In this document: positions 1 to 64,000 of the stretch, piece by piece | Position numbering within the stretch: position 1 is the first letter of the stretch | Layout of the letters: each line of letters starts with the position of its first letter | Assembly: GCA_907165135.1 (NCBI GenBank) | Contig: OU015566.1 | Location: forward strand, 8,370,001-8,434,000 | Direction: 5' to 3' | DNA length: 64,000 nucleotides | DNA from: Oikopleura dioica | Lineage: Eukaryota > Animalia > Chordata | Notes under the pieces: model-generated | The model's input: the letters and a program-made list of their open reading frames with translations, nothing else | What the model was told of the DNA's origin: nothing | Databases searched by the model: none | Made by a program: the position numbers and the translations under genes

Positions 1-493
1 CGCCCATTTTTTATACAAGAAATGAAGACAGACTGGTTTTGGTGGATTCATTTATTTCATATTCTGTAATTATGGGTAACATTTTTACAGGAATTGTATA
101 GATAAAAGAATAAATCACTTTATAATTTATATTATTAGAGATCAGGAACCAGTGTCATTTTTTCATTTATTTGCGGCATTTTACTCTCGAGTAAATAATA
201 AGGAAAAGTATCTGCAGAGCTTAAAATATTAATTTTTGTAATTTTAGAATTTCATCCTCTGCTTTGAAAGCATTCTTTCTGCCTTCTTCATCAAGTAATG
301 GTTCGGTCCTTGGCGCTCGGCCAATCAGGCTCGAGAATTCCGTCCATTCAGCGCTTGGCATGAGTCAAGAAGGATTTCCATTCTCGAAACGCTCTGAATG
401 AGAAACTCACACTAGAATGGTGCCAATATCGCGCAATCCCTCTTTTACGCACATTTCTCTAAATCTAAGAAATAACTGACTACCAGTCGCATC

Positions 494-3400
494 ATGGCGC
501 ACAAGGTTAGAATTCCCAATAAAGAACTAATTCTGGGCGATTGATCTAATTTTGCTGGTGTATTAAAATTATGATTTCTAGGTGGCAGTTGTGCCCATCT
601 TCGGGGTAGACCCCCCGTCCGAGCTTTTCCAGCTCTGCGAGCGCTGCTTCCGAGCATTTACCGTGGCCAGAATGGACAAGCCGTGGATGAATTCTGTCGA
701 GTGGAATATCCTCGTTGAATCAGAAAACCTCCCTCTTCCCGATACTAAGTTCCGTCCCCTCATCGAATTCGCCAAATACGAAGAGAAATTCGACCGAATC
801 GCTGCGGCCGGAAATTCTTCTCAAAAACTGAAAAAGATAATCCGCCACGCATTGACCTTGCAGTGGAATTCTACGGACATCCTTTCTCCGGTCAAAAAAC
901 GAACCTCGCTGGGCGGAAATGGTCTTCAGCGAGCCAAAGTCATTGTTCTTGCTGGAACCATTGCCAAGGAAGATTTTGATGCGAAATTGATCACGGATTC
1001 GGTTTTGAAATGGGCCCTGAATACAGAAATACGGATCGTTCATTTAGCCGACGAGAGGGTTTTTAAAAACATTGAGTTTCTCGATAGCAAGCAAGAAATA
1101 ACGGTAAAAAGATCTTGTTTTATTATGAGAATGAGGCAATTTTAGCGTTTCTCCGATCTAGTTGGAATCAGTCTCGCAGAAATGGTCTACGAAAAGCGCA
1201 TTCTAGCGACGCCGGAGGGAGTTTCAGAGACAACAATGAAGTTCATGGATCAAGAATACAAAATCAAAGTCACAGCTAGGGAGAAAATCAAACTAGTGGA
1301 GATCCGTGCTGAATTGACAAGCAACTCTTTCGTCAGCATCCTTTCGCAGCTGCTCGGAGAGCGGCCTTTTCAGGGCACTTGCTCGGCTAATGTCAATAAA
1401 GATCTTCTACCGCTTGTTGGGAAAATGTTCATTGTCCGGCTGAACGAAGAACGTGTCGCGGTTGCTTCTGTTTCTCGCCCGATCCTATCCAAGATCGTTT
1501 TCCAGTTCAGAAAGACAAAGGAGAATTTCAAGCTGCCAATTCTCAACAACAAAACGCCCATTGAAAATTCCTATCCAGGCCATATCCTATCTGCCCCAGC
1601 TAAAGCCACTGTGGACATGACTCGCTTCGACTTCAGTTACCTTAAAACCGCCGCGGACAATAGCGGCAAAGGGCTTTCTCTTCTCCAGCGAAAGATCGAA
1701 GAAATGACCAAATTCACCAAAAAAGAAGGAGTCGACCATGACAACATTTTACCCCGAAAACTGCGTGTCAGATCAACGCCTACCAAAACGCCGATGAAAT
1801 GTACCCCAACATCAAGTGTTCCAAGCACGCCTCGGCAAAATTCTAGCACCAGGGGAGCGACCCCACAGACGCCGCAAAACGAAAACCGGGAACTTAAACG
1901 GCTCTGCCGATATTTTCCTGATTCTATTTCTTCTTTGGAGGATCAAATCAAAAACGCGATGAAATATTCTTGCTACGTTACTGTTTGCAAATTGTGCACG
2001 AATTTCTTGAGCAAAAACGCGCAAATCGGACTCAAAGAAATGCGAAAAACGAAAGATGAAATCTTTGACGGGAAAAATGAAAACATAACGCGTCTCTGCA
2101 AACTTCAATTTTTATTCTACCTCTTGGATAAAAACACAAACGAAGGTAGCGTTTCTTGATTCTCTTAGATTCTATTTCATGTGATGTGTATTTCGATCAG
2201 TGCGTATTTCTTTAATACATATGTGTAGGTGAACTCCGTGAGCTGGGGACGCTTATGCGCTGGTTTACTTTTTCAAGCTCGCCTGCTGATCTCAACGCGT
2301 TTTTCGAGGAGACGATTATTCCACTTTGGATTGAGAAAAACGATAAGGTACATGACAGTTATGTAGTCTACTTAATAAATTTGTCAAGGAAACCATTCTA
2401 TTTAGATTTTATATAATACCCATTTTTCAATATTCAGGAGATGATTCAAAAACTGCTAGATGTATATAATGATCTGATGCTAAATGTTCCAAAAGTTCTT
2501 GTCAAATACCTCCCCGCTAATTCCGACTCCGATTCAAGCTCCAATGAAGAAGAGGATGAAGATGCCATTACAGTCGAGCCTTCCAGGTAATCTCTCAGCC
2601 TTCAAATCTTCCTTATCACTGTCTTTAGTGTCTCAACAAGTTCTGTCATCAGCTTCTCTTCGAGCGTGTTTTCGAATAATTCCCGAGCGGTAGAATCTTC
2701 AACCCAAATGTTCTCTCGGAAGCTCTCGAGCTCAAACCAAAACCGGATGATCCAAATCAGAAACATGAGCGAACCACTGAGAAAAAGTCACAGAAGAGAA
2801 TCAAAAGCAAGAAAGGACCCGTCGCCATTAGCGAACAAATTAGGGCCTCGGTAAGAAAGAAAACTCAATTCTTTCGAAATGGTTTCCTAATTTCACTCTT
2901 TAGCAAATCCGATAGAGCGAAACGCGCACTGTTCATGGCTTCACCAGATCCAAAAGCAGCCCAGAGAGTTCAAAATTCAACAAATTCATCAAGAGTTCAA
3001 AGTCAACCACAGCCATCATCATCATCGTCGAATGTTCACCGCACGCCCGGAAAAAGCTTACCCAAGCCCAAAGTCCTCCACACTAGAAGCGCCAAAGACA
3101 CTCCTCTCAAAGCTCAAGAAATTGGAACGCGTTCGTCGAGGTCCAAGTTCCGTTCTCTGAGGTAAATCAAAACCGCTAAAATCTCATTTTCTCCCCCATT
3201 TTAGAAGAGAAAGGAAAAGAAAAGTTTCAACCTCAGACGTCGTCAATCAAGTCGAAGAATCGCCGATGAAAAATTCGGACTACACTCCAAAAGCAGGGCC
3301 TATTCGCAAGCTTCTCAAAGGTTTGCTCATAAATGCAGTCATTACAGAGAGCATATACTTATTACAGAAGACGACCAGCTCAACAGATCGGCTTTGAATT

Positions 3401-3910
3401 CGACGGCCGACTTGTTATCCCCTCGCGATGGCAAATTAGCCCACTCGTTGCTCTTTGGTGGTGATAAATCAGAAGCAAGCTCGTCGGATGATGAAGTTAT
3501 CTCAAGCAGATCAGCTGTTTCTGAAAAGATTCCCCCAGCGAGATTCACTTTTACTTCACCTATCCGAGCAGGTACCGAGCAGCTATCCCACAAATTCACT
3601 TGTAAACATAACCATTAGGCAACGAAAACGAGCTCCTCTCGCCTTCAAAAAGATCACATCGGCGGAAAATGACAGCCGAAGTGGGGCCCTCGCCCCTGAG
3701 TAAAAACGACGATTTGTTGAACAAATCCTTTGATGATCTCAAATCTGGCGAAATGGTCGGCCAAAGAGCGGTGGTTCAGGATGCGAACTCCAGTGTTAGG
3801 GTAAAACCTATATTCTTCGACTTTTTTTCATGTAAAAATCATAGATGAAGAAGTTTCCAGGCGTGAAAACAGCTAGACGCAAACTTCGCCTCTCCGAATC
3901 AGAAAAATAA
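494..3910 (+). CDS. TICRR: Treslin/TICRR-like replication initiation factor (multi-exon, highly divergent)
   Basis: First exon MAHK (ATG 494) splices to ORF 582-1145. ALTLQWNSTDILSPVKK resembles Treslin N-terminal LLDYQWDRPEITSPTK. LCKLQFLFYLL and FTFSSSPADLNAFFEETII...DVYNDLMLNVPKVL resemble the Sld3/Treslin domain. The low-complexity C-terminus is rich in S/T-P sites. Stop at 3908-3910. Confidence 0.7.
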
Positions 3911-4045
3911 GACCCTTCACAAAATCAACTATCAACTTTCACTATCTCTTCTATTTTATACTTAACTCACTGCCTTTAATTTCACACCAGAATTCACGGA
4001 GCTCAGAAATCATTGTTTCTTCTTTAGAAAGATGATGCTTGAGAA

Positions 4046-5098
4046 ATGACGAAAACGAGGAAGAGGCGCATTTCAGCGTCGAAAAAGACAAAGTCGCGGA
4101 CGAAGACGAAACGATCGAAAAAGTCGAATGAAAATGATGATGTCAACAAGGACTATTCGACGCTTTTCAACTCACCGACGCTGGGTGGAAATGATGTCGA
4201 AGCTAAATTACGGTAAGAGCATTTATTCGAACGTTGAATTGAAAAGTTTTTTTCAGTGACCGTATCCTCAAAAAGAAAGCCCAATCGGAGCTTGAATCAG
4301 AAGCAGTGAAATCAAGCACGTCCGACGATCCATCTGACACTTCCGCGAAATCAAGCTCTGCCAAATCCTCATCAATCGCTTCGTCTGGCAAGAAGGGCGC
4401 TTCAAATTCCTTCGATCGCAGGGCCTCTCTTGCTACTTCCAATCATAACCCGTCGTCGGATGGAGATGATGAAAATTCAGAGAAAAACTCGGCCTCTTCT
4501 GGTTTATACAGGGAAATTATGCGCTTTACTAGTTCATTTTTAGGATCACTTGCTTCAAATCGAAGTCAGCTGTCGTCGAAAAACTCGCGCATGAGTGATG
4601 AAGAACCAGGCCTCGATCCAGAAGAGGCAGCGGCATACGACGACATCGAGAATCAACTGATCGCCGATCAGAGCAAAGAAATTGAGTATCTCAACGGAAT
4701 CGACGAACCGATCAACAAGGCGGACTTACCTGTTTTAGTCAAGGAAGAAAATACTAACGGGCCTTATATGAACGAGCCGATGAAATTACGGTAATGAGCT
4801 CTTATTAATTATTTGTAAAGGTTATAAAATGATCAGAATATCCCGATTGAAACGGACCAAAATCTGGGTGCGCGCTTTAACAAGTCCTGACGAGCCCGTC
4901 ATCAATGACGAGGTGGATCTTGCAATAGCCGCGGCGAAAGAGGCTAAAGAAGCCGAGAAAAAGGCCGCGACAATTTCTGAAGACGAAGTTGGCGTCGCCA
5001 TTTTCGACAGTCCATCTCAGGATTTTGCGAAAAAGACGCTCGACATGGAGAACAAGCTCAAAAACGCAATTCTTGAGCGGCTGAAGAAAAAGATATAG
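4046..5098 (+). CDS. Hypothetical low-complexity protein (basic N-terminus, Ser/acidic middle), 3 exons
   Basis: ATG 4046 (MTKTRKRRISASKK) follows an unpaired TTTAG acceptor. Short GT-AG introns link it to ORFs 4306-4794 and 4829-5098. No family recognised. Confidence 0.6.
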
Positions 5099-5517
5099 CG
5101 TCGTTTCTTCTTTCTTTTTCTTAATTTTCACAAGCCGTTGTTCATCATTGCCGACGCCCGTCTATTCGGAGCGATTTCGTTCTTCTTTAAAAAATCGTCA
5201 ATTAGGATATCCGAGATTACAAAATTTAGGTGATTTTCACTATAATTTCAAGCACTGTCTTTCTTGTAAATATTTACTACGCAAGTTTACAATTTCTACT
5301 TTTTTCAATGCTTCCAGACTATCCACACGATTGCCTTCTCTTATAATTATTTCTGTACTATTACTCCTATCAGTTCCTTACTTTTCCTACTCGTTCAGTT
5401 TCTCATTAAATATTTTAATATTTTCTCCACTGTTTTACCTATCTTATCCTTTTTACTGTATGCATCCGTTTTTTCCTATATTTGCGATATGATTTCTTCT
5501 ATTTTCTGTATTCTTAA

Positions 5518-5952
5518 CTTCTCAAAACACGGGCGCGCTACTATACCCTCAAAACACGGGGTCCAATAATTGGACCACAATGCATTATTCAGCCCCGCGC
5601 GGCGCGCCAAATTCATAGTGTGAAAAATAGCGCTCAGAACTTTTGCCTCTAATTGACGTTTCCGTTGTGTAAAAAAGCTCGTTAATGTATTGTTCGAGAG
5701 CTTAAACCTTCTTCTTTAAAGATTTACTATTGTTAATCAAAAAATCCGTTCCGATTTTCAACCAGAGAGCGATAGAGAAATGTGGCGCAAAACGCCACCA
5801 CTTTTGAGTTTTCATTCGAAACTTCACACAGTGGTTCGTTTCCGTCCTATCAGCTCACATTACAAAATTCAGGTCAAACAGATTACTACAACGGGAATTA
5901 CCGGGGGTCAAAGTCGCCGTGGTCCAATGATTGGACCCCGTGTTTTGAGAAG
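5518..5952. mobile_element. TTAA-flanked MITE (piggyBac-like target site)
   Basis: TTAA (5514-5517) CTTCTCAAAACACGGG ... CCCGTGTTTTGAGAAG TTAA (5953-5956). The left end is internally duplicated (5548-5578), and that copy extends the inverted match to 31 bp with a GGTCCAAT-N-ATTGGACC palindrome. No transposase. Confidence 0.75.
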
Positions 5953-6010
5953 TTAACAATTGATATCTTGATATTTGAACCGTGCTCAAACCAATATTCA
6001 GAAAAAACAA

Positions 6011-6974
6011 ATGAAACCCATTGTCGAAGACGACGAAATCGTACGCATAAATGTTGGCGGGGTAAAATTCACGACACTCAGAGTAAGATCAAAAGTAATT
6101 GTCTATTTGTGATGCATATTTTCAGAGTACACTTTTGCGCTACTCGCATTCGATTTTGGCGCGAATGATCAACGGGAAAATACCACCACGGCGGGATAGC
6201 GAGGGAAACGCTTTCCTTGATCGAGATCCTCAAATTTTCAAGTATATTCTGGAGTTCCTCAGGTCGTCAAAGGTAAGCTTTCTTCAAAAAAAATTCTGAT
6301 TGAATAATTCTGTTTTCAGGTAGTGATATCAGATGATCTGATACAAGGAATTCTCCCCCAGTTACTCCACGAAGCCGAGTACTTCATGATTGATCCTCTA
6401 GTTGAAGAACTCAGACATCGGCAAGCTAGGCTTAATAAAAGAGATGTGTTGCTCGTTTGGAATGAAGGAGGAGTTATCAAGTAATTTCATGAACTTCAAA
6501 AGAAGTAGTTAAACATTTAAACTTTAGATTTAATTGTACTGACGAAGACGTACTCGCCCAGCTAGATTACCTAAAACCACCAATAGTTGGGTTGAAAAAG
6601 ACACGCTCGATCGCCACCATTCAATACGACTGCGATTTCCTCGTCGCCATCAATCATTTTATCAACAATGGATTTACCCGCCCCGATATTATGTCCAGCA
6701 AGGTGCCAGTCAACAAATGCTTATAAAAAAGCTCACCGAAGAATTTCTCTTTCAGATAAATTACTTTTGGTCGGGGACTTATATTCCAGATAGACCGCCC
6801 TTTACGTTCCTTCGAGAAGGGGCTCCAGAAGAACCATCGCAGTACATAACGACAAGGTTCAAATTAAGACCAAATTATCATTACTTACTTTATTCAATTC
6901 AGCCCAGACTTTTTGGAATCTCAAATAACTTCAAAAGAACAAATTTAGAGCACTCTTCGTTGCTCTATTTTTAA
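6011..6974 (+). CDS. KCTD-type BTB/T1 (potassium channel tetramerisation) domain protein
   Basis: Spliced IVRINVGGVKFTTLRSTLLRY...LARM...AFLDRDPQIFKYILEFLRS...LLHEAEYFMIDPL is the BTB_2 signature. The 3' end is uncertain. Confidence 0.85.
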
Positions 6975-8716
6975 AAACTACTTGACTGTTCTAAGCTGGA
7001 GTACAATTCTTGCCCTACTTCTTTGACAAGTAGTTGTCTTCTCTTTCCATTTGTCCACACGTGTCCTATCTTTTCTCTTTCTCGCAAATCTTCACAATTT
7101 CTTCAACTGCTTCTCACGAACCAAGCTTCCGAAAATTCGACAGTGGACGACAGAAATTAATACTTTTTGAGATTGAAAAATCATATCAAACTGGGACGGG
7201 ATCAATCTTATTTCTGGATACTTGCGGAAAGGGATGAGCTGAAGAAAAACGTGATAGTTGATGAACATCGGGCCAGAAGCTGGACCTGAGGAGTCAGTCG
7301 AGGCTCTTCTGGCTTTTACAGTCGACAAGCGTCAGCGAAATGCCGAGGCAGCATGTCCAGGAAAGCTTCAGAATTCGACCAGACACAATGCTTGTAAAAT
7401 CAACAAGGATGATTCTGAAACTCGAAAAAAGAACTGCGCAAAGAAGCACTTTTATCAAACACAGTGCGCCAGGCACATCAGATACTGTAACGGATAGCAA
7501 ATGAGTTAAAGATTAAGTGTATGTTTTTGTTGATATCCGGGTGAGTACAGACGGAGATCTTCTGCACCGTGCAAGTCGTTTTTCACCAATCAGCATTCTG
7601 ATGAACTTGTAGATGTCGACGATGTGCCTACTATCGAGTCCCTTGAAGTAGATATCTTGCAACTCGAGTTGCTCTTAACTTCGTTTTTAGTCTTCCGACG
7701 CGTTTCTCGTTTCAGAAAGCTCAAACCCCACAGATCATTGCCAAGCAAACCAAAGTGACAATTTGCAAAAAATGAGCGAACTTCTACAAGAAATAAATGT
7801 CATTTCCTCACCAGGGTTCGTTCCTTACAATTTTGCTCTTTTTCATCAAAGTTTTTAGAAAACGCAAGAGACTTTACGACGAAGAAGCTTCCGAGAGCAT
7901 ATTCTCCGAATCGTCCCATTTGGACTCCGACAGTTTGTTAGCCAGTCCGTGCAAACGCGGCAAGCCAACCCCGGATATTGTGCCTGAATCTAATAATTCG
8001 CTCATGGAAACTTGAACACCCTCCTTTTCTCGTGTTATATTCGCCCTGCCACCAACAACCGTTGCGTTGATTCCTATTCTTTCGAAACAAAACAAAAAAA
8101 GACAACTTTTATTTCTTTTAATTCATGTTTCTTCTTCTCTAAAAAATATTTTTACTACCCCAAACACAAGCAAAACACAGCCATCAAGTTCCACTATTAC
8201 TTTCTTTGATCGACGAAACAATACTTACCAAAAGATAAAAATACAGTTGTATTCAGTTCAAGTTGGACTTTCAACACTTTTTGATGCAAAACAGAGTTCT
8301 CCAGAAATTTACACTTTTCGATGTTATTTGAAATAGACAAACATACTTTCATAGACAAATTTATACGATATTTTTCAACCCATGTCCGAGATAGGCGTAA
8401 TTATCAAAATGCAAAGACCAGTTTCTATTCTGTACGAAGAAGGTGCGCTCATATCCTCCCATTTTCGGTCGAATTAGTTTCAGGTTGAAATTTTTTCGAG
8501 CATTTTTAAAGCAGGTTGTCATTTTGCGGCAATTTTTTTGCTATCGTCCAAGTTTCAATGTTTGGTTGAATCGCTCCAAAATGCTTCATCTCCTCTTTTT
8601 TCTAACTGCTCCGACCGCCAGTAAACCCTTTTTTTCCCTCTTATTCATTAATGACAATTATTGAAAGTTCTACTCCCTTTTGCATAATTTTTCATCTTAG
8701 AGAGTTGATCGTAATC

Positions 8717-11242
8717 ATGACTGGGGATTTGGGAACTGGCTTCGGCCCGGGCTTTTCCTGCAATATCAATGAGGGTCGACATTTGGGCAAAACTGTTGGG
8801 ATTTTTATGGGACACAAGTTCTTTCATCCGAGCTCAAAACGAAATCTCATTATTTCAGGCTTTGAAAGATTCACTCGTGACTAGTTATTTTTCGTACTCG
8901 TCCTTGATATCAAAATTTTTAAATTCCTAAAACAGCACTTGTAAATCTTCATCCGGTTGTTTTGACGATATCGCGCGCAGCAGTTCGCCCAGGCAAAAGA
9001 AAAGGCAATCGACGAGAAGCTAAAGGAGAATGCGAGAACTCATGAAGTTGAGCAGATCCGAAAAAGAGATGCTCGAGGCTTGGAGAGAAAAAGGGCTGAA
9101 GGAGGAGTCTCTTTTCTCTACGATCAACCTCAGATTGTTGAAAAATATCAAGAAGAACGCGACAAGGTAATTATTCAAAATTATATGCTTGCCAAACCAA
9201 CTGATCATTTTTCATAGCGAATAAAAGAGATCGAAAAAGGCTACATGTTTGAGTGGCAGAAGAACGCCCCGCGAGATCGCTTCGTGGACGGAATTCTTCC
9301 GACGGAAATTGCTTCGAAGCCACAGATTCATATGCCTTTTAATGGACCGAACGTCATGCTTTCCATTCCTTGCTTTCGATGCAAGCAGCATGGGCATCTT
9401 ACTTACGATAAAGTCTGCCCAAGATACAGTGAGGATATTTCTGAAGCAGAACTAAAAGAAATGGGCAAGAGTTTTCAACTTGTTGAAATCGACCCGCGTA
9501 GAATCGAAACGCTCGTCGAGGACTTCACAAACGAATACGTCAATTATCATGGAGCACCAGAAGCTTCAATCGCTAAGGAAAAGTTCGCGTACCGACAGAG
9601 TCAGTTTGCGTTGAATCCAGAGACGACGAAAATCCTCCGGGAACAGTCTGGCATCGATACGATGATCCCTGTGATGGAGCGAGAAAAGCGTCGAAAAGAA
9701 GATCTCGAGTACGTTGAAGGACTCGGAGTTGTCGGAAGGCGGGTGCTTCTTACAACTGTCCGAAGAATGATGCGCGAGAAAAAACGAAAGCTTCGAATGA
9801 AACTCCTGGAAAAAGAACTCTTTGATCTTGCTGATAAAATTTACATTTCTGATGACTCAGACTCGGAGGGAGAGTATGAAATTGACATTCCTGAGCTCCA
9901 AGAAGAATTCACGAACGTAATCGACGAACTTGTTTTTGGTTCTGAAGCGCCTGTTGTTAAAATTGAACCTATCGACGATACAATTATCAAATCCGAGCCA
10001 GTCAATCAGTATCCGGAGCTCGAGGCGGCGGTGAAAGTTGAAATCAAGGAGGAGCTCACAGATGCCGAGGAAAAAATCAGGAGCCGTTTGACGAAACGCC
10101 GTTGTGAGGAAATAGTAAAGCTTAACAACTTAAAAGCAGAATACAAACAAGTAGTGGCTGATGCGTCGTCGGAACAAGATCCATTAGCGGAGGCCGTTTC
10201 CGTCTATGTTGCTGAAGGATCAACAAAGAAGGAAATCCAGTCAAACCTCAAGAAGGTTAGTTAATTGAGTTTAATGATCAATGGACAGTCAAGCGGGGGT
10301 TAAAACGATTATTATTCAGTTAGAAGAGGAAAAGAAAAAATCGATAGAAGCGCGACTTCGTCAGCGGTTGCAAAAGCAGCGGCGCCAAGTTGAAAAACTT
10401 GAGCATGAAATCAAAGGCATCACCGAGACACTGGACAAAACTGACGAAACTAAAGCGCTTTATGAGCTCAAACTTAGGAAGGAGAAAGGTTTTGAAGCCA
10501 TCTCCAAAATAAAAGGTAGTCGAGCTATGTGCGACCTTTATATTTACGACGTAATAAGGAATCGAGGAACGCCTTCGAGAACTAGACCAACAAATTGTCG
10601 CCGAATCGCAACAGCGAAAAGAACAACAACTTCATGAAATGAGCATTGTTGCGAGCAGAACTGATGCTGAGAAGCTTCTTCGACAGCGAATCGAAGAAAG
10701 GAAACATGAAGCGGATAGGGAAGTCCGGCGGCGAGAGAGGGAGGAGAAAAGAAAACTCCGTAAAATGAACAAAAAGCTTGAGCGACTAAAGAAAGGGTGT
10801 CAGCAAAATAAGCGCTTATTTCTTGCAAAAATGTAATTTAAATCGAACAACGCGCGCATCCTGAATAAAGGCCGAGCAAGAAGAATCCGAAACCCTCCGC
10901 CAAGTCGGCTTCGCTGGATCTGTTGAAGAAGCCCATAAAAATTTCAAGCCCAAACGAAAAGTTTCAGAATCCGATGCTGATGTCATCGTGTCAAGTATTT
11001 GCCTACCCTCCAAAGAAATAACTGTGATGACCAAAGAGGAAAAATTAAAACTTCAAAAAGTGAGCATTTACTACTCATATGATCAATAAAGTCGTCTTTA
11101 GGAAGAGGAAGAAAAAGCCAAGGAAGCTGGAAGAGTCTACGTGCCAAAGACGGAGATAAAGAGCTTCGAAAAAGAAATCAATGGAAAGAAGCATAAAATC
11201 GACGAGTCATTTCTGTCCCAGTTCGGCATCAAGCTCGACTAG
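8717..11242 (+). CDS. CIR1-like paralog 1 (Cir_N-like start, zinc knuckle, long charged/coiled-coil tail)
   Basis: [29 protein letters not shown] and CFRCKQHGHLTYDKVC match the CIR1 motifs also seen in the copy at 15363. The first intron's donor is unresolved. Stop at 11240-11242. Confidence 0.75.
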
Positions 11243-11352
11243 TTCCCACATTTCATCGTATCAAGTTCACTTGCCTGCCTCTTCTTATAAAGCTCGTATC
11301 AATAAAGCACATGTTGATTTGATATATTCAGGAGAATAAGAAATCGGTAAAA

Positions 11353-13265
11353 ATGTCGAATGGACCGAGATATAGAGGAAAGACTTTCCATGAGTACATG
11401 TCCGCAAAGTTCTGGCATCCTGCCAGTAAGCGGAACATCGTCACTGTCTGGAAGCGAAAGCAGCAGATGGAGGTGGGTAACCTAATTTTTCATCATTCCA
11501 TATTTTTGTATCGATAGATCTAGTTCACGTACATAGGATAATCTTAAATTTAATCGCGCAAGGCGGCTGCTAATGCTTGTGGATATGTGCAGCATATCTT
11601 CTTGCTTTTCTGATGATTTCAATGGTCACACAGGCTGCCTAAGCGATCTAAGCCTCGCATAATCTCGAAAGCGCATTTAAAATGAGTCTAGGCGGACAAA
11701 CGCAAGGAGCAGGAGCGCGCAGAAGAGGCAAGAAAAGAGAATGAAAGGAATCTCGTCCAAAAAGCGCTCGGCGACAAGAAGGCCATGTCCGGCGTTTCCT
11801 TCCTCTACGAAATGCCCAACAATATCATGCCAAAAGGTAAAATTATCATTTTCTCTTCCAATGGCATTCATTTAACTCATCAGATATCAATGCTCCCGAA
11901 AATCAAGGAGACCGCCCTGGTCAGACGGCCAAAAACTTCGAAATCAAGTTCGAGTGGCAGAAAAACGCCCCTCGCGATTCCCATTTTAACACAATGGGAG
12001 AAGTCCGTAACTCCATCTTCAACCACAAACCCTTCGGTATCGAAGTGCGAAATGTCAAATGTATGAAATGTGGCGAGTTTGGTCACTCAAATGTCGACAG
12101 AGTCTGTCCAATGTACGGCAAGGTCGGTGATCGAGACAATCCAGAGTGGGATTTGAAGAAGGAGCAAATGGAGATCCTTGCGAGCAGACTTACTCAAAAT
12201 TCCGGATTCAAACTCAAAGACGTTGCAAAACAGCATGTTGGTGATCTGTCCTTCGATCCATCGGAGAAAAAGTCGAAAAGGCGCCGTGAAAAAGAGGGCG
12301 AAATTGAAATGGAATTCTTAAAGACCCTGAATCCAAAGGAAAAAGAACAGCTCTTGGAAAAACTTGAGGAGCAGCGCAGGAGAAAAAAACAAGCCGAGAA
12401 GAAGAGGAAAAAAGCGGTCAAAAAAGAACTCAAAGCTGAAATGGCTAGACAACTTGCATCGAGCAAAACTAAAATCAAGCATCCAAAGGTTGAATACGAG
12501 CAAAAACCCATCGGTAAGATCTTGATCCCTCCTTGTCGCAATTTTTATCGTCAGCGTTAATTAATTTGTTATTTACAGTCGAGAGCGAGGACGAGGAAGA
12601 CGAGCCTGGCCCTTCCACTCCTGTTAATATCACCCTGCCAAAGCGAAAAGACGAGGACGAAAAAGCAAAGATACTCGCCGCAAAGAAAGAGTTCGCTAGA
12701 AAACTGGCAGAGATTAAGCACATGATGGAGCAGGAGTCCGATTCTAGCGACGATGATTCATCTGATGACTCGGACGACTCTGATTATGAAACTGGTAGTA
12801 GTCCTGACGCTGCCCAGAAAAAGGTATTTTAGATTCGTAAAGGCGAAAATATATCAATTTTAGGACTTACCAAAGAATATGCCACCACCACCGAAACCTG
12901 GAATGATTCTAGTAAAGAAAAAACGCGCTGCTCCAGTTGCTAAAAATAACGAAGAAGATGAGGCTAAAAGAAAGCGAATCGAGGATTTGAAAGCGCTAGA
13001 ATCACAGATGAAAAGTTCGTTGACAAATTATATTTACAATTAACAGTATTTAGTGGTTCGAAAGCGACTAGCTGAAAAGCAAAAGACAGAGCTTAAAGAG
13101 AGCACGAGGCGCCTTCAAGAGAGCAAAAAGCCGCGTAAAGAAGTCGAGCCCACTCCGATTGTTAATGAGGATGATCTTACGTCGGGCCTGTTGGATTGTA
13201 TCGATTCCAGCCGCACTCAATGGAAGCCTACTAGTCTTATTGCGTATGACTCGGACTCAGATTAA
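11353..13265 (+). CDS. CIR1-like paralog 2
   Basis: [45 protein letters not shown] and KPFGIEVRNVKCMKCGEFGHSNVDRVCPMYG. Lys/Glu- and Asp/Ser-rich tail. Confidence 0.85.
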
Positions 13266-13513
13266 TTTATCCATCTCTCTCCTTTTTCGTTTTCTGTTTT
13301 ATCTTCCATGTCGTTTATGTTCAAGAGTTTCAGGTGAAATCAAAGGCGCGGAATTATAAATTTGAAACTCTTACTTGCTCAACTATCTGTCAAACTGAAG
13401 ACCCAACTAATTTTCTCTCTTGAACGTCCAAGATTGATATTTTTCCTTAATACAAACTCATTCTGATAAGCGTTTAATTTATTTTTCTTCAGAAATCTCT
13501 TAACCGCCCGAAA

Positions 13514-15239
13514 ATGTCGTACATGTTGCCCCACTTGACCAACGGCTGGCAGGTCGACCAGGCGATTCAGCACGAAGAGGACAAGGTTGATATTTTGAAT
13601 TTTGATCGGATAATTTCACGATTTCAGATCTTCACGGGAACGTTCAGGTAGTCTGCGTGCGCTTTGGACACGATTGGGACCCAACTTGCATGAAAATGGA
13701 TGAGACTCTTTACTCGGGTATGATTGACGCCTTTTATGTTCATTCAAATATCATCACCCCTTTAGTCGCTGAGAAATGCCGCAACTTCGCTTGCTTTTAC
13801 TTGGTTGATATTTCCCAAGTACCAGACTTCAACAAGATGTACGAGTTGTACGACCCATGCACGGTGATGTTCTTCTTCCGAAACAAGCACATTATGATCG
13901 ATTTGGGAACCGGTAACAACAACAAGATCAACTGGGCCATTCATGACAAGGAAGGTTTTGAAAATTGAACGAAATCAGAGATTAAATTTGGATATTTTTT
14001 ATTCGTGAATGGATTAAGATTTACACAGAGTAAAATTATGATGTCGGGTTAGAAAAAACGTCGCTTGAGTTGAGCAGACTTTTTCTTCAATGATGTGAGG
14101 ATGCCATGTTTCTTCTTTGCATCCTTGGAGGTTGATTTTCTCGCTGATTTTTTGAGCGATCGAAACACTCGAGCGTCCACTTCTCGTTTAGTTTCCGCCT
14201 CTGGGACGCTGAAGAATCGACCTCTGCGTCCGTCCATGTCAGATTTCTCTTCTAGTTCAGGACCATCGATGAAAACTTCGTCGTCGAGTGTCTCGTTGAA
14301 ACTTTTCTCAGCCTCTTCGATTTCCACTCGGCTCAAGTTGACGGTCGGGATTCTGAGATTCGTTCGGCTGGGCATGATCTTCGAGAAGTTTGATCGCTCG
14401 GCTCTAGTTTGGAACCGCAGGAGGAAAGGGCGGATAGTAGAGAAGTAGATTGCGGATTTGCCAAAGACTCGCACTCGTCTGATGCTTCGGACGGTCGAAA
14501 GATGAATTCGTGATTCAAACTCGTACTTCGGTGCGGAGAAAAATAGGAAAACATCTCCAACGACGATGAGGTGAAATTTCGACCACTCTAGGTCGCTATC
14601 GTTCATTTCATTCTTGCTACAACGGATTGGGGCTCGATAGCAAATTCCATGGAAATAATCGCCGACTTGAGCAGTTTTCGGACTCTGCTTGATTTTCGCT
14701 TCAGTGTCTTTCTTGTCAGGGCGATTCCAGCTGAAAGCGTTTGAAGGAGACATCTTTTTAGTCGAGCCTCGCAAGGAAAAACCACGTTGTTTCTTGGGAA
14801 AGTTGGATTCCTCGAAGATTTCGACTGAATCTCGTCGCTCGCCGGCGTCTTTTGGGACCATCTCGACATATTCAGGGTGAAGTGGGAGGGTAAATGCATT
14901 TGGTGCCATTTTTGGTTATTTGTTGTATTTGATGATTTTGATGAATTCTGAGAAACACACGGCCTCTTATATATTGTGGCGGCGCACTCGCTTTAGGCAA
15001 GTTGCAGGTGAGAGAAAGTGCGCGCTCCTGCAGACTTCACCTGCAGCACCTGAGCTTCTGTAATCAGTAACAAGTGAATCCTAATCGAGATTAAACTGAT
15101 AAGCTAATTTTTCGAAAAATTCAAAACCTTATTGAAGCAAGAATTCGTCGACATCGTCGAAACCGTCTACCGAGGTGCTCGAAAAGGTCGTGGTCTGGTC
15201 GTTTCACCAAAGGACTACTCCACCAAATACCAATACTAG
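13514..15239 (+). CDS. TXNL4A: DIM1 / thioredoxin-like U5 snRNP 15-kDa protein
   Basis: MSYMLPHLTNGWQVDQAI...RFGHDWDPTCMKMDE...HIMIDLGTGNNNKINWA. The last exon (EFVDIVETVYRGARKGRGLVVSPKDYSTKYQY*) starts at 15142, after a 1187-bp intron (13955-15141). Confidence 0.97.
14049..14909 (-). CDS. Intronless 286-aa protein with a PH-like central region, nested antisense in the DIM1 intron
   Basis: Uninterrupted ATG-to-stop ORF. The segment EWSKFHLIVVGDVFLFF...SRIHLSTVRSIR...PFLLRFQTRAERSNF follows the PH-domain strand/helix pattern (recalled, not searched). Confidence 0.65.
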   Translation of the reverse strand: MAPNAFTLPLHPEYVEMVPKDAGERRDSVEIFEESNFPKKQRGFSLRGSTKKMSPSNAFSWNRPDKKDTEAKIKQSPKTAQVGDYFHGICYRAPIRCSKNEMNDSDLEWSKFHLIVVGDVFLFFSAPKYEFESRIHLSTVRSIRRVRVFGKSAIYFSTIRPFLLRFQTRAERSNFSKIMPSRTNLRIPTVNLSRVEIEEAEKSFNETLDDEVFIDGPELEEKSDMDGRRGRFFSVPEAETKREVDARVFRSLKKSARKSTSKDAKKKHGILTSLKKKSAQLKRRFF

Positions 15240-15362
15240 AAGAACACTGCACCAAATATCTGCCACTTCAGAAATGATCAAAAAAGAAACCCCCCTTTTC
15301 GTTCCCTAAAGCTTTTCTCTTTTTAAGTTTTCAATTTCTTAGATTGATAAAAATCGTCAAAG

Positions 15363-16617
15363 ATGGGGAAATCGTACGAGAATTTTATGTGCAAGAAGTT
15401 CTTTCACCCTACGGCAAAACATAACATCAAGAAAGTATGGATGAGGGAACAGGAGCTTCAGCAAGAGAGCAAAGAAGAGGCCGAAGCTATCGAACAGTTC
15501 AAAAGAGAGCAAGATCTCTTCGAGACGAAGCTTCTTATGGGTGATTCGAAGGTATTATCATATTCTTGCTTTCTTTAAACATTTTAAAGGCAAAAGCTGG
15601 GTTGAGTTTCATGTATGATCAACCCGCCAGTCTCAAAAAGGACGATATGGACTTGATTGGCGAGAAGAAACAAGAGTTCAAATTCGAGTGGCAGAAAAAT
15701 GCTCCCCGAGAAAAGTATCTCAAGGACGACACAAGCGTCCAGTCAGATCAACCGTTTGGTATCGCTGTTAAAAATGTCCGATGTCTCAAGTGCAAGCAAT
15801 GGGGTCACATGAACACTGATAAGGAATGCCCTTTGTACGGACAGAGTAACTCGCTCGCGCCCACTACTTTCAAGGTAAAATTTAACTAAGCAACCCCTGT
15901 TGAACTGTAATATTTTCTTTAGGAAAAAAGTTACGGCGGTCAACTTGAATCCGGCGCTCTTACACTCAAGAACGGTGCAACTTACGAAGTAGACGATACT
16001 CTGATCGCTTCGTCTTCAAAGAAGCCTAAGAAAGATAAAAAGTCGAAGGAAGACCCTCTTGGCGATAAACTTGCGTAAGTCTCCATCCAAGAATACTTTT
16101 TTTTAAATCATTTTTAGGAATATGACTACCAAGGATAAAGAGCGTCTGCTCGAGGCACTCCGTTCTGGAAAAATGGTCAAACCAAAAAAGTCCAAAAAGG
16201 CGAAGAAAGAAAAGAAAGAGAAAAAGTCTAAAAAAGAAAAGATGGAAATCAAGGAAGAGGCTGACGTCAAACAAGAGTGAGTTAGACATTCCTTAATCCA
16301 CTACGTTCCCAGTAAGAAAAAACTCTCTAATTGTTAATAGGCGCCGTTCGCGATCATCCTCTCCAAAGCCGCGATCAAGGCGGCGTTCGAGCTCAAGCTC
16401 ACCAGATAATCGCCGACGGAAATCATCGTCGGACGAGGAATCTTCAAAAAGGAGAAGAGATCGACGCAGGTCGAGGTCGAACTCCCATGATCGTAAGAGA
16501 AGAGAACGTTCCAACTCAAGGGATCACATGAAGAAATCACGAAGAGATAGGACGCGCTCTAGGAGCAGATCGCGCTCAAGAGAAAGGAAAGGGTTGTTTG
16601 TTCTTTTGTTTTTTTAA
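15363..16617 (+). CDS. CIR1: CIR1 (corepressor interacting with RBPJ / spliceosomal factor), canonical copy with RS-rich tail
   Basis: [49 protein letters not shown] and [31 protein letters not shown]. The RS-rich last exon starts at 16341. Confidence 0.93.
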
Positions 16618-16776
16618 CCAGTTGATGGGACATAAAATCAACCATTAAAAAGACGTCGTCGATAACGATTCATCCTCTTTTCACTGCCTTTTACTGTGTC
16701 CTTTTCGATCAAATTTGAAATTTCTTTATTTCCTGTATTCATTTTAGAGATTAACTTTTAAAAAAATACTCAGAAA

Positions 16777-18588
16777 ATGTCGACTGTTCGGAAGAAACTC
16801 GTTATCGTCGGGGACGGGGCATGTGGAAAAACATGTCTTCTGATAGTTTTCAGTAAAGATGAATTCCCAGAGGTAAAACTACATTTGCATATCTTGATAA
16901 AACTGATTTTTTTCCGTAGGTGTACGTCCCAACAGTTTTTGAAAACTACGTGGCTGATATTGAAGTAGATAACAAACAGGTCAGTTTGATCTCGAATCGA
17001 ACCGTCTTTTCCAAAAACGCAATTTTCAGGTCGAGCTTGCTCTTTGGGATACAGCAGGACAAGAGGATTATGACAGGCTTCGTCCTCTCTCTTACCCAGA
17101 CACAGATGTAATTCTCATGTGCTTCGCGATTGACTCGCCAGACTCGTTAGAAAATATTCCAGAAAAATGGTTAGCTAAGAAATTAGGGGCGTTTTGATAA
17201 AGTTTAATAAGGGTTCAAGAAGTGAAACATTTCTGCCCAAATGTGCCAATTGTTCTTGTTGGTAATAAACGAGACCTGAGGGACGACCCAAGTACGATTA
17301 GGGAACTGGCAAGGATGAGTAAGTTACTCTTCCTTGATTTCTGAAATTATCAAATTTGTTTCCAGAGCAACAGCCAGTCAAATACGAAGAGGGTAAAAAC
17401 ATGGCCGATAGAATTGGAGCAAGACATTACATCGAATGCTCTGCCCTTAGTGGAGACAATGTCCGAAAAGTATTCGAGGTGAGTTAGTTTCTCTCTCTTA
17501 TCGTCGATTTTTTGATATTCTTGTCCACCACCTGCAATTCTTCAATAAGCTTTGGTAATTAGATTGCTTTATCGAAAGAATTTAAAGGGGTGTTCAGGCC
17601 TATCAGTTATTTTTAGAGCTTCTCCGTCTCTTTTTTGATATTTTTTTCTCTTTGCAGTAGATGCTTGTGATAGAATTACTTCCCTCGGTACCGTTTATAT
17701 TCGCACCGGCTGGGCGTATTGTCGCGCCAGAGAGTAGTTGCACGTTGGCGGCGCTATCAGCTGATCTAGCGATGCGCGTCGCGTTTTTGCTAACCGTAAA
17801 ATTGCGCCCTAAAAGATTGCCCGATATTTACTTCTTTGTTTACAGGTGCTTAGGCCAAGGCTGTTAGTGCCTTATCTCTAGTTGACCCGTTTATGGGAAC
17901 TGGCTTATCGGATGGAAGGCAATTTGGAGTGTTCTCATAAATCAAACTGGCATTTCAGCGTCTTGAATTGTTTCTCACAGAGCTAAACGAACAATATGTT
18001 ATCGAGTTTTGCAATCTTTGCAAAGCAATCGGTGCATAAACGTTTTATCTCACTGTCTATTTTGTCATGAAATCATAGTAGAGTTTCAATCCGTTAACTG
18101 AAAGTATCGGCGATAGAATCTACGAAAGTTTCGATAAGGATTCATGCCTTCTTACTAAAAAGTTCTAAGCCGCTTGAAAATATTTTCGCGTCTTCTTTCC
18201 TAATCCGCTAATGTAACGGGAAGATGATACAGTGTATATTTCGCTTATAGCGGGGATCGGTGGAAAGCAAATCCGCTGTAATCAAAACACTTTTTTGACG
18301 CATGATTTCACCTCCCGTAAGGAATTTGCCACTTGAAAATTCTGGTTCACCACTCTTCTCATATTCGACCATATCCGGATGAGAGGATAACTGAGTGGAA
18401 TTTCCGCATTTTTCTTCTCGCATGACTGGTTATCGACATTCCTATTGCGTATTTTATATGAAAGTCAACACTCGAGCCATGGCATCACTAGAATTTCGAG
18501 GCTAAACTACTTCTTTTAGATGGCAACAAGGGAAGCAGTAGCCAAGAAAAAGTCTCGCGCCAAGAAGACTGGATGCAATTTAGTGTAA
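16777..18588 (+). CDS. RHOA: RhoA-family small GTPase
   Basis: [44 protein letters not shown] and GNKRD. The last exon (18520-18588) ends in the CAAX box CNLV. Confidence 0.96.
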
Positions 18589-19185
18589 TTAGACTTCAAC
18601 TGACTGAAAGCATACAGTATGTTTTCCAAATTTAACGCTCTTAATTTAATTTGAAAAATTATTCATGATATTAGCCTAATCCCTTTTAAATCGCATCATT
18701 ACTGACCTCTTTCATGCTCCTTCCCTGTTTTTAACCAATTTTACCGACATACAGAGTCCGTCTTTCGTCAATTTTCAATACTTCCTGTTTACCAATTATC
18801 TGTCGCTTTTCTTCACTCGAGTACTCCCCATGAAATAAACTGTTAATTCTTTTAATCACTTCGTTACTTGCTGCGAATAAGAGCACCAGTAAAATAGAAG
18901 CGCTATTTAAAATTTCTCAAACTGACTTTTTCTTCCGCCAATTTTGCACAATCAAAACATTTTATAATAAAAATTATCATCGCAGCCGCTCAACTCGTCC
19001 TTATAACCGAAAAATAAACCATCTTCCAAGTCAAAATTAAATTATTTTATGCTCAAAATTTCAGCATCCAAATTTGCTGTCCTTTAACCCAAATCGCCTC
19101 AAACCCATTTCAACCGCATTTGCTGGTCAATAACAAGTACAATTTCAAATCAGAAGTTTTAAGAGAGTATTTATTTAGAGATTTT

Positions 19186-19619
19186 ATGCCGCTAGAGAAT
19201 TTACTGGCAAAGGCGACGTTCAGTAGAAGTAAAGAAACAGTTCACTATCAGAGGATCGATGAAGCCAGAAATTTGCTAAATGAAGAAATGAGTTTCTTAG
19301 CCATTGTTTTAAAGATATTATGAGTCGTTTCAGTGAGAATAGCAACATATTATCTAATACTAAAAAAGAAAACTTGAAAAAGGCTACTCCGATGCTGGCC
19401 GTGCGATGACCCAGCAGCTTAAAAGCGATGGATACAGGTGGCAGTCATTATCAACCGCGAATACTTTAACACTTGCAACATTTTTTCAGATTAGATGAAC
19501 TTTCTGACGACAGCGATATCGACCTCATTATGCCTCCTCTTCCTCGCGAGCAGCGTTCCTCCTTTCAGAAATTATTTTGCTGTTGCTTTGACCTGTGCTT
19601 GACTGACTCTCGCTCTTAG
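19186..19619 (+). CDS. FAM219-like small protein (5' exons uncertain)
   Basis: Spliced GYSDAGRAMTQQLKSDGYRLDELSDDSDIDLIMPP...CCC resembles the FAM219 C-terminus (QLLKDGYRLDEIPDDEDLDLIPP...CMCC). Confidence 0.7.
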
Positions 19620-19921
19620 TTTCCCATCTCATTTTATATTCTATTTGAGTTTTATTTATATTTTCAACGCTATCCTCTCGTTTTACAAAATAATCATGGT
19701 CAGAATCGTCTACAGTGCCATTGTATGAAAGAAACCTTCATTCTTCTTGTCAACAGTTCCATTCTCATACCAAACACAAAACAAAAGAAAGTCCATCTTT
19801 CAATATGAAAAATAGGCTAGAAACGAAGTGAAAGACAGATTCAAAAATGCTCGCGAAATGTTTATTTTGATTAAATTTCTTCTGAAAACTCATGTGTGTG
19901 CTCATGCAGGACGGAATTTAG

Positions 19922-21193
19922 ATGGCTCATCGGAGACGACCCGAGAAACAGCAGCCACCTGTTTTTACAAGCGAATGGTTTATCGAAAATCATGGGGATA
20001 TTGCTGCTTGGCTGGTATCAAAATAAAGTTCCTTTGATCTCTCTTTGAAATCAACAAGGAATACATTTATAATTCGACTTGTTTGATACCTTGAAAAAGC
20101 ATCGTCGTCTTCTTTATCCTTGGCCTCATGTTTCAGTTCACAAAAAACGCCGCAAATATATTTATCGCTCTTCAGTACCCTGTCGAGCCAGAAGAAGGGT
20201 ATGAAGAAACTTCAATCTCTCATCTTATTGGTCCTCGCGACTTTATTACTGTAATTTTAGTTAGAAAAAATAAATAAAAATGCTTTTATTAGTTCTTTTT
20301 CTACACGACATGTCTGATAGTTTGGCACGCAGCGCTGCAAGAATATGTTTTTGACAAGGGTGTTCGAAAGTTGAATCTTTCAAAAACCAGGACGTCGAAG
20401 TTCTCCGAACACGGGCAGCTCCTTATTTGGTTCATGCTCTCCTCTTTTTGGGGGATCTATTTATCCGCGGAAATGGACTTTCTGAAGAAGCCGACGAGCT
20501 TGTATCTAGACTGGCCGCACAATCTGCTTCCTTGGGAAGTCAAGCTCTTTTATATTTTTCAAGTAAGCCAAGTTGAATTCAAGAATTCTCTTACCATCAA
20601 CTTTATCAGTTGTCTTTCTGGATCCATCAATATCCTGAACTGTATCTCCAAAAAATCCGTGGCCAAAGTGAAATTTACAATCGCTCCATATACTCACTGG
20701 CTTATCTTGTGCTCATCGGTGCTACTTACTGTCTTGGCTTTTGGAAAAGCGGGCTGGTTTTTATCACGCTTCATTATTGCGGCGAAACTGTTTGTTTGGC
20801 GCTGAATTTAAGCTTGTGCTTTTCTATTTCAAAACAAGGTACATCCAACTTGACGACGATTAAGAAACTGTAACTTCAGTTCATTCATACCTTTCCTATG
20901 TAACTTGTGGAGTTTTCGTCTCCGTGCGAATTCTATCACTTGCTCTCGGAGTCATGGTTTTCTACCTCGGACTGGCGAAGCAAGAAGATCAAGGCTGGAA
21001 CAATCCAATAATAAGAGCACTGTTGTTCTCTTCAATCGCCTCATTACAGGTTCATTTTTCTTTGAAATTCGGCACTTTCAAAAATCAATAAACTTACATT
21101 GATCTGTCTTTTTAGCTCTATCAAATGTGGCTGTTTTTGAAAAACCGCGTGACGAAATGGCGAGAAAACAAAAAAGGTCGCAAATTATTTTGA
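19922..21193 (+). CDS. TRAM1: TRAM1/2-like translocating chain-associated membrane protein (TLC domain)
   Basis: PPVFTSEWFIENHGDI, IFIALQY, HAALQEYVFDK, SKFSEHGQL, WPHN, KLFYIFQLSFWIHQYPELYLQK and LHY all match TRAM. Confidence 0.9.
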
Positions 21194-21475
21194 CGAAGTT
21201 CTTCAAGATCACTGTATCTATACCTTTTTCTACCTATCTTAGAATTTTCCATTTCTAGCCTACCTGTGTTCATAACTTAAACCCACATTATCTAAAGCCA
21301 CACTACCTGTCAACGATTTCTTCAATCTCGCAAACTTTGTTCATCTTTTTTTAATACCAGCAAAACTGCTCTGTTCTTCATCCTGTCTGTAGTTCCATTC
21401 CTTTTTTACCGTAAAGATACTTATTATAAATTACGCGTTTCATTTTTTTTTAATTTCTTATCCCAAGAAGAAATC

Positions 21476-24400
21476 ATGGGCGACTTGGCGACGGAAATCG
21501 AGCAAATGGAGGCGGAAATCCATGCTTTGGATGATCAACTGGAGTAAGACATTTCAATTTGTTCTTTGCTTTATCTTTTGATACTAGAAATGGAGAAAAG
21601 GATGAAGATACAACGAAATCAAAGAGCATCTTCTCGAGGTACTGATTTGTGAGTTTACGTGGAGGTAAAAAGTGGTGGTTCTAGGGTTGGCAAGAACGAT
21701 TCAAGGAGGAAAGAAGACGGCGACGACGACGAAGAAAAGGAGGATGACGACAGTCCTAGAAAACGACGATCGGTGAATAAATAAAAAAATCTAATTGTTT
21801 TTAACAAAGCTCTAGCTTAAATCTGCTGTATACGAGACCGGGCGCCGAAGAGAGAGTGACATCTCCAAAGAAACGATTAAACAGGCGCAGATAGGTAAAA
21901 CACTGTTTTTTTTTTTAGGTTTACTCCCACTTTGTCCCAACGGCATTCGAAATCCTTACATGTAACCCCCATACTTCTATATATTTTCTGAAAGCCCAGA
22001 CTCTGCTGCGTGTCCTCGTCTGGGTCTCGTGACCTAGGTCAGGTCACATAACCTCAAATGACCCCGTCAAAGTTGGACTTCTCTAAAAATCATATTTTTG
22101 ACTGTTTTTTTATATTTAAAAACATTTTAAATAAATGAAAAAATGTCATTAATGTCAGTAAAGGTCACCTGAGGTCACGGTGACCTCGGATGACCTTTTT
22201 TCTTGTTTTTTTTTCAAATATGATAAAAATGAAGGAAATTCAACGGAGAATCATAAAAAACAACTTATGATGTTATTTTATAACGTTCATCACGTGAAAA
22301 CCCTCTCCGAATCGTCGCTTATTTCAATTGGTGTTCTTTTGTGTTTTTTGCTTTGCTTCTTCCCTGCTTCTTTTCCCTGATTCTGAAAATCAATCCGCTC
22401 CTTTCTAGATTTCAATTCTTCTTTTCTTTCTTCTTGATTCTCTAGACTTTTTCCTTTCCTCTCTGGCGAATCAAACGCACGAGAAACATAAAAAATCGAC
22501 ATTTGAAAAGAGCAATTTTAATTTTTGCCTCTTTTCAATATGAGAAAGAGAAAACGTCCCTGTATGAGGACCGGATGGATAAAATCGTCTGTTTTTACGT
22601 CCGAGACCTAACTATGGGTCAGAAATAAGAATATATAAAGGTTCTCCGGCAACCGGTTGTCATTGAACTAGGGTCATTGAGCCGGTTGCCGGATGGTGTG
22701 AAGTCCACGCGTTGGCACCCATAATCCGATGGTTGTGTAGGGTTATGGGTTTGATAACGAGTTTGAACAGCTCCAGATGTCAACCCCGTAGCGTAGAAAC
22801 TCGTTTCTTCGCTGTGGTTAGTAGGTAGTTACATAAAAACAGAGGTTACCATTTATTTACAATAGGTACTGTTTATTAAGTAAAGACTCGAAAATTCGGA
22901 TACACTAACCAATAAGAAACCAGTATTTTTTGCGTCAGCCAATCAGAGCCAGTATTTTTTGCGTCAGCCAATCATGGCCAGTTTTTTGCGCCAACCAACC
23001 GGAGGCCAGTATTTTTGCGTCAGCCAATCAGAGGCCAGTATTTTTGCGTCAGCCAATCAGGGCCAGTATTTTTCGCGTCAGCCAATCAGCATCTAGAAAA
23101 GATTAATTGTCCGAATTTTCGAGTTTTTATTCAATAAACAGTACCTTTTGTAGATAAATGTTAATATCTGCTTTTATGTAGCTACAAAACACGGTATTCA
23201 CACATTCTCACGAGTTACATTTAACACTTTCATGTGTTAGATGTTACTCGTGAGAAAGTGTGCGTACGTATAACCACAGAAAGAATGACGAGCTTTGCGC
23301 TACGAATCTATGGAAGACACTAAGCTGTACCCATTAACGAATTTTGTCTTACCATATCCCCCTTGACTTTTGTCAAGGATTTTCGCGACGGTCACCGTTG
23401 TCCCCAGGTCCAATAGAAAATTTTCCTTGTGTTTCGACTGTTTTATCAGTACCCGATCAACTCTCTATCTGGCAGTGGACTTTGCTTCAGACTGGCACTG
23501 TATCGGCCACGATAGGTTTTGAGAGGGATAGGCGAGCAAGGATCTTCAAGGGTGTTTTCGACTAAAGTAGTATGTGATTTGAAGATCTTTGTGTTGACTC
23601 TTGGGTCCCCATCCCCTTATTAAATTTTATTGAGACAAGAGTTTCCAAGAAATATTCTTTTCTTGTAAATGAAACTCATGGTTGCCCTAGGGTTACCGTC
23701 GCGCAGCACAGGGAGAGCCTGAACCGGATGAGGGACAAGATGTTGAGATGGAAGGAGCCGAGGAGATCGATCAGGAAAGAATGAAATCATGATATATTTT
23801 CTTTGTCAACAGATAAGGACTCGTATGATTAATCCTTTGTAAGCTTTTCCCGTATGAAGAAGGAGCACTTGATAATCTCCTGAAAGCATTTCGTCATGCG
23901 ATGGCTGTAGATGTCCGCTCACTCCCAGCCGATTCAAAGGTCCTTGTCAATCAGCTGCGCAGTATTGGTCTGGGTGATGTTGAGATGCTCCCCGAGGCAA
24001 TGAACGAAGCTGGCCTCGCGCACGTGCCGCTACCAAGAGAGCTCAATAAAAAAAGGCCGAGAGCAGTTATTCAAAATGACCAGCCGGCACAAATGACGAT
24101 CAAAAGACGGCGATCGTCAAATGTAACAGATAACCCTGCAGTCCGAGCGGTCGTGAGGGACTTCCTGGAGCATTTCTCCGACACAGCTCCTCTTCCGAGA
24201 CCGCGCGATTATGTGAAGGGTGTCGATGGAGAGCTTGTACTGAAGCATTACCTGATGTTCTCAGGGAATCAAATGTTTGATCTCTACGAAGAAGTGCAAG
24301 ATCCTGAAGAACGCGTGAGCAGATCAGCTTTTTTGAAGATTATGAAGTCTTTGAAAATTTTTGTGCAGCCATCTGAAAGAATGCTAAAGACTTGCGCTTG

Positions 24401-27400
24401 TGAATGCTGTGAACAAAGTGCGGCTTTTGCCGAAGCAATAAGCGATGCCGGAATTCTCATTCGACCCGACGCTCTTCTGCGTAAGTCGATTTGCAACCGC
24501 GCCGAACAAAGTATGGAAGAAAGGAGGAAATGTTGGGACAGGGATTGTCCAACCTGCAAAACAGAGCAGTATGTACGACAGAATGTAGAGGAATTACTGG
24601 CGGAAATCCATCCTGATACGCAGATCACATGGACTGAATACAAAAATGGCCAGTTTGGTCCAGAAGCACATGAAAAGGTCGCCCAGAAAAATGAGTTCAT
24701 CGTCAAGCTTGTTGCGTACCTTCACAACGGTCAAAACGGATGCGGCGCGGGACCTCGACCTGTCACACATCTAGAGATGCGAAAACAGTCGAAAGAATTC
24801 CTTGCCTCGCTGAAGGATGCTGCTAAAAATCGCCGCCTTATGATGTTTACTGCAGATTTCGGTAGATTTATACTAAACGAAATGTATCTAATTGATTCTT
24901 AGCTATGGGTATCCAACAGAGGCTGCCTGTTGAAAATGCAGCGATGCACTGGAACCCTGCAAGCTGGCCAGTTTTATCAGCTGTTTCTTACTTTGGCGAC
25001 AGCAAAGTTTACGGTCACATCCTTGCAGAGCTCAATACCGCGAAAAGCCTTATGGTTGTCGATGGTTACAAAAGGCTTCTGGCTTCAATTGTGCGGGATA
25101 ATCTTTTGGGATTCGATGAGGACGCGAAGCCAAGGACGTTGATATTAGAATCCGATGGCGCTGAGAAGGTTGTCAAATATAAAGAAAGCAGTAGTTAACG
25201 ATTTTATTTTCAGGAATTTTGGACTGCTATTCTTTGGCGTCAGATTCCGGCGATGATGGAAGAGTTGAGGGAGGAAACAGGGTGGAGTCCGGATAACCTC
25301 ATCGTTTGCAAGAGAATTAAAGGCCACGGCAAGGGGGTTAGTCTAATAAAGTTAAAACTTTTTTCACGCGTGCACCTTAGGAGGTCGACGCATCTCATTC
25401 TGCGATAAAGAGAGATGTCAGGCGCGCGATGGAGCTACGAGGTGTTGAAAGACAGAACGCTGCCCGTCGGAGAGCTGGATTTGAGTAAGAGAACGCATGT
25501 GATTAGCCTATTTTCAATTATTTAGGTCGGCCGATGAGATAATGAATTATCTTGTGGGATTGCCGGCGTATGGAGAGCTTGAGGATCGACCCGAAGATGA
25601 AACAGGATTCAGACTTCGCGGTCGTCTTGTTGAGGTTACAAATCCAGAGGGACAAGTACAACCCGGACAGAGAGGCATCCTTGGATCCCGAAGAGTCTTT
25701 TTCGTGAGATTCTTAAAGGAGAATGGGCGATTTCGGGAAGATTTTATTGACGTGAGGCGTCACTGTTGCCTGTGTGAACACTGCCTACAAGGTTCTTTCT
25801 GTGACACCGATTGGGAAAGAAAGAGTCTTGCTTAATACGAGAGTGCATGAGGGTATTTTAGATTGCTTCGGACCCGACGATAAACAGAAAAGCCGCCCGA
25901 GCTGCTAAAAGCATTGATCGTAGAAAAAAGGTAAATAAAATGCTTGATTAATATGTGAAACTCTTGTCTCAATCAAACAAAAATCGTTAAATTTCTGTTT
26001 AGTGGAAGGCTTGGAAGGTCGGATGGTTGAAGATGTCACCGAACGCTGAACCCTTTGATGTGAAGAGCTTGAACTTGTGACTCGAGGCCCCGGTGCCTTG
26101 CCGTGGAGTTCGCTGCTCTCGGCCGAAGAGTTCTCGAGATTCATCACGCTGCCAGGGTCGCACGCTCCAGGGATCTCGGCCATAGATCGTAATCCAGATC
26201 TCCCTACGCTCATTGTCAGCGTGAGTTAGCTCGTCATCACCATAGAAGACCCTGTCGTATACCACACGATAGATCTTCTGAAATGCATTCGCCAAGTTTG
26301 CCCGCGCCCGCCTAGCCTCCACCGGATTATCCGATACCGATAGTCTCATGTCTATGAAGCCTGAACGGCGATGTTCAGGTTCATATTGCCGACGGTGGTT
26401 CGGCATTGTCCGCAATGGACGGCCTCGAATGCGTGTTCCTGTATGAAGTGCGCCAGGCTTGATCTCACAGAAATCAAGAGCACACTCTTCCTTAACTCGG
26501 GCGCAAGTCTCTGTCAATTCTTGCGCCAGAACATTGTAGTTGTTATGTATAAGGATCCGCATTCTAAACTGAACATTCGTTACTGTCTTGTCTGAGAATC
26601 TGATGAAGAATGACTCGAAAGAATCATTTTCATGGTAAGATTCGAACCCACACGCTTTCAGCCGCAGCCAGCGACTTACTTACTTAGCCAAACTGGCTCG
26701 GAGAACAGCCGCTATCAACCCCTATTTAAACCGAAAAAAATCTGAGCGCGAAAAAATGGGAGGAGCGAGTATTCATGCAAACTGACCAAATTTTATAAGA
26801 TAGAAGGCTTAGCCTATCACAAAACATCTGTGAGGTCACTTGAGTTCACTTGAGGTCATTCGAGGTCATTCGAGGTCAATGAGAACCTTTGTTAATGGCG
26901 GATGAATATTTACTATTTAGACATTTAATTCGTCTTATTACCTTATTATGAATCAATAAAGGTCATTTGAGGTCATCTGAGGTCATTTGAGGTCATGACA
27001 TGCCTTCCTCATGGATAAGTGAATATTTGACGAATTAAGAGATGAAATTTGCATCATTCTGTTATCATTGGTTGTTTTTTGTCATTTGAGGTCATCTGAG
27101 GTCATCTGAGGTCATTTGAGGTCATTTGGTGTCAAGACGATGAATAGTCTTAGGAATTGTAATTGAATACAATGTATTCATTTGATTTCTTTGAAATCAA
27201 GTTTTATAGGTCATTTGGGGTCAGAGTGACCTTGAATGACCTTTGAATACTAATAATTTAAAAAAGACGAGTTTTAAGTCGATTTGTATCGTCTTTTGAA
27301 AGCATTTTCAATGTATAAACAAGATTTCCTTGATGACCGACTTCAGCGAGGTCATTTGAGGTCACCTGACCTCGCCGAGGTCACAAGACCTAGACGAGGA

Positions 27401-28915
27401 CACGCAGCAAGGTCTGGGCTTTCTAAAAATATATAGATGTACGGGGCCTACACCTAAGGATTTCGAATGCCGTTGGGACAAAGTGGGAGTAAACCTAAAA
27501 AAAACAGTGTTTAAGTTGTTAAAATTTTGCTCGTGGATCTATCTTTTTTGAATAGGTGATGAGAAGCAGAAGCGTGGAGCGAGAAGAATGTTTGCATCCC
27601 TTTTAGGGACACTGAGGTTTGGAACGTTTCCAATAATAACCATCTAACGCGCATTTGATTGAAGAACTTTTGATAAAGAGCAGAAGAAGTCAAAATCTGC
27701 TGAGAAGCGAAAAGAAGTCGAGCAGAAAGTAGAAGAGAGGGTCGCAGCTGATAGGAGAAAACTTCATGTGAGTACTGTAATGTTGAATATTCTAGAGCTG
27801 TTTGTTTTTAGGAAGAACGAAAGGAGCTGCTGCAGAAAAAGCGCGAGAAAGAAAGACTCCTGGATCTTTTGGAACAGAAGAAGGAGCTTTCTGAATTGGT
27901 TTGAACCGAGAGTAGTGAAAATTTCGTAAATTGAGCATTCTAGCGTCCCGACTGGGAAGAGAACTTCCACGAACGGAGCAAATATATCCAGACGAAAACT
28001 GAGCCGCACATCTTTTGGAAACCGCGTATTCCAGATGCGAGAAGCAAGGAGCTGTTAAAGAAATCTCAGAAGATTGTTGAAGGTAAGAGATTGCCTATGT
28101 GTTCAGTTTGTCTAATCTGTGACCTTTTCTAGAACAATTGGATGAAGCAAAACAGTCCTGGGCCTCGTTCAAGCGCGAGTTGACAAGCCAGATTGAAGAT
28201 TTGAAGGAGAACAACAACTTCAGCGGTAAGCCGAAAATTTCTAGAGTACCTAATTGACATCTTATCTACAATTAGGCAAAGAGGAGAACGGTAAAGCGGA
28301 AGAAAAGGAAAGAATTCCAATCAGCAAGCGGCTCGTGATCACCAGAAGGATCGTCAATGACAAGCGAGTGGTTATGCCAAAAGAGGATATCAAGGAAGAG
28401 AAAAGGGAGGAAGAAAAGAAGCCACGTGAGTGCCATTGTTATTTGTAAGAGGATGATTGAAATTTTCTAGTGACGAAAAAGAGCGACGACGGGAAATTGA
28501 AAATCAACGAAAACGACGACACCGATCAGACTCTTCAGATAGTGAATCTGATCAGGAAAAGTCCCCAAGAAAGGTGCGCCTTTCTCTAATTTACACTACT
28601 CGTCATACCTGTTTTAGCCAGTAGCGAAGAAAGAAAAGACCGAAGACACCCCAATAAAGGATGTTCGCCGAGTAGCCTCGAAATCGGAGGAAAAGGATGA
28701 TCCCCTGCCAGTGAAAACAACGAGACGGGTTTCGTTGAAGAAAACTGAAGATTCGAAACGGTATTCAACCTATCAATTGTTTTTGGTAACTAAAGAAAAT
28801 TTGAAGGACGAAGAAGGTCAGAAAAGTTTCTTCTCGATCAACAAGAAAAAGATCTTCGTCCAGCTCGTCTTCAAGCGGATCATCTGAGTCATCCTCTTCT
28901 GAGGGCGAAGGATAG
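21476..28915 (+). CDS. PNN: Pinin, with a 5.6-kb transposon in one intron
   Basis: N-terminal exons at 21476-21894. The gene resumes after the transposon with GDEKQKRGARRMFASLLGTL...KSAEKRKEVEQK...YIQTKTEPHIFWKP (Pinin_SDK_memA). RS/Ser-rich tail; stop at 28913-28915. Confidence 0.88.
22825..23185. repeat. About 75-bp inverted repeat arms enclosing the CCAAT array (possible nested MITE)
   Basis: 22825-22900 (GTAGTTACATAAAAACAG...GACTCGAAAATTCGGA) pairs with 23110-23185 with a few mismatches. No clear TSD. Confidence 0.75.
22920..23090 (+). repeat. Six tandem units of about 28-29 bp carrying TGCGTCA and AGCCAATCAG
   Basis: Unit CCAGTATTTTTGCGTCAGCCAATCAGRG is repeated six times, one copy degenerate. 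Confidence 0.9.
23901..25835 (+). CDS. DDD-type transposase (Sola2-like), 5 exons, 587 aa as spliced, no internal stops
   Basis: Exons 23901-24861, 24903-25168, 25214-25336, 25381-25484 and 25526-25835 join in frame through GT-AG introns of 41-45 bp. Motifs: CACECC, C-x(n)-C-x4-C-x2-C, ADF...MHW, ESDG, GHGKGEVD...AIKR, ILGSRR and a C-terminal CxCxxC. An extra 5' exon near 23690-23773 is possible. Confidence 0.85.
25999..26562 (-). CDS. Transposon cargo ORF (187 aa), convergent with the transposase
   Basis: Open ATG-to-TAA frame in GC-richer sequence, with a TTTAG acceptor-like site 1 nt before the ATG. It has only a weak recalled resemblance to STAR-type KH-QUA2. Confidence 0.6.
   Translation of the reverse strand: MRILIHNNYNVLAQELTETCARVKEECALDFCEIKPGALHTGTRIRGRPLRTMPNHRRQYEPEHRRSGFIDMRLSVSDNPVEARRARANLANAFQKIYRVVYDRVFYGDDELTHADNERREIWITIYGRDPWSVRPWQRDESRELFGREQRTPRQGTGASSHKFKLFTSKGSAFGDIFNHPTFQAFH
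26633..26697 (-). other. tRNA-like sequence with Pol III A-box and B-box; not a functional tRNA
   Basis: The minus strand reads GCCAGTT-TGGCTAAGT...GTGGG-TTCGAAT-CTTAC. The A-box sits at tRNA positions 8-16, and the B-box GGTTCGAATC lies in a T-arm that pairs. The acceptor stem does not pair and the anticodon loop is short. Confidence 0.5.
26831..27370 (+). repeat. Subterminal arrays of the 10-bp unit (T/C)GAGGTCA(T/C)(T/C)
   Basis: Clusters at 26831-26880, 26960-26997, 27087-27135 and 27350-27370. Fewer copies occur near the left end (22027-22063, 22161-22196). Confidence 0.85.
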
Positions 28916-29651
28916 TTGATAGATACATCTAGTCTTGTAGATATTATTTGATCAACTCTATCAACCTCTAACAAGGCTAAAAAAGTCCTTACGATCAAGT
29001 CGCTCGTCACGTAAATTCGTTAGTTTAATTTCCCCTTTAAAATTGTTTGAAGTCCTCCCCGATTTTTACGTCCCACCTTGCTCCCATATTCTTCCCCGGC
29101 CAAAACTTTTGATCTTTTTCTAGATCAACTCCCTCTCTTCACAATCAAAAGCACTCTTGGTAGGTACCAGTTTCGAACTAGGCACTGGCCTGGAGAGAGA
29201 AAATTCCAGAGAACCCGGCTGCGTTTCAAAAAGTGTGAAAGCAAATCCTCGGAAAGCCTCCATACATTCAAAGTTGATCTCCTCTTTTCCGAAGCGATCC
29301 ATTTAAAATTTTGAGTTTTCAGCATGTTATCATTTTAGAAAACTCTTGATTAGTCATTTAATTTATCTATGCTGCCAGCTCGCTTGGAATTGAGGGAAAT
29401 GCTAGCTCCAAGGAGGAATTTTTTAGTTTTAATTTTGGCTGAAATCGTAAAGGTCTCATCCGTTTACGAGAGTTTTGTTGCGCCACTAGAAAACCGCGGC
29501 TTTTGAAAGGGTCTTAGAGAAACAGTAACAAAAATTATTATCTACTTTCCCATTAGAGCTCACTGTCAATATGAGAAAAAAAAAAATAATACGGTCGTTT
29601 CATACCTCTGTTTTTTAGATTGGCTTTTCGAAAGAACTTCCCGTTTGAAAA

Positions 29652-31922
29652 ATGGCGAAAAAGGTAACTTTGAATTTCAAACTTTCATGTGCTCTTTGTG
29701 CCAAGATTTGTTTTAACAATTTTTCCTCTCAAGAACCAGCAAGTTGAAGCACTGCAAGGAGTTCAAGATCTTGAAAACGCTCCCGATCAAGGCAGTAGTA
29801 TGAAATTTTATGCAGGATAATTCAATACGAATAGCAATGATTTTCCCGATTTTAGTAGTTAACTCGGTAAATTGATTCATGCGCATATTGCATTTTAATA
29901 TCAAGGAAGATACATATTTTCATGCATAAAGCAGCTCCAGTAGTCAAGAGTGAGGACTACGTCTCACCACCAGTTGCAGCGCGCACTCGCCGAGGACAGA
30001 AAGCAATCTCTCCATCCAAGATTCCACGACGCATTTTGGCACCCAAGAACGAGAACGAGGCCCTCGCAGAGATCGAGGAAGCCCGCGCCTTGTTGAACAA
30101 GGACGGGTCTGAAGCCGAACTCTCTGACGCTGAAGTAAGCATTGCACAGACTACATTTTATCACAGTTATCATTTTCCACGACCCATCCCTTTTTATCAT
30201 ATTTTATTTGAAACTAACATCCTGCATGAGCTTGCTAACATTTTGATAGCCGGTTAACCTATCTTTGCTTTGTTTTTGCCGGCTTAACTAATTTGCTGCT
30301 TTTAATCTTGAGCTTTGAATCAATTATCTACGGCCCTTGAGAATTCCACCGCTAACTCAGGCAGCTCACCGATTGAAAATGCCCCGCGGCATATGTTCCA
30401 CAATCTTATAGTATTTGGCCATTGCCCCTGGCCACGCTGAGCCGAACTGCTCGTACGAGCCGTCGCGTTCTCCCTCCGTCATCGATTTTTTATTATTTGC
30501 CTTTCTTTGTGTTTACTACGCTTCAACGGAAATAGAGGTGGCGACGCGCGCGCTCATTGGTCGGCTCTTTTGTGCGCGCTATTTGAACACGACTCACCCG
30601 CGGGCGCAAAATATCGACACAGGCCTTCTTTTTTCCGCATTATTACTCACGCAGAAATTACAGACCCTTCAAATTCCATTTTGTTTTTATTAATTTTTGT
30701 CAGGGTTTTAGTACAGTAAAGAGGCTAGAGAAAATTATTCTTCAAACAGCAGAACTTGTATTCTATTAGTGAATTTATTAATAAACAAATATGCCAGCAA
30801 AAACAGCAAAGGTACTTAAGCCCTATCCATATTTTTCTCAGAAAAGCAAAGGATCCAAATACTTACAGTCTGTTTTAGAAAGATTACGCCGACGAAGTCC
30901 AGTCACTTACGAATGATGAACTTCGAAATCGACTCAAAAACTTGGGAATCAATGTTGGTCCAGTTGTTGGTATGACTTTTTGTTTGTGAACTATTGCAAT
31001 CTTTACTTTCAGATTCAACCCGAAAGATCTACGAGAAGAAACTTGTCAACTTGATGAGCAAGGCCGAATCCGGCTTTTCAACCGATGATAACGGTGAGTC
31101 CTCGTTGATATCAATCGTTAATCAAAAATCAATGAACCGAATAATCAGCTTATGAAATATTCTTTAGAGGAAGCAACCCCAGTTGGAGCGGAGGTCGAAG
31201 AGCCACCAAAAGTTGTCCGAAGAACGCGAAAGAAGGCCCCAGCAGAGGATCTCAGCCAAGCCGAACCCGTCGAGAATTTCTCTGATGACGAGTAAGTTAT
31301 TTTGTTGTTGCCAGTTGTTGATTGATTTCTAGTGACATTCCAATTGTCCAAAACACCTCCTCCAGAAGACGAAGCGCAAGAGTTGCGAAGAAAGAATCCA
31401 AAAAGGAAGTCGCCCAGCCAGAAACTGTTCCAGAGGAACCTGTCGCTGAAGGTAGACTTGGCTTTCTTAGCATTTCTTCCAACATTCTCTTTTAGAAAAG
31501 CCATCTGAAAGTGGCGATGCCCAGCCTGCTGAAGAACAGAGCGTAGAACAGGTTGCCGAAGCTGCCGAATCTCCAGCTGAAGAGTCTGCTGCGGAAGCTC
31601 CCACTCCATCAGGAGAAGAAGCCGCCAAATTTGCTGCCTCATCCAAATTCTCCTTCAGTTGCAGCTGCTTAGAAAATCTGCCCGTCCACACTATCGTAAG
31701 CTCTTGATAAATAATATTAAAAAGTAACGTCGATTTGAGATCGTCGTCGTTGCCCTCGCCCTCTTCATGGGTCTGATCTGGCACCAGCGAGACGCACACG
31801 TCAAGCTCGTCCAAAACTTGACGAAGATGGCGACTTACTCTTACACGCAGATCTACGATATGATCATGCCTGGAGTAGACGAAGAGCCTGTCGCAGCCGC
31901 TGAGCCAGTCGCAGACAACTAG
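29652..31922 (+). CDS. LEM-domain inner nuclear membrane protein (emerin/LAP2-like) with C-terminal TM helix; two alternative starts
   Basis: EVQSLTNDELRNRLKNLGINVGPVVDSTRKIYEKKLVNL is a LEM motif. The acidic linker is followed by the TM segment IVVVALALFMGLIW. Starts at ATG 29652 (MAKK...) and ATG 30792 (MPAKTAK) both splice in phase 0 to the LEM exon. Confidence 0.88.
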
Positions 31923-33017
31923 AGACACTGTGACAAATTACTATATCTAAATTTATTTGAATTTTTGAACTTTTTTCCAATGATATTTTTTGATGTGTAT
32001 TCCTCCCAAAACCAGCTTACCCTCGCATATTTGAGCCTTTGTCCGGAAGATTTTTTAACTGCGTAATTGTAATTCCTCAAATGCCTACATTTTCATTTTC
32101 ATGCTCCTCACAACAGTGAGTGCTACTGTACGCACTCTCTTGTCGAATTTCTACTGTACTAGAATTCATAATTAAACAGAACAAAGTATACCTTTGCGCA
32201 ATTTCCCTCGAGCCCTGAGTTGTTCAGCTTTTCCTCCTGTATGAAAAATGACAATTGTGCCCATCTAAAATAATTTATTTTAAATAAACTACGAAACCTT
32301 AATGATAATAAGCACCTCTCTTACCTTATCGCCTCTTTCAAAGAAACTCCTCATGTTCCTTTTAATGAAAGTCTAGTTCCGTTATTGTTTCATCTTTGCT
32401 GATACTGCCACTGGACCCGACCCTCTCTCCCCCTGGGCCAGATCAAATCTGGCCCAAGGTGTGGCTAGGCTCTAGTATTCCAAAATTGTGGCCGAGAAAA
32501 AATCTTATTGTTTGTTTGTTGCTTTTACGAAGATATGAATGAATGGTGCTCTAACTAGTTCAAATTTAAAATAACTCACTAACCCTGCTTTCATCAAACT
32601 TCCTTACAAACGAATTATTTCCAACGAAGTACTCAAATAAACAGCATACCAAACACAAGTAAATATAAGCTACTCATTGAGAAGTTGATAACATCCTCTC
32701 AATTTTATCTCTATGTTCATGCAGGCTACGCTAGTGGATGCAGGCACTAGTAAGAATCATATACTAGGGACTGATACTTCCACGATGTTGCGTGGAACCC
32801 CCGCAAGTTGTCCAAAACAACCAGCATCTCTTGACTTATTCACAAACAGCAGAAGGTTTATATATTAGCCAAACGCAGATGATTTAATAATTTCAAGTGA
32901 GCAACATGAAACCAAAAAAGAAAGAACCTGTTGGTTCCATTTCCCATTCGAATGAATATTTGATTGTCTCAACTCAAATCTTAACTTTTTTGTTGACGAG
33001 CTTCTTTTTATCCCAAG

Positions 33018-33515
33018 CAGGGTTCGAAATCGCCTAGGCGAATTCGCCTAAAAAGCTAGGCTAGGCTAGGCTAGGCGAATTCGCCTTGCTGCCTAGCTAG
33101 GCGAGGACTCTTGAAATTTCGCCTAGCCTAGCCTAGCCTAGTCTCATACTGGTGCCTTAGGCGAAGCTAGGCGACAAGGCGAAAATGAAAATTCGCCTTG
33201 AATTTCGCCTAGGCGAAGAAATTAGGCGAATTTAGGCGAAATCTAGGCAGATCCAGGCGAAAATTTCGCCTAATTTTCGCTTTTCGCCTAATTTTCGCTT
33301 TTCGCCTAATTTTCGCCTAATCGCCTAGAAAAATTGAAATGCATCGCGTTTTCGCTTTTTTCGCCTAGATTCGCCTAAGGCGAATTCGCCTAGCCTAGCC
33401 TAGCCTAGAGTCTGTGACAAAAAATTCGCCTAGCTTTTTTCGCCTAGCTTTTTTTAAATTCGCTCTGCCTAGCCTAGCCTAGCCTAGCGACTTTTCGGCC
33501 CGATTTCGAACCCTG
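33018..33515. mobile_element. hAT-type MITE (498 bp)
   Basis: 15-bp TIR CAGGGTTCGAAATCG / CGATTTCGAACCCTG and a perfect 8-bp TSD ATCCCAAG (33010-33017, 33516-33523). The interior is built from CTAGG/CCTAG and GGCGAA/TTCGCC motifs in mirror arrangement. Confidence 0.93.
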
Positions 33516-34734
33516 ATCCCAAGCAAAGGAGAGTTCATCTGAATATCTTAGCCGGGATGATTTGTTCGACATGATCAGGTCAAAAGGCTATATAATAAGG
33601 TAGTGGATCAGAACGACAGGTGCCAGAATCTGATTATACGCCGCATACTCATTTTGATGGAAGGAGAGTAAAATCTGAAGAAGAGGTACGTCTGAGCCCC
33701 AATAAGTTTATCAATTCACAACTTACACAGTTAGCTTTACAGTAAGAGTAAAGTGTTCCTACTGATGAGCATAACTAAGAGCCCTTTGTATGAAAAAATA
33801 ATTGCTCGAATTAATAATTCAGTGGTGCTATACTCTTGACGCGATATCGTCAGGGACTGAGAGGAAAACACGAAAGCGCGCGAAAATCACTCGCGTTTTT
33901 AGAACCCCCTTCTAAATTACACATGCAAAAAGAGAAATTTCTTGGTTAGAGAAAATGGGAGCTAGGCAAGTGCACAATACGCTCAATTTACGAATTTCAA
34001 CGCTTTTCGAAGTGCAGAAATCTTTTTAAAATCAATCATATTTTTGAAAAAATGCTGGTTGTCTAACTGAAAGAGTATTTGAATTTCCGAGAGAGAACTA
34101 AAAATTCTGAATAGTAAAAAATCTCTTTGCTCAATCAGGCATCTATTGTCTCTAGCTGTGTTCACTTGGATTTTTTGACGCGTGCCCAGGATTCTTTATT
34201 CTCTTTTCCTACAAATTTACTGTTTTTTTTATACTGAGAGACATAAATCGACTCATAATTGTGCACTTTTACGAAGCAAAAAAGAGTTTGACTGTGTCTT
34301 ATGGGATAGAGAATATGAATTCTCTTGTGCAACGATTGGGAGCGGAGTTGTTATCATTTTTATTGTCTTAGGAAATGGTTTGAAAAGCTTAATAAATTGA
34401 ACGAGGGCCCCTTAAAAAGTACAAGAGGGAATTAAAGTTTCAGAAAAAAACCTCAAACTCTGTTTTAATTCTACTTAGAAAGTATGTTCCATTGATTGGA
34501 CTGGTGCCAAAGCTCTCTGACTATTCAAAATATGTGAGCACTTTTTGAATGATTGAACCGACAAACGTTCCGACTAGAGACGCTTTTATTCTGAAATATA
34601 CTGTTATTGAGCTACTGTATTTAAATAGTTTTAAATAGTTTGAGAACCATTTTCCTAAGTGTGCGTCGCCTGGCTCTTTTACGATGTTTACAGAGTTTCA
34701 CAAAGTAAGTACAATAGCCCCCACCAATTTTTTA

Positions 34735-37700
34735 ATGAAAATAGTGGCCGCAAAATTAACCAAATCGACGATCGAAGAAAACAAGGATCTGGGAAAGATG
34801 GACTGGGAAAAAGTCTCGAAGGTTGTTCGATGCACGGTCAACGCTGACCTTGAAGGTAAGTCGATTAACCATGGCCTGCTTGTTCAGTTTTGATCTGATT
34901 AAAGATAAACCACTTATCCATAATCGATGATATTGCCTTCTATCAAATCATGGTCAAAACATTTGATTCAATATTTACAAGGCTTTTCCGCCAAAAGCTA
35001 CAAAATCATTAATGTCAATTGAATAACTTATGCTCCTGCATTTGTCGTGAAAATTACTTAGTTTTCTTTTCATGGCAATATAACTGTTGCTTTTCGGCCA
35101 GTTGAACATTTAGATCTTTCCTTGACGGCGTACCTCAATACTTGAATATTATTAATACCGAGTTAGCATATTTTTAAATATTCATTTTTGAGAAAATGCC
35201 AGGAAGTGTCGAATTAGAAGTTTAAACTCCCCTTTTCAGATGGAAACATCAATTTCGGAAATCAGCGTCCAGGAGCCAGCAAGTTCAGGTCCGCAATCGC
35301 CAGCACTGTGCAGCAAAACCGATCCAAAATATTACAACTGTCGAAGTTGAAAATGAAAGGCACACAAGACAGTATTCAAAGGTAAGCTCTGGCGATTATT
35401 GATTTCACTTGACCGCAGAAAATATGCCTGATTGTCAAATAACCGCCACCTGTGACGCGAAAAAAACAGGAATAAAATAAATCATTGGATTTTAGTATGA
35501 AGAATGCCGAGAGCTTTGAATCAAACACGACGGGGTTAACTGTACCTGCGCGTAGATTGTCGAGAAAATTATCGACGGCTTCCGAATTGAATTTTGCGTC
35601 GGAATTGACGACAAGAAGTCCCTCAAGAGTTAATTTGGTCAGGAAGGAAAGCTCTACAGAAGTTCAAGGAAGGGCTTTAAAAAGAATCTTTTGATGAAGT
35701 TCGTGTGGTCAATCAATACGTTACTCAAGACGAAAGAAACCTAGTTGTGATAAAAATTAAACCCAAAATAAGGCGCTTCACTTGGGCAAGGTCGGAGTTT
35801 CTCCCAAAGGACGAGTCTCGTCTCCAACATGGCAGGTGCCGCCAAACAGCTAGTGGAGAGCAATAATTCCGTTGTTGACAAGTTGCACAACAGCAGCCAG
35901 GATTATCCTTCATCAGGTCAAGGTCCTGTCTCATCCTCATTATCCGCAAGTCTCTTTTTGATACATTTTAATACTAAAACACGCGGCCCATTAATAACGA
36001 AATTAAAACGAGATAATGCAATTGGACCCGCTGAGAGACATCGAAAAACAGAGAATGGATGCTGAGGTGAGTTTTTTTGTCGGAGATTTTATCTGAAATT
36101 TGATAAACAGCTCTCATAGAGTCTCAAAACTTGTCTTTTTCCTAGTAAAAAATTCTTTTAATATATTTATATATTTGCAATATTTTTTTCACTCTATTTT
36201 TTTCACTCTATTTTTTTCACTCTCGACTAGTTCTCGAGTGATTATTTGAGAGAATCTCTCAGAGAGATGGGAAATTTGATTCACTTTTGACGATGGAGAT
36301 CAATCTTGGCTGTGGCCTTAAACTTTCGGTTCAGAAAAACGCGACGAACAAGGGCACCCTGATAAGGACAGAAGCGGTGGAGCGGTTTACTCCGACAGAT
36401 TCGAGAGCCAACACCATCGGTAAATTATGCATTTGCTGATTTATTTTTATGTGACGTTCAGATTCGGACAAAGCAACGCCGCCTCTTCCGACATTATGCA
36501 ACACTATAAACGGAGTAAGCTCCCCTCGTTCTATTCATGAGCTGCGTGGCTTACTCAACTCTCCTTTACGACGCAGCCGGACAAATTCATCTATCTCGCC
36601 GACTTCAAGTTTACGTCCACCGAAGCACAGCCCATCTAAAAACTCGCTAAAATCATCAGAGAGCGGTTCTTCTACCACATCAATGACAGTAAGAGAGGGC
36701 GAGTACGAAGATGGATTTATTGACATTTTGTTGGAAAAATTCTCCGACAGTTTTGGTTTCGTCGTTTTGACGAAGCCGTTCGAAAGGAATGGTCAGAAAC
36801 GAATAGTTTTATTAGATTTAATCAAGAACGTTTTCTAAATCGAATTGGCATGGGTTTGTTGGTAGTGACTTTTGCTCCTCGGAAGAGGGCATTGACTTCG
36901 TCCATTGCAGGTGCATTCTCGCCCGGCAAAACATCGTATTTGACCAAAACATTGGCGATGAAGATTTTTATGGCAACAAATGCCCATCTCACAGCTGGAC
37001 AAGCTCGTGGGCCTATACCAAAGCCGAACCAGTAGTCATCTTGGAGGGTATTTGATTCATTGTTGTCGAATCGGTGAGGATCGAACGCGTCCGGATTAGG
37101 GTAGTAGTCTGGATTTCGATGAACTGTTTTGGGCAGGAACATCACAGAGCTACCCTTTTCAACCTGCAATCTAATGTGTGCACTCGTATTTCTAAGGGGA
37201 ATCTTACCTTGACCCCGGCGACCTCGCAGTCCTCATCGGCTTCTCTCAAGAAGAAAAGAAATGTGAAATAGCGTTGAGTTTCTTTGATACAAGCATCGAG
37301 AAACTTGACTTTCTTGAGCCCATCGTAAGATAAGTCAGTTTCCTCGAGCAACCCGCGAATTTCGTCTTGTAGCTCGGGTTTGTGAGACAAAGCAAAGAGG
37401 AAGAATGATAGAACATTTGCTGTTGTATCTTGCCCGGCAAATTGGAATATCAACGCTTGTGCCAAAATTTCGCCCTTGAAATATTCATTTATATTCGCTC
37501 TCATTTTTACGCTACCTTTGTGAATCCTTTAGAAGCAGTAAGCTCTTCAGATTCATCAATGATGTTTTCAGCCATCAGCGTAATCAGGTTTTTCTTTCCA
37601 TTCTTTTTGCCGTTTTCAATTATATCCGAGATTATGTTCCGGAAGAAAACGTCAGTCGAGTGTGGATAGCTCGTAACATTCAGCTTGAAACGGAGCCATT

Positions 37701-39310
37701 TTGGTAGCATCATCGATTTCGTTGCTTCAAATATTGTAGCTAATGGAATCTCAATTCTCATACCTTGTTTCCAATCAACCTCAAATAGAATACTGGCATG
37801 TTTGTAAAGATCTTCAGCGAGCTCTTCATTTTCTTTTGCATTTATCGCAAAGCCGGAAGCGAGAATCGCGCGCAAAGAAAAGTTGCTCGCGAAGTCTTTC
37901 GCATTGACATCTGTCTCATCGTTTTCAGGGATAAATTTCTCATCGAAGTACTCAAATAGATCGTTGATGATCAGGCAAATTTCTTTCAAATTATTTCCAG
38001 AGAAGAATGGAGCGATCGTGCTTCTCAGTCGTTTCCATTTCGGCCCTTCGGCGACAGTTAAGAAATCGGGGCTGATTTTACCAAACAAGTAGTTCGCGCT
38101 TTAATTAATGAAAATCAGTTCATCAAATGATTTCTTACCTGGTTCTTCCTCCTGTAGTGAAGTTATGAAATTTTTTCACGCAGACTTCTTTCCAAATAAC
38201 TGGGTCGCGGATCACAAGGGCAGGTGTGACCCCAAAGATGTAGATCCCAACTGCATCCATGGGAAAATCTTTACCAAGCTGAGTTCCATGGTCGCGAAAT
38301 GTTGATCTTGTGTTACCAATATCCTTGAAAGATGGCTTTGGTCCTGGTACACCTTTTCGTTCCCAATATTTCCACTTCTGTTGAACCCATAGATACCCAA
38401 TTACAGCGGCTCCACAAAATGAGGCAAGAACAAGATACGTTTTTCTTGGTACATTATTCTGAGCGTATAAAACTGCTGATTTTAAAACGTCTTTGGACAG
38501 CTCTAAATATAAAATTAACATGATAAAAAAAATATCATTCATACCAGGGATATCTTGAAGTGTCGGAATACAATACATTTTATCTTGCTTTGAGCTGAAT
38601 TTGAACTATCTGACACGATTTATGTATCTGAAAAAATCAAATATTGAAACAAGAGTTCATCAATGTTTACGATTGGGAAGCCGGGAATGTTTCATGATGG
38701 CTCACTGAAAGTTACTGGAGAGTCATTCGATCATTAAAAATGCTCCCCTTCGAGGCAAGATAAATAACTTGATTTTTGACCGCTAAAAGCTGTAAATTTG
38801 CGCACTACGTCGGCGACATAATGGCAGAATCGGCAGCAGCGCGAGTCGATTTGCGATACCGCGACAAGATCCTTTCTGTCAACGATGTGCCAGTAGAAGA
38901 CAAGTCACATGACCAGATTGTGCAGATTGTGCAGCAAGGTCGCGTCCTTAGATTAAGAATCAAGCGATTAATGAGCTGGCAGACGACAATTGAGAAGGAC
39001 GACGCCGGATTTGGCTTTGGGGTCAGAGGAGGCGCTGATTTTGAGCTTCCGCTCTATATTCTCAGGTATAAATAACACTATTTCGAAAGAAAAAAATTCT
39101 ATTTTAAGACTTCACGAGACAACAAATGAGATAAAGTTTCGTGGAATCCGTGTTGGAGACATTCTCCTGGCCGTCAATTCCGTCAACATCGCCTCGTTCA
39201 CCCATCAACAAACTGTCGATCTCATCAAGAAAAGCTTCCCGACATTGCATCTGAGACTTCGCCGCGGAAACGGAACTGTTCCCGCCTTATCCCGAGGCTT
39301 ATCGAGATGA
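34735..39310 (+). CDS. Reduced MAGI-like tandem-PDZ scaffold; first PDZ split by an intron containing a CYP gene
   Basis: LEKFSDSFGFVVLTK (about 36720-36770) continues at about 38800 as YVGDIMAESAAARVDLRYRDKILSVND...HDQIVQIV. A second PDZ follows: GFGFGVRGGADFELPLYILR...RVGDILLAVN...FTHQQTVDLIK...LRRGNGTVP, like the last two MAGI PDZs. The 5' exons and the junction across the CYP are unresolved. Confidence 0.65.
36181..36223. repeat. Three tandem copies of a 14-bp unit
   Basis: TATTTTTTTCACTC x3. Confidence 0.8.
36822..38578 (-). CDS. Cytochrome P450 (CYP3-clan-like), nested antisense
   Basis: TM anchor followed by GVPGPKP. I-helix FAGQDTT, K-helix ETQR, PHRF and heme motif FGIGPRACPA. Short GT-AG introns. 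Confidence 0.95.
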
Positions 39311-39784
39311 TATTGTCTCTAAAAAAGAAAATATTCTGTAATGCTCAAGTATCTTCAAGTTTATTTCCATATCGTTCAATTATTTTAATGAAAAAACGCA
39401 CGCCATTTTTAGCACTTGATGTCGCCACAAGTAAACATCATGAGTTGACAAGAGCACTCACCACAAGTGCTATGTTAACGTCTGTTAATATTTAAGTAAC
39501 AGAGATGATGCTCACTTTGGTTTAGAAGTAATTTAAGAGATAAAAGACTGCACCGCGATTTGACGGTCTTCCACTTTACAAGCCTTTTAGCTCAAGAAAA
39601 ATATTAATTCGACGTCAAGTGTGTTTTTAATGGCGCTGCGCGTTTTCATTGTCGGCTCGTTCGGTATTTAAAGCAATGTACAGTTATATCAGTCGAAATT
39701 CAACAAAAATAAATATTGAAAATCGTTAAAATATGTAAGCTATTTGCTTGAATATTAAATATTCAATCGGTATTGTCCACTGGA

Positions 39785-42700
39785 TCACTGGTTCATTAGC
39801 ATTTTGAGGTTATATTTCTTCTGGTGCGAGATCCTCGGCAATGGCTGGATCTTGGCGGGGTCTTCCATCTTTCTGATGTCGATCGGTACGTGCACGCGTT
39901 CACTGTTGACTTCTAGCGCCCAGTTCGGCCAGTCGTACTTTTCCATTTCAAAGCCCAGGGTTTCTTCGTTATCAATACTTAAAAATATGTAAAATTGACT
40001 GCAAAAAGAGCGATGGACAATAGACAGCTCAGCACTTTGAAAGAAGCAGTTGGTGTGAAAAGGAGGCTCGTCAGAGCTCTAAATGTTTAATGCAGAAACA
40101 GGATGGAAACAAACTAAACCGGACACCTACTTGAATTTATCGGCGATCTCTTGAGCCAGGCACTTGAGGTTTGTAAAGTATTCCTGGTCAATATAACCCA
40201 ATTCGAGGCCAAGTTTTGCTGCGTCGACCGATTGTACGATCTAAAAGAACAATTTAAACCCAAGTGTAAATAAAGTCTTCTTTTAGGATGAAATTTAGAT
40301 AGCTGTGCTATACGAGTGAGCCAAGGTCTTAGAGGTTCATTTCTAAAGAACGCAGCTTTGCGAATATCGCAGGATTAGTTGCGTTTTTTGAGATCAGTTT
40401 CGAATTCGAAATGGCGGCTCGGGTAGCGGAATGATCACCATATCAAAAACAATACAGACATTCTTCGACAATGAGCGGTAACTTGGCCTCTTTGTTTTGC
40501 TTTCAACAAAACGTGTCTTTTGTATTATCAAATTTCGCAGAATCGTCATTTCTTCTAAGATTTTATCCCTTACCTCGCATGCTCGCTTATTTGAGTATTT
40601 TTTGATGAACATGGAGGCTTCTCGCGTCGTTAATTCAATCTCATATTGCTTCATGAAATCGATGATGTGCTTCAAGATCGGCCTCTGCATTGGATCCGGA
40701 TGCCAACAAGCCAACATCACCTTGAAGTGAAGATTAGGTCTTCTATTCAGAATCTTTTAGCAAACCTTATACAGTGTCAAATCGCATTCTAACGGCTGTC
40801 TGCAACGAACACCCTTCTCAATATTAACAGCAAGCTCTAAACAAAGGGAGTCAGTAAGAACCCGACACTTGTTGAAATTCCCTGCCAAGGAGCTATACAA
40901 ACTCCATTTTATGTGAACATAGTGGTTTTAATTTCAAGGAGCTACCTGAGACTTGAAGTTGGTCATATGGCACGTGGCCTCTAGTTAGAATTTCCCAGTA
41001 TAAAATGCCAAATTGCCACATGAGACTTTCTTTCGTGAATTTCGTCTCGTCCCGAAGCGTTTCTGGAGCAAAGCATCGCATAATTTCAAGACCGTCCTCT
41101 TAAGATAATGTATAAAGAGATTTACTAGTTATCGAGATATTTACCCCTGGTTAAATCATGCATTTTAATTTTTGCTTCATCGGAGATATTTCGATAATCA
41201 TAAATAGACCCAATTCGGACGTCTTCGTTGGAGTCGATAATGATGTTGGCAGAAATGAACTAAAGTGACAATAAGTAAGAATTCAATAAAGAATATTTAA
41301 AAAAAATTCCTGATGCCGCATCAGTGATGCGAGAAATGGTCTGATGTAAGTCGTAATTCTCAAGAACGCCGGCCGGAAGTACCGGCTAAAACCTCTATTT
41401 AGCATGCGTATTTGGTTGTTCGACTTACTTCTCGATAGACAATGTTTTCCTTGGCAAGAAGATAAGCGCAGTCCAGTAGCTGGTTGAGCCATTTTAGAGC
41501 CTAAACAAGATCTCCTTTCCAAGGACAAGTGCGTATCCACTTACCAGTCGGTATGTGACTTCCTGGTGTTTGTTGCGCAAGACATCAAGCAACGAGCCCT
41601 TTGCTCGACCACCATAAATGAAGACAGGATTCATATCCGGTGTGTAGGTGATTCCGAATAGTTTTAGGAAATATTTATTTTCGCAGATTTTAGTTGTGTA
41701 AGCTTCTTTGAAGGCACTAAAAATTAAATTTAATTATCAGAATTCAGAGTTCATCTTACCCGAATACACCAGCATCCATATCAGAAACTTTGAGCGAGTA
41801 TCCATCTTCCTGTGAAACCAAAAAGACCTTGTTTCCCTTGTAGACGGAGTTGTTGATTCGATAGCTAAAAAAATTATTCAAAAAGAGCTAAACTAAAAAT
41901 AAATATTTTCATCCGAATTGGTCAACAAGAAAGCACTCTATTTTAAATCAAAGTCCAAAAACGCTTCGCTAGCGTCATCGGAGCTCCAAAAAAGCCGCTC
42001 GGTCACGACTTAGTGGGGAAGCTTATCGCTCATATACATTTCAAAACGATATTTTCTCCCTCGGCGTTGATCACTCGTTAGTTACACAGCTTTACTGCTG
42101 GTACTTGATAATGCAACGTGCTCCTGTTATTTTCCTGTTTGATGATGAAAAAAGCAACCGTTTATCATCTCCGTAAACTTACTTTGCACCAAGTGGAGCC
42201 TTGTCGGAAGGATTTTTGGTTACGACTCTAAGCTCGGTTGGTTCAATAATTTTCGGTCGAACCATCTGAAATGGAATAGTAAAACTTGAACAAATCATTA
42301 AAATTTTACATCTTCAATCTTCGGAAGTCCACTTCTGTTCATTTCAGCCAGTTCTTCCTTGAAAACCTTCACCGCCTTACTCGCCAACTCATCATCATCC
42401 CAAACTCGTTGTCCTTGTGCGCCTTGAACCTGTAAAACTCGTTTATTCGGGGGCTTTATAGATGTCCGTTCTTACCTCAACCTCGCGGCTTGCCTTGCTG
42501 GCCCGCACTTCGGTGGGGTTGGGCGGGGCTGATCCTTTGGCTGCCTCTTTGCCCTGCGTTTCTACTTTGACCGTCTTCTCATTTTCGGTCGAGACCTTGG
42601 ACGGATTCGGCGGAGCCATCGGTAGGTCCACTTGATTTGCAAATGCGGTCAGCCTGAAAATGTCGTTCTAATTTCGCCTTCTTTATTTTTAAAAAAGGCT

Positions 42701-44399
42701 CAAACTTAAGAAGATAGAGCCTAAATTTGAAAGGTGTCACGTACTTTTGGCGAACGTAGTTTCGGACCATCCGACTCCACTTTGAATCCGGCAAGAAGAT
42801 CATCTGCGTATCAATAGGCACGAAGACTAAGTAGATAAGGACTACATCAATCCACTTGAGCCGGATGAGAGGATCAGCCAGTGCCCTGAACAGCGAGGAT
42901 AACTTTTTTTCTCGAAATAATATTTTTATCCTCTAATAAAACTAGGCTGTTTCTTCTTCTTTGTTCAAAAGAAATTGCTTCTAAAATCGTTTTGCCTAAT
43001 CGATATGATTTCTAAACCAGTGCTTAACATGATTTCAAAAACTTTTGTGGGGCCGGAAATCGTAAAAACTGCAGGTGCAGTTTTCTTCAGCTCTTCGAGA
43101 CGAGTTGAATGATGGGTCTAACTCTTGATAACTCTAAGGATTTACCGGTTTACCGGCTGGTTACCGGAAAATTCGTTGTCACCGGCCGTTTTTGTTCTAG
43201 AAGTGGTAAATAGATGTTCGACCCAGGAAACTGTTCCTTATAATCAGTTCTATTGCAGGGTAAAAGATGAAAGTTCAACTCGTCTCGAGGAGCTGAAGAA
43301 AACTGCACTTGCAGTTTTTTTACGATTTCCGGCCCCACAAAAAGTTTTTTGAAATCATCTTAACCGGTTACTCGTGCTGTTGCTAATGTTCTACTAGGAA
43401 TGTTAGCTGTTCAGGAGCTTTGCAGGAATTGCTTTAATTTTTCACGGACATATAAGGTGTATATAACACCTCGTTAACATGAGACGGACTGTTGATCCTA
43501 ACTTACGCCCATTTTATAAGATGAATAATCTGCGCAGTAACCAGCTTCACCATGACGCCGATTCCGTCCAAGGCATCCATATCGTAGCCGATCTTTTTCA
43601 TTTCTTTGTACGAATTGATGGTGAAAATGACGATCAAAAGCATATTGAAGACTTCTGCTCCAAGTGATCCCCAGACATACCCTTTGATCGGAATCGCGTA
43701 TTGAAGAGTCGTTTCCGTTCCATTGTTATCCAAGTACTCAAAGCAAAATCCATTCGAATGACCAGTTGTGGAGTCGTTCTTCCCATTGTAAGCGAGTTGC
43801 GAGGCTTGAATGATCCAGACCCACTGGTAATTGAAATAACCAAAGGCGAGCAGAAATGGAACGAGGGTGAAAATTTGAAAGGCCGACACTTTCAAGTAGA
43901 AATTTCCTCGCATGTATAGCAATCTTAATTTCAAGTTAAAAAAGTTTAAAAGGCACAGTTTAGAGTACGCCACTTGCCAGACAGTGAAACCTTAGAGCGT
44001 ATAAGTTTCGCGTTTTGTTTAGGAGTCTAGTCTTATTAAAGGAACTTACCGATAATAGAGACGATATGACCACATGCACTGAAGGAGAAGCAACGGATAA
44101 AGAGCAGCGTTTGTCAAAAAGCAGAGCTGGAATAGAAAGCAGTGAGGACCAGGGACCTTAAGCCAACCAAGAAGGATAAAGATCGGGGCACCAATGAATC
44201 CAAGCATAAAAATCAAGAGCTGAAATCTCAAGTTTGTTGGCTTGAAGACATTGTGATCAGCAGCTTGGTAGTTCGGATCTTGGTAGGGCAGAATGCATTT
44301 TGGTCGGATATAGCTCCGCCAGAGCGTGAGGTAAACTGCAGTGTTGATAAGGCATAGAATTATGATAGAGATCAGCTTAGCAATTGTACTACCGGGCAT
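39785..44399 (-). CDS. Seven-TM (GPCR-like) domain fused to a tyrosine-kinase-like pseudokinase
   Basis: Exons from 44399 to about 40404 join in frame through GT-AG introns. They give seven hydrophobic segments followed by kinase subdomains (VYKG, LKLFGIT, LLDVL, FAPETL, WQFGILYWEILTRGHVPY, MLACWHPDPMQRP). The last exons, to the stop at 39785, need non-canonical donors. Confidence 0.78.
43028..43359. mobile_element. TTAA-flanked MITE (332 bp) inside intron 2 of the 7TM-kinase gene
   Basis: About 80-bp inverted repeats (43029-43110 vs 43274-43358) with few mismatches, and TTAA at 43024-43027 and 43360-43363. Confidence 0.85.
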
Positions 44400-44896
44400 A
44401 GCATGCTCGGTTAATTGCTTTTTGTGAGTAAACAAACATTTTTTAAAATGAATTTGATGATTTTAGTTAATCTCGGTTTGTGACTCTTTCCTGAGGATCC
44501 ATCGCGAAGCTCAATGTCTCCGTTCCGGGACTATGTCATTTAAAAAATTGCCCCTCTCAAGATTCAATTCTCTTTTCGTCGAATAAAAAAATTTTTCGTT
44601 AAAAAGCACTAGAAGCGCACGGCGAGGAAAAACCAGTACAACGAGATATTTTCGTCGATCGAGTTTACAGTGCTCCAGAATTGAGCGTGCCCGATCGATT
44701 CATAATTTGTAAAAATAAGGCCCTGTCAACAATCAATATATAGAACAGTTTTTACTATTGACGTGAAATGTCTACTCGACTCCGTTATTCTCCCAGACCT
44801 TGTCTGCAATTGTCGAAAATGAAAGTCATCAATTTATTCAAGATTTCTACAGAACTGTAGCAGAGGTATTCACAAAGGCGATCAAGTTAATTCAGC

Positions 44897-45983
44897 TCAA
44901 GCATCTGGTGTAGATGATAGTTCTAAAGCAGGAGGATCAAATTTAGGTTTATAAGCCTTTTCGAGGCTACTTGATTTGCGACTTGAGCTTTGTTCGCTTG
45001 CATCTTTCGCGGATTATTTCACACAAATGCGTTTTCACCTACATTATCGCGGCAAAGTCAAGTAGAATGCAGATGAAGACAATTGCTTCTATGTGGCCTT
45101 CATTTGGCACTTTTTGGCACTGCTCGGCGTTTTCGAGAAAATCGTTTATGTCATCATTTATCATCAGCGCGTAAATATCTATAATAATTTGTCAAATAAT
45201 GACTCGAGATGTGAGGACTTTAGGATGAAATTTGAAAAAGTAACTTACTTTCAGATTCTTCTAAAAAGTCATCGTAGACAGAAAATGATCTTCCAACAAT
45301 TTTGCATTCTATCGGGCATAAATTTTCCTGATTCACACAGTTGAGCGTCACTTTATGACGGTCGTTTCCAAGTTGAAAGAGTGGTTGAAGACCCACTGCT
45401 CCAACAGGATTTCCTTCTAATAAATGTTTACTGCAAGGGGATTCTTGAGCCAATTAACCTGCTTGGAAGAAATCAGAACAACAAAATCGCAATCGCAAAA
45501 GCCTCTCACAGAATTCATAAACAATTGTCCGTCCAGTGCCAAAATTTTTGATTTCTTGACACTTTTTCAATACAAAATCAATCTGTTTCTAGTCTCAACT
45601 TACTCTTAGACACCTAGTTGCAGTGCAAATATCTTCTTTCGTCAATTTATTACATCTCGTTTGTTTGAAATTAGAAAATGCTAAAGCTAAAAATATAAAT
45701 CTCATGCGTAGTGAGTGAAATTCGCCTCACGTAGTATAAATGTCAAATTTGCTTTCACGAAGCTGTTTTATGTTTGTGAAGCCAGTCACGAAATTTTCTT
45801 TCTTTGTTTCAAGATTTCCGAAAAGATTTAGCGTTTGATCCAATGTACTCGCATTCCAGTTTGATTTATCCGAGTCCGTGTTCCCATATTCAGGAGACTG
45901 TGACGACTATACTTTTAATTGAAACTTGCTGGCATTCGAACACAATCACAGGGTAACAGTGCGATTGATTTATGAGCACTGCG
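44897..45983 (-). CDS. Hypothetical protein with Cys-containing region and a near-C-terminal hydrophobic segment (5' end unresolved)
   Basis: Four exons join in frame with GT-AG: AVLINQSHCYPVIVFEC.. / GNPVGAVGLQPLF.. / IYALMIND..AIVFICILLDFAAI / SLEKAYKPK..*. Confidence 0.5.
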
Positions 45984-47096
45984 CTGAATATGTTTAAAAA
46001 GGTAATTTTGATCTTGAGATTTTAGAGAATAGAAGATGAGTCGTCAAAAACATGGTTAATGCAAGCTCAAGTTGATCTGTTAAACCGATAACGAAAGAAG
46101 CTGATCACGTTTATCTTACTTAGAACACCTCCCCACCCGTTCATATGAACGTCCACACATGTGCTTAGTAAGCTACGCTTGCAGTAGCGAAATTAGAGGC
46201 TGATCTCTGAATTTCAGTCAGAAACAGAAGTGACTTCAATCAAATTATCTTGCTTTCCAAGAAATTCTATCCATAGCGTCTTACGAGCTGGAATGTTCCG
46301 TTTCTCAGCTCCTCAAAAGATCAACTCATAAGAAGCAGGGTGCACCACGATAGTTTCGGATTTGGCGTCGGATATCCGTCTTCAAGAAACTCATCCAACA
46401 GGAAACCTAATCTGAAGCTGGCAGAAGCTTCGGCAAAGAAATTGCAGAAAACCGGATGACCTTGAAGAGAAAATATTTTAAGTCCGATCCGGATATGATA
46501 TTTTGCTTTCGTCAGCATGAAAAAACGACAATGCGGGTGGCTTAACTTTTAAGATCTGATTTTCCTAAAGAGATTTGCTGTTGGATTATTTTTTAAGTCC
46601 TTCTGAACGTGTGAATATGCCAACTCAGGTTTTTACCTTTCCTTGGCGACTTTTCCAACTTTGTCAAAAGAGCAAAGTTTTGTAGCTAAATCGATGTCAA
46701 CTTTGAATATGATCTTGAGAAACACGCTTCGTTAAACTCGATCCATATTCTTCAACGAAATATCTCCGTTGCGGCAATATCCCTGGAAAATAAATATCCA
46801 CGGTGAGCTACGCAAAGTCCAGTTTCTAACTTCAATTTCATCAGTCAAGTAACCAACTTCACTTTTGGTTGCAACTCGCTGGAGGATAATTCGCGGGGTA
46901 TCCATTTTCAAGACGAGCTCCACCGCCCGGACCTCTCCGGCAATTTTACCGCCACCTGCCGCCGTCTGCAATTCTCTTGACAATCAGCACCGAAGTATAT
47001 AAACTGGGCTTTGCTAAAAATACCCATCAGTATCTTTTTCAACCACTTCGGGAGAAGAGAAAGAGAATAAAAAAGAATTTTGAATAAAAGAATAAA

Positions 47097-48224
47097 ATGT
47101 TGACTTTTGCCCTCTTGTCACTTGCTGCTGCTGGCCGATGTAAGTTCCATCATGATTTAGTCTTTAAAATGATGCTAGAAATAATGCTTGTGATGATTAT
47201 TAACTAAATTGATAGCTCGACGACAGTCTCCTCTTCCGGAGTACGAAGCAGATTACCCAGCATTTGCTGCCAGAGGACGAGCAGCCCCAGTTTCTGCTCT
47301 TGATGACCCAATGATCGCACCCGTAAGTGCTCTTTATGCTTAAAAATTATAGAAAATCATAGATTGTCGGTCTAATTATTACTTTGCATCTAGGATATTG
47401 CACGAATGGGACCAGCAATGGAACGAAAGTACAAGAATCTCGAGAAGATGATGACTTTCATGGACACTTCCAGTAATAACATCACCAAATATTGGGTCTA
47501 TGGATGTTGGTGTTTCCAGATGGGCGACTACCCGATGCGACAAGGAATCGGTGCTCCACAAGATAATGTCGACAAGTAAGTATCATTAGGCTCAACTTTT
47601 TTCTCATTGATTCAGGACTTGCAAACAACAAAAAGAGTGCTACAAATGCGCTAAGAAGGATTTCGGTCAGGAATGTGTCCCTGAGGAAACTGGTTACAGA
47701 CACAAAGGAGCCTACGATTCTGTCACTGGCGAGGCTTACATCAAATGCAGTACGTACTTATTTCTGATTAATACGAACCACGAAGTTTTTCCTTTCTAAC
47801 CTCTTTAAAGTGGACAGAGAAGGAACCTGCCGACGACAAATCTGCGAATGCGACAAGGCTCTCGCCACCCGACTTGTCCCTGCTTCCGAAAGCGAGGATG
47901 GATGGAACGCCGCTCATCACGCCTTCTACGGTGGATTTGACTCCCGATCTAAATGCCTTCGAAGTCTGCCAGGACCAGGCGGTAACGACGTCAAAGTTCA
48001 GTGCTGTGGAACTGGAATGGACAGGTAACAATTCTATTTTCGCCTTTATATTTTCATAGCATATATAACGAAACGTAACTAAAGAATTTATTGATATATT
48101 TAGACTTCCATACAAATTCAACGCTGACGGATCTGGCAAACAGTGTTGCGGAGGTAAAATCTACGATTCGGACATTCAAGAGTGTTGCCGAAATGACTTC
48201 GTCTCCTCGATCGGAAGCTGCTAA
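47097..48224 (+). CDS. Secreted phospholipase A2-like protein, predicted catalytically inactive, with Cys-Cys repeat tail
   Basis: Signal peptide MLTFALLSLAAA and propeptide. YGCWC...G.G.P.D..DKTCKQQKECY and CRRQICECDKALA give the PLA2 fold pattern. The tail reads QCCG..KQCCGGKIYD..QECC. Confidence 0.85.
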
Positions 48225-48813
48225 AGCGCTTTGACCAAGGTCAACCTATGCCATTATCCGAAGCTTTCTTAACTCTGTACAGCTCCTTCCTATCCTTATT
48301 TTTACTTTCTTGACAAATGCATTCTCATAAAAAGAATATGATTATGCAGTATATTTACCACTTGCTATTTTTATTAATAACTTTACGCAACACTCTTTAT
48401 TCTCTGTGTAAAAACTTATGTAATGTGAACCTCTTCCTTTTCAAAACCTGGTTGGGCCCCATCCTTTATCTTTGTGAATAAAGTCTTATTAAAAAAAAGT
48501 TTGATTTTTGGTCTGAGCCAACAAAGTACAGGAGCATTAATTGAGTGCCGACTTCAGAGCGCAAATAGAGCAAAACGAGTTGATTCATATTATCGGTTTA
48601 TGTTTATCTGATGCCGATATTTGAGCTGGGGGGTAGATTAGCCAAATCTCCTCCAGGGTCAGATCTCCGCGCCGTTTAGAAATGAAATTCTTGTAGTCAT
48701 TGAAAAGTATACGAGTAAGCTTTTTTCAATTAGTTGGTTCAAGCATAGCTTATTGAAACGACTCAATTTTGTTGATGTTTTGTCAAGATCATTGAAGAAG
48801 AAATAATTCAAAA

Positions 48814-50098
48814 ATGAGAGACTTGAGCGGGAAGATGGGTAAAATTCTAGCGAGCTCGAAGCTCTCCGTGGTTCTTTTTGCCTTGATAGCAATTTTGACT
48901 TTTTACGAAAGTAGTACTTCATCAAGAACGAATTACAAAAAGGAAAATAAGCAACAGAGTTCGCCACAAATATTGCACCAAGAGCGTAAGAAATCAATTT
49001 CTTTCTAACTCTTTTAGAGCTTATTTTTGTAGCTCTTGAACCGATATATTCTGAGAAAGACGAAAAAGCGATAAAAAGTAATCCGACTGAGGCGAAATAC
49101 GTCGTCTATAACCGCGTGGCCAAATGTGGTTCATCCTCAACCCGATTAGTACTCGCTGGCTTATCAGAGAACAATCACAGGATCCGCTTAGAGAGCGTTT
49201 GACGCTTCAATTTTTCAAGAGAAGCTTATTTTTACAACTGTCTTTTTACACGTTTCGAAGCGTGACAAGATTCCAAGAATGGTTTCACTACGAGAAAAAC
49301 GATTCAAAGATCATTGACGACAACGAAGAAAAACGGTTGATTCAGAAATTTTCAGACTTTCAAGCAGAAAATCCGTATAAAGGAGCGGCTAAAACTAAAA
49401 CGAAAGTTGAAATAATGCCCTAAATGCAAAGCCCGAGAAAGCATTCGTCTACACCCGCCATTTCTATTATTTCGACTTTCCCAAGTCGCTAAACTTGACC
49501 TTCATCAACGTTGTCCGCCATCCGATCGACCGATTCGTCTCCAAGTTCTACTACCGACAAGTCGGATTTCAACATGACAAGACGAAAGATAGAACGAATA
49601 TATTATCGATAAATAAATGCCTCGAAGAAGCCGATGATCATCCGGACAAATACTTCAGAATCGTTTGCAAAAACGGGGGAGATTGGAGCTATGTTCCGTA
49701 CTTTTGTGGGAGAGATCCTGTTTGTCTGAAACCGACACGAGAAGCGCTAGAAAGGGCGATTCATAACATCAGAAAGCATTATTTGGTTGTCGGTACTCTG
49801 GAGAACTACACGAAATTCCTAGAGCTGGCGGAGATCATGATTCCTCGTATCTTCGAAGGAGCGGCTGATTTCAACAAAGCCTCAAAGTGGATACGAAATT
49901 ATTCAAAGACCACGTATAAAGAGCCGATAAGGTAAGTCATCTGAATGTTAACAAGCTCAATTAGATATGCTTTCTAGCGATGAAATGAGACAGCACCTAT
50001 TATCAACGAATAAAATGAAGCTTGAAATGGAACTATACAACTACATAAAGAAGCGATTCAACAAGCAACTTTACGAATACCGCCTGCTTCTATCATAA
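48814..50098 (+). CDS. Golgi type II sulfotransferase (HS2ST1/UST-like, Sulfotransfer_2)
   Basis: N-terminal anchor SVVLFALIAILTFY, 5'-PSB motif VYNRVAKCGSSS, 3'-PB motif INVVRHPIDRFVSKFYY, plus PYFCG, ALERA..NI..HYLVVG and ELYNY. Confidence 0.9.
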
Positions 50099-50298
50099 AT
50101 TCTTCAAATAAACAATTTTTGATATTTTAGTTTGAAGCGGAAAACGCGTTTTCAAATGAGAATAACGCATCTCCTTGTGCTATTTTTGAACGAATTATAT
50201 TTGCACTAAAATGAGGTGAATTATGAATGTTTGAATTGAAGGTACTGATTGAACTGAAGCAAGGGAAAGAGAAAGAGCTGGATGGAGAAGACGTAACA

Positions 50299-52113
50299 CT
50301 AGTTAATGTACTCGCGAGGGAGGAAGCAAACATCGATGTCCTTGCTTGGAGCAAGGAGGAACGTAGTGAGCCGAGTTCGTTTGACGTCAGGGACAAAATC
50401 TTTAGGGAATTCCAGCTTGAATGTCTTGAGAATTCGCATCAATCCAAGGCGCGCTTGAATATTTGTATTAGATTAAAGAAAAAGTTTAGAAGTTACCTTG
50501 CATATTGGCAAATCGCATTCCAACACAGTTTCTTGGCCCAGCTCCAAAGGGCAGGAAAAAGGGAGCTTTTTCGTAGTCAGGGTTCGATATCCAGCGATCG
50601 GGATTGAAATCGCAGGCATCGGCTCCCCAGTATTCTGTGTTCTCGTGCAAGGCATCGACTGGTACTTCTACATTGCTGCCCTTTGAGAAGGGGATTCCGT
50701 TGATAACCACATCATTGTTGCAGTATCGAAGATGAACCCCAGCGGGTGCATAGAGACGCAAAGTTTCGTTGAGTGTAGCGCAGAGAAGCGGGAGTTTCTT
50801 CGAGTTAAAATTGCTATAATCTTCGCCGACCCCACTGATCTCTTCGACCAGTCGTTCTTGGAGATCAGCGTTTTTGCAGATTTCGTAAATCGCGAATTGA
50901 AGCAGCGTAGCGGTTGTTTCGAATCCGGCAGCAAAGAGAACGAAGATTTGACTGATAATTTCATCGTGTGTGAGTCCCTAGAAAAGTTATAGACTGCTGA
51001 TCATCTGATTAAAACAACCTTTGTCGCCGCCTTTGCTTCTTCGTCAGTGATCTTCAATTTCTTGAAGATTTCCAAGAAGTTTCGACGGTCTGTCTGGGGA
51101 GTATCAGCGTTGAGCATGGCCTTGCAATAGCCAGTGAACCACCTAAATTTTGCTTTGAATCAAGATGGTTAAAAACTATTTACCTGACAGCTTCAGTGGC
51201 ATAGATCGGGATCTCAAGACTGTCCAAAAGATCCCCGAATCCAGGAATAAAAACAGTCAAGAAAATTTGCGCGCCTGGGTTAAAGATTTCATGAAAATAC
51301 ATGTACTCTTTCGACTTTGTGAAGTCTCGAAGATCTTCAAGTTCCAAATCAACACCCATTGCTCCAGCGAGAAAACCATCCATAGTATATTTGCCGGTCA
51401 CTCCTTTGACATTGATTTTTTCTCCATTAAGATTTCTGATCTGATCACAAAGGATATCGAGACGAGCTTTGGTTACTGACATCATTTTCTCAAGCTGGAC
51501 GTTTGAGAAACTTGGCGAAATGGATTGGCGAACTCGTCTCCATTGGACCGGACAAGTCAGAATATCCAAAGTGTGTTTGAGCTCTAAAAAAGGGTGAAAT
51601 TCTAGCAAGCAGAGAAAGCAAACCTTTTCCGACGCCAAAAGATCCCATGTCAGGTTGTCTGGCAGAGAATGAACCAAAGTGTGTCGTAAAAACAGCATTG
51701 ATGAGTTCGTGATCAACAGTGAAAATGACAGGAGACGTAAGTCGATAGTAACCGACGGTTTTACGATTCTTGTCCTTGAGCTCTTTGTCAGCCAGTTCGT
51801 TGAAACCGTTGTCGACGGCGTAGTGGCCCGCTGTTCCAAATGTGAGGAGCGAAGGGGTCAAGACGGGAACTCCCCAGTCGTTCATTGCCGTCCATTTGTA
51901 TCGAATGTAACAGTAAGACACAGCAGATGTTCCGAGGGATATCTAACAGAAGCAATAATCTTTCTTTGAATCCCCTTTTTCGCTTACCTTGACCCAGAGA
52001 GGAGCTTCCTTGAGCTTTTTAGGAATGTCTCTGTAAGAGGGAACTTGAATCTCAGTAAGGGCTCTTGGCAGTTTCGCCCGAACTTCCGATAAAACATCGA
52101 CCACTTTATCCAT
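50299..52113 (-). CDS. Cytochrome P450 (CYP3-clan-like)
   Basis: WRRVRQSISPSFS, I-helix FAAGFETT, K-helix ETLR, FNPDRW and heme motif PFGAGPRNCVG. Confidence 0.96.
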
Positions 52114-52403
52114 GGCCTTTGAATATGAGCTTTCTTCAAGATCAGAAGAAACGAACTGAAACTGAAACGATAGATTGTGGGGCGGAAAAAGCAAATATTG
52201 ACTGCCAAGTGCGTTCTAGAGAAATTTCTCAAAATTGTGTTTGCTTCACCTGATTTCAAGACATAGTGATCAATTTGAAGTTTGTTAATTTTAAACAAAA
52301 GGTATATTTAGAACGATAAAAAGTTTTTTTTCAGAAAATAGGTATAAAGGCATATTTTGAACACGAGTTTTGATTTAGAACGAAGAAAGAAAGAAAAAAG
52401 GTA

Positions 52404-53823
52404 TTATTGCATGATCGCCATCGGTTGATTGCCTTGCGTTCCGACTTGTTGATCCCTAATTCGCTTCGCATCGAGATGCTTTTGAAGATAATTCTTTGCC
52501 GCGGATTTTCCCACCGTTTTGCAAATTTTCTTCATACCCATATCTTCAATATGGAAGAAGGTTTTTGTCAAGTTCACTCCAACATTCATCGAGTTGTAAG
52601 TCACTTCTCCCGCCGCTTCTCCGCTTCGGTGAGTGACGACTTTTGCCGTTGTATCTCGCGACGCGACGGCTATCTTTTTTCCACTGTGCTCCAACGCTTC
52701 CCAAACTTTTCCATATCCAGCCAAAGCGCCACCGAGAATCTTAGTCGTGTTTCTCCATGTGCTGCTGGTTTCTCCGTTTCCATCCTTTTGTCCGTACTTC
52801 TCCTGAACTTTGTCGGCAATCTTTCCTCCAGCATACGTCGCTACTTGGCCAATGGCACTTGCCAGGTAGCCCGTTCCTTTTGCCACGTATTTTGTCGAAA
52901 CTGAAGCGACTTCGGCCGTCTTTTTCCAACCAGGGGAAATTTCTTTTGGGTCGGAAAGAGCAGGAGTAGTTTCCACGTATTTTTGGGCCTTTCCTTCCAT
53001 CAGAGATTTCGACTTATCTCCTGCCCAAGCAATTCCTTTACTAAATGCAAAATCTAAGTAAGGGTGGCAGAGCGGCTTCGCAAAATTGCTATTTCGATAT
53101 ATTTTTAAATTCCTCCGAAGACGCTTCGCGACTTCTTTTAAAAAATCAATACGCGGCTTTTCATCAAATATCATTCAGATCCTGACTCAGGATTTCAACA
53201 CTGGTGGTCGAGCCCAGATTATTAGTACCTGAGACCATCCGCAGCATATAAAATCCCAGCCGAAACTTTATCCCCAATGTCGGCAGCTTCTTGGGCTTGA
53301 GTACCAATTTGCTCCTCGGAGAACAAGCATTTGTAGCGTGCATTGTTCATGAATATGCAAGTAGTAGAGACAATCAAATCTTCCGTCGGGTTAATGAGCT
53401 TCAATAACAAATGATAGTCGGTTCCATCGATTGGGCCTTGTCGGCCGCCGATACAGAACATTTCCAAGTCGTAGTGGAGCACGAAGATGCTGAAAACTGT
53501 AATTGATGGAAAAGAATGGATGAATTTACTTTTGATCGAGGAGCAGTTCATAGCTCCCGAATTTCAGAAGAGGGCCACGAGAAGAATCCTCGATGGAAAT
53601 CGTTGGAAAATCAGTTGAAATCGGAGCATTTGAGCGGACGAAAGTGACTTCCACCGAACCAGCTGGTATTTGAAGAACTAATATTCTCGTCAATACCGAG
53701 TCAGTTATTCGCTAGCTAACCTATAGTAACATCATCGGATTCATCTGTTTCATTCCTCTGGCTACTCGTTCTTCCTGCAGGAGGGATGGGAACTTCCTCT
53801 GCCAAATTTGGGTAAAGCGTCAT
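52404..53823 (-). CDS. SPART: Spartin-like senescence-domain protein without an obvious MIT domain
   Basis: LYPNL, LLQIPAG, then AGILYAAD..SKGIAWAG...AEVASVSTKYVAKGTG...GYGKVWEALEHSGK..V.HRSGEAAG, matching the Spartin senescence domain. Confidence 0.8.
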
Positions 53824-54428
53824 TTCTTATAAGTTTGTTTTGAGAATGAAAAGTTGAGCGAATGAAAAAGTAGCTTTTATATCTTCCGTTCTGATTGTGA
53901 TTCATTTTCTTGCCCGGATAAGCCTTTCTTTCCCTGGCTCACGGGCTCCCACGAGCGCTGAGTCACTATTTCTGACTCACTTGAGAAAAAAGCGTCATCA
54001 CGCGAAGGAAAAATATTAATTTCTTCAAAATGTCTTTTTCGTAAACTTGACCGACTTCTACTGAGAATTTTCGATAATGAAATGAGAAAACAATTGAGTT
54101 ATCTAAAGCTGCCTCGTAATTGAAAATGTCTAAATTAATATTTTTCTATAATCAAATTTCCTTCTGAAATGGATTTAAAAGAGGAATTCTTTGCTTCTGT
54201 GTTTATGATCTCTGTTCAGTTCCTAAGACACCACATTTTTTATTTTCAAGGACATAAAATGAAGTTCAAAAATTATCTCTTACTTCAATAGTGTTCCCAA
54301 GTTTTGCTCCTTTCTTATTTATATCAGATGTCGATAATAAGTAACGAGTCACTCGTTACGAGTGAATATATGTGTCTTTCTGAATACACCAATTCGTGGT
54401 TTAAACGATTCTTTTCAGAAATAAAAAT

Positions 54429-55281
54429 ATGGGATTCGGTGGAGGCCGAGGTGGACGCGGCGGTGGCAGAGGACGAGGCCGTGGAGGCGGCGGCGGAGGT
54501 TTCAAAAGATACGAAGATCAGGGCCCTCCGGAGTCTGTCCTCGAACTTGGAACAGTTTCACACACCTGCCAGGTACAGCAGCGAAATCCTTTCGGCTTTG
54601 ATTAATTGTTAGGACGACCTCGTTGTGAAATGCACGAACGAGAAGATCCCATATTTCAACTCGCCCGTCTATCTCGAAAACAAAGAGAAAATCGGCAAAG
54701 TCGACGAAATCTTTGGCCCCATCACCGACTTCTTCCTCTCTGTCAAGGTATTTTCTGAAATCCTCATTCCCCTCTTTACCCGCAACCTCTAGTTAGACAA
54801 CAACATGAAGGCAGAATCGTTTGCCAAGGACAAGAAATTCTTCTGCGACCCTGCCAAGCTTCTCCCTCTCAGCAGATTCCTCCCACAGCCCAAGAAGCCA
54901 GCCGGAAAGGTGGCTAAACCAGCTGGGTACGTAGCAGTTTTCTTTCAACCCCTTTCTATCTTCTACAAGGAAAATCTACTCATCTGGAGTCCAGAATCTG
55001 GAGTGGGATTCTGTGGCGAGCCTTGAACTTTTAATCGACGATTCGCTTCGCTCGAATTTTTAATAAACTTTCATTTTAGTCGCGGAGGTGGTCGAGGCGG
55101 CCGTGGTGGTCGAGGAGGACGCGGAGGTTTTGGTGGCCGTGGAGGCGGCCGAGGAGGATTTGGTGGCCGTGGAGGCGGCCGAGGAGGATTTGGAGGTCGT
55201 GGCGGCGGCCGAGGTGGTGGCCGCGGCGGAGGACGAGGAGGCGGCCGTGGATCCGGCGGCTTCAAACGAAAGTTCGACTGA
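54429..55281 (+). CDS. GAR1: H/ACA snoRNP subunit GAR1
   Basis: RGG-rich termini flank [10 protein letters not shown]...[25 protein letters not shown]...[12 protein letters not shown]. Confidence 0.97.
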
Positions 55282-56352
55282 ACGGTTCAAATTCTCGAAA
55301 AAGACTGAAGCTAGTTCCGCCGGACTGTTCCGGCAAGACTCTCTTTTTAGGACTATTATTATTCTGACTGCTCTATTCTTTTCCTGACGCTCTGTTCTTT
55401 CCTGAACGCCTTTTGAATGAACATGATTGAGTCAATCCTCCTCCAATCTTTTCATCACAGTATCAGTAAAGTATGAAATATTGATTACTGATGCCAAAGA
55501 TCTTGCAGCACTAACAAGTTGTTAGTAACAACTGCATTATAAATGAAAATTGAGAAGCATATGCTGCATATGATATGCAGATTCTGGGCTCGGCAGCCTG
55601 TGTATAAAACCTGTGTCAGGGTCTTGAAACTTTCAAATTGAAAGAATTTAAAGAAAGGCTCTTTCAATTTGATATTTTCAAGACCCTGACTCAGGTTTTA
55701 GACAAGGTTGCCGGGTCTAGTGCAGATTAATGAGAGAAACTGCAGGGAATCGAGCATTGATTACTGTTATCAGTCAACGATAGAGCAAGCAAAAGTAACT
55801 GTAATTCGAATTCCGGAAGTGCAGAATCTCCTCAATTCCCGTCAGCGAGTCAAAATGTCTCGCGAGTCGCGATCGAACCAAACCTGGCACGTCATTAGCT
55901 TATTCCACCACACTGAGCTTCGCGGTGTGGTAGCTCCTGATATTTTTGGCCACCTACGCGTTTTCCCCTGGGGCGCTTGAGGCGCCAGTTCAGTCGCAAT
56001 TTACCGTCGATAAATCCGACTCGGATAAATAGAAAGAGAAAGAACCGAGAGTAATATAAAAGTCGGAGATTAAAAATCAGAGAGTTGCTTCTCCGCAATC
56101 GTGGCTGTGGACAAGAAGAAAAAGCCCGAAAAGCGGAATTTTGACGAAAAGCACCCCTCGATTTCGCAAAATTTCGGAAACAAGAAGCAGAAAATGACTG
56201 CAGGGGTGCAGATTGTATCTCATCAGACGCATGGATTACAGGCAGGCTTTTTAAAATAATAATATCAACTCAACAACCGGACCCAAAAGGGTGTTTTTCT
56301 CTAGACTAGATAATAGTGTTAGCGTGAAAGACCACTTTTTTCAAGTCAAAAA

Positions 56353-59300
56353 ATGATGTCAATTATTGACTACAGATATCAGAGTTCTCATAAAAAGCCT
56401 TTCCAGTCCTCATATCAATTCAATTTCAACAAGAACAAAACACACAACCCAAACAAATCAGCTCGCGAACAACTGTTAGAGCAAGCCCACCGGGAGTATC
56501 AAAACTGCGACTATGTTAGCGCTGAAATTCACTGCAGACAGGTACTATCTTTCCTCTCATCTTTCCTTTCAAGCCTTGTTTAGGTGTATCAAACAGACCC
56601 TCAATCACCCGCTGTGCTGCTTCTGCTGAGTTCGATTTATTTCCAAAAGCGGTTGCTTGACGATTCGGCCTACTTTTCCCGCGAGGCGATAAGAGTCAAC
56701 CCCACCCTTGCCGAAGCCTATAGTAATTTGGGCAATGTTCACAAAGAACAAGGCGATGTCCAACAAGCGCTAGAATTCTACAAATATGCAGTTAGCCTCA
56801 AACCTGACTTCATAGACGGGTAAGCTCAGCACAACAGGGCGGCTGTACTAGACCCAAGCTTATCGGGAAACTTTAGATGGCTGCCATCGCCTAGGGGCGT
56901 GAGGCCGCGGTTGCTTTTAACCTCGGTTAAGTTTCGCAATTAAGAAATATTCCCAAGCTTATGAGTACCCATCTGTTTTCGGAAAGCAAGAACATTCTTG
57001 CTTGATTTCACTTCGCAATTAATCATTAATCTCTAGCTATGTGAACTTGGCTGCTGCTCTGACCTCGATCCAGGACTACGAAGGCGCGATTAAAGCTCAC
57101 ATGGAAGCCCTGCAGATAAACCCAAATTTGTATGGGGTCCGTTCGGACCTCGGGAACATCTTCAAGTCCTTAGGGCGACTTGAGGAGGCCGAAGTACGTA
57201 CCCGTCCGCAAATTACATCTCCCGTACCCACCCTACCCAATCTCTATCGGCCGTAATGCGCGTGTTCTCTCTCTGTGCGGCTTAACACTCCTCAATTATC
57301 ATGAAAGCTATTCCACGCCTGAGAGAGCTATTTGCATGAGCCGATAGTGGATGATGTTGGCTACTCAGGGCGTAAGCAGAAACATAACTCAAGTGGCCAC
57401 TTTAGGAATCTTGATTATTTTAGCAACAAGGCCTTCGGTAATCCCGCTGGCTCGATGCACGGAGCGGTCTCTTCCGCCTATCCCCGGCAGAGTTTTAAGG
57501 TTAAGGGTTATTAACCTAGCTATCCGCAGGCGTTGTTCAGTTTGCCCTGAGGCGTGTGCGCGTTTATCGGGACACACAGAGCGTCTGCGGACAGCCGCTT
57601 AGACGCGACTAAAGCACTCTCTTGATGGCCAATTTCCCAGCCGCAGCAGGGTTCAATTGAAGCACTGAAGGAGAGTGTGTCCAATTCCTTCCAAGTCGTC
57701 CGCAACACGCGTCTCTCTCGCAGTGAGAGACGTGGGACATGTGGCTTGTGAAGTGCGCATAATCGGCGATTAGGATTGACTAGGTGTTCTAGTTTTTCAA
57801 ATGGCCAAGTATCTTTCCTCACACTCGCTACCCGGTTAGCCCTACGGGTAATTCAACAGTGCTACAAAAATTTAGAGGACGAAGAGAATCTGGTGATAAA
57901 TTTCGCGTTTTATCGTCATCAAATCATATACAAGAAAGTTATTGCTTGTTTAGTTTTCTAAACAAGGCAGTTAAATTTTTATAAAAATATTTATTCATTC
58001 ATCCAGATCATCTTTTGTCTCTCTAAAAACATTACTCTCAGGGTCAACCACTTAGCTCGTCGACGGCAAAATACTTCTCCATTTGGACCATTCCGTGCTC
58101 GGCCAGCATATTTTCATCTTTTGCCGTTTTCGATTTCAAAAGGCAATTCTCTTAATCCCAGAGTAACCGCCCTTCTCACCGAGTTGCCTCTTGCTCAGGC
58201 GATCTACATGTCACGCCACATGTCATCTCACATGTCAGCTTTTGACATCGCCCTAACAGGAGTTAGCTTTGTCTCCATCCCGCAACAACATCTTCTCTAT
58301 TCTATTTTTGAAGTTGAGGAACTGAACTATCACCATCGGCATTTCTGTTGGTGATCTTTTCCGCGCTTCATAGGTCGACGAAGCCAAATGCCAAGAAGCA
58401 GCAACGACTAGGGACACGACGATTTACCACAAGTGGTACATAAAACTGGGTCGGGCTAGTCTAGGAACCGCTTTCAATTTTCAGAAATAAGCCAACCAAA
58501 CGATATGCAAGAATCAAAATAGCGAAATCCAGCGCCATAATTGCGAATTAATAACTTTAGGACATCACAAATTTCCGCAAAGAATAAGGATTAAGGGGTA
58601 ACGTCGGCCGCGCACAGGCCCTCGGGAAGAACCAGCTCACAGCGCGACATTATCATGCGAACTCACACGGATGTGCACGGGGAGTTTTGTCGCGCATATG
58701 CCACTGACGCTTTCAGTTGGACTTGCAGGCGCTCCTCATCCGTTTTAGTCATTTCTCACGCTCAGCCCTAACAATGTTTTCTTAGGAATGCTACCAGAAA
58801 GCTATCCAGTGTAATCCAAACTTCGCAGTTGCTTACAGTAACTTGGGCTGCGTTTACAACCAGCGCGGCGACATTTGGTTAGCAATTCACAACTTTGAAA
58901 AGGCAGTCAAACTCGACTCTACGTTCTTGGATGCGTTTATCAACCTTGGAAACATGTTCAAAGAAGCTCGAATCTTTGACAGAGCAGTCAATGCATATCA
59001 ACGAGCTCTAGCTCTCAATCACCAACACGCTGTTGTTCATGGGAACCTTGCGTCAGTCTACTACGAACAAAGTAGACTTGATCTTGCGATTGAAACTTAC
59101 AGAATAGCCATCAGGCTTCAGGTAAATCCTTCGAAATCCTCGTGTAGAAACAAGCCTTTCTTTCCAGCCAAACTTCCCAGACGCATATTGCAACCTTGCT
59201 AATGCACTGAAAGACCGCCTTTTGGTCTCCGAAGCCGAAAGCTGCTACGAACAAGCTTTGAAGCTCCACCCAGAACATGCTGACTCGCTCAACAATTTGG

Positions 59301-61600
59301 CGAATATCAAACGAGAACAAAACAGAATTCACGAGGCGATGGAGCTATACCAACGCGCACTCAAGGCCAAACCAGATTTCCCAGCTGCTCATTCCAATCT
59401 TGCGAGCATTCTTCAGCAGCAAGGTCGACATCATGAAGCAATCGAGCATTACAAACAGGCTATTAGGATTTTCCCTCAGGTTAGTTGATATTTTTGCGTT
59501 TCCACCATTTTATTTATTTATGTGGCTAACTTTGTTTCAGTTTGCTGATGCCTATTCGAACATGGGCAACACATATAAGGAAATGGCTCGGAATCAAGAA
59601 GCGATCCAGTGCTACCAATCAGCCATTTCAATCAATCCTAACTTCGCCGACGCATTTTCCAATCTTGCATCACTTCACAAAGATTGTGGTAACACCGCCG
59701 AAGCTATTCAGTACTTCGATTTTGCGCTGCGCATTCGACCCAACTTCCCCGAAGCATTTTGTGCTCGCGCTCATTGTCACCAGTACATTTGCGATTGGAA
59801 CGATTTCAATTCACGCAACGTCAAGATCGTTGAAATTGTCGACGAGCAGTTGAAAAAGGCACGTCTTCCGTCTGTCCACCCACATCACTCCATGCTTTAC
59901 CCTCTGTCTCATCATCAACGAAAGGCGATCGCTGGCAAGCACGCTCAATACTGTAAAGACAAGGTCGCATTGTACCAGCGCCCTCCAACCAAATTCGCCC
60001 CTCGACTCGGCAACAGGAGAATAAAAATTGGTTACGTCTCATCTGACTTTGGCAATCATCCCACCGCGCATCTTATGCAGTCCATTCCGGGTATGCATGA
60101 CAGTAACAATGTAGAAGTCTTCTGCTATGCATTGACACCCGACGACGGCACTACATACTTCAAGAAGATCAGCTCCGAAGCAGAACATTTCACAGATCTT
60201 TCACAGTACATTGACACCGCCCAGGCGGCGGACAAAATCAAAGCAGATGGAATCGACATTCTGCTGAACATGAACGGATACACTAAGGGAGCGCGAAACG
60301 AAATTTTCGCTCTCCGACCAGCGCCCATTCAGGTGATGTGGCTCGGTTATCCAGGAACTTCTGGCGCTGACTTCATGGACTACATTCTCACCGATGACCA
60401 AACCTCACCCGTCTCGTTGGTTGAGCAGTACTCAGAAAAACTCGCTTATATGGACCGAACATTTTTTATTGGCGATCACGCACAGATGTTTGCCCACATG
60501 GAACGAAAGATTCTTCTCTCTAATGGCCGCTCAACTACCGCGATGATTAACTACCAAGATCCCGAGACCCTTGCCCAGCTGATGGGCTGCATGTGCCTTC
60601 AAATGGAAGAAAACTACAAAAGCGAGGATGACGCGCTGAACTACGTTTCTAATGAGTTAGCCGAATACGCTGCTCTGGATGAAAATCACGACACATCGAT
60701 AGCTCTTCAAAACATGGTCATCAAAGGGCAACAATGTCTTCAAATCGGCGACATCAAAATAGTCAACGGACTAAATCTCGGTGCATTTGAGCCCCAAGCT
60801 TCGCAAGGCGAAGCAAAAGTCCTCAATGCTGTGTACACAAGTAGAAGACAATACGGACTTCCAGACGATGCCATTGTTTACTGCAACTTCAACCAACTCT
60901 ACAAGCTTGACCCGAACACGATGAGTGCTTGGTGTAATATTCTCAAAAAAGTTCCCGATGCCGTTATTTGGCTTCTCCGATTCCCCGCTCTTGGAGAGCG
61001 TTACGTACATGATTGGTGCTGGCGGTAAGACCACCCACATCGCGTTAAATTATTCAATTTTAAATTTTAGCCATCACAATATTCCTAAAGAGAGGATAAT
61101 TTTCTCCCCCGTCGCCGCTAAAGAAGAGCACGTTAGGCGAGGCCAACTCGCAGACGTCTGTCTTGACACTCCTCTCTGTAAGTTTATCTCGCCTAACCTG
61201 ACGCTAGTTATTAATTTAGGCAACGGACACACAACTGGTATGGACGTCTTGTGGGCAGGCTGCCCGATGGTCACGCTCCCGCTTGAATCGTTCGCTTCCC
61301 GTGTTGCTTCCAGTCAGATGAAGACTCTCGGCCTCAGTGAGCTCATTGCGGATGATTACTCTTCATATGAATCTATCGCTATCAGACTCGGAAACGATGT
61401 AGACTACAGAAGATCTATTCGGTAAGATCCCAGGGAATTATTTATTTCCTAACATTCTCTTTAGTTCGAGATTATATAATTTCCGTATGAGTTCACGACT
61501 TTTCTCTGTGAAAGACTACGCAAGTTCGATGGAACGGGTCTACCGAAAGATGATGGATCGCTTTAATGAAGGCCAACAACCTGAGCATCTGCTCGATTAA
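56353..61600 (+). CDS. OGT: O-GlcNAc transferase
   Basis: TPR array ([25 protein letters not shown]) and catalytic lobes ([73 protein letters not shown]). Stop at 61598-61600. Confidence 0.98.
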
Positions 61601-62770
61601 CTTGAAACTAAACTAAAAGTTTTGCCTCTTTTATCAACTTGCCTTAAACTACTACCAGTTAAACAAACAATATTTGTGTGATCGCCTATCCGCGATGGGA
61701 AGCATCTCAACCCTTGGACGTTCCTCACGGCGTGATGGCTAGAATGGGGTTTACTCATTTGTACATCTGAAAATATCTGCATATTTAACAGTGATTCAAA
61801 ACCGTGGCTAAATCATTATCGTAACTACTGTGTTCATCGAAGGGTCTCTGCATACTACTTTAAATTTATCAAATAAATGATTTGCCCAATAACTTCCTCT
61901 TTGATTCGTTTATGCAGGAGTAGATGATAAAGAATTCATGACCAAGTTGATGCAGTTTTATTCAGCAGCAGGTCGAGTTCATTCCAAATGAATACTAGTC
62001 TAGCCAGGATCACCCTTGGTCTTACTGTCAGGATCAATATTTTCCGTCAATATTCCAATTATAAGATTGACCATTTGATAAAACTGTCCCTATTGATGAC
62101 AACGTTTGTGACGAGACCCAGGGGATCGGCTTTAATCAAATTAAAATAAAACAAAGGCTTGGGTTCAAGTCGATTGATAGCCTTTACTGACTTCCGAATG
62201 TCAGTTGCGAATCGTAAGTTTTCGATGTGTCGAACAAGAACTTAATAACGATCAGATATTTTTGGCCGGAATTTTTATATCAAAATGAGGGTCAAGATAG
62301 AAGTCGCCTTTCACCCTACAAAACCTGGCAGTTTATCCTAGCATGATCCCGTGGGTTGTACATTCTGACCCATATAATAGGGTCCATATTGGAAGCTGTA
62401 AACTATTTATCGAAGTTTGAATATATTGACCAGAAAGGGAGTCGATAAATTTACATGAATTGTCAAAATTAAATTTGGAATAAGTGTTTAGGTATCGATT
62501 TTCAACAAAATCGTCATCCTTTGCGTGTGTGTGTATTATTGACGAAGGGAGACTCGCCTGAGGGCGCCGCCTGCATTGCCAAGAGACAGATTCAGAAAAA
62601 GGAAAGACTCAAGGAAATCATCTACGAAACACTCGAACTGTATTTGCATCACAACACTACAGTAACTAAAGGCAGACAGAGAGATCTATATATTTCGAAG
62701 GAAATCCAAGGGGAGAGAAGAAATCAACGAGGACCACTCGCACTAGAACATAAGACAATCTTTTGAAAAG

Positions 62771-63829
62771 ATGACGTCCGATCAAGAAGCTATGACTATG
62801 CGAGCTAACCAGGTTTGATTTTTTAAAGAATTTTACCCAGATTTTCTTCAAAATCTTTATTCAAATCGAATGATAGTACGACGAAAGATTTTTTTATCAA
62901 CCAAAAAATTTCAACAAAGTTCTTTAATCCATTCAAAATAAGACCATAAAACATTCATATTGCTCAACCATATGTTGAACCGACCTTCAAAATAGTTTTC
63001 GATTAAAAATTCATGGAGTAATTCAATATTTTTCAATGGTAACTCTTTCAATATTCAATTAAAGCTCACGGATGAGTCCTTGGACGCAACCAGGAGAATG
63101 GTGGCTCAAATGGAAGAATGTCAGGATTATGGCATCAGAACTCTGGTAGCACTTGATGAGCAGGGCGAACAACTGGAACGTATAGAAGATGGTAAGTGAA
63201 TAATGCTGGAAATCTTACAGTAAGGCCTTTACTGTCTCCCAAAATCTCGATTAGCCTGATTTCATGAAACCGCACTTTGAACTCCTCATTATCCGTCTTT
63301 TCTAAATGCTCTTTCTAGCTATGAATACGGTAAATAAAGACATGCGCGATGCAGAAAAGAACCTGGCTGGTCTGGAGAAATGTTGCGGTCTATGTGCGTG
63401 TCCTTGGCAAAAGGTCAGAATTCGAACTCTTTCGACTTACTAATTTATTATTAATAAAGGGGAAAACACCTCCAAAAGACGACGAATACAAAAGGATCTG
63501 GAAGAAGAATCAGGACGGGAAGGTTGTTTCCAGTCAGCCGATGAATGTTGCTGATGACAGAAATGCGGTAAGTCAACTTTATTTCGACGTACAAGTATAA
63601 GGATACTAAAGTTTTAACATTTGCCAAATTATCGCTATACACCTTGGCGAACGCAGAGATGACACTAGCATTAATAATTCGGCGGGTTCCGTCAGAAGAA
63701 GTGAAAGGAGCACGTCGCACTCATCCTTGTGTCGCTTAATTTATTATTTAGGTAACAATCGGCGGACCGATGATAAAGAGAGTCACCAATGATGCACGCG
63801 AAGATGAGATGGAGGAAAATCTCGGACAG
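62771..63829 (+). CDS. SNAP25: SNAP-25 (5' part; the gene continues beyond the window)
   Basis: [17 protein letters not shown]...[19 protein letters not shown], the palmitoylation cluster [19 protein letters not shown] and [14 protein letters not shown]. Confidence 0.95.
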
Positions 63830-64000
63830 GTTAGTTTCAGAATATGCAGAATTCTTCCTGAACTCAGTGAGTTTTCATGTAATTTTTGATGCATGCTTGA
63901 CAGTGAGCTTTCTCGCATGTCAGCGCGGCAACAGTTTCATTAGCGCGCTCATGTCAATATAAAAGGGGATCGATTTCAACAGTCACCCGAGGTACAATTC

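What the first reader, a model, noticed from the sequence alone, without database searches (positions are those of the whole stretch)
21895..27514. Intact Sola2-like transposon whose ends and target site do not fit the described superfamily
Seen: the ends are CACTG...CAGTG, and the flanks read gg-TAA|AA-CACTG ... CAGTG-TT|TAA-g. That allows either a 3-bp TAA duplication with AACACTG termini, or a TSD-free insertion between AAA and TTT. No 4-bp duplication is present. Established (from memory): Sola elements make 4-bp TSDs and Sola2 ends are GRG. CACTG-like ends typify CACTA/Transib-type elements, and AAA|TTT insertion without TSD typifies Spy. The transposase motifs (DF..HW, SDG, HGKG..D, flanking Cys clusters) look Sola2-like. 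Inference: a possibly new lineage, and potentially active because the ORF is uninterrupted.
Basis: partly seen in the sequence, partly recalled or inferred. Interest (0 to 1): 0.75.

Follow-up and report, generated by a model that had tools for sequence, protein, structure and literature searches.

The report
Sola2-like transposon making 3-base duplications
This is a complete-looking 5.6-kb cut-and-paste jumping gene in an intron of the Pinin gene of the tunicate Oikopleura dioica; its enzyme resembles the rare Sola2 transposases, but all 12 complete copies of its family duplicate 3 target bases instead of the 4 described for Sola, and it carries a second conserved gene of unknown function.

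Summary
The element is window 21899-27511 (5,613 bp). It ends in AACACTG...CAGTGTT, has about 180-nt terminal inverted repeats (TIRs), and is flanked by TAA/TAA.

I found 11 more complete copies in the same genome: miniature (MITE) copies of about 246-380 bp and gene-less copies of 2.5 and 3.2 kb. All 12 copies have a perfect 3-bp target-site duplication (TSD) of the form WNW. No other boundary or TSD length fits any copy. The TSD-free, Spy-like reading and a 4-bp TSD are therefore rejected.

The transposase is not one ORF. It has five exons separated by four 41-45-nt GT-AG introns (587 codons, no stop), collinear with an annotated O. dioica protein. Its clade is small: 30 hits among 1.84 billion proteins. 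A profile comparison links it to an arthropod DFSENY/SD/HGKG-D family (99.8%). Its three catalytic blocks match published Sola2 transposases, but only by eye.

Five elements of other Sola2-like families in this genome also make 3-bp TSDs, so this looks like a trait of the lineage. The scan has already noted two such elements elsewhere in this genome.

New here: the element carries a second, antisense 187-codon gene under purifying selection.

Current activity is unproven. This is the only coding copy, and the MITE copies are 4-6% diverged.

The parts
21896..21898 (.). Left copy of the 3-bp target-site duplication (TAA). Its T is the T of the host intron's GT donor.
21899..22081 (+). Left terminal inverted repeat, beginning AACACTG, then a run of 11 T, then AGGTTTACTCCCAC.
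   Evidence: arms 21909-22081 / 27332-27504, 86%.
22030..22196 (.). Left subterminal AGGTCA/TGACCT motifs (7 copies), likely transposase-binding sites.
   Evidence: 26 of the 41 AGGTCA/TGACCT sites in the 64-kb window lie in the two subterminal regions.
22825..23185 (.). Internal non-coding block: a 76-nt inverted repeat (22825-22900 / 23110-23185) enclosing a 29-bp tandem repeat (22920-23089, 5.9 copies).
23901..24861 (+). Transposase exon 1 (320 codons plus 1 nt). It holds the Cys/His clusters and the first catalytic Asp (TADF).
24903..25168 (+). Transposase exon 2, ending at the second catalytic Asp (ESDGAEK). The preceding intron is 24862-24902 (41 nt, GT-AG).
25214..25336 (+). Transposase exon 3 (41 codons), ending GHGKG. 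The preceding intron is 25169-25213 (45 nt).
25381..25484 (+). Transposase exon 4, beginning EVDASH, which holds the third catalytic Asp. The preceding intron is 25337-25380 (44 nt).
25526..25835 (+). Transposase exon 5 with a C-terminal Cys cluster and the stop codon. The preceding intron is 25485-25525 (41 nt).
26002..26562 (-). Second gene (ORF2, 187 codons), tail-to-tail with the transposase gene. Function unknown.
   Evidence: 88% amino-acid identity to a truncated sister element on contig C3. Differences by codon position are 11/12/46.
26831..27128 (+). Three arrays of 4-5 tandem 10-bp GAGGTCAT(T/C)T units (26831-26878, 26960-26996, 27081-27128), likely transposase-binding sites.
27332..27511 (-). 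Right terminal inverted repeat, ending CAGTGTT.
27512..27514 (.). Right copy of the 3-bp target-site duplication (TAA).
21895..27555 (+). Probable host (Pinin) intron that took the insertion. It is 45 nt without the element (GTAAGT...AATAG) and 5,661 nt with it. The element lies in the same orientation as Pinin.
   Evidence: The intron is inferred from GT-AG ends and a continuous reading frame, not from RNA.

Best explanation
This is an autonomous-looking cut-and-paste DNA transposon of Oikopleura dioica (Okinawa assembly OKI2018_I69). Its spliced 587-codon gene encodes an RNase H-fold DDD transposase of a small clade related to Sola2. The three catalytic Asp residues lie in TADF, SDGA and HGKG-EVD.

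Inferred mechanism: the enzyme binds the long TIRs and the 10-bp GAGGTCAT subterminal arrays. It excises the element at AACACTG...CAGTGTT. It reinserts it with cuts staggered by 3 bases at A/T-rich WNW targets, which produces 3-bp duplications instead of the 4-bp described for Sola.

The same ends mobilised several non-autonomous families: MITEs of 246 and about 380 bp, and gene-less elements of 2.5 and 3.2 kb. The element also carries a second gene under selection, whose role is unknown and may be accessory.

Shown: the structure, the TSD, the gene model, the homology and the selection on ORF2. Inferred: catalysis, binding sites and present-day activity.
For: TSD: 12 of 12 complete copies have a perfect 3-bp duplication at the AACACTG/CAGTGTT boundary, and no copy fits any other boundary shift (-3 to +3) with a TSD of 3-9 bp. 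The chance of a random 3-mer match is 0.019 per copy.

Gene model: four GT-AG introns of 41-45 nt, every exon piece open, and all five exons collinear with CBY14293.1 of O. dioica at about 27-41% identity per exon. Paralogous families share the intron positions after TDYG and after GHGKG.

Fold: the AlphaFold core of the homologue has the order beta1-3, alpha, beta4, alpha, beta5, alpha. The top PDB matches are all RNase H-like: PIWI, UvrC C-terminal half, RSV integrase and RNase HI.

Family: the profile of the Oikopleura clade against an independent arthropod family gives hhalign probability 99.8%, E 4.7e-28 over 347 columns, with DF-, SD- and HGKG-D blocks aligned. The same blocks appear in Sola2_DFa-2 and Sola2_PPa-1 as MDFKEN/CDFKEN, WSDGAKHF/WCDNARHF and YHGKSDVD/YHGKSECD.

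Other evidence: five elements of other Sola2-like families in this genome have 3-bp TSDs (TGA, TCA, TAA, TAA, CAA). The subterminal repeats are strongly enriched. This is the only locus encoding this transposase.
Against: No statistical comparison with a named Sola2, Sola1, Sola3, Zator or CMC reference was possible. The Sola2 link rests on short motifs compared by eye, plus homology to unnamed proteins. The exon-1 profile did not reach any protein I could tie to the dictyostelid Sola2 elements (names and sources were looked up for 8 of the 30 hits).

The first motif differs from the Sola2 references (DF-AMG instead of DF-x-EN). The structure model has low confidence (mean pLDDT 54).

There is no RNA evidence for the introns. 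There are no near-identical copies: MITEs within a subfamily are 94-96% identical and the element's own TIR arms are 86% identical, so recent activity is not shown.
Confidence: 0.75

Rival explanations
1. It belongs to an undescribed DDD/E superfamily or deep branch that only resembles Sola2 in short catalytic motifs. The 3-bp TSD and odd termini would then be ancestral traits of a separate lineage.
For: No Pfam model matches any piece or homologue. The exon-1 profile found only 30 relatives among 1.84 billion proteins. The TSD length differs from every Sola description I could read. The first motif is DF-AMG, not DF-x-EN.
Against: All three catalytic blocks, their order and similar spacing, and the upstream Cys/His clusters are shared with Sola2_DFa-2/PPa-1. 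Strong profile homology (99.8%) joins the clade to a DFSENY/SD/HGKG-D family that looks like the published Sola2 references.
Confidence: 0.15
2. It is a Zator element. Zator is the other superfamily recalled as making 3-bp TSDs.
For: Only the 3-bp TSD. That Zator makes 3-bp TSDs is from memory of Bao et al. 2009, which I could not read here.
Against: No Pfam transposase family of any kind matched, even at E up to 10 for the paralogue first exons and several homologues (E up to 1 for the window's own main exons). From memory, Zator is related to bacterial ISAzo13-type transposases and so should match such a model. The HGKG-x-x-D block is the one seen in the Sola2 references.
Confidence: 0.04
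3. It is a CACTA/CMC- or Transib-type element, as the CACTG ends suggest.
For: CACTG is present near both ends, and the TSD is 3 bp as in CACTA.
Against: CACTG is set back 2 nt from the TSD in all 12 copies, so the true terminus is AACACTG (ATCACTG in one copy). The second and third Asp are only about 50 residues apart, with no large insertion domain between them, unlike CMC and Transib as I recall them. No CMC or RAG1 Pfam match was found. A 5-bp TSD fits no copy.
Confidence: 0.03
4. It is a Spy-like (PHIS) element that inserts between AAA and TTT without a duplication.
For: This one copy reads TAAAA|CACTG...CAGTG|TTTAA.
Against: Across copies, the three bases outside AACACTG vary and are always repeated directly on the other side: TGT, TCT, ATT, ATA, TAT, AAT, AAA and TAA. 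Only the 2 TAA copies of 12 could fit AAA|TTT. No PIF/Harbinger DDE_Tnp_4 match was found.
Confidence: 0.01

Closest known systems
Sola2 group of the Sola superfamily (Bao et al. 2009). The references I could read are Sola2_DFa-2 and Sola2_PPa-1 of dictyostelids (PMC3627910).
   Same: TIR-bounded cut-and-paste element. One large transposase with Cys/His clusters upstream of a DDD core. The three blocks D-F, S/C-D-G/N-A and H-G-K-x-x-x-D come in the same order with similar spacing. TIR length falls within the wide range reported for Sola (11-1124 bp, PMC10741241).
   Different: 3-bp WNW duplication instead of 4 bp (AWWT, ATAT and similar). Termini are AACACTG, whereas the dictyostelid Sola2 ends shown begin with G. 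The first block is DF-AMG, not DF-x-EN. The gene has four tiny introns. There is a second conserved gene that is not a Fanzor.
Other Sola2-like families of the same O. dioica genome (loci at C2:3.93 Mb, C2:5.25 Mb, C4:7.87 Mb, C3:2.40 Mb and C4:3.50 Mb), and CBY14293.1 of the Bergen strain.
   Same: Homologous transposase (24-38% identity). Introns in the same places. Long TIRs (190-340 nt). 3-bp TSDs.
   Different: Their termini are GGTGG/GGCGC, and their targets look like GC-TNA-GC palindromes. No counterpart of ORF2 was found in them.
CACTA (EnSpm/CMC) elements
   Same: 3-bp TSD, a CACTG-like motif at the ends, and arrays of short subterminal repeats.
   Different: The motif is offset by 2 nt from the TSD. 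The transposase shows no CMC similarity and has a short D-to-D spacing.
Spy / PIF-Harbinger (PHIS)
   Same: A/T-rich 3-base target context. This one copy happens to sit in AAA...TTT.
   Different: A true duplication is present in every copy. The transposase is not PIF-like.

Membership tests
Sola2 (Sola superfamily) | DDD transposase with the Sola2 catalytic blocks | tested here: inconclusive
   The blocks TADF / ESDGAEKEFW / GHGKGEVDASH match MDFKEN / WSDGAKHF / YHGKSDVDRHF of Sola2_DFa-2, but only by eye. hhalign gives 99.8% to an unnamed DFSENY/SD/HGKG-D family. No named Sola2 sequence was available by reference, so no score against one could be computed.
Sola2 (Sola superfamily) | 4-bp target-site duplication | tested here: not met
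   3 bp in 12 of 12 copies and 4 bp in none. The literature gives 4 bp.
   TIRs are present. The termini are AACACTG, not G-initial like the dictyostelid Sola2 ends. However, Sola termini are described as very variable, and I could not read the original definition.
Spy (PHIS) | Insertion between AAA and TTT with no TSD; PIF-like transposase | tested here: not met
   Direct 3-bp repeats in 12 of 12 copies. Only 2 of 12 are compatible with AAA|TTT. No DDE_Tnp_4 match.
CACTA / CMC | CACTA/CACTG exactly at the termini next to a 2-4-bp TSD; CMC-type transposase | tested here: not met
   The TSD length fits, but CACTG is 2 nt inside the boundary in all copies. No CMC Pfam family matched. The second and third Asp are about 50 residues apart.
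PIF/Harbinger | TWA 3-bp TSD; DDE_Tnp_4 transposase plus a Myb-like second protein | tested here: not met
   Only 2 of the 12 TSDs are TAA (both within TWA, and no TTA); the rest are AAA, TGT, TCT, ATT, ATA, TAT and AAT. No Pfam match for the transposase or for ORF2.
Zator | 3-bp TSD; transposase related to bacterial ISAzo13/TP36 elements | tested here: inconclusive
   The TSD length fits. No Pfam transposase family matched, at E up to 10 for the paralogue first exons and several homologues and at E up to 1 for the window's own main exons. No Zator reference was available for a direct test.
RNase H-like DDE/D transposases in general | RNase H fold with acidic residues on beta1, after beta4, and on the helix after beta5 | tested here: met
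   The model of the homologue P0008 has this strand and helix order around the three Asp blocks. The Foldseek top hits are all RNase H-like. The model's confidence is low (pLDDT 54).

The most novel reading that the evidence does not exclude
Appendicularians harbour a distinct branch of Sola-type DDD transposons whose synaptic complex cuts targets with a 3-base rather than a 4-base stagger. In this family the element needs, or benefits from, a second element-encoded protein (ORF2). This single intact copy is still able to mobilise itself and its MITEs.
Probability: 0.3. Interest if true: 0.55.

Novelty: new variant of a known kind. Interest (0 to 1): 0.42.

Why it matters
TSD length is one of the main criteria used to classify DNA transposons, and especially their non-autonomous copies. 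A Sola2-related lineage that makes 3-bp WNW or TNA duplications would be misfiled as CACTA, Harbinger or Zator by TSD-based rules. It also shows that the cut stagger can shift within this little-studied group, for which no structure or biochemistry exists.

O. dioica has a very compact, repeat-poor genome with tiny introns. An intact two-gene element with matching MITEs is a candidate native transposon for this model animal. It is also a natural case of a 45-nt intron enlarged more than 100-fold, with the insertion sitting on its splice donor.

Tried and rejected
- Pfam scans of every exon piece, of the paralogues and of database homologues found no family.
- Word-based protein searches gave nothing beyond the queries' own clades. 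The open frame containing exon 1 found nothing. The full-length alignment found only P0008 and one fragment. P0025 found only unnamed Logan proteins plus one firefly protein.
- The ESM Atlas gave unnamed rotifer and mollusc clusters for exon 1 and nothing usable for ORF2.
- A PDB sequence search with the family profile found nothing.
- A scan of metagenome contigs for the terminal motif returned only chance matches. None extends into the TIR.
I therefore could not fetch the Bergen contig of CBY14293.1, the contigs of the distant relatives, or an empty Pinin allele.
- Bao et al. 2009 and Yuan & Wessler 2011 are not held. The Sola2 alignment supplement of PMC3627910 is unreadable as stored.
- The AlphaFold model of ORF2 had low confidence, and its fold search gave no significant match. 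ARAGORN found no tRNA in the element.
- Left out on purpose: joining the five exons into one protein for searches or folding, and feeding the published Sola2 sequences to any tool, because they have no reference id.
Full report
**Where this is**

The window lies in a 64,281,565-bp assembly of 19 contigs. That is exactly the length listed for Oikopleura dioica OKI2018_I69_1.0, the Okinawa lineage, in Table 1 of PMC11067885. The nearest named database relative of the element's protein is CBY14293.1, an unnamed protein of O. dioica. The 41-45-nt introns seen here also suit this species. Earlier notes of the scan give the same organism.

**The observation**

- The left junction reads ggTAA|AACACTG, then a run of 11 T, then AGGTTTACTCCCAC. 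The right junction reads CAGTGTT|TAAg.
- The inverted-repeat arms are 21909-22081 and 27332-27504: 173 nt, 86% complementary. They reach the termini once the unequal T-runs are allowed for.
- The element is therefore 21899-27511 (5,613 bp), flanked by TAA at 21896-21898 and 27512-27514.

**Which target-site duplication (TSD)**

- A search of the genome with the left TIR, and then with the terminal motif, found 25 motif matches against 4 in the reversed-pattern control.
- These matches resolve into 12 complete elements:
  - this one;
  - eight MITEs of about 373-380 bp in two subfamilies (one of them carries a nested 0.9-kb insertion);
  - one 246-bp MITE;
  - two gene-less elements of 2.5 and 3.2 kb.
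- With the boundary at AACACTG...CAGTGTT, all 12 have a perfect 3-bp direct repeat: TAA, AAA, TGT, ATT, TAA, ATA, AAA, TCT, TAT, AAT, AAA, AAA.
- I tested every boundary shift from -3 to +3 and every TSD length from 2 to 9. Only shift 0 with length 3 scores 12 of 12. Every other combination with a length of 3 or more scores 0.
- Two random 3-mers of this window match with probability 0.019, so chance is excluded.
- The duplications all fit W-N-W.
- The Spy-like reading would need AAA on the left and TTT on the right. Only the two TAA copies allow that, so it is rejected. A 4-bp TSD is also rejected.

**The transposase gene**

The six-frame reading gives several open pieces, not one ORF. Four GT-AG introns join them:

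| Intron | Coordinates | Length |
|---|---|---|
| 1 | 24862-24902 | 41 nt |
| 2 | 25169-25213 | 45 nt |
| 3 | 25337-25380 | 44 nt |
| 4 | 25485-25525 | 41 nt |

- The exons are 23901-24861, 24903-25168, 25214-25336, 25381-25484 and 25526-25835.
- By arithmetic on phases this is 587 codons, with split codons GCT and GAG. Each exon piece is open.
All comparisons were made exon by exon, by reference.
- All five exons align in order with the 612-residue CBY14293.1 at about 27-41% identity. The junctions fall at TADF|A-MG, SDGAEK|EFW, GHGKG|EVD and RRAGF-E|SADEI.
- Paralogous families in the genome have introns at the same TDYG|AMG and GHGKG|EID positions.
- The frame is therefore intact, but only as a spliced gene. 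No RNA evidence was available.

**What kind of transposase**

- No Pfam family matches any piece or homologue.
- A profile of exon 1 from this element and three paralogues was searched against 1.84 billion proteins. It found only 30 proteins at E of 0.001 or better. They include O. dioica proteins, unnamed marine-metagenome fragments and a few distant proteins.
- The distant ones belong to a family that includes a firefly protein. Its consensus carries DFSENY, SD...QYRNK and HGKG..DG.
- A profile of the Oikopleura clade, built without those proteins, matches that family at hhalign probability 99.8%, E 4.7e-28, over 347 columns. The three blocks are aligned.
- The only named Sola2 transposases I could read are Sola2_DFa-2 and Sola2_PPa-1, in a supplement of PMC3627910. 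They show the same three blocks (MDFKEN/CDFKEN, WSDGAKHF/WCDNARHF, YHGKSDVD/YHGKSECD) and similar upstream Cys/His clusters.
- This last link is by eye only. Those sequences have no reference id, so I gave them to no tool, and no score against a named Sola2 exists in this report.
- An AlphaFold model of CBY14293.1 with the family alignment has low confidence (mean pLDDT 54). It still places the three Asp blocks on beta1, after beta4 and on the helix after beta5. Its best PDB matches are all RNase H-like: PIWI, UvrC C-terminal half, RSV integrase and RNase HI.
- The second and third Asp are about 50 residues apart, with no insertion domain between them.

**Comparison with the literature**

- Sola elements are described as DDD transposons with 4-bp TSDs and very variable termini (PMC10741241).
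- The only held paper that combines the terms Sola2 and 3-bp is that same paper. I did not check the context of its single 3-bp mention.
- The defining 4-bp TSD was tested here and not met. I therefore describe this as a lineage related to Sola2, not a member in the strict sense.

**Is the 3-bp TSD a feature of the lineage?**

I fetched five other Sola2-like loci of this genome.

- Each has TIRs of 190-340 nt with GGTGG/GGCGC termini.
- Each has a 3-bp duplication (TGA, TCA, TAA, TAA, CAA), often inside a GC-TNA-GC palindrome.
Another note (s1-365277) reports the same for a further locus.

So the scan has seen this before on other DNA of this genome. What this window adds is a family with different ends (AACACTG), a different target (WNW), its own MITEs and a second gene.

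**Other anatomy**

- AGGTCA/TGACCT motifs are concentrated in the subterminal regions: 26 of the 41 in the 64-kb window.
- On the right they form three arrays of 4-5 tandem 10-bp GAGGTCAT(T/C)T units. I take these to be transposase-binding sites; this is an inference.
- Between the left TIR and the gene lies a 29-bp tandem repeat enclosed by a 76-nt inverted repeat.

**A second gene**

- On the minus strand, 26562 to 26002 is a 187-codon ORF lying tail-to-tail with the transposase gene.
- A truncated sister element on contig C3 shares the terminus, the subterminal arrays and ORF2 codons 1-143, then breaks off.
- That copy is 84% identical in DNA but 88% identical in protein, and its only indel is 6 nt.
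- The differences fall 11, 12 and 46 on codon positions 1, 2 and 3. That is the signature of purifying selection.
- The ORF has no Pfam match, no useful Atlas neighbour, and no confident fold.
ARAGORN finds no tRNA there, although a GGTTCGAATC box lies upstream of the ORF.

**Host context**

- The exons after the element encode the Pinin_SDK_memA domain.
- Removing the element and one TAA leaves AG|GTAAGTTG...TTGAATAG|GT, a 45-nt GT-AG intron with a consensus donor.
- The duplicated TAA is positions +2 to +4 of that donor. The donor now reads GTAAAA and the intron is 5,661 nt.
- The element lies in the sense orientation.
- The intron is inferred from its ends and a continuous reading frame. 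The Pinin start codon is not resolved.

**Activity**

- This is the only locus in the genome encoding this transposase, and its frame is intact.
- Against recent activity: MITE copies within a subfamily are 94-96% identical, the two TIR arms are 86% identical, and I could obtain no population data.
- "Potentially active" is possible but not shown.

**Limits**

- The original Sola paper and the catalytic-domain survey are not held.
- Metagenome scans gave nothing real.
- No Repbase references were available, so no phylogeny against Sola1, Sola2, Sola3, Zator or CMC could be built.

Noticed in passing
window 26002-26562 (minus strand); L182:3660-4088: The element carries a second, antisense 187-codon gene. 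A truncated sister element on contig C3 keeps its first 143 codons, with differences concentrated at third codon positions (11/12/46). It has no known family or fold.
   Followed up: partly
G000 C2:3.93 Mb, C2:5.25 Mb, C4:7.87 Mb, C3:2.40 Mb, C4:3.50 Mb (L023-L034): Five other Sola2-like elements have TIRs of 190-340 nt, GGTGG/GGCGC termini and 3-bp TSDs (TGA, TCA, TAA, TAA, CAA). Their targets often form a GC-TNA-GC palindrome. Their first intron holds a minisatellite that reads through as a repeated peptide.
   Followed up: partly
L060 (C4:10735442-10738612) and L061 (C2:5442513-5445049): Two gene-less 3.2-kb and 2.5-kb elements share the AACACTG ends. The first sits in a perfect 7-bp palindromic target (GATTGAC AAA GTCAATC).
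   Followed up: no
L004:1283-2557: One MITE copy is interrupted by a nested insertion of about 0.9 kb from another element. Its own ATT duplication is still intact.
   Followed up: no
L012, L013, L014 (C1:6.95 Mb, C3:0.40 Mb, C3:0.036 Mb): Three copies of a MITE end with a degenerate AACAATG terminus share the same flanking sequence. The fragment was probably carried along inside a larger repeat.
   Followed up: no
window 21700-21830: The upstream gene ends at about 21778 with an AATAAA overlapping its stop, about 40 nt before the first recognisable Pinin exon. This layout looks like an Oikopleura operon. No in-frame ATG precedes the intron.
   Followed up: no
window 26640-26700 (minus strand): A GGTTCGAATC box, like a Pol III B box, lies upstream of ORF2. 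No tRNA is predicted there.
   Followed up: partly

Follow-up and report, generated by a model that had tools for sequence, protein, structure and literature searches.

A gene on the minus strand of an Oikopleura dioica contig (OU015566.1) appears to join a seven-transmembrane-helix (7TM) domain to a degenerate tyrosine-kinase-like domain, an architecture that is so far unreported in a chordate. The gene occupies positions 44399–39785 of the window, the whole 64,000 nt stretch of DNA that was analysed. Its 15 exons, separated by GT-AG introns, join in frame to encode a protein of 808 aa, as read from the sequence and its translation. The locus is a real, lineage-restricted 7TM–pseudokinase fusion and a fresh variation on the theme of GPCR–kinase fusions. 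A chordate example would widen the phylogenetic range of 7TM–kinase fusions, which covers oomycetes, amoebozoa, choanoflagellates and sponges. O. dioica is kept in the laboratory, its genome is compact and single-cell expression data exist for it, which would make this example experimentally accessible, and the gene offers a natural case for studying the coupling between a multi-pass membrane domain and a pseudokinase.

Exon structure

An earlier note on this DNA, made from the sequence alone, had proposed ten exons for the locus. Their coordinates are right, the AG and GT flanks are present and the in-frame join was seen. Five further exons (41098–40946, 40836–40766, 40720–40574, 40240–40131 and 39977–39785) were added to these ten.

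Exon 1 (44399–44050, minus strand, as are all features below) contains the start ATG (44399–44397) and encodes TM1–TM3 (aa 1–117), with Cys87 at 44141–44139. Its ORF and boundary are kept in two diverged lineages represented by marine metagenome contigs (L015 and L017), in which the N-terminus is 8–10 aa longer than here. Exon 2 (43923–43507; aa 117–256) encodes TM4, a 49-aa loop with two glycosylation sequons and Cys177, TM5, the cytoplasmic motif GYDxxALDGIGVMVKL and TM6; its counterparts in metagenome contigs are the ORFs P0005 and P0001. After intron 2 (43506–42886; 621 nt, phase 2), on whose junction the fusion hinges, exon 3 (42885–42745) encodes TM7 (aa 262–288), the conserved sequence IFLPDS and a basic, helix-8-like segment, and has its earliest in-frame ATG at 42803–42801 (Met284). 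Exons 4–6 (42653–42183) encode a variable linker rich in Pro, Lys and Glu (aa 303–366) and a conserved segment (aa 367–430) that precedes the tyrosine-kinase-like domain of exons 7–13 (41864–40574; aa 431–708).

The C-terminal tail begins in exon 14 (40240–40131), whose donor GTAGGT is kept in L017, L018 and L023, and continues in exon 15 (39977–39785), where it is conserved and ends at a TGA (39787–39785). The acceptor of exon 15 was placed by cross-lineage alignment, in which conservation starts right at AAG|T. The codon split between exons 14 and 15 encodes Asn in both lineages compared, as AA|T in this sequence and as AA|C in the other one. ORF fragments of exon 15 were found as P0006–P0010. 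A 746-aa model ending at TAG 40127 was ruled out, as were acceptors at 40078 and 39998, because cross-lineage conservation begins exactly at 39977. Logan contig L023 was considered as a candidate transcript and rejected because it carries the intron and is therefore genomic.

Conservation and selection

Every exon length, boundary and phase is kept in L015 and L017, and the ORF is intact. Synonymous sites are saturated between the lineages, with a pS of 0.6–0.8 (about 0.75). Two diverged lineages keep the exon lengths and an intact ORF despite this saturation, which places the frame far beyond chance. Values of pN were 0.07–0.08 for TM1–6 and 0.03–0.06 for the TM7 codons that precede the first ATG of exon 3; they fell to 0.006–0.009 in the kinase-like domain and 0.012 in the tail, and were higher in the variable linker (0.18) than in the conserved segment at aa 367–430 (0.037). 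Between lineages, one amino acid change was seen in the 278 residues of the kinase-like domain and one in the 100 of the C-terminal tail. The GYDxxALDGIG motif is unchanged in the distant homologues P0002 and P0004. The gene is under very strong purifying selection.

A metagenome scan with a TM5–TM6 alignment returned three orthologous loci only and no new paralogues. Exon 2, searched with HMMER against 1.84 billion representatives, matched larvacean-like fragments only and no full-length protein, and word-index searches with exons 2, 15 and 3 returned exon-sized ORFs or none, and no full-length model. The searched collection, drawn from ~15 billion proteins, yielded no full-length model of the 808-aa protein, which is an example of how orphan 7TM domains found at the level of single exons escape gene catalogues.

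The intron 2 junction

The proposal that the 7TM exons and the kinase-like exons belong to one gene is upheld by comparison between lineages and, from exon 3 onward, by RNA contigs. All lineages keep the intron 2 splice sites, GC|GTAAGT at the donor and CAG|G at the acceptor, and the codon split by the intron is for Ala both here (GC|G) and in L015 (GC|A). The intron is 285 nt long in L001 and L002, which lack the MITE, and 151–188 nt in L003–L015. Here it carries a MITE-like inverted-repeat insertion (43363–43024), and this polymorphic MITE accounts for its large size. In a distant homologue (L012; 55 % and 42 % amino acid identity), TM6 and TM7 are separated at the same position by an intron of only 47 nt, also in phase 2. 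Intron 2 is otherwise unconserved across lineages, and no conserved alternative first exon was found in this comparison. Relative to L015, the 28 exon 3 codons (TM7) upstream of Met284 have 14 synonymous and two conservative nonsynonymous differences; with ~25 % synonymous sites assumed, 14 of 16 has a binomial P of ~3e-7.

Among the metatranscriptome contigs of X1, contig 4 spans all of exon 3 and joins exon 4, contig 3 shows the junctions of exons 4-5-6-7 (42476/42429, 42310/42265 and 42183/41864), contig 2 those of exons 11-12-13 (40946/40836 and 40766/40720), and contig 1 spans 39597–39862 (exon 15). X1 has a depth of only 2–3× and is patchy; it leaves exons 1–2 uncovered, and the exon 2/3 junction is spanned by no read or contig. 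Only 5–10 % of the words of exons 1–2 matched in three metatranscriptomes, and only 0–4 reads aligned to the locus from three O. dioica bulk RNA-seq runs.

This RNA pattern could also be produced by two adjacent genes or an operon, in which a 256-aa membrane protein with six helices (exons 1–2) is followed by a separate, soluble pseudokinase whose mRNA gains its 5' end when the SL is trans-spliced to the exon 3 acceptor, with translation starting at Met284. Oikopleura has operons and SL trans-splicing, RNA evidence across intron 2 is absent, contig 4 stops one letter past the exon 3 acceptor, and reading on through the unspliced exon 2 donor gives ...KWA followed immediately by a stop. However, the single letter of contig 4 past 42885 fails to align to the genome. 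The Oikopleura SL presumably ends in ...CAG, so that an SL junction at 42885 would match at this letter; the mismatch counts against both unspliced RNA and an SL junction, either of which would match. The 28 codons before Met284 are under strong purifying selection in the TM7 frame and include no ATG in that frame, and a start at Met284 would lie within a hydrophobic helix. The position and phase of intron 2 are conserved, down to the 47 nt of L012, and it holds no conserved alternative first exon. Two separate genes are therefore very improbable, and a minor SL-spliced isoform starting at exon 3 is possible. Comparative evidence argues strongly for one gene, and a 15-exon architecture in which the 7TM part is joined to a pseudokinase-like domain and tail is held with high confidence.

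The seven-helix domain

The seven hydrophobic segments described previously were recovered in a Kyte–Doolittle profile at approximately aa 6–27, 57–80, 88–110, 127–149, 199–219, 236–258 and 262–288. The N-out, C-in topology suggested for them is consistent with the distribution of Lys and Arg (five, four and three in the putative inside loops vs one, two and none outside) and with the glycosylation sequons, two N-x-S/T sites in the 49-aa TM4–TM5 loop that are retained across lineages; this orientation is accordingly the predicted one. Cys87 (PGPHC) and Cys177 (GFCF) are present, as had been noted, and are conserved in three lineages; they would be expected to form a disulfide. The loop between TM6 and TM7 is merely ~3 residues long. 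The N-terminus before TM1 has just 5–15 aa in all lineages, and the protein has neither the ectodomain nor the single TM helix of a classical RTK. The segments show no internal repeat of, for example, a 3+1+3 kind.

The likeness to class A GPCRs claimed for this domain was not supported. Only the predicted topology and the pair of Cys residues in TM3 and ECL2 fit it; the DRY, CWxP and NPxxY motifs and the TM2 Asp are absent, and the exons gave no Pfam or PDB match. As read from the sequence, TM2 is without Asp, TM3 ends in WSYR and TM6 (VKLVTAQIIHLIKW) is without CWxP, while VPIDTQMIF in TM7, formerly called NPxxY-like, has only the Pro in common with that motif.

Each domain search took one exon at a time, at a cost in sensitivity. 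Under this scheme exons 1, 2 and 3, each alone, matched no Pfam family at E≤1, and exons 1 and 2, searched separately with phmmer at E≤10, had zero PDB matches. AlphaFold models of the pieces had a pLDDT of 70 for exon 1 (three helices) and 43 for exon 2, and Foldseek comparison of the exon 1 model with the PDB and AFDB Swiss-Prot gave nothing better than E=0.3. The low-confidence model of exon 2 shows a beta-hairpin around Cys177, which is a lead only. The best ESM Atlas scores were 0.82 for exon 1 and 0.76 for exon 2; named matches of exon 1 (≤0.77), which are below any useful threshold, lean towards the GPCR clan and are likewise leads only. As far as its sequence can tell, the 7TM family is an orphan restricted to appendicularians, and the GPCR label is not established for this domain.

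The kinase-like domain and tail

A tyrosine-kinase-like cytoplasmic domain with degenerate catalytic motifs (aa 431–708), also reported in the earlier note, was borne out. Exon 11 matched Pfam PF07714 (E=5.4e-9; 36.2 bits, cut-off 23.1), and exon 13 weakly matched the C-terminus of this profile (E=0.11). The best PDB match of the C-lobe exon was ROS1 (9e-9), with matches also to EGFR, CSK, MET, FGFR4 and INSR. The N-lobe gave a weak match to PTK6 (E=1.4), and exon 10, which holds the catalytic loop and activation segment, gave no kinase match even at E≤10. Only the alphaEF–alphaF region and the C-terminal helices were recognisable by search. The linker (exons 4–6) and the tail exons matched nothing in Pfam.

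HRD is replaced by YRE (41437–41429; Asp to Glu) and DFG by SIY (41208–41200; Asp to Ser), the Gly-rich loop is degenerate (GANYRINNS), and APE (41069–41061) and the catalytic-loop Asn551 are kept. The beta3 Lys is possibly Lys455 (SLK; 41791–41789) and the alphaC Glu possibly Glu469 (FKEA). In a manual motif-spacing alignment, the spacing YRE(+5)N(+13)S equals the canonical HRDxxxxN...DFG spacing. Judged by these residues, the domain most likely lacks phosphotransfer. Its catalytic residues are lost, yet one change in 278 is seen at saturated pS, which implies a strongly constrained, non-catalytic job.

Proposed mechanism and alternatives

The reading that we favour, with moderate confidence, is a single 808-aa product with a 7TM part, a cytoplasmic pseudokinase and a tail, in which the pseudokinase acts as a membrane-tethered scaffold or allosteric module. 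A very short extracellular N-terminus would be followed by seven TM helices and a flexible linker, leading to a cytoplasmic domain probably derived from a receptor-type tyrosine kinase and to the conserved 100-aa tail. The 7TM part may serve as a receptor that changes conformation or clusters in response to a small ligand, lipid or partner protein. This signal would be passed on to the pseudokinase and tail, which could bring in active kinases or adaptors or control their activity, in the manner of ROR, RYK, PTK7 and ErbB3. This relay of a 7TM change through a pseudokinase scaffold is put forward tentatively.

A single gene could also encode a protein whose seven-helix part does no GPCR-type sensing. 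As a membrane anchor or other 7TM fold, such as that of an organelle-membrane or transporter-like protein, this part would simply position the pseudokinase scaffold on a membrane. In favour of such an anchor, searches with the 7TM exons gave no GPCR family, the class A motifs and an ectodomain are lacking, conservation is higher in the cytoplasmic parts (GYDxxALDGIG, IFLPDS) than in the extracellular ones, and the fold searches of the pieces were uninformative. However, the helices are nearly invariant between lineages, which is more than an anchor requires, while the conserved Cys87 and Cys177 and the retained loop sequons suit a structured extracellular face; the weak ESM matches of exon 1 (≤0.77, leads only) also lean away from it, towards the GPCR clan. 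An anchor is on balance rather unlikely. Another reading keeps the single gene and makes the domain an atypical but active kinase like CASK, a Mg-independent atypical kinase, with Glu546 as base and Lys455 and Glu469 binding nucleotide in the absence of the DFG Asp. The plausible beta3 and alphaC positions of this Lys and Glu, the retention of Asn551 and APE and the extreme conservation agree with activity, but the Gly-rich loop, HRD Asp and DFG Asp are all replaced and the exon holding the catalytic loop has no kinase match even at E≤10, so that activity is improbable. Within the favoured scaffold reading, the stronger claim that a chordate independently evolved a ligand-sensing seven-helix receptor signalling through a tethered dead tyrosine-kinase fold is doubtful. 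If true, it would be the first bilaterian receptor of GPCR-TK type, with a purely allosteric scaffold output besides or instead of G proteins.

Comparison with known systems

The earlier note had suggested an undescribed receptor class. This was overstated, since 7TM–tyrosine-kinase fusions (GPCR-TKs) were reported in 2025 in choanoflagellates and sponges, and not in other metazoans (Garcia De Las Bayonas et al., eLife 2025, PMC12716839). The taxa of that survey include Ciona and Branchiostoma, and not Oikopleura; the 7TM parts of GPCR-TKs cluster neither with known GPCR families nor with each other, and none of the proteins is functionally characterised (PMC12716839). The Oikopleura protein resembles them: a 7TM domain is followed, in a single holozoan polypeptide, by a domain of tyrosine-kinase type at the C-terminus. 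It differs in its chordate host, in its degenerate kinase motifs and in that exon 2 found larvacean-like contigs only in the HMMER search of 1.84 billion representatives.

GPCR-bigrams of oomycetes and amoebozoa include GPCR-PIPK/RpkA and GPCR-TKL (PMC6033456, PMC5784254, PMC3206951), and the 7TM–kinase bigram layout is considered a product of repeated convergence (PMC6033456, PMC5784254, PMC3206951, PMC12716839). These proteins and the acanthoecid GPCR-TKL/K share with the Oikopleura protein a 7TM receptor-like N-terminus and a C-terminal catalytic or kinase-fold domain. In contrast, the bigrams have protist hosts, 7TM parts with GPCR signatures, and lipid kinase, TKL or other Ser/Thr kinase domains that are not of the TK group.

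The pseudokinase RTKs ROR1/2, RYK, PTK7/CCK4 and ErbB3 signal as scaffolds or allosteric partners. CCK4 is listed as a pseudokinase family (PMC8662651). As in the putative Oikopleura receptor, a membrane protein carries a TK-group domain that lacks catalytic residues yet is conserved; however, these RTKs are single-pass with large ectodomains, whereas the Oikopleura protein, with its seven helices, nearly lacks an ectodomain. RTKs of the ROS1/insulin-receptor type provide the best sequence matches to the C-lobe exon, but the N-lobe match is weak and the catalytic and activation segments match nothing. Classical RTKs have one TM helix and a ligand-binding ectodomain, in place of which the Oikopleura protein has seven hydrophobic segments behind an N-terminus of 5–15 aa.

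Gene structure and domain layout

The region 39000-45200 was read on the minus strand and its exons were spliced by script. The ten exons proposed in the earlier note (44399-44050, 43923-43507, 42885-42745, 42653-42476, 42429-42310, 42265-42183, 41864-41760, 41716-41545, 41500-41429 and 41259-41145) were all flanked by AG/GT and shared a single common frame when spliced. Five exons were added (exons 11-15: 41098-40946, 40836-40766, 40720-40574, 40240-40131 and 39977-39785), giving a 15-exon model with an 808-aa product, introns as short as ~45 nt and the gene end, 39785, already given in that note. The last acceptor was set by cross-lineage alignment, with conservation beginning at exactly 39978/39977; the codon split there encodes Asn in both lineages compared, as AA|T in the window and as AA|C in the other. 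A uORF of 16 codons (44437-44387), opened by an out-of-frame upstream ATG and closed by TAG, runs across the start codon of the main ORF at 44399.

The predicted protein comprises seven hydrophobic segments, a basic segment directly after TM7, a linker of variable sequence rich in Pro, Lys and Glu (aa 303-366), a conserved stretch (aa 367-430), a kinase-like domain (aa 431-708) and a C-terminal tail of 100 aa for which no Pfam match was found.

Evidence for a single gene

The critical point for reading exons 1-15 as one gene is the 621-bp intron 2 (43506-42886), which lies between TM6 (exon 2) and TM7 (exon 3). Comparative evidence is decisive here. Among 1.84 billion representative proteins, a search with exon 2 returned just four matches, every one a fragment, and the contigs behind them were marine metagenome DNA carrying orthologues. 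Contigs L001 and L002 are near-identical haplotypes. L015, which spans exons 1-13, and L017, which holds the gene in full, represent two diverged lineages. In both, the lengths and phases of all exons agree with the window, boundaries are AG/GT and the ORF is intact, except that L017 uses a GC donor in intron 1 and contains an additional intron.

Within exon 3, the first in-frame ATG is that of Met284. The 28 codons before it encode TM7, and comparison with L015 shows 16 differences, 14 of them synonymous and two Val/Ile exchanges (binomial probability near 3e-7 with ~25 % synonymous sites, by our own calculation). This excess indicates that the codons are translated in the TM7 frame and that an upstream coding exon is needed. 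The intron 2 donor (GC|GTAAGT) and phase are conserved, and the split codon is GC|G in the window and GC|A in L015 (Ala in both). The intron sequence itself is unconserved across lineages, so no alternative first exon is hidden inside it. In a distant homologue, L012 (identities of 55 % in TM5-6 and 42 % in TM7), the intron at precisely this site is likewise phase 2 and measures 47 nt; the contigs of L012 and of another distant homologue, L013, end before the kinase-like region.

Three bulk RNA-seq datasets of O. dioica contributed almost no reads to the gene, and its expression appears low in the RNA data examined. Contigs from X1, an oligo-dT metatranscriptome, join exon 3 to exon 4, exons 4-5-6-7 and exons 11-12-13, and cover the 3' end. 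The joins of exons 3-4 and 4-7 place TM7 and the start of the kinase-like domain on one RNA. No RNA was found across the exon 2/3 junction, X1 being at 2-3x depth with exons 1-2 uncovered. A minor SL-spliced isoform beginning at Met284 is possible. The X1 contig of exon 3 ends one letter past the acceptor, and that letter is unmatched to the genome. As a one-letter hint this speaks against unspliced RNA, which would match the genome there; the Oikopleura SL ends in ...CAG, so that an SL junction would likewise have matched the letter. Taken as a whole, exons 1-15 very probably form one gene.

In a further sequencing run, X6, four reads were placed at 39450-39725, just downstream of the gene 3' end. 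They share three differences, have a loose end at 39725 and could derive from an adjacent transcript or from a related copy.

Insertions and lineage divergence

Intron 2 measures 151-285 nt in other contigs vs 621 here, enlarged because a MITE-like element of ~340 bp has inserted at 43024-43363. Its long terminal inverted repeats have arms of 46 nt (96 % identical) and 32 nt (94 %). The element is missing from the otherwise near-identical L001 and L002, which indicates a recent polymorphic insertion, and no second copy was found in the 64-kb window. In L017, intron 1 (597-637) has the donor CAG|GCAATT vs CG|GTAAGT in the window. Inside its exon 2 orthologue, near window position 43735, L017 carries a 64-nt intron-like insertion (832-895) with GC..AG ends, bordered by the 10-bp direct repeat TACTTAGGCA; without it the exon is exactly 417 nt. 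This looks like a lineage-specific intron gain, via an insertion or duplication that brought its own acceptor.

Across 39785-44399, comparison with L015 and L017 gave saturated pS (0.6-0.8, about 0.75) alongside 93-94 % amino-acid identity. This fits deeply diverged cryptic O. dioica lineages in marine metagenomes.

The seven-helix part

The earlier note described a candidate GPCR-like receptor with Cys residues at the class A disulfide positions. The seven segments were recovered by hydropathy (aa 6-27, 57-80, 88-110, 127-149, 199-219, 236-258 and 262-288), and the charge distribution fits an N-out topology, the loops predicted inside being rich in Lys+Arg (5, 4 and 3 vs 1, 2 and 0 outside). 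Cys87 lies immediately N-terminal of TM3, and the 49-aa TM4-TM5 loop holds Cys177 and two N-glycosylation sequons. Both sequons are retained across lineages at shifted positions, fitting an extracellular or luminal loop. Differences between lineages concentrate in this loop and the N-terminus, which is just 5-15 aa in every lineage, so there is no ectodomain. In distant homologues, conservation peaks on the cytoplasmic side, at GYDxxALDGIGVMVKL (before/within TM6) and IFLPDS (after TM7).

Of the class A features, the predicted topology and the Cys87/Cys177 pair are the only ones that fit; the microswitches are not present. Searched exon by exon, this part matched no Pfam family (E<=1) and no solved structure (E<=10), and the exon 2 protein search found no homologues outside larvacean-like contigs. 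No internal repeat was found within it. Of the AlphaFold models of separate exon pieces, one consists of three helices (pLDDT 70), whereas the other is of low quality (pLDDT 43) and shows a hairpin at Cys177; there was no significant Foldseek match. Atlas matches of exon 1 tend to GPCR-clan families, but every score is <=0.77. With neither family or structure matches nor microswitches, 'GPCR-like' stays a hypothesis, and the description that the evidence bears out is an orphan 7TM domain.

The kinase-like domain

The tyrosine-kinase-like domain of the earlier note was borne out, with degenerate catalytic motifs. Searched one exon at a time rather than as a spliced protein, exon 11 matched Pfam PK_Tyr_Ser-Thr (36.2 bits, E=5.4e-9) and, among solved structures, ROS1 best (9e-9), then EGFR, CSK, MET, FGFR4 and INSR. 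Exon 13 weakly matched the end of the Pfam profile, and exon 8 gave a weak alignment to the N-lobe and hinge of PTK6 (E=1.4). Exon 10, expected to hold the DFG motif and the end of the catalytic loop, gave no kinase matches.

With motifs assigned by spacing, HRDxxxxN reads YREFISAN (Asp replaced by Glu546, Asn551 retained) and DFG, 13 residues further on, reads SIY (Asp replaced by Ser564). APE is retained, the Gly-rich loop is GANYRINNS, and Lys455 (SLK) and Glu469 (FKEA) occupy possible beta3 Lys and alphaC Glu positions. Each of two lineage comparisons showed one amino-acid difference in 278 (pN 0.006-0.009), and the tail differed at 1 of 100. By these substitution patterns, the probable pseudokinase is under strong constraint rather than in decay.

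Comparison with known 7TM-kinase fusions

GPCR-PIPK and GPCR-TKL 'bigrams' occur in oomycetes and amoebozoa (PMC6033456, PMC5784254, PMC3206951), and GPCR-TKL/K receptors are abundant in acanthoecid choanoflagellates according to a 2025 eLife survey (PMC12716839). The survey also reported 7TM-tyrosine-kinase fusions (GPCR-TKs) in choanoflagellates and sponges and in no other metazoans, its metazoans including Ciona and Branchiostoma and leaving out Oikopleura. It infers repeated origins for such fusions and states that the function of all of them is still uncharacterised. The literature search turned up no report of a 7TM-kinase fusion in Oikopleura or another tunicate. The gene is therefore better described as a variant of a known architectural theme (PMC12716839) than as the undescribed receptor class that had been proposed, and it is a candidate for the first such fusion in a chordate. 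It differs from the known fusions in combining an orphan, apparently unrelated 7TM domain with a degenerate, highly conserved kinase fold. The nearest functional analogues are the pseudokinase RTKs ROR, RYK, PTK7/CCK4 and ErbB3, which act in signalling as scaffolds, and by analogy the Oikopleura protein may signal in the same way.
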